A stretch of DNA of 64,000 nt from Entomortierella parvispora E1425 (Eukaryota; Fungi; Mortierellomycota). The translations under genes and the position numbers were made by a program. Below, piece by piece: positions 1-64,000 of the stretch (its first letter is position 1; every line of letters starts with the position of its first letter). The notes under the pieces are model-generated. The model was not told the origin of the DNA. It was given only the letters and a program-made list of their open reading frames with translations, and searched no databases. Where the stretch lies: positions 1,364,001 through 1,428,000 of the forward strand of contig BQFW01000012.1 in assembly GCA_020891255.1 (NCBI GenBank), in the 5' to 3' direction.

Positions 1-310
1 ACATACGTTCTGACGGAAGGTATGAAGGTTGAGAGGGACAAGAGGGGAAGCGGTGAATGAGAGAAAGAGGGTTCAGCGTGTTGTAGGCAATGAATGAACA
101 AGAGCGAGTCGAGAGCGTCCAGGGAGTCAAGAGGAGGGAGGAGGAGGAGGAGGAGGAGGAGGAAGGAGAAAGAAAGAGAGTGATCAAGAAAGTGAAGACT
201 AGGGGCGGAAAAAGAAACTTGAGAAAGCAAAGCAGAGAGAGAGAGAGAGAGAGAGAGAGAAGGGAAAAGGGGCGGACGAATGAATGAATGAACGAATGAA
301 ATGAAAATGA

Positions 311-356
<46 letters not shown>

Positions 357-400
357 CCGACAGCCTGGGATGGAGAGAGAGACACACTGATAAAAATATG
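1..400 (-). other. Probable 5' leader/first non-coding exon of a minus-strand gene that leaves the window
   Basis: Minus strand is a long CT-rich, microsatellite-rich tract ending in GTATGT (positions 6 to 1), a canonical fungal splice donor. No coding sequence visible. Confidence 0.3.
236..356. repeat. Microsatellites (AG)n at ~236-259 and (AGAC)11 at ~313-356
   Basis: Read directly from the sequence. Confidence 0.9.
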
Positions 401-846
401 GTTCGTTCATTTGTCAGGATGTGGGATGTGTGCTGTCTGGTGTGTTTGTGTGCCTGTGTGTCGGTGTGTGTCTGTGTGTCTGAATGAATGAATGAATGAA
501 AGAATAGAGCGATGCTCCTTCCTCCCTTCCTCCTCCCCTCCCTCCGTGATGTTGAGGGCTATTCTTATTGTTCTACCTCTCATTCCTGTCCTTGGCTCCC
601 ATCAGGCCATCACCACATCCACTTTCCACATCCTGTCCACCTGTCCACCTGTCCGCCTGTCCACCTCCCCTGGCAGCAAAAGGAGATCAAAGCAGAAGCA
701 AAGCAATTTACACCACCAAAAACAGACTCTCGTGAACTGATGTCATGGTGCTCTTTTCCTTCTGTTCTTGAAAAAGAAAAAGAACACAAAGACGCCCTCT
801 CTCCCAATGAGTGAGGCGCCCTTCTCTCTCCCCTTTGTGCTCTCTT

Positions 847-898
<52 letters not shown>

Positions 899-1599
899 AG
901 CAACGAAATCTTCCCTCCGCCTCGTGCCCCCTGATTGGCCACGATCCCATCCAGTCGCGACGACGCGATCGCCCCTCCTTCGATCCCAGCAAGCACCCGT
1001 TCGATTTCGTCGATTCCGACCGCCCGTCCCTGCCCTATAGCGCTGCAGCAGATCCCAAAAAATAGACGGATCCGAAACCTGCTCCACCCACGCCTGTGAT
1101 CTTGCTGAGACATGGAACCACCACATCCGGCCAGCCTGCGGTGCACTGCCCAGGGTCCTGTTTGCTGTTTGGTGTGGGGGCTCCCTCCCTCCCTCTGCAT
1201 CTCTGCAACTTCAAGTGGCCGGGATGACCACGCGCACCGACCGGTCCGAAAATGGATGCTCAGTCAAGCAAGTCAACATGATTATGAACCTACCAGAAAC
1301 CCTTTGAGAAAAGAAACTCTGTGTACTACCTGATAAGACGAGTCAAAGTCAAAGGACGACACCGTCTCCTCCTTGAAGCAGTTGTTAGGCGATCGTCTAT
1401 TTTCAATAGAGCCAGAGAGCCAGGGTGACTCTCTTACGCGGCTTTACCACAGAGAATGATTTATTTGGCAAGGCTCCAAAGGGGGGGGGGGGTAAAAAAA
1501 ATACTCTCTTGGTGCTCTGGGGCTTTGTATTGTTTTTGACATGCAGGTATTGAATAAATGAGTGGAGTGGTTTGGATTGTCCTTTTAGTTTCCAAGGAC

Positions 1600-1851
1600 C
1601 TAGAGTTTCGACCGTGCAGCCGGCTTGTGGCCTGAGCGGTATTGCAAGTTGGGCTCCATGGATTGGAAGAGATCCTGAGAGTGGGCTTCAGCAGCGTTAT
1701 TCTGTGTGTAGACTTGAAGATCGACAAGCTTTTGGTGAGGGTTTAGCGTCTGTGAAGGCTGCTGATGTTCCTGCTGAGAGGGTTGCGATGTAGTGGTATC
1801 CAGGACGCCATTTGAGGCGAGATCAGAAAGGATAAAGTCAGACTTGGACAT
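1600..1851 (-). CDS. Possible small Gln/Ser-rich hypothetical protein or exon (MSKSDFILSDLASNG...), perhaps spliced to exons near 1.0-1.37 kb
   Basis: 83 codons from ATG 1851 with coding-like composition. A GT/AG-bounded 42-nt segment (EETVSSFDFDSSYQ) lies near 1330-1372. No recognisable domain. Confidence 0.25.
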   Translation of the reverse strand: MSKSDFILSDLASNGVLDTTTSQPSQQEHQQPSQTLNPHQKLVDLQVYTQNNAAEAHSQDLFQSMEPNLQYRSGHKPAARSKL

Positions 1852-2708
1852 GGTAAGGCGTGAGTTCGATTCGAGAGGGTGAGAGACGGAGGTCTTGGCA
1901 AGAGTGAAGAGCGAAAGAAAGAAGAAAAGGAAAGGAATAGAAAAGTGGGGGGGAGTATAGCTTTGCTGAAGAGGATGCTTTCCCCAACAATGAACAATGG
2001 CTGCAATGATAGCCGACGGCTGCACCACCAACAACAAACAAGCCGTCTTCCCCACCAATCCGTTCAGGCCAGGGAGACAAGCAGCAGGGAGGCGAATGGT
2101 CGGTGCTTGTTTGTCTCGGACACAAAGCACCGTGTTCGCAGTGTACAGCGACCCAACAAAATGGCAGCCCCGAAAGGAAGGATGCTTCACCCTTCCCACG
2201 ACAGAGATGAACAAGACCCCCGTGTTGTGATGAACAGGAACAGGAGCGAGAACAGCGACAGAGACGCCACGCCACGTTGTCCCTTCTCCCATGGAACGAA
2301 AGAACGCGTCTGTCTGTCTCTTGTCCACCGTCCTCCCGACCACAGTCCCACCCTGTCACGTACGTGGCACTCCAAAAGCTACGTGTCACAAAAGACAAGA
2401 AAGGGGCGCGCGCGCTCTCACTCTTTGGCTTGTGGGTTTAGAGTTCTCTCATTCTTCCTTGCTTCCATCTGTTCATCTTCACCTCGTCCATCTCTCCATC
2501 TTCATCCTACTATTCCTTCCCTCCCCCTCCCTCCCTCCTTCCCTCCCTCCCTCTTTCGCTCTCGTGTGCCAGGATGCAACCAGAGACCGACTGTACTTCA
2601 TTCCGAGTCTGATTTCTTCTCTTTCTACTGCCTCCCCTTTACCCCCTTTCTCTACTAGCACACAGTCTTCCTTCTACCCCCCCTTCATCCTTCATTTTTA
2701 ACACAAAA

Positions 2709-5700
2709 ATGCTGCCCACCGAGGACGAGCATCGGCGCGATCATCTCGACCAGGAAAGCGACGGCACCTCTGATTCGAACGACGAGTTTGCAAGTGCATC
2801 CGAGGGCGATGATGACCTGCCCTGGGAGCCTGTCGTGATTCGTAGTCCTGTCATTCCCAGGTCCAGTCCTTTGTTGACCACGCATCAGCAGCCAGTCGCT
2901 GCACCAGACCGTGACACTCCAACCCCTACGCCGTCGTCGACCCAGGTCAGGCACCAGCACCAGCACCACCAACACACACACCGGCACCATGAACAGCGCG
3001 AGGAGGAGCACCATTACCAAGTCCAGGAACACTCCCAGCTGCAACAACAACCTCGACAGCAGTATGTACATCAGGCTTCGAGTCCAATGCATACACAACA
3101 GCTCCATGGGAACCAATACCAGAATCCACAACAGCATCAGTCTGTTTCTGGGTCACAAGAACAGTGGGGCAGACATGAACCCAGTGTCAGTGATGTGCAG
3201 CACCAGCACCAGCACCAGCACCAGCACCAGCACTCTCAATCGCGACAAGAATTGCACATTCGTTCGCACCAAAGCCAGTTCTCTTCGTCATCGTCGACAT
3301 CTGGCCAGACACAGATCAATCCTAGTAACCCCATCTCTCGGGCCCCGCCAAAGTTGCGTGAGCGTATGCGCCATAGCCCTGTCCCACACTCTAGGATCGT
3401 AAAGGCGTACCTCGACCCCCATGCAGCGACGGCAGTGCAACAGCAACACCAGCTGACGCCAGAGACGATTCGTCAAGCCTGGCTGCAGGATCAGCAGGAT
3501 ACGTCTTCTCAAGAAAGCAGTGAAGATGAAGTGGACCACAGCCGAGTGAATATGCGCCAGCAACCCGGATCTTCCCAGTCTGCTCATCCTGCCCAGCCTC
3601 CGATGCAGTCGCAGAAAACCCCAGTTCAAGCAGGTAGTGCTCTTGTGTAGAGATATTACTCATGTATTGATGATGAATGGCCTGCAAGGCACTTGCTGAT
3701 CTGATAACTATATGTTGTTGTATAGTACACCCCACTGCTCTGGGACCATCCTCGCATCAGATCCAACATCAACAAACACGACAGGACACAGCGCCTCCAA
3801 GGACTAGGCCATTTTCACCTCCACCGTCAGAAACCTCCAGAGCTTCTTCTGAGGCTCCCGTTATTCAGTCCATTGCTCAGCCTCAGCAGCCTCTTGCTGC
3901 CATCCACCATGAGGCCTCTGACACTGAAGAAGTTGCGTCGGGCTGGGGCTTTGATGACGAACTTGATATCTCTCCCTTTGACCAGACACTGGACCATTAT
4001 CAGGAACAGCAGCAGACAACTACTTTGCCTGCCGCCCACATGTCTGAGGCTCAGGAACCCATTGCACTCGAGTTTGCCACCGGTAACGTCCAGCAAGAGG
4101 TGCAATCGTTCGATCCCGAGCCATTGCCCTCAGTTGACATGGATGAATCATGGGGCTTTGACGAGAATATCGTCATTGAAGAACCTATCTACGACGACTT
4201 TTCCAGCTCTAGTGTCGAGACACATTTACAACACCAAGAAAGTAGTGACTATCGCCCCACGCACGCGGTTCATGAGGATGCAACAACATCAGCAGCGGAT
4301 GCATGGGACTATGATGATCAGCATCTGGAAATTACAGAGCCTCTACAGCCCATGGACAAGACCCCATCGTTCTCAGAGCCCCTGCCTCACCAGGCTCAAC
4401 CTGAGGCAGAGAACCATCCTCATATTGACACCGTTCACGAAGATAATGAAGAAGAGGATGCCTGGGGACATGATGAACCTCTGGTAATTGAAGAGCCTCT
4501 GCAACCCATGGAAACGACCCCATCGTCCTCAGAGCCCCTGCCCCAGCAGGTTCAACCTGAGGTAGAGGACTATCCTCATATCCACACTGTTCACGAAGAT
4601 AACGATGCAGAGGATGCCTGGGGACATGACGCCGATCTGGATATCGATATCGAAGGGGCCCCAGCTGATTACGAGACCTTTAACCTTGGAACTCCTGACA
4701 CGACTCAGGCAGCAGTGGAGAACCCATCTTGGGGGTATGATAACGCAATGACAAGCGACGCATTGTCTGCAATCCCCTCCGGCCATGGAGTTGACGAAAC
4801 TACAGTTTCTCAAGTGGATGTTCATCCGACATCAGAGTCGGCAGTGGAGGTGTCTTCCTGGGGATTTGATAGCATAGCAGCAAACGAAATATCGACCGAA
4901 ATCTCAACCAGTCACACGATTGATACGACTACCTCTTTTCAGGAACAGGCTTATCACCATGAGGATGTGATGCCTTCAACCAACGACTTGGAAGCAGAAG
5001 GCCTCATGGAGAGCTCGCATGACGACTCCATTGCTGACGTTAGAGAAAGCGATACCAGGCCAGAGGAGACACTGATCTCTGGTGATCAGGTACCGACTGT
5101 GCCGGAAGAAGCAATCTCGCAGGAAGAAGCCCACATCCACGACGCAATCATTGACCTCGGTGGCTTTGAACAGGATGTCGCCGCAGAAGACGGTTGGGGA
5201 TATGACGACGTTGTTGTGCAGGATGTTCAGCCCGTCTTTGTGGAGGAGCGTCAGCACCAGCATTTGCAGGAAACCGAGCTGTCGGAAGTTCAGCCTGAGA
5301 CAGAAAGTTATATTGAGCATGGTAAGTCATTGTCTCAGCGCAGCTATCTTGAACCGTCAACATGCAGAGTTTGCGCTTATATCTAACTCTGAGCCGTCAT
5401 TTGTGATGTAGTAAAAAACATTTCACACAGGATGGAGCAGGCAACATTGACAGAGTTACACGAGTCGGACTATCCCTCTGCCACCGAGAGCGATAATGAG
5501 CACGATTCTGAAGTTCAAAAGGTGAGTCATTGGGCCATGTACATGAGGCCAACCTTTTGACGCGTCAATGGTATATCCGCATGATCACTGACTTTGGGTT
5601 TTGCTAGGTTCTTGGAGTTTCTACCAACGAGACCCTCAGTGAACAAGAAGATAACACCCTCTCCGTGGCGATGTCTGGAACTCTGCTGTCTGCAAGCACT

Positions 5701-8700
5701 GTCGACCAACAGATCTCCACCCATCCGACTGTTCGTGATAATGACATGATTGAGGATCTGCAGCAAGACCTTACAGACCTCAGGCCATTGCTCATGCGAG
5801 ACCATCTCCCAGTGTTTATTGACGGATCTTCTCGTGATACGCCGCTTGATCAGTCCGAGGTCGAATCTTTGGCGGACAGCACAGGCTCACACCAAAACCA
5901 GCAACACGGAGAATTCGACTCTGAAGGCAGCGATATATACGGCGATCTTTCGACTGCTCGCTCGGACATGAAAACTTCGTCAAACCGACTGAATGAGATT
6001 CTGGATGACGATGACTACCTGGAGCATATGGAGCGAGGTGTCCCCATGAACCGATCGATCAGTACGCCTTACAGCGATGAAGAGATCCCCAAGTTCATAG
6101 TTGAGGATGACCTTGCAGAGTTGATGGAGCGCGGGGAGCCTCGACCTGTGGACGGAGTTCTCAGGCTGGAGTCGGCTGGTTCGGCTTCGGAATCTGAGGC
6201 AGAGAGCTTGGAAGACAGCCGAGCAAGAGTCTTGTTCGAAGAACCCTCCACGTCACTAGACCATAGAACTTCGTCCGTGTTGGACGATGCTGCCGCAAGT
6301 CAACAGGAAATGTCAGTCCCTGAAGAGGTAATAGCTTGCAGTTATAATTATGGTGAAGTTGATTGCACATCCTTGAGAGAGATCTAGTAAGCTCATTGTA
6401 ACATTTTCATAGGCAATCATTGCTGTAGAGTCAGGGGAGGACAGTGCAAAAGTTGAAGATGCCTCTATTGAAGTTGGCGACGATCACGATCCCAATAATC
6501 CGTTTAGTGATGCAGCCGCCCTTGATGACCAACGTGACCTTGTTGTTCCAGAAAAGGAGGAGGAGGAGCCGATTACTGAATCCCTCCCCATTGCAGTTGA
6601 CCACCAGGATGAGGCTAGTCCGGTTCTAGAGGAAGATGCCTGGGCGGCTCAAGATGAGATTAAGGTCACGGTGGAGCCGATAGAAACATCCCTGAATACC
6701 GCTGCTGACGCGTTTGTTCCCGAGACTTCACAGACGTTTGGTAACTCTAACAATCCTGCCGAGGAAGACACCGAAGTCCGTCCTATCTTGTCATCTACAT
6801 CCACTACAAGCCTGAAGGTCGGCGCCATTATCCATCATGCTCCAGTGGACCAGCAGGAGGAAATTACAGAAAACGCATGGGGCTGGGATGAGGATGAAGT
6901 CGGCGTGCATTTGGAGATTCAGAAGGAAACGCCTCCATCCATTCATGGCGAATCTTTGACTTCGCCTGACTCTAATTCAACAGAGCAGGCGTCACCTCAG
7001 ACTGGTGCTTTGACGACTGCGGATCCCGTGGATCTTCTTTTTAAACAATTGGAGGGTCAATCCGCGACTGCATTCCAGCAAACGTCTATAATCAACTCAT
7101 CTCTGGTTGGTGCGTCCACGGCAACGACCTTTGACGTGGACGAATTCTTTAAGGAGTTTACAGATCCTCTTCCTGCTGCCGCTCCTGCACCATTTGAGCA
7201 CACCCGTGAGGAGTCCGTCTCAGAGCCTTTGTCACAGCCATCTGAGAAATTGAGCACGCAACAGAGCCAACCCCATGATGCGCCAAAGCGGACCTCTGGT
7301 GTTTCATTCGAAGCCACGATTGAGGGGGACGAGGGTGCAGATGATGCGTGGGGTATGGACGCACCATGGTCAGACTTCAAGGAGCAGTCGCAAGAAACTG
7401 CAGCAGAGGTAGTTTCTGCGGATGTCACTTCTTCCGCTCAAATGGACACGCCCTTTTCACTATCAGCGCCTATTGCTCAGGAGGAACGTATCGCCCTTGA
7501 AGAATCCGACCTTATGAACGATAACCAGAACCTGCATGAACACACCATCGCCCAGGTCAACCTGGAAGAGCAGGACTTTGTGTTGCAACAACCCCAACAC
7601 ACTCTCGTGAGCCACTCCGCTTTCGAAACGGAGCAAGTTTCGTCCTCCATAGTCGAGACAAAAGTGGCAGACTTTGCTGTCGATCCTTGGGATGTCGAGG
7701 AGCCTGTTGCCCACAAGACTTCCGCACCAGAACCACAACAGGTCAAGGAGACTTTCCTGGAAGAAAAGATCTCGGAATCGGACCTTGGCGAGGTGGACGC
7801 TTGGGATGAGCAAATCGACATTGGTGTCCACAGTGATGTTTTGGAACGGACTACAGAGGTTACTGCAGAAGTGACTACAAAGGAACACAATGACGAACCA
7901 GTCCTCGAGGAATCCTTGAACCTTGATTTGCAACCAAAGGATGAACATGATATCTCAGTACAAGCAGACCCTTGGGATGACCCTATTGAGGACATTATCG
8001 AAAGCACAGGGGGCATGGAGCAGGATACAGAGACAGACCCCTGGGACGAACCCATTAATGTCATGTCCACAGTCCACGAGGCAGAAGATATCTTGGAAGA
8101 CGCCAAGCCTGAGCCAGCGGATCCCACCCTGAGTTCTGCCACAATCAACCATCCAGATGTGAAGCCCGATGAAAAGGAGATAGCTTGGAGACTCGATGAT
8201 GGCACTTCTCAGCATCACTACGAGGAGGTTGTAGAGAGCGAGACGTTTGCCCCGACAGAGGTGGACTCGACCACAGCAATCATGTCCCCTCATGACCGCC
8301 TCTTTTCGGACGACATTCACCACCTTCCACCCTCCCTTGCAAGCGCTGCCCAGCTTTCTCCCAAGGCAACGCCTGCTTCACCAAGTGCTCAGTTTGCGCC
8401 GCCTTCACCCGTGTTTGAAGTCAGTGAAGCTGTTCATAAACACCATGAGCACCATGAGCACCATGCTCAAGACAACGACGAGCAGGATGCTTGGGGCGAT
8501 GATGACCAGGTGTTGCAAGATCTTCTGCCTCAACAATCTGAACAAGGGGGCGACAATATGGAGGCCCATCACACAGTGGAAGAGCGAGAAGCCGTGGTGG
8601 ACGACTCCCCAGCCCAGGTTGAAGAGATGCCCCTGGAGGAGCTGCCGCAAGTTGACACTGAGGCGCTTGATAACAGCTGGGGTTTCGACATGGACGACGA

Positions 8701-11700
8701 AGATCATGCCGATGCCCCTTCAGAGCCCAACCACCCAACTGCGGTCACTCTTCCGGTTGTGACTTCTACACTTTTGGATGCAGGCCACAGGACTCCATCA
8801 CCTACTGCGGCAGGAGGTCTTTCTCCTCTGACCATTCGTAAGAACAGTCTTTTGGTCGCGCCTAGTGGCAGCGGAGGGGATAGCAGTGAGAGCAACGACG
8901 ACAATGCAAGTCAAAGCCCTTGGCAGGATATTTCCCCAGCATCCGTTTCCAAGAGAAGCGAGGCAGGAATGAGCGTTGGGTCCGAGTTTGAGTCTGAGTA
9001 CTCTGTCCGATCTCTGGATGATGACGAGAGACATATCCACGGTGCAGCACCCGAGTCGGATCATGAAGCTCGGCGCCATCGCCGATTAGGATCTATTAGT
9101 GAAGACGACCACAAAAAGGATGGCATGGTCAGCGCCATGTCGTGGACTGACCTGAACCATGATGATGACTGGCAGGATAACACCGCTACCCTCGACAGTG
9201 TCACTGGGGGAGAGACACATTTCAAAGAACATGCTCATCACACTAAAGATACATCCTTGGAATCGTCATCGTCTAAGGGTGTTGAGTCTAGTAGCCAGAG
9301 TGCTGGCGAGTTGGTTGATCTTCCCGACATCAGTGGAGTGGATAGCTGGGATTTTGACCATGACGAGGAGGATGATGTTGAGGTTACCAAAACAACATCC
9401 GCCTTCATGGACCAGACACCCACCACGGCTAGGTCCTCGATGTTTTCCCGGGATAATCTCAAGACACCGGACATGAGCAGAGACATCACTGGCACAGGCG
9501 GACTTCAGCGCGATACGTCCTTTACTGGCAGCAGCTTTGCCTCTGTATCGCCTGGAGGTCGCACAACCCTGTCCTCGTATCAGTCTAGTTTGGCAGGCTC
9601 TGTTCCTCCTTCACCCGGCAACACCATCCACCAGTCAACAACGACGACTGCTGCAGGATCTAATACTGATCAAGCAGAAGTTGAGGACGACTCACATTTG
9701 CCTTTGGCGATCCGTCAACAACGGGCTCGACTTGCTGCCAAGGGTAAACCATTGCCCCCGATCTCAAAGTACAAGAGTACAAAGACAGAATCTTCTTCCT
9801 CTTCTTCGTTCACTACTACCAGCCGTACTGTCAACTCGCCTTCTCCGAGACTTGCTTCTGCGACGACGTCTCCAGTCATTTCTTTCTCGAGCCCAATTGC
9901 CAGTAGCACCACTACTGCTTCTGGAGCAGGCAGCATTCTGCCAGTTCCAGACCAGAAGGTGCTGTCCCCTGCACTTCAAAAACAGAAGGAGAGGCTAGAG
10001 CAGAAGCGCGCTGCGGCCGCTGCGGCTGCTGCAGCCAAGAAGTTGGTGGCTGTTGACGCTACAATGTCTACAACGACTGCCTCCTTGACCAGTCCTAAAC
10101 TGGCAGCTTCTGCTCTTTCAACAAGCACTTCAGGATCGAACCTCAGGTCGTCACTGCCCCCACTCGCCAATGACACGTCCAAGACACCCTCACAACCAGC
10201 TGGAGCCTCATTGGCAAGTATTCTGTCCCCTGTGAGTGATCTCAACCAGGCCTCGTCTCGTCGCCGAGGATCTGGAGCCATTCCAAGCACATCTCCTACT
10301 GGTATTCCTGGCAACAACACAGACAACAGCGGCAGCTTTGGCGGCAAGATCAAGGCAGCAACGCCCTCGTCGCCTCTGTCGGAAGGATTCGTGAGGCGAA
10401 GCAAGGACGGTCATCGACCGACAGGTCTTTGGTCTCAGGAGCATGAGGATGAGCAGGATTCATGGGATCAAGGAGTGGTGCACACGAGTCAGAGCGATGT
10501 TTTCAGACATGGTGTCTCCCACAAGAAGGGTTCTCGAATGTCGACCTCTTCTTCTGGCTGGGATCATACTTTGGACGAGGAGGATTTGAAGGAGCGACAA
10601 AAGCAGGAGGATCAGCCTCTGTCTGGATCTGCAAAGAGTCCATCGAGTGCCACAGTCTCGAAACCTTCGCTGTTGTTCTCTCCCAAGACACCTGTATCCT
10701 CCTCCACCCCTTCATCCTCTTCCTTCTATCAGCAAACAGTCCCTGGCCTGGATGAAGTAGACGATGAAAAGAAGGAGAGCGAAGAGATCAGATCGACCGT
10801 GTATTTGAAGACCAGCAGTGACGAAAAGGAATCAAAGTCCTTGGACACTGAGGCCTATGATCCCTATGGACCCGCAGCCTCCCGCCCACAGCCCCCTCCC
10901 TTGAAGACCCACAGCAGGACCCAGAAGGCCAAGAGCTCGTTCGAGGAAGACCGCAACGAATCATCCACTGAATTTAGCTCCCATCGTGAGGTTCTGATGG
11001 ATTCGTCCATTTCGTCTCCCAGCGGCGTGTCTCTCATGTCGCCGACCTTGGGCGGAAGCTTTAGTATGAGCCATCGCCACGACTCTCATCGTGGACATGC
11101 CAGCGGTAGTCATAGTCACCTCCACCACCACAGCACTGGCGGGGCCTCGGGAGGCGGAAGTCTTGTGGGCGATATTAGCAGCCTCCTCAAGGAAAAGAAG
11201 AGCCCAGCTTCTGGATCAGACAACAGCAGCCAACACTTTAATGATAATGACTACAAGGGCAAGTCTGGCAGCTCCCTGACGGCATCCACTTCCTCCCACG
11301 CCCCTACGACCTCCTCGACCACCGCTCCTAGTCGACCTGCACCCAAAGCGGGCGGCGGCGGTTGGTCTTTTGGATCCCTTCTCAGCTCTGCTGTGGCGGT
11401 GGCGACAGAGACGATCGATAAGGCCTATGAGAGTTTGGACCCCGAGTACAGTCGAATGAAGACCCGAGGCGGTGGCTCGACCACCTTCTCGGACGACGGC
11501 ACCGACATGGATCCCATGGCCCACGAGAGTCAGAGCCCCTTCAAGAAACCCGGTTATGTCGTCGGCGGAAGCTCCTTGGCTTTGGGCCTGGCCTCTATCA
11601 CGACCACGAAATCATCCCCCTCGACGCCAGCCCCACCCCCTTCGGTCCCCGCACCAGCGTCCTTTGCGTCCAAGCAGGAGCCAGGACGGTCCAAACCTTC

Positions 11701-11842
11701 CTTTGACTCGTTCTCACGACCTTGGGATTCGGATCTGGAATCATCCGAGCCGCAGCACCCGCCACAACATCATAACATCTCGACCTCCAGTGCCTCTTTG
11801 TCACCTCGGATGACTCGCAAGCATGTTGATAGAAGAGATTAA
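2709..11842 (+). CDS. Giant (~2,926 aa) acidic, predicted-disordered protein with ~25 acidic Trp motifs
   Basis: Five exons join in frame: 2709-3633, 3726-5321, 5412-5521, 5608-6327, 6413-11842, with GT/AG introns of compatible phase. They link the 313, 569, 240 and 1723 aa ORFs of the track. Confidence 0.85.
4337..4629 (+). repeat. Intragenic tandem duplication, 156-bp (52-codon) period, two copies
   Basis: gagcctctacagcccatgg...gatgcctggggacatga from 4337 recurs as gagcctctgcaacccatgg...gatgcctggggacatga from 4493. Each copy carries a DAWGHD motif. Confidence 0.9.
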
Positions 11843-12037
11843 AGACTCTCCCTCCAATTCTGTAGACAAAGTAAAGCCCCAGTTCCATGTTTTGGTTGAT
11901 TTCTCTGGTGAAAGTGGGTAGAGTGAGGGTGGATGTTTTTTTATTGGGGGATATGCAAAAAAAAAATGAGCTGTCCGGCAGCGTTTGGATGCGTCTAAGC
12001 TGTGCCAAAAAAGAAGGGGAATATCTTTTTTTTTTTT

Positions 12038-14686
12038 TCATCGTTTTTGTGAATAGCCTCCAGAATACATGGGCTTGTTTCCAGCCGACTCTTTGGCCGG
12101 GCTGGGGGCTGAGCTTGCCGGGGCACTATCAGGGTTGCCACGGGGGAATGCATTCCGGTCCGCAAACGAGGGCCTTGTTGACGACTTTTTGGGGGGATCT
12201 GGTAATGAAGGGTGGAGTTTTTGTTGAGAGGGGGAAGAGGTCGATGGACCTGGAGTCGAGTTGGAAGATGAGGATGCTGTTGCCGCTGCCCGAAGAAAGG
12301 AAATGGGTGGTGGAGAAGCAGATCCAATCCTGACGGGGCTGTCTCTGGATCCGCTGCCCTCCGCTCGCTGATTTGAAGACTTTGATGAGCGATTCTCTGC
12401 ACGCTTGGAAGACTGAGAATCTCGCGAAGTCAGCAAATCATCTTCGTATTTCCGATCCTCACGACGACTGTAGTCCCTGCTGCTCCCTTCGGCGTCCCTG
12501 TCCTTGTACCGCGACTCGCGGTCACTCCTGGAATTCCGACTGGAATTTCGATCCCGATCCCTATCTCTATGGCGGTCCCGCTCTCGTTCCCGGGTATCAT
12601 GACCACGACGGTCTCTGTCTCGATGATCCCTACGGCCATCTCGATCACGATAATGGTCGCGATCGCGGTCTCGGTAATGGTCACGATCACGATCACGGTC
12701 ACGATCTGTACTATAGCGATCTCTTATTGATGAGGAGGTTGGGCGATGACGGGATGATGATAATGAGATTCCAGGAGCATCCCGTGTGTTTCCTGATTGA
12801 CCGCCCACAGCAGCTATGTTGAAGGCTGACCCGGCGCGAGCATATGTTGGTCGCAGCATGTTGCAATCCTAATTTAAAAAAAAAGGATAATACGGGAACG
12901 AATGAGTCCAAACATGTCACAATAATAAAAAAAAAACAGCACGATTGCTCATGACTTCCCAAGTCCCGTGAGCCTTACATCGCCAAAGTGTCCGAGCGCC
13001 GCGCAGTTGTAACAATAGGCCACAACGGGTTGCAATGGTGCATTCGATTTCATAATGTAACTGCGCCACACCGTGGGGCAATCCTGCAAGTGAAAAGAGT
13101 GATCCATGACAACGGATATTAGCACAAGGTGATTCTTCAACATCATATGCCAAGTATCAATTGGATCTGTGTTCCAACTCCTACCTCAGTAGCATGGGCA
13201 CGAGATCCACATTTGCGGCAGTCCGTATACTGGCCATAGCCTCTTGGCATTGGGCATTTCTGAAAGAAAAAAAGGAATAGAGATAAGTCAGGACCATTCT
13301 GCAGGCGACACACTGAAATACAACAATAGTCTACCAACCTCTGAAATGTGTCCCTTTTTGTTGCAGTTGTAACAAATGGAGTTTGGACAATCTCTTGCTA
13401 CGTGGTCATCCTTTGCACCGCAGATATAGCACTATTACAGGCAAAGTAAAATGTCAGACAATTCCTCCGCGATGGGTCAAACGAAATACAGGGCCACAAG
13501 TCGAGAAGGCGATTCATACCACTGTTACTGTGCACTCCCGTCCAATATGGCCAACTTCGCCGCACTTGTGGCACTTTCTACCCGCCTCTTTCTCCATGTA
13601 ATAACGGTTTCGTCCCTACGAAAAAAAAAAAAAAAAAATGACAAAAGAAAAGTTAGGACGTCTGATTTGCACTAATCGATCCATGATCATCTTCTTTCTA
13701 GTACCTTAAAGTCCTCATTGTCCAGATGACCCAACTCTGTATCCAGATCATAATTATTGTCTGTTCCGTCCACATTTTCAGTCGAGGTCCCAAGGTCCAA
13801 CACATGCTCGTCCAGAGCCTGATCACTGTTCTCCATTTCGGAATCACCAACACTGGTCACCTCGTCTTCCTCGTCTCCAACGCCCGAGTCCCGCTCTTCT
13901 GATACGCTGCTAATAGACATGTCACTGTCCGAGTCTTCTGGGCCAGCTGTCCTTGGTGCTGCAACTTGATCGTTCCACGATGACGCTTTTTTGCTACTGC
14001 CATCCTTCTTTTCTACGCTGTACCGGGATTCCTCGTCCTCGTCGTCCATCCCCTCTTCTTCATCATCACCGCGCTTGCGTTTCGTTATTGACTGTGAAGC
14101 GGTGACTGGATTTGAACTGCTACTCGCGATCCCCTGATCCATATGATCATCCAGCTCTGTTCCTTGATTCACTGCTTTAAAATAGTCATCAGCTCCCGAG
14201 AGAGCAAGGTGTCCATTCTTTGGAGTGGATACAGCACTGCTCACGTTCGTCTGTATTTTGTGCAAAGTAGCGTTCTGGTCAATGTCTAGTTGTCTTTTTT
14301 TTTCCGATCCGCTCTATGAGGCAGTATATCAAAAAGAGAGAGCGTTTTTTGTTTTCCCTTACCGACTCTGGTGCCGAGGTCTTTGTATTTGAACCAATCT
14401 TCTTGTATACGTTGCTAGAGTAGTGAATGTGTCCTAACAATGTATCCTCAAGCTCACTGTCGACCTCATCCTCATTGCTAGAACATAGAATATGAATATG
14501 AATATGATTCGAGTTTAGTCAAAGAGGGTCCTAAAAACGCGACCGTGTCTCCGATGGAGAGAGGGGCATAACGACATGACATTGAAAAAGGAACCGAATC
14601 GACATGCTGTACCTGTCTTCACTAGGGTCCTTGTACAGCTCGTCCTCCTCCTGCTGGTACCGGTCATAGTCGTCGTCATAATCCAT
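12038..14686 (-). CDS. AIR2: Air1/Air2 (ZCCHC7)-like multi-zinc-knuckle TRAMP subunit with a long RD/RS-rich C-terminus
   Basis: Spliced exons give MDYDDDYDRY..., an acidic region, CCHC knuckles (CHKCGEVGHIGREC, CYICGAKDDHVARDC, CYNCNKKGH, CRKCGSRAH, CYNCAALGHFGD) and the Air-type CPTVWRSY linker. Last-exon boundary approximate. Confidence 0.8.
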
Positions 14687-15194
14687 GATGCTGGAATAGT
14701 CAAAAAAGAGCTGGCCACTAATCAAGAAGGCAATGCCATTGCCATTCAACAAAAAAAAAAAGAAAGGCCCTCTCAACGCTGGGTGGCTTGGAATCAAGAA
14801 AGCAGTCATAACATCTTTCAAGTCTTCAAAAATGGGCCCCCAGGAGCTGCTCCAGGGACTTTCTTTATTTCTTCATGACAGCTATTCTAGGAGACTTCTT
14901 AATCGAGCAACAAGTGGACCACATTGCGAATAAAGAGAGCGTGTGGGTGCGAAATGCAGCCATGCCATATCCGAAAGAGGCGCAACTTCACTCCACCACC
15001 CTTTCATTGTAACATTTTGTAGCAAGTTCACCGCAGCTGAACAGTCCACAAGCAAGATGCTGCGTGTGTAGCTCACTAGGCTCTCCAGCCGCCTGCAGCC
15101 AACCCCTGGCTCTTTGTTTTTTTTTTTTTTTTTGCAAATGGCAAGAGTTGTATGAAAAAATACTAAGAGTATCTCCGTCCGCAGGCAACAACCA

Positions 15195-16731
15195 CTATGA
15201 ACGAAGTGAACCAGACGCTATTCTCTTGCTTGATGGGGTGTCAGACGAAGGACTGCCGTAGGTGCTCCTGCTCACAATCTCACCCTTCATCAACTCGAAC
15301 AAGGCAAGAACATAGCTGTAAACTTTCTCACAGTCTTTTTCCACGTCTTCCTGCTTGCCCTGCTTCAAGTCAAGGAAAACCGGGGATGTCCTTCATTCGA
15401 AACGCCAAATTATCGCACTCGTCCAATGTACATTCCACAAGCGTCCATCTGAACGAGTCCGTTACAATCCCAAACGACTTGAAGCGAGCTGGTGGTATCA
15501 CCCTGCCATCCTCATTCACTTCATCCATCCGTTTTCGTTTCTTGTTTTGCACAGCCACATCGAGTACTGCCATATTTTGAGCAACGCTTTGCTCATGGTC
15601 GACCCCCTTCTTCATTTCCGTAACGCCTAGAACTTGCGACTGATATATTCGGTCGACAACAGCAAAGTCAACGGCCCCATGACCACTCATACCGATCATG
15701 GGCCGTTGTTGTGCCAGGAACATATCGGAAGAGTAGGATTGTACGGCTCCAACCATGAAAGTATCGACCACCGATGACTTTGTTGCTTCGCTTGCACCCG
15801 GACCAAGCAGGTACGCTTTGTTCTTGAAAACACAGTCCTCAATGATGTCCTTGGCTATTCTCAAACAAGAGCGGAGCACGTCATCGTTGGCAATCAAAGC
15901 AGGTTTTGCACTCCCAGGTTGATACAAATAAATCTGCACGTAGTCAACTCCTTAAAATGAGGCCGAAGGAGTTGTCGCAGTTCCTCAAGCGTTGCCGTCA
16001 TTGTGTCAGCTACGTATTGGCAAAGTTTCTTGTCTCTAAATCGGTTGTCGACGACTGACATTGCTACCAAAAAAAAACCCCCCCAAAAAAAAAGCTTGCT
16101 GATTAAGAACTTCGTAATTCAGCTCGCCGGGACTATTCTTGCTTACAAATGGAAGTGCTTCTAAGGTCCACGTTGATCTGCTCCATCTCGGACAACTGTT
16201 TGCGCAATACAGCGACCTCGGGATGAAGGTCGAGGTTTGTGGCGTGCTTGTGGGCTAGTATTTTAGACACCGTTGATTAGTAGGCGCGCAAGGACCACGG
16301 GCGCCAGAAGGCAGAGTAGCTCTCTAAGAAAAACTTCTGGGCACCCGCGCAGTAAGAAAGGGGTTGCCAATAAGAGCGCGTTTAGAACTTCGTTGAGAAC
16401 ATATCTTCGGGCCGTGCCACAACAATATACGCGCTTTCATCAGGATCCTCTGGGAAGATCTCGGAAAGCCTTGTCCTTGGGTCATCAAGCTCCGTCTTAT
16501 TCTCCAGAGCACCGATCGTGATTTTGCGCTTTTTGTCTGCAGTTTCGTCAGTGGGTATTGTGGCTCGCCAGAGTACCAAGTCGTTGGTGTCAATGTGTTC
16601 GAATGCGTTTGTTTTCTTCGCCGTGATTGCATCCTTAAGGGTGCCGACTGTATCGCCATCTGACGCATGAGAGGGAAGGCGGATGATATGGAGTCGCCGC
16701 TGATGAGACAGAAGAGAGTGAACGTCGGCAT
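15195..16731 (-). pseudogene. Crinkler (CRN) family gene: N-terminal ubiquitin-like header plus PD-(D/E)xK nuclease-like C-terminus; disabled
   Basis: Header MPTFTLFCLISGDSISSAFPL...TVGTLKDAI...DLVLWRA...YIVVARP; C-terminus VDFAVVD...LGVTEMKK...QSVAQN. Three frameshifts (~16668, ~15946, ~15383) and a phase-compatible donor reading ATATGT instead of GTATGT (16404-16399). Confidence 0.85.
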
Positions 16732-17251
16732 GTTCACGGCCATGGTCGTTGTGGAAATGGAGAAAAATGGAGTGATGGGGAGCCATTGGATGGATGGAGA
16801 CGTGTCCAATATGCCCGTCACACAACGTGAAAGAGGCTGATTTTCGCGTCGGCCCTGATGTTATTGCTCTAGCCAAGCCATTTGTACGATTCCCCCTCGA
16901 GAGCCTCGAAAAGCTGTCCTGTCGAGCCTGCCAACGCACGTTGTGGATGCTGTCCAGAGAAAATTTGGACAGACGCCACAGGCAGCACAATTCTTCGAGA
17001 TGCAGTGTGTCGCCGGGCCACAATTTTCAGGCTGCAGCGCAAGGCGCCAGGCCAGTGCGCGGTGAGTAGCCACGCGCACGAGCACGAGAAAAACGCGTAT
17101 TTGCGGCTGGCAAGATCAGACCCCCATTGATGATGTTTGTAGTGATATGATATTGAGACGAATTCAAGTATTACTTGAAGGGGGAGGGTAGAACTTCACT
17201 TCTCTAGGCGATCGACATTTCTTTTTCATTTACTTTCTCTCTCTCTCGCTT

Positions 17252-19594
17252 CTAAGCCTGGACCTCGGCCTCCTTGGCCTCCTCAACAGTCTTCTCCTTC
17301 TTGTCGCCAGCAACCTCCTTCTTGCTCTCCTTCTCCTTGCGGGCCTTCTCGGCGGCCTCCTTCTTCTGCTGCTGCTCCTGCTTCAACTTCTCCTCGACGC
17401 GGCGGATGGCCTCATCGTTGTCAATGGGTCTGGCAGCTCCGAAGGGGCTGGCCTTGGTAGCAGCGGGCTCGGCAGCGCCGGCAGCGGGGGCATCAGAGCT
17501 GCGGGGCTTGAGCTCCAACTTTCTACGGGTAACAGGGGCTATAAAATAGTACAATAAAAGCGATTTAGATTCTTGAACTCTTGCATCTCGCGACGCCTCC
17601 ATGGATCGTTCTCGGCATAAACATCATAAATCAACATCTTTTGTCTTACCTGGGGGAGCACGGCTGGTGAAAGCTCCGCCGCTCCAGGAGGTATCCCTGT
17701 GCTCGCGCTCTCTGGGCTTCTCCCATCCAGGGCGAGCGGAGGTCTCGGCAGCGGGGAGAGGGGTCTCGCGTCTCCAGGTGTTGACATCAGTGCGGTCTGG
17801 GGGACGCTCCGAGTTGTTGAAGCGGGATCCAAACTCACGAGGCGCACCACGGTCGATGCTGCGCTCGAAGCGATCGTTGCTGCTGCTACCACCGAAGCGG
17901 TTACCGGCTGGGGGCACGGGGGCCTCACGGCGCCACTCTCCAGCACTGCGGTCCTCACGAACCTCACGCTCACGAGCTATACAAAAAAAAATTAGAAGAA
18001 ACAAGGGTTAAATAAAATAAATTGAAAAAAAGAGGCTACAAACCTCTCTGTGTCCAGAATGTTGGATCCGGTAAAAGTTCAGGAACCGTGGACTCAGAGT
18101 ACTTACGAGGCTCGGCAACACTGACACGGACGTTACGTCCGCAGAGGCTCTGGCCGTTGTTCTCCAAAGCCTTCTTCAAAGAGTCCAAGCTGTCAAACTC
18201 GACATATCCGAAACCCTTGGGCTTGTCCTCAAAATCCTTCATGATACGGATGCTGTTGATCTATGAATATTTTTTGCCCGAAATGAAATGTCAATGACTG
18301 CTGGGAACTAGCAATTTGAGTCCATCCTTTGGACAAGAATAGAGCTCGCCCTGTTTTACGCGCCACCACATACCTTGGAAGCCGAGAAGAAATCCTCGAT
18401 ATCAGCCTCGGTGACATCAAAAGGCAAGTTGCCGAGATGGATGGTGTATGGGGGGCGGGTAGGGAGCTCAACGGGAGCGCGGGGAGTGAAGCGAGACTCT
18501 TCTCTGTCGCCAAATCCTAATGAATGAGAAAATAATCGTTCTCCATGTAAGCCAAGTCCCTCATGAATCTTTGCTAGTAAACGGAATATTCAAATAGGTT
18601 GAAGAACAGGAGTCCTGTCCCACAAGGCGATTTGCACACAACATACCACCACGGCTCTGGAAGCCTCCACGTCCACCATCGCCAAATCCACCGGAACGGA
18701 AGTTGTCTGGTCAATTGAATAAAATAAGAAAAGTAAAGCCGAATACAAGATCAGTGAATAGTCCGTGCGCAGTCCTGGCAGATCGAAAAAAAAGTTGATC
18801 TATGTTGCTGCTTCCAAATATGTCATGCTCCTGTCTGTACCTTGAGCACCGACAGCTAGTAATGAAAGAGATGATCCAGGGATAAGTCATGGCATCCCCC
18901 GAGGTATGTACGCGAAAAAAGTACACAGTGTACAAAAGACATATTGATTCGATCTAGCATGCACTTACCAGAAGGAGCGGAGGGAAGATCGTCCATCTCG
19001 TCAGCCCAGGATCCCGTGGCTATAGCGTGGTTCGTCCATATCGTTGTTGCAATTGTTGTCGTTGTTATTGTCATAGTGTTGTTTTTGATCGTGTCACATG
19101 TGGAAAGAGAGAGGGGGAAAGAGCAAGAAAGGAAGCTAGGTGAGTTTTTCTACTCTTGGCTTTGTAATGCCCCAAGGTGGATAATCAGTCCTCTGTTTCT
19201 GCTCACGCCTGTTGGAGTCTTTGGAGCAGGTCTGAATCAGTTGTTGCACGTACATTGATCCGCCAGGAAGTCGCTCAGGGCCATCTTGGTGCCCTTCTTC
19301 TTTTGCTTCTTTTGTCCTACTGCATTGACAAGGATGAGAGTAAGAGCAGAGGTTAGTCTTGGTTGCGATGGAAGACCATGGCCGCTGGGCGCTGTCGGAG
19401 CCTGGCCAGTTCAAGAAAACAAAGTCATGGGGGCGAGCAAGCTGTTTGGAGCAGTCTGCAAGAGAGCGAGAGGCAAGGAATGGGATTTAAAAAAAAAAGA
19501 GTCGAGCAGCGAGGATGGAAGGGAGACGAGCATGGAGGCGGGGAGTGCAAAGTGAGTAGTTGCTGCGATGAGGATGAGCCGCACCTTCAGTCAT
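17252..19594 (-). CDS. TIF3: Translation initiation factor eIF4B
   Basis: KKKGTKMALSDFLADQ and SWADEMDDLP N-terminal motifs, RRM (PYTIHLGNLPFDVTE...KPKGFGYVEF), R/E/G-rich repeats and the TRRKLELKPRS...SPFGAARPID motif. First exon (MTE) inferred. Confidence 0.88.
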
Positions 19595-19982
19595 GATGTG
19601 TTGGATGGGGTGATGACAAAAGGAAAGAAACCCAATCTGACCTTAAAGGGAATCGCTCGCTGGGGGCGAAAATCCTCTCACTTTGCCTCGCTTTGCTCTG
19701 CTCTCAGCCTTGCTGCCTTCGCAGGAAGGCTTCCTTTGCGTGCGCTGGCAGTGTGCACGCGCGAAGAGGGAAAAAAAAAAGAAAATGCGGTGACTGCTGT
19801 AAACAAGTGTATTACTATGTGGCTGCACTTTGGGAGCACTAATTTCGTCACCGCAACCTTCTAGGTCGTATCTGCAACGCCGCGACATGATCGCCCGTCC
19901 GTGTTTGAACATTGACATTGATCCCATAGAGAGCTTGTCGCCCTAGCAACGATCCAGCACTGCTGTATCAGCTGAAAGAGAT

Positions 19983-20990
19983 TCAAGGCTCCCGAGGTTT
20001 GGAGCCGCGTGCACATGGGGTGTTAGGAACTGAAGGGGTAAACCGCAAGCGGACAAAGATGTCAAGGGCTGGGTTGAAGTGACCCTTTGATACCTCTCTA
20101 CCATTGGCAGACAGGTAATTCATGTAGGCCTTCACCATAGCATTAGCATCAGCAAACTGCTCTGTGACGATCACGAAAGTAAATGGTCATTAATTACGAG
20201 AATCAAGATAGGGAGCACTCCATGTAAATTTTTTTTTTCTCTCTTTACCATTCTTTTCCAGCGACTGCAGGATCTCCAAATTTGACATGATGCAAAGGAC
20301 GTTTTTTGTGTAGTCGTTAAGGCAGGTGACAGCAAGAGAAGTGAGACCGACCCTGGAGAGACCCAAATGCTGCAAGACCTTTGGGACATGGTAGACAAGG
20401 TAGTGATCATCTTGGGGTCGCCAGATTGTATTGATGTTGGCGTAAGCGAACGCATCACTGTCTCGGGTGATTACAATATCCTCCTTTCCACAAGCACCAC
20501 CGATTGCTATATCTGCTTCTGAAGGACAAAGAATCGCACCCCAGCCTTGGCCTGCCAGGTGGCGGGAAATGGATTCACTCCTTTCCTGGAAGGGATACCG
20601 CCCGTGTGGATCCTTATTGCAGGTAGTATGTTCAGGCTTGTCAACTTTTCGAGATGTATGGAGAAGAGCAGCAACATTGGAAAGTGCTTTGAAGTCTCCC
20701 TTCTTGCGCAACTCTCGTGCGAGTATCTTTTCTGCAGGGGGCGGACCATCGATGTAGATTGCCGTACTGTCTTTGCGAAAGCCACGCTGAACCAGATGAG
20801 ATTCTATGATCTCGTTTGCAATACTAAGTTTTGCGTTGCGGTACGCGTCAAAAACTTCAGGGTATAGAGTCCCTAGGAAGTCTACATGGTACAAATGACC
20901 CCGCGGTAGAAGTTTTCCCGGTGGGACATGAACCGTAGTTTTTGGAAACTTTGTCTTTTGAAGAATCTTCCAGAATCCTATAATGCCCAT
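19983..20990 (-). CDS. XPG/FEN1-type PIN-domain 5' nuclease-like protein (~306 aa), probably mobile-element-derived and possibly truncated
   Basis: Exons 20990-20249 and 20161-19983 (87-nt GT/AG intron, phase 1). Motifs MGIIGFW, HVDFLG, YIDGPPPAEK, SEADIAI, RDSD and a helix-turn-helix-like LGLSR...NDY match the acidic active-site pattern of the XPG/FEN1 superfamily. Confidence 0.75.
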
Positions 20991-23125
20991 GGTGACACGA
21001 TTGAATATGGGGTAGGGATAATGGAGACGTAGATGATAGTTAGAGATAATTGCAGGTTGGAGAGATATGTACAGTTTTAGAGTGTATGCATTGCGGTCAA
21101 GTAGGGGCAAAGAAAAGAGAGTAATGGTGACCTCCAAGAGGGCAGCAGCAAGACAAAGAGAGAAAGGTGTATGCTGTCCAATACCACAGTGGCCCCGAGA
21201 CTAAGTCGCGTGTAATCTGCCATACTGTAGATTTTTCACCATGTGGCAGACGCGTTTTGATCTAACTCTGTGGAGGGCGGAGCATCAGACTTTTATTGCT
21301 TTGTTGATGTGTATCTACCGAGCTCGTTGCTGTTTACCTCCCTCATCTTACTATTCCCACGGGAACCAATGGCTGTCTTTGTTTTCTCCAACAGTCCAAC
21401 GGTGGGAGAGTTGAGTTGGGCGAAACAACAGGGCCGAGAGCCCTGTGTAAAACGAGATGGTGGATGCAGCCAAAACGCAAACGAAGACAAAGCTATCCCC
21501 AAAGAGATAAAAGCAAATCAAAAGAGTTGAGCCCCTCCGGGCTAGAGTCTCGTTGGGTTTCTTCCCCAGCAGAGCAAGGCGTGAGCCCTATCCACAGCAT
21601 CACCATTTCTTTCCGATTGTTTGGCCTGTACCAAGTTCCATGTCAAGAGATAAAAGCAAGAAGCACCTCGTTCACTCTTCGGTATCATCCCTGCCCCGAC
21701 TGGATCAGGGAGCGTCTTCCGACATTTTGCTCCAGCGCCAGAAAGTCAGGTCCCCGAAAATGGGCACGATTCATTTTATGCACGATGGCAATAGGGTTAA
21801 TTGTCAAAAATACCATTGACAATCAGAGCACTCGCTAGCCTTTGTTCCTGAAGTATTATTGAATGGCTGGTGCATTCATAGCCAAAAAAAAAAAAAAAAA
21901 AAAAAATGATCCAGGCTGTTCTGTTGATGTCAAACATGGTCAGTGGATGAATACAATCAAGCCCATCATCCTCCCCCATGATACGCTCAACGTCGTCATT
22001 CTTCCTGGGCAAAAAACAGTGTCTGTCGAGCAGATCTGGTCAGGCAAAGGGACAGAAGGGGCACTGCCCGGACCTCCCATGACAGTCCAATGACAAGCAC
22101 ACATGCACATACAAATCCACACGTTGAGACTGGTGAAGCAAAGAGAGGTGCCGACAGGAAACAAGTTGATCCTGTCAATGGCCAACAGAACAAAGGGAAA
22201 CGGAGGAAGGATCGCGAGCAGAGAAACAAGAGATTGGAGAGAGGCGTGAGCAATGATGAGCATCAGACTATTCATGAACAAGCAAGAGTACATGGCATGT
22301 TTTGTTCATGCACGGAGAGCAGGCTGGAAGGGAGGAAGAAGAAGAACAGGAAGTCGAGAGAATGAGGACAGCAGAGGCAAGGGGGCAACGGCGGGAGCGA
22401 GTGCATTGCCCCGAAAATAAATCAAAGGCCAAGGAAGCTGTGTGGATGCGATCGATGGCTTTTTTTTTCGTTATCTTTTTCCTTTCCCGTGGCCACTTTT
22501 CATTTTTTTTTTCTCTCTTTTTTTTCTTTGTACTTCCTCCTCATCTATCCTCATCTATCCTCATCCCATTCAACCTTCGCTACCCTCCTTCATTCAACCC
22601 TTCCTAACCCTTACCCGTCTCTAACGATTCCATCAGCCCCCACTACCACGCTGTAAGTGTGCGTGCGAGTGTGAATGAGCTTGAGTTGCTTTTGTCATCC
22701 ATTCCAGTTTGGGCCTGTCCGTGCGGTCATTGTTGCAAACAGAGCCAACCGTCATCCAGCACCAGACAGAAGAGGTGACGCGGGGAAGCATGGCAGTAGT
22801 GACAAAGGACAGGAGTGAGATGAGCTTTCTTTCATCCTTTCTTTTGTTCTCTTGCAGAAGGACAGAAGAACAGACGGACAGAAGGGCAGACAGACGGACG
22901 AGCGCGTTTCGAGGGTCAGGTTGTGCGTGTGCGTGTGTGTGTGTGGAAAGGTTATTTATAACATTCATTCATCCATTCAATTTGGCGACAATATGAAGCT
23001 GTCTTTTCAGGGCCAGACAGAGTCCTGGACCTGTCCAGTCCTTTCTTCCTGCCTTTCCTCTGATCAGCTTTCCTAATCTTTCTTTTTTACTTCATCATCT
23101 TCACCCTCATCTGTCATCCCTTAGA

Positions 23126-23998
23126 ATGTCCGCCCCTGCCCCCACCACCACCACCACCGTCACCGTCGACATCCTCCCCGGCCGTGTCGGCAACCTCTCG
23201 CCTGAGCAGCAGCATGCCCTGGATGAATTCAAGGAACTCATCAAGGCTGAGGGCATCTTTGTCCCCGAGCGCCATGACGACCATTACATCCTCCGCTTCT
23301 TGCGCGCCCGCAAATTCCACATTGCCAACACCCACAAGATGTTTGTCGACTGCGAGAACTGGAGAAAGGAGCTCAAGGTCGATGAGCTCATTGAGTCGTT
23401 CGTCTTTGAGGAGGAGGAGGCTGTTCGCAAGTGCTACCCTCGCTACTACCACAACATTGACAAGGCCGGTCGCCCCATTTACATTGAGCATGTTGGAGTG
23501 ATTGACATCAAGACTCTTTTCAAGGTCACGGACGAGGAGCGTATGACCAAGCAGCACGTTCTCTCGTACGAGCGTTTGATCCGCGATCGCATGCCCGCCT
23601 GCACCAAGCTTGCTGGCCGCCATATCGAGCAGTGCTGCACCATTCTCGACCTCAAGGGCGTCTCTCTCCGTCAGTTCGCCAATGCCTTTGGTTTCATCAA
23701 GCGCACTTCGGCTATTGCTCAGAACTATTACCCCGAGATGATGGGCAAGATGTATGTAATCAACGCCCCCATGATGTTCACCTCTGTCTGGGGTATGGTC
23801 AAGCCCTTGTTGGATGAGGTTACCGTCAAGAAGATTGTGATCTTGGGCAGCAACTACCAGTCGACACTTCTTCAGGACATTGAGGCCGATAACTTGCCCA
23901 AGGTCATTGGAGGCACCTGCGAGTGTGCCGGTCAAGGAGGATGCCAAGTTGGCGAGCCAGGACCATGGAAGGATCCCCGTTACATGAACGCTGCCTAA
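23126..23998 (+). CDS. SEC14: Sec14 phosphatidylinositol/phosphatidylcholine transfer protein (290 aa, intronless CDS)
   Basis: DDHYILRFLRARKF (CRAL-TRIO-N), YPRYYHNIDKAGRPIYIE, QNYYPEMMGKMYVINAP, LLDEVTVKKIVILG. Confidence 0.95.
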   Translation: MSAPAPTTTTTVTVDILPGRVGNLSPEQQHALDEFKELIKAEGIFVPERHDDHYILRFLRARKFHIANTHKMFVDCENWRKELKVDELIESFVFEEEEAVRKCYPRYYHNIDKAGRPIYIEHVGVIDIKTLFKVTDEERMTKQHVLSYERLIRDRMPACTKLAGRHIEQCCTILDLKGVSLRQFANAFGFIKRTSAIAQNYYPEMMGKMYVINAPMMFTSVWGMVKPLLDEVTVKKIVILGSNYQSTLLQDIEADNLPKVIGGTCECAGQGGCQVGEPGPWKDPRYMNAA

Positions 23999-24380
23999 GT
24001 CCAGACAGACATTTCTGAATCTGGACTAGTAGCCCTCTCTCTTTTCTTTGTCACAGAGCGTTTCTTTTGTTTTTTTTCTTTTACCCTTATCTCTCTCACG
24101 ACTATGACGACTTCTTTCGACGAAACCTGTGCAGACCCGTAGACAATGGCCAGGAACCTGACCAACACAGCATCCTATAACAATCTATTACTATCCCTGT
24201 TGGGTGTTGGCCATTGCACCTCCCTTCTCTTTTTTTTCCGTTTTTTTTTGCATGCCCTCCACCACCTCAGACACCCTCCCAGATAGACCAATCCAATACA
24301 AAACCAATTTCAAGCAAAGTCAGTGTGACGTTGCACAGGAACCCTTTGGGAAAGAGTAAAGGCGACGAAGGAAGGGCCAG

Positions 24381-24415
24381 AGTGCAGTGCAGTGCAGTGC
24401 AGTGCAATGCAGTGC
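24381..24415. repeat. Pentanucleotide repeat (AGTGC)n, near (GA)n at ~24615-24650
   Basis: Read directly from the sequence. Confidence 0.85.
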
Positions 24416-24610
24416 AGGTGCCCAGGAGCGGAGCATACGCAAAGCAGGCAGCAAAAGGCAGTCTGGGAACCAGTGAGCCACAGCGCGCGTGGCGTCGACA
24501 GATGCAGGCAGCGTGAGTGTGAGCCAAAGAAGAAATAACAAAACAAAGCACTTCAGGGCATTTTCTCGTGTGCCTGGAGCAGGAACGAAGGAGTGGGGGA
24601 GAGTGAAAGG

Positions 24611-24654
<44 letters not shown>

Positions 24655-25256
24655 AAGAGATAAAGAGCGAGAATGAGAGAAAGAGAGGGAGAGAGAGAGA
24701 ACCAAACAAGAATGAAAATCGCCACTGAGGGAGCGTGGTGTGCGCACGTTTGTCCCCACGCGCGCCCCATTCGGACGTTCTCTCTCCTCTCTCTCTCTCT
24801 CTCTCTTTCTTTTCTCTCACTTCACACCTCTCCCTTCACATCTCTCACTTCACACCTCACACCTCACACCTCTTTTTCTCTCACTCTGTTCCCTCTTCTT
24901 CTCCTTCAACCGACCGACCGTCTGTTGTTTATTGTCTATTATTGTCTATTGCCGCCCTCCCTCTTTCCTCCACTCTTTCCGCCACTCTTTCCGAGCGTGA
25001 TAATGCGCCATTGAGCTGCAACCATCCTAATCCAACCCCTGAAAGAATCATAATCACTCCACTTCCTCCCACTCCTCTGTTCCATTCGTCTTTACTCCTT
25101 CCCCTTCCCCTCCACCGACTCATCGGTCCCTGATCTCGCTCCCCCCGTCCCTTGATCACCCGTCCACGCCTCCCGCTTGCTTGCTGTGCGCTGCCTCCTC
25201 CTTTCTAGTCCACACCCTTCCCTTTTGCGCCCTCGACTGACCAGGAATCGCTCATC

Positions 25257-28200
25257 ATGAAGGTAAAGCCAAGAACCTCACGCGACTGACCTGATTAACT
25301 GCAAATGGCATAGGTCGATCCAAGCTAGCCTGACATTGGTTGCATGTTTGCATTGCTCCCTTTTTTTATTTTTTTTTATTTTTTTTCATTAATTTAAAAT
25401 CTCACCTTCCCGCCCTTTCTCACCTCAATGTCCCATAGTTCGGAAAGCAGATCCAGTTCCAGCAGATCACGGAATGGCAGAACCATTACATGAGTTACAA
25501 GGGGCTGAAGAAGATTATCAACTCTTTGATTCAGGAAAAGGCACAGACATCTGTCACGATTGCTGCGTCGCCCCCACCAGGATCAGCCCCCGTCATCCCT
25601 GAGGATGAGTACTCAAAGTTTCTTCAGTCTCAAAAGGCCGCCTTCTTCTTCAAGCTGGAGCGCGAGTTGGAAAAGGTGAGGAGGACAAAACCCTTTTTTT
25701 TCTCTTTTTTGAAAAAAAAAAAAAAAAAAAACGATCGAAAGACAGGGCAATAAGGGACTTGAACCGCTGGACCCCCCCCCCCGCAATATGTCTTTAATTT
25801 CGGCCGCTGACTGGTTCTCCAACTGCTTCACGGGCTGATCCCCCAATCCCCGTTTGGTTTGTAAAATAGGTCAACACTTTTTATCTTCAAAAGGAATCCG
25901 AACTTAAGGTCCGATTGCGATCCTTGATTGACAAAGAAAAGGTCATTCTCTCACGTCAAGGCCGGCCAGGAACGAGCTCCTCAATCAACTCTCTCAAGGA
26001 AGCATTTCGACAGTTTGAGCAGGATCTCAACAAGCTCCAGGTAAACCATAAAGCACACTAAGGCTGAAGCGCTACAGCCTTTCTACCTGGGGACTTTCAG
26101 ATGGCGGAAAATGGAAGGAAAAGGAGGATTGCTTACCCGGCCAGGGCGGCCGTGGAATTCAATTGAGGAAAAAAAAGTAGAAAGAGTTTGTCGGAATAAC
26201 CCCCTGGTGCTGACTAGACTGTGCATCCCTCTCTTATGTTGTTCCGATCTGGTTCTAGAAATTCGTCGAGACAAATGGAACGGGATTCCGCAAGATTTTG
26301 AAAAAGTGGGATAAGCGGTCAAAGTCGAGCACAAAGGAGCTGTACCTTTCACGACAGGTCGAGCTTCAGCCATGCTTCAACCAGGATGCCATGGTAGAGC
26401 TCGCTGACAATGCCGCTTACCATCTCCTCGGGCTGGAAAACGTTCAGCAGGGCAACAGTCGTTCTTCTTCTGCACCTTCCAGTCCAATCGTCGCCAAGCC
26501 AACACAGAACCTTCCGGGACACGCCATCTCATCACCAGTACAGCAACAGATGGACGAGCTCGAGACTGACCTCTTTAATGCCCTTACAACAAACCAATCC
26601 TCTCTTGTGCAAGAGATTCTGGATCGCCGCTTGGCCTCGCCGTCTGCCATCCAAAACAACTCTGCCATGCAAGAGTCTTCTACCTCTAGTAGCCACAATG
26701 CCGGTGCCGGCTCAAATAACCAACTCGGACTGGAGAATGCGCGCGAAGTCGTATCTCGAGTGTTTTGGAGATGCTGTTCTGAAGTCAGCACCTCCGACGC
26801 TGTCATTACACAGCTGGTCAAGACTGGATTGATCAACTTCAAATTCGTAGATGATATCAGTGACAGGACCTGTCTTCATGAAGCCGCCATGGTGGGTCGA
26901 CTCTCGCTGCTCCAACTTGGCGTCGAACATGGAGTCAGTCCCGAATGCACGGATGTCTACGGTCGTCGCCCATTGCACTATGTCTCCATGTATGGCCATG
27001 CCGACTGCGCCACCTATCTCTTGTCGATGAATGCGTCCATGACAGCCACGGACCACGACGGATTCCGACCCTTGATCTACTCCATCATGAACGGACATAC
27101 AAAGTGTGTCGAGATCTTTTTGGCCAACAATGTGGAGATTGAAGCCAGCCAGGAGGGAGATCCAATCCCATTGAGCTTGGCCTGCCATTATGGTCATGAG
27201 GATATCGCCATGATGCTTATTGGACGCGGTGCGAATGTGATTGCTTGCAACGCCGATGGTCTCGAGCCTTTGCACATTACTTGCAGGGAGGGACATACTC
27301 GACTTGCAAAGACCTTGACCACCCGAGGCGCCCGTCTGGATCAGGAAGACAAGTATATGTGCTGGACACCTCTTTTCTATGCCGCCAGCGAGGGACATGC
27401 GGACTGTGTCAAGATTCTTTTGGAGGCGGGATGCAACGTCCATGTGGTGGACGAGCTTGGAAAGACCCCTATTTACTATGCAGCTAGCGAAGGTCATGCT
27501 GACTGCGTAGAGCTGTTGGTTGAAGCAGGTGGAAAAGTAGAAGGCAAATCGACTCCTACCGAGGATACTGTCATGGAAGCCCCCGCCCCACTCACTGCCG
27601 CCACCATGATGGCTGCGTCCACAACACCCGCCACAGAGTCGGCTCTTGGACGATTGAGCGGCGTCGGCGCCCTGGAGGGCCCTCCAAGTCCTGAGCATAT
27701 GGATGATCTCGACATGGATTTTATTCCCTCGCTCTCTCTTCCACCACCCATTATCCCCTTCAGGATCTACGGTCATAACTATCTGGACAAGAAGTACCAG
27801 ATCAACCTGACGCTGGGTCATCCCAACTACCCAGATCACGCTTCGCAGGACAAGGCGGGAGGACGGCAGGCTCCGGTCCACCTCTACGGTACCGCACAAA
27901 TCTCGTCGTTGAAGCTCATCATCTCTTCCCGTCCCGACAATGGCATGATCCCCCACAATGTGATCCTGCCTCTTGGAGACGACCGCGAGGTGTTTGCCTT
28001 CCAGGTGGACTCTCTCGAGCACTTTACAGTCGAGTTTGACATTTTCCCCACTTTTGGTTCCAAAGCGATCGGTCGTGCCGTGGCTCTGCCCAGCATGTTT
28101 TCCTCGATCGAGTCCTCGATGGGCAAGGGCACCTTGCCTCTCTTTGACGCCCATTTGAAGGTGGTTGGAGAGCTGGCATTCGAGTACTCGGTGGTTCGTC

Positions 28201-30094
28201 CCTTCCAGGGCGTCCGATTGGAGGTGGGTGGACGTGTGGAGACGTATTGGAAATCGACCAACAGCATCGACTCGACCATCTCTGCGGCGACGACACCGTT
28301 GGTGGGAACCCCCTCGGTCATGCCCGTCAGCACATCCACCTCTGGCAGCGCGCTTCCACATTCGACCTCTCAGTCCCTTTTGGTGGGCAACATGATTCCT
28401 TCGTTTATCACGGCGTCTTCACTTTCGGGAGAGTACATTCAACTGTCGGTTCAGTTGACGCGGGATTTCGTACCAGTCGTGTTTGCGCACTGGCATTTGC
28501 CTGTGGAGGGCTTTGATCTGGCGCTGTCGGATGTGACTTTTGCTCAGTTCAAGAGTTTTGGCGAGCTGATGAACCAAAAGCAGGCTGGCGATGATCTGGA
28601 GGGAACAGGAGCATCGAACCGCTTGTCGAATACTTGGAGGAGCGGTGAATGGCGACGCAAGGTGTACGAGCGATGGATGAGTTTGGAGCAGGTCTTGAAG
28701 GTAAATATCTATGTTTTTTTTTGTTTTGTGCTGGGGGTACGGGAAAAAAAAACCACCAGCACAATGGCTCTTAGAGTACAACTCTGACCTACATTTTTTT
28801 CTTCATTTCCCTAGATCCTGCCCAAGCACATTGGAGTGAACCTGGAGTTGAAATACCCTACTCTGTCAGAGAGGACTTACCTCAGACTGACCAACTGTGT
28901 GGAGGTGAACAAGTTTGTGGACACGATTCTTCAGACCGTTTACGACTCTTCCTCTGCAACACATCATCGCAGCTTCATGTTCTCGTCCTTCAACCCTGTC
29001 ATTTGCTCGGCTCTGAACTGGAAACAACCCAACTGTAAGGACTCGTATGCTTGCTGAGAAACTAAATGTTTTGTGTTCCTGTTGCTAAATTGTGTTTCTA
29101 TATTTGAAATACTCTAGATGCCGTGTTCTTTAGCACATATTGCGGTTACAACAAGGCCCGTTCATCTACCGGTGCTTCTCGTGCCCTTCAGGACTCTGCC
29201 TCGACTCTTCCCACGAGCTTGAAGCGCAAGGAACCTGTGGATCCAGAGTCTCTGCCCTCACCCAAGCACGGTTCTGCAGTCTCGAGCAAACAGGGATCGC
29301 CTTTGCTCTCAAGAGCCACTACGGCCTCTACTTCCTCAGCACCCGTCGTCCCTGCCAGTACACCCTCTGCTTCATTGACGCCAGAGCCAGAGTTCCATGA
29401 GGATGACAAGAGATGCACGTCGATCAAGGAGGCTGTCAAGTTTGCTCGCAGTAATAACTTGCTGGGAGTGATTTGTGAAGCCACGCCTTTGGTAAGCGTC
29501 GACTTGATTTTTTTCTTCCTGTTTTTCTTCTTCTTTCAAAGCAACATTGTCTGAACTCCCACTCTTCTCATCTTGAAATTATAGATCCAAGTCCCTAGCT
29601 TAATCACACACATCAAGGAGTCTGGACTGATCCTGTCGAGTTTTGGTGTGGGTAACAAGGACCCTGCGTTGATTCAGATCCAAAAGAGCCATGGCGTGGA
29701 TGCCTTCATGTATATGGACAACACCTACAGCAATGATCAGAGCAGTGGAAAGATCCATAGCAGTAGCAGCAACAACAACAACAACAACAGCGGTCCATCC
29801 ACGACCACGACCACGACCACGACCGCTGCTGCTGCTGGTCTTGTTGGCACAGGCTTGTCAGGATTGACCCCACTCTCGTCGTCCACGCCTTCCTCCTCTT
29901 CAGCATCCTCCACCACTGCAGCCACCTCAATAGGGTCCTCTGCATCCTTATCATTCACATCAACGACGGGGCTCAGGACATCCACATCTGGTTTTGCTGG
30001 CTCAGCCATGTATATATCCGCGAGTATACCCGAGGTCGAGGAAGGTGTTTTGAGATATCAGAATGGTGTTGATTCTGGATCCTTGAGCATTTAA
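25257..30094 (+). CDS. PHO81: SPX-ankyrin-GDPD-like CDK inhibitor of the PHO pathway (Pho81/NUC-2)
   Basis: Spliced start MK|FGKQIQ...YKGLKKII (SPX), DDISDRTCLHEAA and ankyrin repeats, PPIIPFRIYGHNYLD, and a degenerate GDPD domain (VNLELKYP, FMFSSFNP, AVKFARSNNLLGVIC). Confidence 0.9.
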
Positions 30095-30388
30095 GAAAGA
30101 AAAAAAAGAAAACAAAACATGACAAAAACAAAGAAACCAAACAAAAAAAAAAAAAAAAATGGGAGCATTAAAAAAGCTGCCTAGGGAAGGAAGAGGAAGG
30201 AAGAAAAAGCGATATTGGGAAAGTAGAGGAAAGGGCAACGACCTTTTTTGTTATTTACATTGTGTAATAAAAAATATAAAAAAACTCGGAAACAACCTTG
30301 ACATGTTTGTTTATTGACTTGACTGATCATCCAACAACCCTGGTAAGGAAGATGAAGAACAAGGGTAAGAGCTGGCCTTTTTTTTTCC

Positions 30389-32215
30389 CTACTGCTTGAG
30401 CCACTTCTCCATCCAAGTCTTGAAAGGGACGCATTGGGTGTTGATACCCAGTCCGATAAGGCATCTGTTTGACAAATGGCAATCGTAAGGACGAGTAGCT
30501 AATTGGGAAGAGCAAGAATTGGAAAATGTTGTTAGAATTCAATAACATTTCAAGACTATGTCCTCTTTCTCTCCTTGCTGTCTTTCTTGAAATTGAATAT
30601 GTAACCAGCAGAAAGGGACTTACTACTAGCATTAGCAGGCGCGCTGGCGTTAGCTTGCAAATGATCAACCGAAGTTCCAAGGACCTGAGCGATCACCTCT
30701 GCGGAACAAAATAAAAGGGGTGGATTTACATTAGTATTATTGAAGTTACGCAAAGAGCAGACCCAGACCTTAGTAGGTTTGTTGAGATAAAGAATCTTTG
30801 AGACATACCGCACATTTCGTATTTGGTGAACTTTTCCTCTCCAGAGAAGTGAAGAACGCCCGAGATGAAGACCTTCTCCAGACGGACCTTCACTGTATTC
30901 AAAAAAAAAAAAAAAAAAAAAAATCATGAAGGGATTAGAGGGTTTACAACGAGCATGAGATCGGAAGGAACTATCAGTCCAACGTATACATACGGGAAAG
31001 GTCCTTGATCACTCTGGCAACATCGGCGACTATAAAAGTATAAAAAAGACGGGGAATCCGGGTGTCAATACCTCCATCCGGAAAATAGCGTTAATTTGTT
31101 AGCAAACGGAGCCTATGCCCTTCTTCATACCATTGGTAGGATAACGAACAGCGTAATGATCCATGGAGCCAGATTTGCCCTGCTTGACACTGTCAATCAA
31201 AATGTTGACGGCAGACTCTCCGTTGTACTCGGTGGCACCATAGAGAATAGGCACTCTGAGAAGAATGGCTGCAGGGTTGAACTTTTTGATTTCGACCTCG
31301 CCGTCATACTTGGTTTGACCTAAAAAAAAAGTCATCAGAAATGTTAAATCAAAGAACTTCCTTCTCTTTCGTTCTGGCAAAGAGACTTCTTTCCATCTGA
31401 TTCCTTATTACCATAGAGGTTGAGGGGGTGGGGCTTGTCACGGACATCGTAGGGAGGGCTGGTACCGTCGAAAACGTAGTCGGTCGAGATGTAAATCAAC
31501 AGGATGCCTCGGTCATTCGTCAGCTCTGCCAAGAGGCGAGGGACTTGAACATTCAACTAGAGGAAATAAAGAAGAGAATTAAACAAAACCAAGTAGAGTA
31601 GATAATTCTTTTCTCATGATGATCCATTCTTACGTTTTTGGCACCCTCAGGGTTCTTCTCGACCACATCAGGTCGACGCTCGGCAGCGCAATGGACAATC
31701 ACTGGATGTAAATAACATAATTGGACGAGGTTCAAATGCTATCCTTTTTCATTTCAGCAGGTTTGATCTCCACAAACTCAAGTCGTTACCATCAGGCTTT
31801 TCCTCGTCAATAAACGCCTCCACGGCAGCAGAGTCCTCCAGATCGAGCTATTTAGTGAAAAATAAAAGACCGGGTCAAGGATGAGTCGCATCATTCAACA
31901 GACATATTCCCAAGTTGTCCCTTCAATTCGGTAACGACCCGAGAAGGGGTCCCGAACGGAATCCAGGGGATGAGGGATCGTTACCTTCTTCAAGTCTCCC
32001 TTGGCACGAGTAAAGGCAATGCCGATCACTGGTTCACAACAAGGATGTGTCTGTTTGTCAATATTTCAATGAATTTTGAGAGCGTGTCGTTTCGAGGTTG
32101 AGTCGCGTTCCACGCAATGAGGAATGGGCTTTTCACCTTCATGGCCAGCATTCTTGAATTCGGCTGCAACAGCGCGGCCGAGGAGACCAGAGGCACCAGT
32201 GACAAGGACACGCAT
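30389..32215 (-). CDS. RmlD-like NAD(P)-binding protein (methionine adenosyltransferase 2 beta / dTDP-4-dehydrorhamnose reductase family)
   Basis: MRVLVTGASGLLGRAV (GxxGxxG), VIVHCAAERRPD, YISTDYVFDG, NLYG...KYDGE, LRVPILYG, RYPTN. Multi-exon, ends ...WMEKWLKQ*. Confidence 0.88.
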
Positions 32216-32417
32216 TATAGTTTCTTTTAGGAAGGAAGGTAGTGAATGGGGAGAAAGGAATGTAAAGAAGATGCAGAGAGAACGGCACGCGCAGGAACAG
32301 GGACGGGTTTTTATTTTGTGGGACCGGACTACGAAAAATCGATCATGGGTCTTCTATGCCGTATCAAGATATCAGACGAGGTCCAATCCCCTATCGTCAT
32401 TACTCCTTTTTTATTTT

Positions 32418-34228
32418 TTACGTGGAAGGGTCCGTGGTAGACTTTGCATTGGGCGTGCTCCAGTACCGCACCCGATTGTCATTGCCACCACTGATCACCC
32501 CGTTCTCGGTCGGAGACGCTGACAGGGATCGGATCACAGATGTGTGTCCACTGTAACGCTTCAACAAGGTCGATGTTCTAGAGTCCCAGCAGACGATCGT
32601 GTTGTTGGACTCGTCCGAGCTAAATACAAAGTCCTCGTTGTATGAAAACACGGTCGACTGCTTCTCGGTCTTTTGCACAGCTCCTGTGAATCCATGGATC
32701 ATCTTGCCCGATCCCAAGTCCCAGAGCTTTCCGATGGAATCCCAACCGCCCGAGAGAATATATTTGCCATTCTTGGAGATGGTTGCAGTCGTCACACCCT
32801 TGCCCGAGTGAGCATTCTCAATCGTCCGGACCACCTTGCCCGAGATCGCATCCCAGACTTTGATGGTGCCATCTTGAGAAGCTGTAATAAAGACGGATCC
32901 TGTGGGTGCGTACTCGATATGGTTGATACCTGCACGGTGTGGTCCCTGTTGTTGCTGTGCAGGTTCGACTGCGCTGTTGTTATGGCGGTTGTGATGACTG
33001 GGAGGTGTGGAGAAGGCCTTGGGTGTAAAGCACTGAAGAGTCTTGACGTCATAAATCCTGACCGTCTCGGCTTCTGAACCAACAAGCAAAAAGTCGCCAG
33101 AGGGGTGGAATGAGACAGAGTTGATGGGGTGGGAGTCCTGTTGGATAAACGGTTGTATATGAGTTTTAGAGAAGAACCAGCGATGTTTCTTCTCTCTTTC
33201 AGGTCAATCAACAAAAAGGAAATAAATGGCCAATTACCTGCAGATATCTGAATGATCGCTTGACAGACGCTTTGGACAGATCATACAGTTTTACGACGGT
33301 GTCATCACTGGCAGCTAGAACGAGACCGTTGGGATGGAAGTCGCAGTCCGTGACAGGCTAGAGATGGAAAGAGGGATCAGCGAGTTAGTCCAATTGTGCC
33401 AAGAAGTTATGCATCTCCGAGGCAAGGTCGCAAAATGAGGCGTGGTATCGCTCACGCTAGGTGAAGCGATCCTCTCTTCATTGCCGCTTTTCCATTAAAA
33501 CGTCCTGTTCTGTCCTTACTGTGAGGTGGTCATAAAGGGTTCGGATCACTGGGTGGGCATCGTCATTCATAAGCTTCATTTTATTCACGTCCAAGATCTT
33601 GAGTGACGTATCTGCAGATCCAGAAGCCGCATATCGTCCGTCCTTGGAGAAGGTCGTGCAGGTGACTACATCCTTGTGGGTAGTCATGTAGATCGATTGG
33701 AGGTTGGGTGGGTTCAAGGATGTTTCCTTGGGATCCATGTCCAGGTTTAATTTTGAAAGTTTGGATCCAGTTTCGATATCATCGTCGTCCTCGTCATGTT
33801 CATCCACATCCATGTTGGATCCTGAAGCCTTTGTTTTGGTGTAGTCTGTTGGCACGATCTCTTCTGATTCAGCTACGAGTTGAAACGGCAAAAAAAGGCG
33901 GCCGAGAGAATGTTAGACCAATCGGTTTTCTTATGATCCTCCATCATTTTTGTATTTCGTCTTCAAGTACCTTGAGCTACAAAGAGGAGCTCGCTCAGTC
34001 GTGAGCTGGGTTTGATCGACGCGGCCGTGTGAGTCTGATCTGCTACGACCTGTGCCAGTTGTGAATATCCATACTCGGCAAGTTGACTAACAGAAACAAA
34101 ACGGAAATCAGTTTTCGTGTTGCCTGAACATGAACAGGGCCATCGAGCGGCAGCATCGGAAAGAGTCAATACCTGACAATGAGGGCAATGACATCCTCTT
34201 GACGCATTTGCTTGTTCTCCGAGTCCAT
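32418..34228 (-). CDS. CSTF1: Cleavage stimulation factor 50 kDa subunit (WD40)
   Basis: N-terminal dimerisation helix (LIVR/QLAEYGYSQLA...PSSRLSELL), TTHKDVVTCTTFSKDGRYAASGSADTSLKILD, HPVIRTLYDH and further WD40 repeats. Confidence 0.9.
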
Positions 34229-34443
34229 GCTGCTGGTGCCAATGTTCCTGTTGGTGGCGAGTTGAGAATGAATGGATTGGAGGCGAAAAGATCGGCATGG
34301 CGTGTTTAAATGAATGGAATCTTGTTTTATTAAGGGTTTATTCTGCTCAAGCTTCAACTGGCGCAAAATTCTGGCAGTTGGCACATCGACCGCAGAGCTT
34401 TAAAGAGCAAAGTACAACCAGTTTCCTTCAGCATCCCATCGTT

Positions 34444-37400
34444 TTATTGCCTCGTCAGAATGTCTTTGGGCTGGTTGGCGTAGAACTGATTATAGTCCAA
34501 TCGGACAATCAAGCAAAGGAACTGAACCGTTTCTGTTGCACTAAAGAAGGAAAGTGCCTGGATCAAGAGCTGGACATGATAGACAAACTGTTGCTCAAAC
34601 TCATTCAGACGCTTCATGGCTTGCTCAATCGACTGGACTTGCGGCTGAAGTGTCAAAGTCTCGGCCTCTTCCTCCAATTGCACCTCCATAGCCAAAATGG
34701 CGCGCGTGAATCGATCCGTGTAGGCCGCAAACTTGATACATTGGTTCATAAGCTTGGAGTAAATCTAGTTTCAAACAGACAAGGATGGAAGTGATGGAAG
34801 TGTTACTAACTTGCGTTGATGTACCAGTCTTGAATAAAACAGAGAGGGGCTCCACTTGAAATGTGCCTTACCCGAAGCAGCTTGGAGTTGGTAAGCATGC
34901 ACTGGTTTAAACAGGTATCCAAAAAGTCGGAGTGAATCTGAAGGACCTGATCAACAGTAGACACCTTGGCTAGGTTTGCTGCCAATTCTCTCCAATTGGG
35001 CTCCAAGACCTCCGAGCATACATAGTACGAGAACTGCTGAACAAACGTCAGCATTTTTGCCCGCACACTATAGACTCGTCCACGCCATCCCAGTAGTTCC
35101 GGCGAGGCATTCTTCCAGACAGGAGATTTGACGTGCTCGATCCAGGTATTGCAAAGCACTTGCTCGCCATGTTTTAGGTACAGTAGATGCCGGAAGAGGA
35201 GTTGGTACTTTGTCAGAGCTTTGCGTGAGATTACAAGAGAGAGAGGGAACTTGACCGAGTAATCCAATGTAAGCACATCCATGCCTGGATTCAAGTTGAA
35301 CAAAAAAGGTGATTGTTAGTATGACAACAAGAGAAGAGTAACACTATGTGTGCCAACATTTTTCATCGCTACCAGAGAGAGGTCCTCGGTTAGTTGCTGG
35401 CGGTGCCTCGCTTGATGTGGCCATTACACCCTCCATGGAAGATGCAGTTCTTGATGGTCCTCCGCCCAACGTATTCAACATCTCCTCGTGCCAAGAATCT
35501 GTTGGTGCATGTCCATTCTGGCCGCTTCCACTATTAACTCGACTGTGCACTGGTGCTCTTGATTCCCTCGACTGATTTGATGCCCGTGATTCTCCACGAT
35601 CGCCAAGCCCTTGTCCCTGTCCTTGATTGGGACCCTGTACTTGACCAAGTCCTCCAACATTAATGATGCGCAAGAGCTGGTCCACTAAGCTGAGACGACT
35701 CATGTCCACCTTCAAATCCTCTTTAAAGACATCATTGACCGTGACAGACGAGGGGTTCCGCAAGACAAGGTCCATCAGCGATTGCAGTTTTGTTAGCGAG
35801 ACTTCCCGAGCAGGTCGTTTCAGTTCTGCAGAGGCGAGATCCAAAAAGTGGGTGAAATAGTCGGACTGATCCAGAAAAAAGTATCGCTTCATAGACCTAC
35901 GAAATTATCAGAGCAGAATAAAAACAATTAATTTTCATTTGGACGAGAACCCTTTGCAAAACAAGCGACGTCAAAGTTATGTACCTGAGTCGTCCAAGAA
36001 GCTGTTTTTCTTCCAAGAGCAGTGCGAGCAGCTTTCTGTTTGCAGATTGATAGGCTGCCTCAATAGTGTCGACAAGGTTGATGCCGGTCAAGGAGGACAG
36101 GATATCATTTCCGTCGGTTGAACTTGCAGATGCTGAGGCCTGTATGGATGATGGCTGACTCTCGTTGACTTGAGTAAGGTGGATGCCACACTCTCGAATG
36201 ACATTCAAGTACTTTCCAGCGAGGAGAATCTTGTTCTTCAACGGCACCAAGAATGAAGGGACATAATTCTCCCGTATCGTGTACCGTTGTTCCCAGTATG
36301 CGTCGTTGAAGTCCTCTTTGATGTTTTCCTTGTTGACTTTGCGACTTTCCACAATCATAAACTCTTCGTAAGGATCCCGAATCTCGCCCTTGTGGATCCA
36401 AGATTCCAGCATGGCGATGTAGGGCACTGCGGCTTTGTTGAGCAGAAATCCATAAAGCTTCTTTGTTGCAGGATCACTGTAGGGAAGATAGACAGGCCAA
36501 AGTCAGTATGCGGATAAAATTGTATATCGCATCGACATCACCATCAGCCAGTTTTTCAGACTCACCCACTCATGTTGAACATCCCAGTAGCCAAAATGGC
36601 AAGGATACTGCCTCCTTTGCACTCGAGTGGGATGCCCTCCTTTGGGTTCAGCAGCGCCTCAATGTCGTCTCCCAGGTCTTCCTTCTTTCCTGCTTCCCTG
36701 ATCACACCTACGAGGACATCCAGTGAGGTCAAGGTTTGCAGCGTTGGTTGGATATAGTACCACAGCTTTTGCAAGGTAAAGTCGGGTGATGATCGAAACT
36801 GAGTCTCCAGCTGGGCAATGAGAATAAGATACTCCTGCGTATTGTGGGCGATAAAAGCGTGTTAGGATCAATGTCGATTAGTGTAGATCAGAAATCCTCT
36901 GGAGTCTATGATTCGTAGTTTCCTGTACCTTGAGCAACGTCCGAATGGCGGCACAGAGAGCATGGCTCACGAATCCATACTCGAAACGAGAATGCAACTC
37001 GACAAAGGCCTCAAGTGACAGGTATATGGAGGCCAGAGGCAAGATTCGTGAAACAAGGTCCCTCAGAGAGGGTTCTACACGACAACAAATGTACAGCTTT
37101 TAGTGCGACATGTCCTTGCTCCTGCATTGCCGATTAAAAGTATGGTGTGTCCGTTCCTGAATTACCTATGCTATCGTCCGTCTTGAACTCTTTGTGCACA
37201 TATTCAGCATCCTGATCCTGGGCAGAGACAGGTCGCCGAATAGGAGTGATGTACTTTCCTTCGATGCCCTGTGAGAAAGTACATGGAGGAAGGCAAATAG
37301 ACCATTAGTTGCCAGTCCAGAGAAACAGAGAGAGAGCAAGAGAGAGACTGCAAAAGAGGACAATGGCGGTGATTGAGCGTACCATCATAGTGAAGAGGAC

Positions 37401-37448
37401 ATCCTCAATGATGGCGTGTTCCTGCATCAGTATCCTCTGCTCGAGCAT
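34444..37448 (-). CDS. SPC97: Gamma-tubulin complex component 2 (GCP2/Spc97/Alp4)
   Basis: IIEDVLFTMM, RILPLAS, LQKLWYYIQP, KGGSIL, AAVPYIAMLESWIHKGEIRDPYEEFM, DFNDAYWEQRYTIR, KRYFFLDQSDYF, YSVKFPLSLVISRKALTKYQLLFRHL. Start codon tentative. Confidence 0.92.
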
Positions 37449-37576
37449 GCGTGTGTATATATGTGTGTGTGTGTGTGCTAGTGATTCAGCCGTGATCGTG
37501 GTCCTTGTCCCTTGGGAGATGCGTGTCCTGCAGCAAGTAAGAAGTAAACGGTAAAAGAAAGATGCAATCGTCCAAA

Positions 37577-37585
37577 GCGCGTTTT
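37577..37585 (-). promoter_or_regulatory. MCB/SCB-like CGCG element (AAAACGCGC) in the ~390-bp divergent intergenic region
   Basis: gcgcgtttt on the + strand, between SPC97 and the coiled-coil gene. Function inferred only from similarity to G1/S elements. Confidence 0.3.
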
Positions 37586-37837
37586 CTCTTTTTTCACAGT
37601 GACTGTTCACTTTCACTTTTCACTCTTTCCCTTCCCGCCCCTCTTTCCTCCGCACAAAAGCCATGATAAAAAAAGAGCACCTCCACACCATGCGGTGCTG
37701 TCGCGTGTCTCCTCTGCTCATCTCTTCTCTCCTTCCCGCTCTGTCTGTCTTCATTCATTCCTTCTTCATTCTGTACTCCCGCTCCTTCTCTCTCTGTCCT
37801 CTGTCTCTCATTCCATCCCCTTCTCGAAACACACACC

Positions 37838-40800
37838 ATGGCCGCGTCCTCCACCGCGCGCACCCTATCTCTCCAGGGCTCCCCCTCTGTCTCACTTGCC
37901 AACCATCCTCATCGCTCATCACTCAAGGCGACCAACAACCAGGTCCGCTGGCCCGTCAACCTCAATCAACTGGCTGCAATCTCCCTCGACGACGACTCGG
38001 ACCTTGACCGCTCGCTCACTGACGGTATATATATGCTTTATCACCCCTTCGTATTCCCATGCCCAGTGGACGCGACAAAAGAGAACTATGACTGATAACG
38101 GTACACCTCTCCATCTCCTCTACTAGTGTCGAGAGATGATATTGGATCTGTGAAGCTGCTCAGAATGCTCAAAGACAGCGACGACGAGTCCAGCTCGGCC
38201 CTGTCGTCCGACTCGAGACTTCGCAGGTGCGTGTGTGTGTGTGTGTGTGTCTCTTCATTGTTCGTTATTGTTCACTTGTTCATTACTGTTCATCTCTCTA
38301 TCCATCACAAATGGCCTTCAGTCGCACCTTTCCCCTGGACAATTCTAATCTAACTCCTGCAATTTTTTTTCTTTCTTCGTTCCTTCTGTGTTGTCCCCTT
38401 CCCGGATATCGTTTCTTTCTTTACTCTTTTTCTCCTGGTTTTCTGTTTCTGCTCTGCTCTGTCCGTCTGTCCGTCCGTTCCATTGGACCTACAGACCCAG
38501 ATCCACCTACTCCAACATGCAGCAGACCCAACAAAAACAAAAGCTCGGTAACCCCGCGGCCCGCTCTTCTCTCCAAATGATCTCGGATCCACAGTTGAGT
38601 TCCACGAGTATACCCAAACCACAACGATCTAGATCCGACAACAGGGGACCTACCGATGCCTCTGCTATTAGTCGACTGAGTCGTCATTCTAGTCTTCGAC
38701 AGCATCAATCCGAGGTGGCCTTGACCACCGCCAAGCGACAAAGCTATGCGGGCAATAGTCCCGAAGATATGGAAAGTATCTACTCGGAAGCGCAGGCACT
38801 GGCACAACGACTCAGTGCTCAAAGTGCTAGAGTTAATGGGACCACAGCAGTCCCAGAAGGTATGGCGCGTCCTGCCGTCAAACGAGAAGCCTTGACACAG
38901 TCGGGCATACCCTCAAATAGGACCTCGGTCAGCGGGGGTGATGTGGGCTCAATGCTACGAAAGCCTCGCGCGAGTCTGACCCAGGCTTCGCGACTCTCTG
39001 TACCCTCCAAGTTGACGACATCCAACTCCACACCAACCCTCAAAACGCGCACCGGGATCACCGCAATCCCAGGATCAAAGCCAGAGTCTCGAACCAACGG
39101 TCCTGCATTGAAGCCCAGAGAACAAGAGCGAGAGGTGCCATCGCCTTCACGCATTCCAGGGTCGCCAACATCCTCCCTCCCCACCCCAGCAGCCAGGAAA
39201 TTGGCAGGTCTACAGCAGCAGTCGCCCTTATCTCGCTCTTCTTCCAAATCCAACAGTTCAGAGAGTCAAATGGCCCCAGCGCTTCTTCCCAATCTACCCA
39301 TCTCACCCGTCTCCACAAATGAGAGTCAGACTATTGCTGAACTGACAGAGGAACTGGAAATGTGGAAGACAGAGGCAAGAGAACATCAACGCGAAAAGGC
39401 GGCGACGGAAGGTCTTCGAAAGCAAATCACTATTTTGGAACGCGATCTGGAAACTGCACTGGAGACGCTTCAAAACACAGAAGGGAAACTTATCCAGACA
39501 AAGGCGGAACAAGATTCTCTCCAACCCAAGCTGTCAGAGTACGAGAAAACTATGCAGGAGATGAAGTCTGAGATGGAACGTGAAAGATCTCAGCGAGAGC
39601 AGCTGAAAGCGGAGGAGGTCGCTGTCCGACAACAGGAACAGGAGGATTTGAGGGCTGTTAGCGAGGGTAAGTCGGATGGATGAGGCAATAAGTCGTGATT
39701 GATGAGAAGCCTCCCAGTTTACTAATAGGTGTGCCCTCTGTAGCCAAAGTAGCAGAGCTTGAGCGACAGCTTACGAAAGCCCACCAAGAGATTGAACAGC
39801 TCGAGATCCAGGCCTCACCGCCTGAACTTCAAGATATCCAGCAAGCTTTGTTTTCAGCTACTCAAGATTTGGAGGAATCCAAACTTGTAGCAAAGAAGCT
39901 AGAGGCCGATTTGGCAGAAGAAAAGATCAAGGTCTCCAGGGAACAAGAAGACTCTGGGCATCTTCTTGTCAAACTGAGCCAGCTTCAAGAAACAATTGCG
40001 TAAGTGTTATTTCTGATATGTGCTTATAGGGAAGCTTGCCTTGAACATCAACGCTGACACTTAATTCGAACGGTCCTCTATAGGAACCAATTGCGAGACA
40101 ACAATGACCTCAAAGATCAAGTCAAGGAGCATGACAAGTGCATCGAAAATGCAGAGATGGTGGAATATAAACACAAGCAGGAGCTCTCTAAACTTCAGGT
40201 ACCCATCAAGTCGATTATAATAATTCATGAACTCCTGAGCTTGCTTTGTCTGATGCCATTGATCCCGACTTTTCTTTAGAATGACATCAATGCCCAACAA
40301 AAGAGTTTACTCCAGGAGCAGGAACAGCGTGCAATGATGTAAGCATATCTACCGTTGTTCTGGAAACCATCCTCGTGAAGACTCAGTACTGATCCAACCT
40401 TTTACAATCTCTAGTGAGCAGGCTTTTCAGGAACAACAGTTTCAGTCGCATCAGCTCCAGCAACAGATTCAACTGCAACAAACGCAACTATTACAGCAAC
40501 AGACTGAGATTGTCAATTTGCGTGCCGCTCTCGAGGTGGAGCAAAAACAGTCTGCCTTGCTGCAAGAGCAACGACTGAATAACCCACAGTTTGGTCGTAG
40601 AGTCTCCTTGGATGGCGAACTGAACGGCTCTTTCCTCATGATTGAAACTACAAACAGCTTTGGGTCACAGTCTGGACCTCCAACATGCTCTGATGCAGGA
40701 ATGAAATTACCTGGACAATCGCCCATCCATGCTTCCTACCAGCCTACTACCCTTCTTTCCTCTCCAGGAACAGGTACGGGTGGGTTTGTTCCAACAGGCT

Positions 40801-41510
40801 CATCGGCAGGTTTGTCCTCTATTCACCAACAGGGGTCCGTCGGTACTGGGGTCATGAACCGACCTATACAATCTAATACTGGTTTTGCCAACCAAGGTGG
40901 ACTGACAGGTGCAGCTGCAGGCTTGCCACCCACGGGTGCAACTGTCATTGGCGGCATGGCGAGTTCTTCTGGATCCGCGCCTATCCTTGCCCCAATGGAG
41001 GTGGAAGTCAAACCTAGAATGATTCACCGAGGTAGTTCAGGATCGATCTCTGGTATTCTTGCAAACAGTGGCCCTGCAGCCAACAATCGCCTGTCAATGC
41101 ACGGTGATCCTATGGGCTCGTCTGGTGGAGTGACACAGGTAACACATATTCCTGTATACATGAGGATCCATCTATGATTGCGTCATGTCACTCATGTTGA
41201 CATTCTTTTTTTTGGTATAGTCTGTTGAAGAACTCACGGCACAATTGCAAACATTGATCAAAGAAAAGGAGAAGGTAAGAGCTATATGGTTGATTATCAT
41301 TTGGACGAGTTTTACTCTGAGTTCCATCTCTGACACTGCCATTCTCTGTAAACTCACTCTTATCCTTAGCTGCAAGCTGAACTAAGTAAGATCCCCATCT
41401 CTGGGGGAGGACCAATGTCCAGGCGCAAGATGGAGATGCTGGAAGAGCAAATGGATGAGACTGAGCGAGCCATCAGTAAGATCCGATACAATATTCGAAT
41501 GAAATCATAG
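37838..41510 (+). CDS. Ser/Pro-rich plus coiled-coil protein with a C-terminal motif resembling MPHOSPH9
   Basis: Multi-exon model through ORFs 37838, 38126, 38388, 39695, 40091 and 40518, ending EKEK|LQAELSKIPISGGGPMSRRKMEMLEEQMDETERAISKIRYNIRMKS*. The MPP9 similarity is from memory. Confidence 0.7.
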
Positions 41511-41621
41511 GAAGCACCAGTGTTGTCCCGTCTATAGTCAAGCTTGTAAATATATAGCATTTCACACGCTATGGCGTTTGTTTTTCGCGTGTTTTTTATT
41601 AAGGGATGTCTATGGGATATT

Positions 41622-43541
41622 TTAGTACTGTCCACGGTAAGGACCCTGGTTGTTATTATAAGATGGATCGCGTTGAGCAGGCTGAGGGCGGTAGCCCGGT
41701 CCTGGGTTTCCGTGGTGGCCTCCATTGTGAGGTGGGTATTGAGGGGGTCCATAGCCAGGGCCTGGGGGAGTATAACCATGCGAGGTAGGAGAGGGACGAC
41801 CGCCGCCATAGGGAGGCGTTCCTGGATGTTGATCTCTTGGTCCATGGTTGCCATTGTAGCCTTGAGGAGAGTAGTAAGGGGGAGACATGGCTTGAGGAGA
41901 GTAAGGGCTACCGCGGCTGCCTGGGCCTGGTGGGTATGGACCATTGTTCTGCTGAATTCGCAATGGTGGGGGAGCCTGCGGGTGTGGGCGGTAACCAGGA
42001 CCGTTGTTGTATTGGGGTCCTCCTGCAGGAGATCGGTTATAGCCGCTACCAGAGACCAGGGATCGATCGTCATAAAAGTCTTCACTGAACGCGCTCTCTG
42101 CATATGGATCCTCATGCATCGCGGGGGCTGGGGTGGGTGGTGCGGTTGGCCTATTCGATCCATTGGCACCGCTGGGGGGACTTCCGTTGCTTTTGGGAGA
42201 AGATGTCTGACTCTGGTTGCTGCCATGAATGGTGAATGGCAGAGGACTGACTGCAGATGGCAAAGAGGGCATCACGGAGACGGTGGACTCTGAGATGGCG
42301 GAAGAGTGCATAGGATCCTGGTGGGCGTTGGTGTTGGCACTAGTGGGAGAACGGGCGGCGGAATGCTCGATCAACATTTGAACGGATCCAATGCTCTCCT
42401 TATGGCCCTGGATCTTTCGGTTGTGGGCATTCTGGGCCTGCTCTATCGTCAGATAAGCCTCTCCATCGGACGAGTAGGAGGAGCGAGGACTGAGTGGTTC
42501 CTGTGTCATCCCTCCTGTCTGCGCTGGTGGACCACCACCGGGTTGACGTGGATCATGGGGGTAATCACTGTTGTGGCGGTTCTTGCTGATGTAGGTATCT
42601 GGGTTGTCCAATCCTCGAAGATCCCGCCGAGGATCAATGTCCTCCTTTCCCAGGTAATATTCTGGTGCGGGCGTCAAATCGTCATGGTGAAGGTCCCGAG
42701 GTGGAGGAGCATCGAGTTGAGCCCCGATGCTCTCGGGTTCCTCGCTATAAAAATCCAGGTCATCGTAATAATCGTCCGTGATTTCCTGCTTGCTGTCATT
42801 CTGGAAGCCGTTGCTATTGCCGTTGCCGTTGCCGTTGCCATTGTTGTTGTTGTTGATAGCGGGGTTGTTGTTGACAGTATTGTTATTCTGATCACGAGGC
42901 ACGCCATGGCTGTTGTTATGCTTCTCATCTTGGATCTCTCTCGAGACAGGTCCTGGGCCTTGCATATAATTGTTGCCTTGATTGCTTCCTTTGCTCTTGT
43001 TGCTTTGGGAGGTGTGCAAGGCCGATCCAGGGGTTGCAAAAAGTTCATCCCTCATCCCTGGACGGAACTGTTGTTGTTCCCTGAATTGGGCCTCTGGACG
43101 ATGGGTCGGACCCGCATCGATGCCATTCTCGGGCGCCAGGGCCATAGGGCCCGAGATGGCCTTTTGACCACCAGCACCAGGACCCGATCCCACCTCCATC
43201 ATGTCCCTACCGCCTTTACCCGCAGCCGCCACCGCAGCCCTTTGACGACGTTTGTAAAAGACAAGCCCCACCAGGGCCACAATGACAACGACACCTCCTA
43301 CAATCCCTCCAATCATGGCGCCCGAGGGTCCGCCAGCAGGCTCGGGGGTAGGGGTGGGGGTGTGAGTGGTGGTAGTGGTGGAGGCGGCGGCGATGGTGTG
43401 TGTGCCAGTGGTGGTGATACGCGTCGCACGGGTTGTGGAACGCGTGGTGGCCTCACTACGCGTGGTGGCGGCTTCACTATGTGCGGCAGCGGCGGACGTT
43501 GACTTGTGGGCGGCTGGTTTGGTGGTAGTGGTTTCAGGCAT
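41622..43541 (-). CDS. Single-pass membrane protein (639 aa): Thr/Ala-rich N-terminus, one TM helix, long Pro/Gly/Tyr-rich tail (Mid2/Wsc-like layout)
   Basis: Uninterrupted ORF. TM AMIGGIVGGVVVIVALVGLVFY followed by KRR. No signal peptide seen. A likely 5' UTR acceptor lies near 43610. Confidence 0.85.
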   Translation of the reverse strand: MPETTTTKPAAHKSTSAAAAHSEAATTRSEATTRSTTRATRITTTGTHTIAAASTTTTTHTPTPTPEPAGGPSGAMIGGIVGGVVVIVALVGLVFYKRRQRAAVAAAGKGGRDMMEVGSGPGAGGQKAISGPMALAPENGIDAGPTHRPEAQFREQQQFRPGMRDELFATPGSALHTSQSNKSKGSNQGNNYMQGPGPVSREIQDEKHNNSHGVPRDQNNNTVNNNPAINNNNNGNGNGNGNSNGFQNDSKQEITDDYYDDLDFYSEEPESIGAQLDAPPPRDLHHDDLTPAPEYYLGKEDIDPRRDLRGLDNPDTYISKNRHNSDYPHDPRQPGGGPPAQTGGMTQEPLSPRSSYSSDGEAYLTIEQAQNAHNRKIQGHKESIGSVQMLIEHSAARSPTSANTNAHQDPMHSSAISESTVSVMPSLPSAVSPLPFTIHGSNQSQTSSPKSNGSPPSGANGSNRPTAPPTPAPAMHEDPYAESAFSEDFYDDRSLVSGSGYNRSPAGGPQYNNGPGYRPHPQAPPPLRIQQNNGPYPPGPGSRGSPYSPQAMSPPYYSPQGYNGNHGPRDQHPGTPPYGGGRPSPTSHGYTPPGPGYGPPQYPPHNGGHHGNPGPGYRPQPAQRDPSYNNNQGPYRGQY

Positions 43542-43715
43542 GGTGGAGAGTCAGAGGGGAGAGAGGGGAGAGAAGGGAGGGTGGTTGTGAAGGTGCAGTT
43601 CTGTGCAGGTCTGTAATTAGAGCAGGATAAACAATGGCATGAAGGAGTGAGCGTGGAGGGGGAGTGATGATACAACAGACCAAGCAGGCTAGGCCAAGTC
43701 TATATGACAAGAAAG

Positions 43716-43719
<4 letters not shown>

Positions 43720-43797
<78 letters not shown>
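43720..43797. repeat. Long perfect (GA)~39 microsatellite, probably in a 5' UTR intron of the membrane-protein gene
   Basis: Read directly from the sequence. Confidence 0.95.
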
Positions 43798-43801
<4 letters not shown>

Positions 43802-45046
43802 AGAAAAGAAAGAGGAAGGAGGAAGGAGGAACCAGATATCTTGCAATCCGGGGAAGGGCACACTTTTTGGAGTGAGGAAGGAGAGAGCGCGAGGATGAGG
43901 ATGAGTGAAGGGAAGGAAAGGGGGATGGAGAGAGAGAGAATGAGAATGAGAATGAGAGTGAGAGATGAGAGGGGATGGAATGGCGTGCAGTGGAGGACCA
44001 TGGTTCATCCTCTGGTTCTTTGAGAGCAGCTATTTTCTCGCCTGTCTGTCAGCAAAGCAATTCAGCCGTTCCTAACTTTGTAGTGGGAGAGAGCGACATA
44101 AACCGGAAATAGCAGTGGATCTACCGGCGCAGTGCAGTGGCGCGTTCGCTGGTCTGGAGCTAAGAAGACAAGTGGGCCATGGACGACAATGTAGCACGAG
44201 TTGGAGAGGCAGGCAGGCGTTTAGCAATCTGTCCGGTGGAAATGAAAATTGGATGGAACCCCTGGAAGGGCTGCTCAATCAATAATCTCTTGAATCCTCT
44301 CTCTGTGTTTATCTCGCTGAGAGCATTCGTGTGCTCTCATTTAATGTTGCTTGGGTGACCAAACCATGCCATCTTCTCCCTCCACTGTCAGCCTGGACGC
44401 GAACCAAAAAAGAAGAACCTCGCTTTTATTCTGGAGGGCAATTGGGCGCGGCTGACGGTAAGCTCCGCCTACGAATGCAATTTGCGGCAATCGAAGCATG
44501 AACCATGAAGCATGACGCCTGAAACTACTGGTACTTTTGAAAGTACGGAATGGTAATGATGAACGGATCCATGGAGTTTGCTTAGGAAGATCACCCGGAG
44601 AATTGCGTTTCAAGGAATTTTTTTTTTTTTGCGTGGGAACGAGCGTCTGAAGGAGGACGGAGCGCTGTAGCCATGATCCTGCAAGGGAAAGGAAGCACCC
44701 TGGAGATCGAGACAGGAAGAGAGAAGAATGCAACCTAGCACCCTCTTGCGGAGATTGGCGCGATGTGGAGAATCGCCCTTGCGCGTTTGTGCGCCGCCCT
44801 CTGTCCTGCCTTCAACGCCAGCCAGTCAGATCCTATCGCGTCACCTTCTTATGGAATCAGGGCTGCAACACAAACGAACATGTCCCTCAACTGGAATCCA
44901 TATTCGTTCATTGCCTCCCATCTAATCTCTTTTTCTCTTTCAGTCTCTTTCACCAAGTATCTCTGGAACAACTAACTCGCACTACTGGACGACTAACAGG
45001 GACCATCGTTCGAAGCCAGCGACCATTTAATTGAGGTCTGAAAATC

Positions 45047-47236
45047 ATGCCGCCCAAGAAGAGAGCCGCTGACGACGAGGGACACGAAGCCAAGACCTCG
45101 GATTTCAAGAAGTACATTGCCGCATATGCCGCAACTTCTACAGCCCGCACTAGCTCTCTATCGAAATTACAAGAGACTGTTGTCAAAAAGGAAGAGCCGG
45201 ACAATGCAGGTCTTATTGTCACAAAGAACACGTTAATGTGGTTCAGAACCGATCTTCGACTACAGGACAACACGGCCCTCCATGCGGCATCTATAAGAGC
45301 CAAGGTCGGGAACAGCTTCCTGGTTGGACTCTACATCATCTCTCCAGAAGAGTGGCGGGATCACGACGAGGCGCCAGTGAAGATTGACTTTTGGATGAGA
45401 AATCTGCATTGCCTCAGAGAGTCTTTGGAAAAGTTGGCGATCCCTTTGGTGATCAAGACTGCGATTCACAAAGACGACATCCCTGGAATCGTGCAGTCTG
45501 TGGTGGAAGACATGTACATCAGTCATGTCTTTTGGAACGCTGAGCTCCTGGTCGACGAGCGCAAACGGGATGCTTCCGTCAAGAAGGCACTTTTGGCCCG
45601 TTCAAACGTGCAGGTGGAAGAGTGCGATGATCAGTGCATCGTTCCTCCAGCAGATGTCAGGACCAAAGTGAGCCATCTCCAGGCGATTGTAAAGAGACCT
45701 GGGTCAGAGGGTCCTGTATTGACACGTTCTTTTTGACCTCCCTTGAATGTTTTTGGCAGACAGGAAATCCGTACGCGGTTTTTACACCGTTTTACAATAC
45801 CTGGTGCAAACTCGTGGATTCTGAACCTCACTACCTCGAGCTCTCTCAGACCCCAGAAAGGAACCCACCAGAGATCAGGACTACTTTTGCACAATACTTT
45901 GATCAGAACCCACCATCGTCATATCCACATACTCTGGACATCAATAATATGAAGGAGCTCTACCCTGCAGGAGAATCACAAGCGCACAGACGTTTGGATT
46001 CATTCATCAAGAACAAAGCATCTCGATATCAGGAAGGAAGAGATATCCCACAACTTGAAGGGACTAGTGTCTTGAGTCCTTATCTTGCAGCCGGTGTCAT
46101 CTCGGCTCGACAGTGTGTTGCCGCCGCAAGAACCGCCAACAAAGGGAAACTCACGACTGGAGATGAGGGTCTCAAAACCTGGATCAAAGAAGTTGGCTGG
46201 AGGGTAAGCAAAAAGGACTCGTGTCATACTCGTCTGCGCTTCTCTCTCTCTGGCCTTCTTCCTGACTCTTTTCATTTTTTCTTGCCATGGGGACACGTAG
46301 GAGTTCTATCGACACATTGTCGTCGCATTTCCACGAGTGTCCAAAAGCCACGCTTTCCAGCCCAAAACAGAGACTGTCGAATGGAGCGACAATGAGGAGC
46401 ACTTTCAAAGATGGTGCCAAGGGAAAACGGGCTTTCCGATAGTGGATGCAGGTTAGAGAAACACGGATCAAAGAGACTAGGCTTCTTTTCCTCCCATACC
46501 CTGAGCGAACTACTGATAATAGTCAGTTTTCATAACTAGGAATGCGCCAACTTAACTCCATTGGGTACATGCACAATCGTCTAAGAATGATCACAGCCTG
46601 TTTTCTCGTCAAGGACTTGCTTATCAACTGGCAACAGGGCGAAAAGTACTTTATGAGTCAACTGATCGACGGCGACTTGCCATCCAACAACGGTGGTTGG
46701 CAATGGGTAGGCTAAAAGAGTGTGTTTTTATTCTCAAAGGAGAGAGTCTTATTTGTAGCCCTGTTAAAAGCCCATCATTCATTTATTCCTCGCCCTCTGT
46801 TTTTTTTTTTTCTTCAAAACTCTACTTCTAACCCCTCCACGTAGAGTGCCTCGACAGGAACCGACGCTCAGCCTTACTTTCGCGTATTCAACCCATTATT
46901 ACAGTCGCAGAGATTTGACGCTAAAGGAGACTTTATCCGAAGATGGGTGCCTGAGCTCAAGAGTCTGAACGACAAGCAAATTCACAACCCACATGGTGTT
47001 CTTTCTCCAAAGGAGTTTGCAAAACTCAGGTAGGCAGGGGTGTGTGTGATCTATTAGACAGCGTGATAAAATACGGGTATCCAAACGACGCGCTGTGAAG
47101 ATATTTTGCCCATCAGACGTTAACAAGGCTGTTGCATATGAATGCACTTCCTAGGTACCCGAAACCGATCGTAGACCATGCTTCAGCCAAGGCAAAGTAT
47201 ATCGCAGAGTTCAAACGCGTGCTCGCCCTTGCATAG
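45047..47236 (+). CDS. PHR1: Class I CPD DNA photolyase
   Basis: [37 protein letters not shown]|[13 protein letters not shown]|[46 protein letters not shown]. Exons join in frame. Confidence 0.95.
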
Positions 47237-47329
47237 AGCAGAGCATAGACAATAGTCACTCATATGGCGCACTCCGAATACGGTACAGGCCATCTAAAGA
47301 CTCCCGTTAACTTTTCGATCACGATCAAT

Positions 47330-47700
47330 AAAAACTGATCTCAGTATTCTTGACACACCAATACCGCAACAAGAACGCTCTTAGAATAAAAAAAATGTCA
47401 TTGGCTGCAGGGGCATCCCATGCACCCGAAATAATGGTGTTGTCTATATTGATCGCAAGCGTTCTGTGTTGGCTCTTGAAGCACAAAAGACTCATCTTAC
47501 ATTGCTAGTCCTCAACGTCAGCATGAAGATCGTCTAGTCCATAAATCTCGGCACAGACGCGATTACAGACGGCGGTAGCAACCTTTTCCTTGGATGCGAG
47601 TTGGGCAGCTTCTGAGGTTGAAGCACAGGGAACAAGCTCAATACCCTTCAATCGGCTGTTCAAGAAAGTCTGACACTGAGCCAAGGCCATTATGAGAACA
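47330..47700 (-). pseudogene. Prephenate dehydratase (PHA2/pheA-like) internal fragment, decayed and 5'-truncated
   Basis: ALAQCQTFL...STSEAAQLA...AVCNRVCAEIYGLDDLHADVED then TAG. After a 57-nt intron (47500-47444) comes NT-IISGAWDAPAAND, lacking the conserved TRF. The upstream acceptor appears lost and no N-terminal exons are present. Confidence 0.75.
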
Positions 47701-47824
47701 GTTAGTGACTAGATGTAAGTCGTCCATTTGAACAGGAATATGATGACATCACACGATGTGCACCTATATATTGACTTAGGATAGGAGTATTGCGATATGA
47801 ATTCTTGGCTGACAAACCCTTGCA

Positions 47825-50086
47825 ATGTTTGCGGATTTTAGTCTTCTGTACATGGATTCGCGGACTATTCAGATCGTGGGCTCAAAGACGAAAGATGACT
47901 CGGTGCAGGACCTATGGTCCGAGAAGAAGAAAAAACATCGCCAGCCGTCAGCGACCACCAAGCACCCTATCCGTCAGCAAGAGCTCATCGAGTCTGGAAT
48001 AACAGCGGAGGCGGCGAGCGCGAACGCTCAGAAGGTAGATGCGACTCTGAAGGAAAAGTCAAGCCAACTGCGACAGCTTAACCGTTTAGTGGCGAAGCAA
48101 GCGCGCCAGCAGCAACTCCTCGCCAACAAACTTCGGGACACACTTGCTTCTCTAAAGAACACTGCTGTCTCTGAAGATGCACACAATGGCTCGACTTTTG
48201 TCGACGACCCCTTGGATGGAATGGGCACGGATGGTGGCACTTCAAAGTTAACGGCTGCGGATTCGCTCCAAAATTTGTACAGGGATTTTGACGATCAGCG
48301 ACAACTTGTCCAACAAACACGAGCATCAATATTCCCGCTCAACACCGAAGTCAAGGACCTAAAGGAGGAAAAATACGCCCTCAATAAGTTTTCAAAAGAC
48401 AGGAAAGGCGCGCCAACATCTACATCCTCACGTGCAAAGGGGAAACAAAGGTCGGATAAGAAGGCTGCTACTAGATCTACCACAAGCACCAAATCCGACA
48501 CGAGTATCACCAAGGGTCCTTCAGCAGAATCCTCGTACACGTCCACTCCGACTGTTAATCGCCCTGGCACCATGGACTATGTCGAGGCAACATGCATACG
48601 TCAACTCAAGAGAGAAATTGAGGATAACAACGCAACAAATAGCCGCAAGATAACGCTGGTCCCGGGGGGGACTGACCCAGGCGCCAAAGTTCTTTTTGAA
48701 ACCGTTATCGTCCCCGAGAGAACCCTTATCAAACTCCAGAATCGATACCACTTATTATCTGGAAAATTACTGGACTCGGATGAGGCAACTGCAGATCAGG
48801 CCGAGTTCGACAAAGCACTGGCTGGCAGCAGGGAGGAGGCTCTTGCGCAGATCAAAATACCCAAAACCCAGAAGACCACCGTTGGAAACATCCGGCACAT
48901 ATCGGGGCTCACGCGACAAGCAAAACAAAGAAAGACAGCCGTCAAAGGAAGCAAAGATATTGCGGCCATATATGATGAGCTTGGCGAACAGTCTGCTCAC
49001 AGAGCAAACACCACGGATGACCTCAAGATTGCTGCGGGCGTTCGGAGAAAGTCCTGGGACAAAGTTCGTGCCTTTGAGCTTTCAAATGCAAGAAAAAATA
49101 CAAGTCATAATGTTGAGCATCGGCTCCAAAGGGCATACGACTACTTTGCATCCAGGGAGCGACGCGAGTTCAAAAGAGTTGGTCAAGGTAAAACAATACC
49201 ATTCAAAAATGTGGCGCAGTTTATAGCTTCACGCTTCCATTATCTAACCAGATCTTTATTCCCGTCATGAATGCAATAGTCGAAGAGCCAATTCTTGAAA
49301 AGGTGCCCATCCAATCCAACGGCTTTTGCCCCTCCTGTAAAACTCATCACAGGCCGGAACTCATAAAGGACCCCCACGGGAAAGGAGCGCCTGGTGCTTA
49401 AACACCTAACGAACTGCCCAAAGACTTTACGTCGCGTCATACCGTTACATTTCCATGGAGCAGCTGGGATGGGTGTAGGTTCTCGGCTCAAGGGGAACGT
49501 AAAAATGGGTGGCAACAAGATCCCCCACCGTCACATGCAGCATGGGGCAGTTTGTAAAACAAACGAGAACAATACATCCAAGCGTTGTCCGTTTTGTTTC
49601 CAGTTCATACGACTTGCCCGAGGTCGCCGTCGGAAGAAGGGTACCTTGAAGCTTGTGAGGATCAATGGGGCGGTAGAGTGCACCAACCCGGAATGTATTT
49701 CCCACAAATGTGGGTATACCATTCGGGGGCGAGACGCCAACGCCGCCTTAAACATCGCAGTATCAGGGTACTCTCAGCTCACATCATCAGACAGAACAAC
49801 CCTTCGTCCTTTTGCAAGAACATCGCGACCTTGGTCGCAACCACTCCCCAACGTCGGCTCAAAGACCGAAGAAACTATCATCCAAATTCATCCAACCGGA
49901 TGCAAGGACGAATTGCGCTTGCCGCAACCTTACGTGAGTATCTTCAGGTCAAATTACACCGAAATCTTGTTACAATTATTTGGTCAGAGGTCTAATCCGT
50001 TTACTCTTGTTTTTTTTGTGACTGAAGACACCGTGAACGCGTTCAAGCTGTCTAAAACAAAACGTGACTGCGATCTGAATGTTTGA
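47825..50086 (+). mobile_element. Fanzor (eukaryotic TnpB-like RuvC nuclease) gene: spliced, one +1 frameshift, probably 5'-truncated
   Basis: RuvC-I GGTDPG (D 48674-76), intron 49188-49279, frameshift in C5 run 49371-75, RuvC-II TNENNTSKRC (E 49565-67), Zn finger CPFC...CTNPEC (49586-49696), RuvC-III RDANAALNI (D 49733-35). Reconstructed length about 720 aa. Confidence 0.85.
49900..50050 (+). ncRNA. Candidate omega-RNA scaffold / element right end (alternatively a 94-nt terminal intron)
   Basis: Stem TCTTCAG-G-TCA (49941-51) with TGA-CTGAAGA (50019-28) encloses a CCGAAAT...ATTTGG hairpin; palindrome TGAACGCGTTCA at 50034-45. The position 3' of RuvC-III fits omega-RNAs, but GTGAGT/CTAAT/AAG intron signals overlap it. 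Confidence 0.3.
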
Positions 50087-50092
50087 GCGCGT
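50037..50092 (+). promoter_or_regulatory. MCB-like elements ACGCGT (50037-42) and GCGCGT (50087-92) upstream of TOP2
   Basis: Both lie within 170 bp of the TOP2 ATG and are followed by a CT-rich leader. Function inferred. Confidence 0.4.
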
Positions 50093-50205
50093 CCGCTGTT
50101 TGTCTCTCTGAAAGAGGCTCATTCCCCCTTCTTCTCCTCTCGACATCCCACTCCTCACCTCATTCATACCCCCCTTCGTGCTGGCATCTCCCCTGAACCA
50201 ACACA

Positions 50206-53200
50206 ATGTCGGATAGCGAGGGTGATAACTTTGCCATGTCGCAGGACGAGTATGAGAGCGACGACTATGCTCCCATCTTCTCGAAAAAGGTACACATCGC
50301 ACACGCATGGGCCCATCATGTCAATAATGTCAATAGTGCAGTCCAGCAATCAGCATCTCGGCCCGCAAGCAATGTATAAAGTCTAACCCCCTCTGATGGC
50401 TTGATGTTTTTTTAGACCGCTGCTGCCCCAAAACCCAAGGCTGCTGCAAAAAAGACCCCTGCTGCCGCAAAACCCAAGGCTACCAAGGCAGGCAACGGAT
50501 CGAGCGGCGCTACCGCGTCAAAGAAGCGCAAGCTGAGCAATGACAGCGATGTAGACGATGGCTCCGATAATGATGCGGATGATGTCACACCACCACCCCA
50601 AAAGACTCTAAAAAAACAACACTCAGACTTTAACGAGGACAAGACGATCGAGGAGATGTACCAGAAAAAGACACCTCTCGAACATATTCTCTTGCGACCG
50701 GATACCTATATTGGAACGACAGAAATGAACCAAGAGTCCCTCTGGGTTCTCGATCCCGACTCTACAAAGTTTGTCAACCGACCCGTCAACATTGTCCCTG
50801 GCTTGTACAAGATTGTCGACGAGATCATTGTGAACGCCGCTGATAACAAGGTAGGTCTTGAGCCTCTGGCGCACTTCATTTGCTGACATGTCAACACCTT
50901 ATAATATTATGACCGAAGTCTAATTATTTTACCTGCCATTTTGCGGATGTTGTCTACAGATTCGGGATCACACCATGGATACCATCAAGATCGAGATTGA
51001 CAAAGAGAATGGCATGATTTCAGTTTACAACAACGGACAGGGAATTCCAGTAGAAATTCACAAGAAGGAGGGATGCTATGTCCCAGAACTCATTTTCGGA
51101 CACCTCTTGACCTCTTCCAACTATGATGACACACAAAAAAAGGTCACAGGAGGACGCAATGGATATGGTGCCAAGCTGTGCAACATTTTCAGCAAGGAGT
51201 TTATTGTGGAGACTGCCGACAAGAAGAACGAATTGGTCTATAAGCAGGTCTTCACCAACAACATGTCAAAGACTGGAAAGCCAAAAATCACACCCATGAA
51301 GAAGAAGGACGAGTACACAAAGATTTCTTTCAAACCCGACTTTGAAAGGTTCAACATGGAGGCCATCGATGCAGATCTGGAAGCTCTCCTCAAGAAGCGT
51401 GCCTATGATTTGGCTGGATGCGTCAAAGGTGTGAAGGTCTTCCTGAATGGCGAGCGCATCAAAATCAAGAACTTCCGAGAGTACATTGACATGTACATTC
51501 CTGTACCGGCCGAAGGCGAGGAAAAGATCAAGGTCATCTACGATTCACCCAACGACCGATGGGAGATTGCCTGTATTCCCAGTGAGGGACAATTCACCCA
51601 AGTCAGTTTCGTCAACAGTATTTCGACATCCAAAGGAGGCGTTCATGTGGACTATGTCGCCAGTCAGATCGTGAAGGAGTTGGTGGCAACAGTCAAGAAA
51701 AAGTCAAAGTCGGCGACGATCAAGCCTCACCATATCAAGAGTCATATGTGGGTGTTTGTCAACTGTTTGATTGAGAACCCGGCTTTCAACTCTCAAACCA
51801 AGGAAACCATGACCTTGAAGCAGTCATCCTTTGGATCCAAATGCGAACTCAGCGAAAAGTTTATCAAGGACATTGTCAAGTCGCCCATCATTGACGGCGT
51901 TGTCAGCTTGGCGGCTTTTAAGGATTCACAGGCGCTGAAGAAAACCGACGGCACGACTAGAAGCAAAATCATTGATATCCCCAAGCTTGAAGATGCTCAC
52001 AAGGCTGGACCTCGTGGCAAACAGTGTACTCTCATCTTGACTGAGGGAGACTCTGCAAAGACCTTGGTCATGGCTGGTTTCAGTGTCATTGGACGTGACC
52101 ACTTTGGAGTGTTCCCCCTTCGAGGAAAGCTGCTGAATGTCCGAGATACACCCACTGCCGCTGTCATTGCCAACAAGGAGATCGGGTACATTAAGCGAAT
52201 TTTGGGACTCAAGCAGGGCAAGGTCTACACGAGCGTGGACGAGTTGCGTTATGGACATCTTATGATTATGACCGATCAGGATCACGATGGATCTCATATC
52301 AAGGGTCTTGTCATCAATTTCCTGGACCACCACTATCCTTCGCTGCTCAAGGTTCCTGGATTTTTGGTGGAGTTTATTACACCCATTGTCAAGGCCACTA
52401 AGGGCAACCAAAAGAAATCATTCTTTACCATCCCCGAGTACGAGGCATGGAAGGAGTCTCAGGATGGTGCAAAGGGATGGAGAATTAAATACTACAAGGG
52501 TTTGGGAACAAGTACCAAAGAGGATGCTAAGGATTACTTCAGTCAAATGGACCTCCATAAGAAGCAATTTGCTCCTTCAAACGACGAGGCCCGCGCTTTG
52601 GTGGACATGGCCTTTAGCAAGAAGAAGGCGGACGAGCGTAAAGAGTGGCTCAGTCGATTCCAGGTATAGCGAGTTCCCACTTGACATTTTGACGATGAGT
52701 CTAGTGCAATCGAAGTGCTTACCTAACTTTGTACCCTCTCTCTTCTGTGACTTTAGCCTGGCACCTTCCTTGATACCCGTATCGACAGGATCCCAATTGA
52801 GGACTTTATCAACAAGGAGCTGATCCTTTTCTCCATGGCCGACAACATTCGTTCGATTCCATCCATGGTCGATGGTCTCAAACCAGGACAGCGTAAAGTT
52901 ATCTTTGGTGCGTTCAAGAAAAAGATTCCAGGAGAACTAAAGGTAAAGCATGCCGTAAACACTATTTCAACTGTACCATTATTGGCTCATGAGCAAATGC
53001 TAATCGATGCCATCCATTTAAATTAGGTTGCCCAACTGGCTGGATATGTGTCTGAAAAATCAGCATACCATCACGGAGAGCAGAGTTTGACCATGACGAT
53101 TGTTGGTCTGGCCCAGGACTTTGTTGGTAGCAACAACGTCAACCTGTTGTCGCCAAGGGGTCAGTTCGGTAGTAGAATGCAAGGTGGTAAGGATGCTGCT

Positions 53201-55742
53201 AGTGCTCGTTATATTTTCACGGCCGTGCCTCCTATTACCCGTCGTGTGTTCCACCCTCAGGATGACGCACTTCTGACATATCTCAACGATGATGGTGACT
53301 GGATTGAGCCCGAGTGGTACTTGCCTGTCCTTCCCATGGTTTTGGTTAACGGATCCGAGGGTATCGGTACTGGATGGAGTTCAAGCATCCCCAACTACAA
53401 TCCCGCCGATATCATTGCCAACATTCGGAGAATCATGAAGTCCGAGCCTCAAGTTCCAATGCTGCCATGGTACCGTGGCTTTGTTGGCAAGATTGAAAAA
53501 GAAACCGAGCACAAGTACAAAGTATCTGGATTGATCGAGGAGCTGGATGAGACCAGAATCAAGATCTCGGAGCTCCCTATTCGAACCTGGACTACGCCCT
53601 ACAAGGAGCAGATCGAGTCCTGGATTCAGGGTTCGGACAAAGCCCCTTCTTGGATCAAGGACTATCGTGACGATGGAACGTTGACCAGAATTGACCTTAC
53701 CGTGACTCTGACTGAGGAGCAGATGCGTAAGGCACGCCACGAGGGCTTGGAGTCCAAGTTCAAGCTTGTAAGCTCTGTGTCAACCTCCAACATGGTTTGC
53801 TTTGATCCTCAAGGCCGTATCAAGAAGTACTCTACTCCGGAAGAAATTGTGCAAGAGTTTTATGACCTTCGTCTGGAGTACTACAGAAAGCGCAAGGTTG
53901 GTCTCTTGTCTTTTGTACCAATTGCCATTGTGCCATGGACTCGGAATGTATTCTTACTTCCGTTTTATTCTATGTTTGCTCTAGGACTACCTTGTCGACG
54001 TCTACACCAAGCAGTGGACTCGCATGGACAACAAGGCTCGCTTTATCACGATGATTATCTCTGGGCAACTCATTGTCCAGAACCGCAAGAAGGCTGTCAT
54101 TGTGGAGGACCTTCGCGCCCATGGCTTCAATTCTGTATCAGAGTTGGATGTCGATACTGAAACGGTGCCAGAAGCAGCAGAACTCCCAGATGCAGCCCTG
54201 CCCAAGATCAAGGTCGACAAGGGCAACGAGTTTGATTACCTCTTGAAGATGCCCATTTGGAGCTTGACATTCGAGAAGGGTGAGGAGCTCCGAAAGGAGC
54301 GTGATCTCAAGAAACAAGAACTTAGCATTTTGATCGACAAGAGTCCAGTGGACCTTTGGAACGAGGACCTTGACGCCTTCACTGTGGCCTGGGAGGAGGT
54401 CTTGCAGGCGGATATTGAGGAGGAAGCCTACCAGGGTGTTGGAAGCAGAGGCAAAAAGCTCCCGGCTGCTCGAGGACGTGCGGTCGCAGCCAAACCTGCA
54501 GTCAAGAAGATGGACTTGGATGATGACGATTTCGAAGAGACCAAGCCCAAAAAGTCGCTGGCCGTCAAGAAGCCCGCGCCTGTTGTTAAGAAGGAGTCAG
54601 AGGTCGTCAAGACCGCCATCAAGCAAGAGCCTATCAATAGTTTCTTTGGAAAGTCTGCCACTGCAGCGGCTTCGGAGGAAGCACCTGTTGCAAGTTCGTC
54701 TGTACAAAAGAAGCAACAGTCGATTGTGGACATGATGAAGCCGAAGCCAGCCGCCAAGCCTGCCCCAGTCAAGGAAGAGATCAAAAGTGAAGACGAAGAA
54801 GCCCCTGTCAAGGTGAACAAGCGAGGCAATGGTCGTGCCAGGAAGATTGTCTCGGACGATGACCATGATGATGATGACGACGATGACCATGACGATAGCG
54901 ACGTAGAGATGGAGGAGGTAGAGGTGGCCCCCCGTGCGCCTTCCTCGCGGGCCAGAGCTGCACGCGCCAAACGACCAGTTATCGTCGACGACGAGTCTGA
55001 GTTTGAGGAAGATGAGGATGACTTTTTGCCAGTCTCGCCACGCAAGATGAGCAAGAATTTGCAGCCAGAATCAAAGGCAGCGGGCAAGAAGACAGGAGCC
55101 ACTGCTGCAGCCGCCAAGCCCAGAGCGCGAGCCAGTACGGAAATCAAAAAGATGTTCTCACTGTCAAATGACACTGATGAGGACATGGAGGAAGATGATA
55201 ATGACGACAAGCAGGACAAGAAGGACAAGGAAGAGAACAGAGTCTCTGGTGCGGACGAGTCTGGGTCCGATCGCGAGAGCGGATCGGCGCGTTCGTCAGT
55301 GTCACGCACGATGGTTCCTCCGGCCATTGTGGATGAAGATGATGACTCTATGTTCTCTATCACGGCCCCATCCAAGGTCTCGCAGGTCAAGAAGCGCTCT
55401 GTGCTTCAGAGTCGATTGCCAAAGTCTGGGAGCACGAGTAGCAGCGGTGGTGGCTCTGGACTTGAATCCTCTCCCAGTGGCAGCGGCGGTGGATCGAGCT
55501 TTGTGACGGAAGTGTGTCTTCCGATGAGCTTTTCCACATCTGTCACGTCGACGGGAGCTGTAGCGGGAGCTAAGACGTTGAACGCAGGATCGTCTGGACA
55601 AGCCAAGGCAGCCAAGCCGGTGGCGAGCTCACTGCTGGCCGACTTGGAGGACGTGTCCAATATTGTGTCGCGACCCAAGATTGGCCGAACAACGTCCAAG
55701 TCCAAGAAGCCGATGTACGTCGATATCAGTGACGACGAGTAG
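50206..55742 (+). CDS. TOP2: DNA topoisomerase II
   Basis: YQKKTPLEHILLRPDTYIG, EIIVNAADNK, GGRNGYGAKL, TLILTEGDSAK, PLRGKLLNV, MTDQDHDGSHIKG, YYKGLGTS, DGLKPGQRK, YHHGE, AASARYIFT and a long acidic/basic CTD. Confidence 0.98.
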
Positions 55743-55893
55743 AGGAAGGAAGAATACTGCACGATGATAATAATGATGCCCTATTCAAGACGACGCGTGC
55801 TTTTATTGCATTCCAGTCTAGCAGTCTAGCAGAGCTACCGACGTCCCAAAAAATAATAAACGTGTTTACCAGAGAGAAAGAAAGAAAAGAGGG

Positions 55894-55933
<40 letters not shown>

Positions 55934-56387
55934 TGAAAGAAGCTCGCAGAAAAACAGCGTGGATTATTTGTTGGGGTGTTGCGTGATTGACGGATTTGGG
56001 TTCGCGTGGGAGAGGGAGGAAAAAGAAGCGGGGTGCAACGGTCGGTCTCCTCGCGTGCAAATCAGACAGCAGCCAGCGAAGCAGGAACAGCGCTTTCGTC
56101 GCACAGACAACAGGAACAGCGGCGATTTGATTGATCTCTCGCAGTGTGAGAGTGAACAGTGCTTTTTTTCTTGCCTTGGCTGGATGACATGTGCGTTCTA
56201 TCTCGCTCTAGACGCTACTCCACTCCCGTCTTCTCTCTCTCCCTCTCTCTCTTCTCCTCCCTTCTCTCTCTCTTCTTTCTCCCTTTCATTCCTCCATTCC
56301 GCTCCTTCACTCCCTCGCGTGCATCCCAATTCTCTTTCGTTTCTCGATCCCAGGAACATCAGACTAACGCGCATCCGCTCTCAAGGA

Positions 56388-59300
56388 ATGGACACCGAGA
56401 TCCGCAACCGGAAGCAGGGCTCGGCCGAATCGGCCTCCTCCCCTCATGGCATCTCCACCGCCAACAAGATCCTGGCCTCAGCCGCCACCAACTCGACCAC
56501 TGCTCAGCCCGACTCGGCCTCTGGTCGCTCGAGCGAGGATGACTCTGGTCATCCCCTCACAGACTCGCAAAAGAAGAGCCTGGCTCAGGAGCAGGAGCAG
56601 GCTGCCTTTGGCAAGACCCCAAACGGAACCAGTATGTGTCTCAACCCTAACTCACCTTGTCCCTACGGGGATGCTTGCATGCTCGCATGCATTATCGACC
56701 CTAGACTAAACAGGAAGCTCTTGACCTGACCCATATGTCGATTCTTTGTTCTTCTTCTTTTCCTATCTGTCTTATTCTCGCTGTCTTTCCACCAGTCTTC
56801 CGGGTGCCTGCTACCAAGGATATGCTGAGCGAGATCTTCGACATGAGCAAGAAAAAGTCGGCCTTTGACATCTTGACCCTGGCCGTCATGGGCTTCCAGA
56901 TCTTCTTGTTCTTTACTCTCCCCACCGGTGTGAAGCGCTTCTTGTTTTTGGTCCTGTTCTTGTTCTGGAGAGCTGGATACAATGCTGGATTGGGATACCT
57001 CCTGAAGCTCCAGAGTGAGCGCCGAGGATTGGTGGCGTGGGCCAAGGAGAAGGGCATCTTTGACAAGCAGCGTGGAGGTGCTTGGTACGACTGGCTGAAG
57101 GTCGAGTTGAGCTGCAAGATGGATTCTGACTATGACTTTGAGGCAAGTGGTTCTCTCTTTCACTACTTCTCCCTGCAAACTCTCTCAATGGATGGCCTAT
57201 GTTTGTTTTCATTTGGCTAACCTCAGGCCCTCAACTGCTTTCTATCCAGACTGCCCCTATCGAGTTCAACACCTGGTTGCTTTACCGTCAATTGGTCGAC
57301 CTGATCTTGATGAACGACTTTACAACCTATGTCTGCTTTGCTCTCTCCTGGATCACTTTCCCCGCTGGCGCTGGCTTCTTCAGCCATTTACTCCGTTGGG
57401 TGGCTGGATTCATCTTGGTCTTTTTCAACATCTGGGTCAAGTTGGATGCTCATCGCGTTGTCAAGGACTTTGCCTGGTGTAAGTACAAGATAAATGCAAT
57501 ATCTCTGTTGGAGATACCTACGTGTCAAGCTGAGCATCGGGACTTTCATATGTTTCTAACCCCACACTTTTATGCACCGTTTTTCAAACTCCTCACCTTG
57601 TAGACTGGGGCGACTTTTTCTTCTTGATTGAGCAGTCCTTAACCTTTGACGGCGTTTTTGAGATGGCGCCCCACCCTATGTACTCTGTCGGCTACGCTGG
57701 ATACTATGGAATCTCGCTGATGATGGCTTCCTACATGGTGCTCTTTGTCTCGCTCTTTGCTCACGCCGCCCAATTTGTCTTCTTGACCCTTGTCGAGAAT
57801 CCTCGTAAGTTTATATTTGAACAAGATTTTGGTGCGTGCACAATTAACCCTTTCTGACTACTAATCACCATCTCGTATCGTCTGGCACGGTAGACATTGA
57901 CAAGACTTATAACCCTCCTCAGATCTTGAAGAAGAGCCAATCGGCCAACTTGGCAGAGGCTGCTTTGACCTCGTCCGCCGCATCCATTTCCTCGGAACCT
58001 TCGGAGGCCAAGCCTGTCGTGGACAGCACCTTGGCCCCCGTTGGATCCAAGGACATGTACAACACCTATTTCAGACGGGATCTCATTGTGTTCAAGAACT
58101 TTGACATCTTCCGGTCCAATGATATCTTTGTGGCGCTCATCATCTTTTACGCAACTATTGTCCCTCTCTTGATCTCCAACACTGGCCCACGCTTCCTGAC
58201 TTTTATGATGGTGATCCAGGCTCTTTTTTGGCGTATCTTCCATTCCTACGTCCTCGGAGGTGTCTTGAAGCAGCAGAGCGACAACAAGTTCTATACCAAG
58301 CACTTTATCAAGCATGGTGGCACCGCCCAGGATGCGTTCCAGAGCTGGAAGAGCATCTTTAACCTGTCCAACAGCATGACATATGCCACATTCTTCTTGG
58401 CTGCGTTCAAGATGTACTCTATCCCCGATAACTGGACTTATGGAACTGTCCTCCTCCGCCATGTCCTCGGACTGGCCTTGATTGCTCTCCACATCTGGGC
58501 CTCTGTGTCTGTCTTTGAAGTGCTCGGAGACTTTGGCTGGTTCTATGGCGATTTCTTCATGGAGGAGTCCTCTAGTGGTTTGTTTTACACTGGCATTTAC
58601 AGGTGTGTGAACTGGGCGTGTGCTGATTGCTTGAGTCGGGAGGGGACAAAAAAACTGCACTGTCATTCTTACATGTTTTTTCCTGAATACGCACTCTTTT
58701 TAGATTCGTCAACAACCCCGAGAAGGTTATGGGTCATGCTGCATTCTGGGGAATGACTTTGATTTGCAACAGTTGGTCAATCTTTGTCCTCGCCATGTTT
58801 TCGCAAGTGTCCAACTTTTTGTTTTTGCACTATGTGGAATCCCCCCACATGCGTAAGATCTATGGTGACAAGATTCGAAAGGATGCTGGTGTGGTCAAGA
58901 CTGTCAAGGCAGCTTCAATCCTTCCTCAGAAGATGAAGGACGAGGTCTCTAAGATCCGTGAGAAACTTGAGGAGACGCTAGAGATCAAGGATGTTCTGGA
59001 GCGCACCCGTGCTGTTTCAGGCAAGGCCCAAGATTTCGTAGAAGGAACGCGTGGTGACTTGAACGACTTGGTGCAGAGCGTCGCACCTCGCATTCAAGAA
59101 ATGGTCTCTAACTCCAAAGCCCTGCTTGAAAGTTCTCGGGAGAAGCTTATTGTCGCGTCAGTCCCTTTTTTATGCTTTCGTGGTCTTGATTTCCATTTTT
59201 CTCTCTTTTCATTAACGGCCAACTGCCTTACTTGACATTAACCTGATAGTCGTACTTGGGATGACATGGGCGTGTACGATATGTCACAGTACTCCATCAA

Positions 59301-60174
59301 GATTGTTGATTCTGGATCAAAGCTTAATGCCCAGGGTGTCCCCACTTATCACCTTGGCCAAAAGCTCGCCGTCTCATGGACTGCTCCTCTGAACCACGGA
59401 TCCAAGGACTGGATTGGTATTTACAAGGTCTCGAGCAACGGAAGCAAGAAGGTTACCAACATTGCTTCCAAGAACCGCTACCTCTATGTCGGTCGCGATC
59501 TTGGACTGGGTGAGGCTGAAGAAGGTGTCGAGAACCACGCTGGCAAGGGCGATGGCGAGGTGATGGAGGAGCAGGTTGTCTGGGTTGCAGACAAGGAGAT
59601 CTGCCAGGGCCAAGTTGTCTTTTTAGGCGATAAGTTGCCTTGGTTCGAGGGTCAGTTTGAATTCAGATACCATCACCACGGCCGGTACAACGTCATGGCT
59701 GTCACTGAGCCTTTCGAGATTGCCAGTAAGTGCGCAAAACGGCTACTGCCAAGAGAGGTATCAATATCTGTTTACGTTTTCTAACTGCTTTTTTACCGTC
59801 TGTCAATCTTTGTACTCGTAGTGGATAGCTACCAAGATGAGGAGGAGCACACTGTTTCATCTATCAGCCAGGCTTTGCTTCCCTATGTTCAGCGTTGCTA
59901 CAACTCTGACGAGGAGACTATGCCCTGCACTGCGGACGAGCGCTTCATCATGATCAACGAGGCTATTGCCAAGAGGATTGTCAAGGGCATCCAGATCATG
60001 TACGGCATCGAGTTTGCATGGGAGGTCGTGGCAGCAGACATGAGCTGTCTTCACCTGGCTCTGCGCATCTTTACTGCCCGTAGAGCTTTGGCACCCTTCT
60101 CGACGTTGCCCGCGCCGAGTGTGCCCAGATTCGCTGACCAGGAGAGCGATGCTTTGGGAGCAGCAGCCATTTAA
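56388..60174 (+). CDS. CHO2: Phosphatidylethanolamine N-methyltransferase (Cho2/Pem1)
   Basis: AFGKTPNGT|[100 protein letters not shown]. Confidence 0.95.
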
Positions 60175-60405
60175 GAGGCATCATCTCAATACCACCAACA
60201 ACAATACTGTCGTCGCAATACTACCCACCCACTCACCACATGTACACATCACTTTGCACAGAAATCTATAGAATGAAGTGGCCTTGTTGTAACAACAAAA
60301 AAAAATGTGCAAAGAACCAGTGCTTTGAAAATGAATAAAAATGTTTGTAGATATCTCTATTCCTCTATCCTCTATCGAGTATAATACAGTGTACAGCTCA
60401 TGATT

Positions 60406-61961
60406 TCAATCCAAAGAAAAGATCTCGATAGCATGGACGCCGCCAAGGTCTGGATGTTCGATCTCGGGTTTACTCTGGATCAGTCGAAGTTCGCAACGTT
60501 TGACGATCTGAGAGGCGGAGGCTTGGGTTCGATCCAAGGATCGTCCAGGGGTACCCTTTTGGGTAAGGTATGTTCTCAAGACCACAGCCTTCATAGTGGC
60601 AACGACCTTGAGACAGGCCTGGGTCAAAGCTGGCAAGGTGTTCTGCGAGGTCGTATCTTTCAGGGCCTCGTGCAACCGCGCGACCAAAAGGGCGGAGAAC
60701 AGATCACCCGTGCCTGTGAAGTAGCCGTCGTAGGTTGGAAAGCCAATGGCGAATGCTCTCGGTTTCGAAGTGGAAGAGGTTGAGGAGCTGCAAACGCAGT
60801 ACAGAGCTGTATGGGAAGAGTCTTTGTCGTCCTTGTCATTACTGTCGTTTTCTTCAGAGAGCTTTGATCCATTTGTGGTCACGCCTCCGTTTGTTCTATT
60901 AGTTGTTGTTGATGATGAAGCAGAACGCGAGCAGTTCTGGATGTCTTTGATGGAGAGGGTGACAGAGGTCAAGATGACATGCTCCACGCCTTCTTTATGC
61001 AAGATGTCAATGACCTCTAGACAAGACTGGATATCCGTGATCTTTTTGTCGGCAAGGATCCTATTTCACAATGATAGGAGAAAGTAGCAAAGATTGTTAG
61101 GAAAAGGTTGATACTTTAGACATAAATCTTTGTCTTTTTTTTTCAAAGGAGAAGGAGGGGACTTACTCGGCTTCAAACTGGTTGGGCGTGATGGCTTTGG
61201 CAAACTTCAAGAGCCCTTTGTAAATGGGAATGACATCTGGTTGAACATAGAGTTGATCATGGTCTCCCATGACTGGATCCAAAACTAAAGAAAAGAATTC
61301 CCGAGGGTATGAGTTGATAAGTTGATACAGGCCAAAACAAGTTTTTTCTAGATGGCAATGATACTCAGTGAGATCTGTACCAAAGAAGGGTTGTCCATGA
61401 TCCTGTAAACGTTCAATGATGCTGGCAACAGCAGTCAAGTTCTGAGCACTCCCGATGTATCCTAATGTCGTATGAAACAAAAAGGAAGGGAAGTGAGAAA
61501 TATTGGATCAAAGGTTGTCCCCCTTGATCCCTTCCCCCCTTTCCCGATATCCTTGGATCTTGTCCTTAGATCTCGTCCTTGGACAGTTACCTGTCAAGAG
61601 ATGGGTATAGTCGACAAGTCCATTGGTTTCCAAGCCCTCAAACAGCTTTGTGAGCTGATCTCCAGTGGCCTTTTCGCCCGTCCACGATGGATATCCTAAA
61701 GAAGCAAAAACAGAGATGGTAAATGGTTGTCAGACATCATTCTTTTTGTGGCTGCAGAGTGCCTGTGCACTAAAAAAAGGGGGATTTCTTCCCGCTGTTG
61801 CTGGTAGTAGCACGAAACGAACCAGTGTGGTTGGAGAAGCTGACAGTGTTCATCACGTCGACATCGAATCCGAGGAGCTGCAAGGGGAATGTCGCCGCTT
61901 TGTTCCCACAGTAGCCGGATACAATATGGGACTGTATGCTGAGAACTCTTGGACTGGACAT
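60406..61961 (-). CDS. BUD16: Pyridoxal kinase
   Basis: [73 protein letters not shown]. Confidence 0.95.
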
Positions 61962-62311
61962 GATGGGGAATGTAGGGTGGAGAGGGAATGAAAAGTGCTC
62001 GGAAGAATGTCACGGAAAGGATGGCAATGCAGCTCTTTTTTTCTTTGGTCTTAAACACCACGCGAGGCTGCATGCATTGAAAGTCTGTGGAGATGAATGT
62101 TGGCCCCTTAAGCGCCGCCAAAATCGACCGAGGATGTGTCGCGAAGAGAGAACGTCCCTGTGTGGTGGAAGTCCTCATCACTCTATCTATAGCTTATATC
62201 TATGGTCCTTCAGCAACAGCCACGTTCCCTGCAAGTACTCCTATGGATTGTTTTATCGTCTGTCTGTACGTCTGTCTGTTTGTCTGTCTGTCTGCTAGTT
62301 TCAAGGTATAT

Positions 62312-62990
62312 CTACTCGCCAAAGAGACGGCGAACACGCTTGAGCACACTGTCCTTTTCTGGGTCATAGGGGTGATCCTTAGAGGGGATCTCGAGGATGG
62401 TGGGGAAGGCTTGGTCATGCTCATCGATAAGGGGCCTGATCTCCTCTGCAATCTAATGAAGAAAAAAAGGGTGTCGTGTCCATGGTTGTCAGCCATCATC
62501 CCATGATACTTGATCACGACAGCACCTTTTTCTCAAAATAGGGTTGGTCCTAGCCTCGCTTACATGCTGGTTAATGAGAATGATGGCAATGTCCTTGCGC
62601 TTGGTGAATTCTTGGAAAGCCTCTTCGACCGTAGAGAGGGGTGTCTCTATAAGGAATAATGAAAATGAAAAGAGGTGCCTCGATGTTCAGTCTTTGATTC
62701 ACTTTGTCGTGTTGTCCAACAAGTGGCAAGAACGAAACACATACTGGCGTCCACGACCAAAAAGTTCTTTTTCTGATGCGAGTCAATGTGACCGATGCCA
62801 GCCAGGAGCAAACCAGTGATGGAATCCTCGTCGCCGATGGCGGCCATAAAAGTGCGCTCCTATGAACAGTTGATGGAATAAGATTGTTTTCCTTGTTGAT
62901 TAGCCGCTCTGGCGCTTGCCAAGTGGTGCGAGTGCATGCATGCATGTCATGTATGCAGTGAGTGCATGTTGTCCGTACTGTTTGCGCCAT
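62312..62990 (-). CDS. VMA7: V-type ATPase subunit F
   Basis: MAQT|[23 protein letters not shown]...[15 protein letters not shown]|IAEEIR...[30 protein letters not shown]. Confidence 0.95.
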
Positions 62991-63360
62991 TGTGAGAGAG
63001 AGTTTCTTCCTGTCTTGACGCTGTCCCAAGTCTGCGTGAGAAGAAGAAGAGGAAGAAGGAAAAGAAAGAGGGTGATGAAACGAACGAATGAACAAAAGGA
63101 GGGAATTCCATTGAATGCGATGCTCCCCACTCGTCTCCCGAGACGTGTCCAGCAGTCACCTTTTTACGACCTTCTTTCCCTTCAACGACTGGCCCCAACT
63201 GTCGAGCCAAGGGAACGCGTGCATGCTTCTTTTTTTTTTCATTCTTTCTTTCATCCATCATCATCATCGCCTCCTTCTTCGCCTCGCTGCAACAGTCTGT
63301 CTACATCTACCCCCGACGCATCTCTTCCTCGGGATTAGCACTCGTTCTCTTCTCTGTCTG

Positions 63361-64000
63361 ATGCGCGTCGCTCGCTCTCCCATGAAGACCTCTGTCCTGG
63401 CCCTGGCCCTGGTAGCCATGCAGGCCCTGACGTCCGAGGCCTCGTCCTCGTCCTCACCCCCTATCCAGGCTTCCATTCGTGCCTCCTGGGAGACCCCTCC
63501 CCTCCTGCTCGAGATCTTGTAAGGCTTTCATATCTTTTTCTCAAGAATGATATCGCAAGAAATCGGCTCTACATTCCTGTGCCTCACAATGTCCCTAACG
63601 TCATTGTTCCTCCTGTGCTTCTCTTTTCCATTATCACCTCTAAGGGAAACGGTGGCGGTTGAAAACAAGACTGCATACTTTCCATTGATGCGTCAATTGA
63701 CCGAGACTCAGTTCCTGGCCGGCATCAACTCGGACAAGGATCTGTACCAAAAGAGCATGGATCTGATTCAGGAACAAGGGCATGTCCATCCCGAGGCTTT
63801 GTCGACGCTGAAGCTGTCCATGGCCATGCATACGGCCGCACCTTGGATCCAGGCGCACTACCATCTGTACAGCTCAACCATTGTTCCTGACAGGACCTCA
63901 AAGTCAGGATTCAACCCGGACTGCGGTGTCTGGGTCGACTGGTACGATCAGCAGATCTGCTCCGTGTCCGAGTTGGAAACTCTGGTGGCTGGAGGATTGG
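63361..64000 (+). CDS. UGGT1: UDP-glucose:glycoprotein glucosyltransferase, N-terminal part (runs off the window)
   Basis: Signal peptide, PIQASIRASWETPPLLLEIL|ETVAVEN, LKLSMAMHTAAPWIQAHYHLY, CGVWVDWYDQQICS. Intron ~63519-63642. Confidence 0.8.

Follow-up and report, generated by a model that had tools for sequence, protein, structure and literature searches.

Introduction

Fanzors are eukaryotic TnpB-like RNA-guided RuvC nucleases, and their presence in fungi is already known. In the Fanzors whose structures have been solved, it is the WED and REC regions that bind the omega-RNA scaffold, the TAM and the guide-target duplex. The active site of these enzymes is rearranged, as the canonical RuvC-II glutamate is missing and an alternative conserved glutamate is found downstream (PMC10530073).

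The locus described here belongs to the fungus Entomortierella parvispora (assembly GCA_020891255.1, contig BQFW01000012) and lies in a 64,000-nucleotide stretch of that contig, referred to as the window, whose numbering is used throughout. The original prediction joined two open reading frames into a hidden, near-complete Fanzor-type nuclease of about 720 aa, interrupted by one intron and one frameshift. The comparison with homologous proteins and with other copies leads to a different assessment, according to which the locus is very likely a 5'-truncated, frameshifted dead copy of a Fanzor1-type gene that belongs to a multicopy element family.

Results

Gene structure of the locus

Both reading frames are found on the plus strand as predicted, ORF1 at 47825..49270 (481 aa) and ORF2 at 49394..50086 (230 aa), but 47825 is not the true N-terminus and the end at 50086 lies beyond that of the gene. 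The retained exon within ORF1 spans 47825..49187, and its ATG falls at a position inside the long form of the protein. It is followed by intron 1 (49188..49279), which is 92 nt long, in phase 1, and has the layout GTAAAA...CTAAC...TAG. The case for splicing here is made by annotation and conservation: the NCBI model EMPS_08825 (P0001, 494 aa, 100% identical) splices exactly this intron, and in the homologous locus L002 the same codon position is interrupted by an intron. With intron 1 removed, the frame runs on into VEEPILEKVPIQSNGFCPSCKTHHRPELIKDP, and EMPS_08825 terminates ten codons past a run of five cytosines, at the frameshift. The locus adjoins a fragment of a prephenate dehydratase gene, and no other gene is annotated in the stretch.

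Downstream of the frameshift, the rest of the coding sequence continues in the frame of ORF2 (49376..49933) and comprises RuvC-II, the TNB zinc ribbon and RuvC-III. It ends at a second, conserved terminal intron (49934..50027, 94 nt, GTGAGT...CTAAT...GAAG), after which a last exon of only 9 nt (50028..50036, ACACCGTGA) encodes Thr-Pro-stop, with the TGA at 50034-36. Counterparts of this intron (94-95 nt) are used by the NCBI models of two long paralogs of the same genome, P0156 and P0157, as confirmed by translation, which likewise gives 9-nt last exons for both (GCACAATAA and TCACAATAA). The terminal intron is common to six aligned loci, with a GTRAGT donor, a branch-like TAAT/TAAC and a GAAAG acceptor. 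Because intron 2 sets the stop at 50034-36, the run of ORF2 to 50086 is read-through into the flank; the coding sequence ends at 50036, two bases short of the end of the repeat at 50038. The reconstructed retained product has about 674 aa, while the frameshifted copy as it stands encodes a product of at most 494 aa with one of the three catalytic motifs.

Sequence comparison supports the reading of ORF1 and ORF2 as a single spliced gene broken at the C5 run. The metagenomic protein P0004 (686 aa) and L002 cover both halves without a frameshift, the two ORFs of L002 being parted only by the intron, and P0156 and P0157 also run through the junction unshifted.

The frameshift at the C5 run

The +1 frameshift is held by the run CCCCC at 49371..49375 on the plus strand. 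When one C is dropped from it, the frame runs on into TGKERLVLKH... (TGKERLVLKHLTNCPKT). The unbroken homologues read ...PELVADPSCPTRKRLVLRH (L002) and ...PELVPDNSHPSNRRLVLKH (P0004) across this site, and the paralogs P0156 and P0157 are in frame as well. A 93%-identical copy in the public run X2 has one base fewer at exactly 49371, where GAC CCA ACG GGA (D-P-T-G) is read in frame. Since the X2 copy and the homologues read in frame at this site, removing one C restores the ancestral state, and the frameshift holds at the place where it had been predicted. Two other ways around the break were considered and rejected, namely a second intron skipping the frameshift, for which there is no GT...AG of usable length between the stops at 49364 and 49403, and programmed frameshifting at the C run, as all relatives read through this position in frame.

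An independent check of the C5 stretch was provided by X1, a short-read run labelled with the same organism. One of its contigs covers 48624-49405 ungapped and keeps all five C, so the five-C state is present in a second data set and a homopolymer error of the long reads is unlikely, with the proviso that contigs merge near-identical copies and drop variants, and that the five C of X1 may be those of a near-twin and not of this copy.

Catalytic motifs and kinship with Fanzor1

All motifs quoted in the original prediction are present at their positions, each on the plus strand. The RuvC-I motif GTDPG (48668..48682, Asp codon 48674-76) corresponds to the strand at residues 259-268 of the P0004 model, aligned to the RuvC domain of SpuFz. 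In exon 2, a conserved C-x2-C-x2-H-H motif (49327..49350) reads CPSCKTHH in the window, CSSCRTHR in L002 and CTGCKTHH in P0004. The canonical RuvC-II position, which follows the model strand 527-535, is occupied by HGAAG (49454..49468) and has no glutamate. A displaced glutamate (codon 49565-67) is found together with the first cysteine pair of the TNB in NENNTSKRCPFC (49562..49597), whose E, C and C are each more than 90% conserved among 122 sequences. This segment aligns to LDEYKTSSVCPRC of SpuFz1, with NENNTSK against DEYKTS, and the alternative glutamate in NENNTSK lies 36 residues after the HGAAG strand, beside TSKxCxxC. The combination of HGAAG and a downstream, highly conserved glutamate fits the substitution described for Fanzors (PMC10530073). 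The second TNB cysteine pair, CTNPEC (49679..49696), and the RuvC-III motif RDANAALNI (49730..49756, Asp codon 49733-35) complete the series; C609 and C614 of the former and R626 and D627 of the latter are nearly invariant, and RDANAALNI aligns to the RD of SpuFz1 in the profile alignment. As in the original prediction, the copy has both aspartate motifs and that of the displaced glutamate; the three residues predicted to form the triad correspond to D267, E571 and D627 of the P0004 model.

The kinship of the family is visible at several levels. ORF2 matches the Pfam family PF07282 (Cas12f1-like_TNB) with an E-value of 3.4e-4 and, weakly, the NCBIfam entry guided_TnpB; it is 76% identical to L002 and 60% to P0156, and an exhaustive phmmer search with it collected 339 related clusters. 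In a collection of prokaryotic contigs, a scan with P0004 gave no match. Searched singly with phmmer against the PDB, neither ORF found a match, and the family profile A1 (122 members) alone reached Fanzor1, its best match being 8gkh, the Fanzor1 of Spizellomyces punctatus (E 3e-6). The alignment takes in the helical insert, E-x2-TS-x2-C-x2-C and RD.

Structural comparison was based on models of homologues, which are 38-67% identical to the window protein. In a Foldseek search with the AlphaFold model of P0004 (pLDDT 81, 440 residues above 90), ranks 1 to 6 were all SpuFz or PpFz, and residues 217-656 of the model matched residues 357-633 of SpuFz with a Z-score of 16.3. Below SpuFz, the fold ranking lists PpFz, CasPhi, Cas12f, GtFz, Fanzor2 and TnpB. 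These models support assigning the family of this copy to the Fanzor1-like proteins, with a predicted split RuvC fold and a TNB zinc ribbon. The TnpB/Fanzor layout of the original prediction is thus borne out by domain, profile and fold matches, and so is its Fanzor1 lineage with a helical insert, since the insert after RuvC-I is common to SpuFz1.

The part before RuvC is of a different kind. According to the helices of the P0004 model, an inserted coiled-coil hairpin and, behind it, a low-complexity linker occupy 47987..48394 of the plus strand; helices 53-103 and 125-187, both with pLDDT above 90, form the hairpin. A fold search with the part of P0004 that precedes RuvC returned generic coiled coils and no WED or REC region of any Fanzor or Cas12.

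Truncation of the 5' end

Full-length proteins of the family have about 1,300-1,800 aa, with representatives ranging from 1,285 to 1,823 aa. The same genome contains the paralogs EMPS_07617 (P0156, 1,541 aa) and EMPS_06637 (P0157, 1,570 aa), both of which have all three motifs, as well as the further relatives EMPS_02746, EMPS_09751, EMPS_10907 and EMPS_06960. In tblastn comparisons, residue 888 of P0156 and residue 946 of P0157 fall at window positions 47825/47828. Residues 1-451 of ORF1 align to 888-1296 of P0156 and ORF2 to 1358-1506, and MFADFSLLYMDSRTIQIVG of the window corresponds to the internal segment LVFADRLLFVDKNTVRIMG of P0156. About 880 codons are missing at the front of the copy. 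An in-frame TGA is read five codons 5' of the annotated ATG, at 47810..47812 on the plus strand, and the homology with the long form (QKYGLVFAD against QTLAMFAD) reaches about 47810-47812 and then ends. For the upstream modules found alike in L001, in L002 and in the long proteins, tblastn located no counterpart within the 64-kb window.

What lies in the part absent from the window was derived from a model of residues 1-1200 of P0157 (pLDDT 71.5). Its residues ~385-967 and beyond match SpuFz 18-471 (Z 15.2), PpFz 103-444 and GtFz 2-386, so that residues ~385-967 are, on the strength of this model, the WED/REC module. The window copy retains just the final ~20 residues of it; nearly all of this module is missing, as is the N-terminal domain. 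The hidden, near-complete nuclease of about 720 aa therefore has to be abandoned, as the start of the copy lies within what is coding sequence in paralogs of about 1,540-1,570 aa, and hardly any of WED/REC is left. Since no contig of X1 bridges the left junction at 47790, where the contig of the flank continues into 27 nt unlike the window, the truncation point is that of the long-read assembly only. Both introns are retained, which shows that the copy is not an mRNA retrocopy.

In P0157, the full-length order is an N-terminal domain, WED/REC (~385-967), the coiled-coil hairpin, RuvC-I (GTDPG) and the helical insert, followed by CxxC-HH, the HGAAG strand, the glutamate by TSKxCxxC, the TNB ribbon and RuvC-III (RD). 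The N-terminal domain gave weak OTU-like leads only, and a word search with a profile of the long-form N-terminus added almost nothing. Pfam searches of P0019, P0021, P0052, P0156 and P0157 gave no XPG match, and among PDB and Swiss-Prot models the N-terminus of P0157 matched no FEN1 or EXO1 fold.

Repeat unit, other copies and decay

Contig divergence and word depth delimit a repeat unit at 47790..50038 on the plus strand, which corresponds to the 5'-truncated Fanzor1-like element copy. On the left, contigs of public runs part from the window at 47789, 47790 or 47799. On the right, X1 and X3 leave the window at exactly 50038 into different flanks, giving three contexts at this position together with the flank of the window itself, and other contigs leave at 50000-50036. 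Word depth is about 115-145 in the body and 190-300 in the last ~150 nt, compared with 74 in the single-copy flank. A second copy was not found within the 64-kb window, no terminal inverted repeats were detected here or around the long paralogs, and the copy has no transposase beside it. Both long paralogs share an upstream stretch (87-92% identical) with a DDE_3 ORF of the Tc1/mariner type (E 2.5e-19), which may represent a partner transposase or a nested element.

Every copy seen has some frameshift of its own. In a near-twin, copy B, whose divergence is roughly 1-2%, one base is missing at 48369 and an additional 11 nt follow 49998. The X2 copy is short of one base at 49431 and shows a further -1/+1 pair near its start, where the ATG codon has lost base 47827. 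Between the window and the X2 copy, 13 synonymous and 5 non-synonymous differences are found in 49282-49600 (P about 3e-4), an excess from which it follows that the lineage was under protein-level constraint until recently. Copies descended from an active master element would be expected to show such a pattern.

The conserved 3' block

Alignments of three and of six loci reveal a block conserved at the DNA level at 49825..49965 of the plus strand, with short hairpins at 49825-38 (GCGACC..GGTCGC) and 49889-902 (CATCC..GGATG). The final ~140 coding nt are conserved at this level even across differing reading frames. RNAalifold predicts three hairpins in the block, with three compensatory pairs and a weak covariation term, and the single-sequence fold of the 3' end is ordinary (z -0.56). 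An Rfam search of the 3' end returned no match, and a scan of metagenome DNA with the 3' palindrome pattern, which is unspecific, returned unrelated loci only, none of which passed tblastn. An omega-RNA in this block is, at most, a candidate for which these features are suggestive only. Because the last exon ends two bases before the end of the element, a presumptive omega-RNA or right-end region would overlap the intron.

Discussion

Origin and fate of the copy

The truncated, frameshifted copy belongs to a multicopy element family that occurs in Entomortierella parvispora and in related fungi, and whose intact members would act as omega-RNA-guided nucleases of a mobile element. It starts at the equivalent of residue ~946 of P0157 and keeps the coiled coil, RuvC and the TNB, and it may have arisen by incomplete copying or by a later deletion at the DNA level. 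The extra C at 49371-75 closes the reading frame after RuvC-I.

The most serious competitor, itself unlikely, takes the truncation to be artefactual or specific to the strain, with a real locus that is full-length yet frameshifted and an assembly mis-joined at 47790. It draws on the X1 contigs of the flank (47684-47790) and of the element (from 47790), which both continue unlike the window with none bridging the junction, and on the sequence 5' of 47790 that copy B and the X2 copy share and the window lacks. Errors of this sort, however, normally arise inside repeats and not at the edge between a unique flank and a repeat, and the contig, of 2.7 Mb, comes from an assembly of long-read scale. 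Contigs of short-read runs, being simplified where paths branch, can show that a sequence is present but not that it is absent.

Less probable still, and largely refuted, is an essentially complete, potentially active nuclease of about 720 aa, which would owe its one fault to an error in sequencing a homopolymer and would use its helical N-terminus as REC. The three catalytic motifs are all present, the annotated ATG begins a long ORF, and a C5 run is a typical site of assembly indels; against this, the N-terminus aligns internally to longer paralogs, the 220 retained N-terminal residues match generic coiled coils and no Fanzor or Cas12 WED or REC, the C5 is present in contigs of the second data set, and base 47827, within the ATG itself, is missing from the X2 copy.

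As remote is a domesticated short form consisting of RuvC and TNB with the coiled coil, put to guide-free use by the host and perhaps expressed by ribosomal frameshifting at the C run, since the gene model annotated at the locus and the mostly synonymous substitutions relative to the X2 copy are outweighed by the lack of conservation at the frameshift site, where homologues as well as the X2 copy are in frame, by a different frameshift in each copy, by a synonymous excess that is also the pattern of copies of an active master element, and by a position beside a fragment of a prephenate dehydratase gene, in a stretch otherwise free of annotated genes.

Significance

The 5'-truncated dead copy is by itself a minor locus, a pseudogene fragment annotated as a 494-aa hypothetical protein, whose annotation is corrected here. 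It illustrates that a D-E-D motif set in an ORF is not proof of a working Fanzor. The decayed copies, with their varied frameshifts, 5' truncation and extra 3' ends, record the spread and death of an element family in a fungal genome.

The large size of the family and the architecture of its gene ends are of moderate novelty, which belongs to the intact paralogs. Tentatively, giant Fanzor1 nucleases of about 1,300-1,800 aa in Mortierella-type fungi could constitute an undescribed clade, of which the intact EMPS_07617 and EMPS_06637 are perhaps active members. Such a clade would be marked by the extra N-terminal domain, by the coiled-coil hairpin between WED and RuvC, by the conserved terminal intron with its 9-nt last exon, and by an excess of 3'-end fragments. 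Experiments on the RNP, the omega-RNA and the TAM are best directed at these unusually large Fanzor1 paralogs, which the same genome encodes.

Comparison with known systems

The closest described system is SpuFz1 of Spizellomyces punctatus (PDB 8gkh, 9ceu-9cez), which is the best match of the family both by profile (E 3e-6) and by fold (Z 16.3). Both show a helical insert behind RuvC-I, a displaced glutamate in the E-x2-TS-x2-C-x2-C motif, and the RD of RuvC-III, and the fold match extends to residues ~386-1197 of the long paralog against SpuFz 18-471. Identity to SpuFz1 is nevertheless only 15-16% over the aligned fold, and the full form of the family is about 2.5 times as long; it includes an additional N-terminal domain (~360 aa) and, between WED and RuvC, a coiled-coil hairpin of ~130 aa. 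Unlike SpuFz1, the window copy is without WED/REC and frameshifted.

PpFz of Parasitella parasitica (9cf0, 9cf1), likewise a Fanzor of large size from an early-diverging fungus, resembles the family in RuvC/TNB (Z 13.9) and in the WED/REC of the long paralog (Z 12.8), as does GtFz of Guillardia theta (9cer), with Z-scores of 10.8 and 11.9, respectively. For both, no sequence similarity is detectable past the motifs (E 5 in the profile search), and the insertions differ. More distantly, the TnpB proteins of ISDra2 and ISFba1 and Cas12f have the same core of RuvC and zinc ribbon (Z 10-12), accompanied by the weak PF07282 and guided_TnpB matches. In contrast to the family described here, TnpB and Cas12f have the canonical RuvC-II glutamate and are prokaryotic, intron-free proteins of ~400 aa with IS200/605 ends.

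Surroundings and ends of the truncated copy

The 5'-truncated, frameshifted Fanzor1-like copy (window 47790-50038, + strand) has ordinary host genes as its neighbours, a DNA photolyase (PF00875/PF03441; 45047-47236) upstream and a DNA topoisomerase II (50206 onward) downstream. Immediately to its left, in a stretch annotated without any gene, a 61-aa ORF on the minus strand (47508-47690) hits PF00800, the profile for prephenate dehydratase, at E 4e-14. This ORF, which covers only positions 103-165 of the profile and is directly preceded by a stop, looks like a gene fragment.

In the public sequencing run X1, which carries the same organism label as the window, the left flank (47684-47790) is held by a short contig of 134 nt, with a depth of 116, which continues into 27 nt that differ from the window; a contig bridging the flank/element junction at 47790 was not found among the X1 contigs. 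The break at this position could reflect a strain difference, contig simplification or a local assembly problem.

At the other end of the element, a contig of another public run, X3, contains only the final ~157 nt (49881-50038), preceded by unrelated sequence, and depth reaches its maximum over the same interval, at about 4x single copy. The element appears to be represented more often by solo 3'-end fragments than by bodies. The right end (50038) and its flank are spanned by a perfect 12-nt palindrome, TGAACGCGTTCA (50034-50045), which may be due to chance, since it is not present at the other two right-end junctions found in reads.

Long Fanzor paralogs

Two loci of the same genome, L006 and L007, encode long Fanzor paralogs, and the ~3 kb located 5' of these genes (L006 2777-5740, L007 3490-5744) are 87-92% identical between them, whereas the genes themselves share only ~67% identity at their 3' ends. 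This common upstream stretch carries a DDE_3 (Tc1/mariner-like) ORF (L006 4115-4627; E 2.5e-19) and a pair of 29-nt inverted repeats starting with ATACAGTG (L006 2905-2933 and 3280-3308).

The structure model of the L007 product (P0157, EMPS_06637; 1,570 aa; gene 6001-11307) reveals an additional N-terminal domain, alpha/beta plus helical, at residues 33-363, modelled with a pLDDT of about 70-90. For this region, neither a Pfam match, a clear fold match nor a FEN1/XPG signal was found, and searches with Foldseek and the ESM Atlas gave weak, OTU-like leads.
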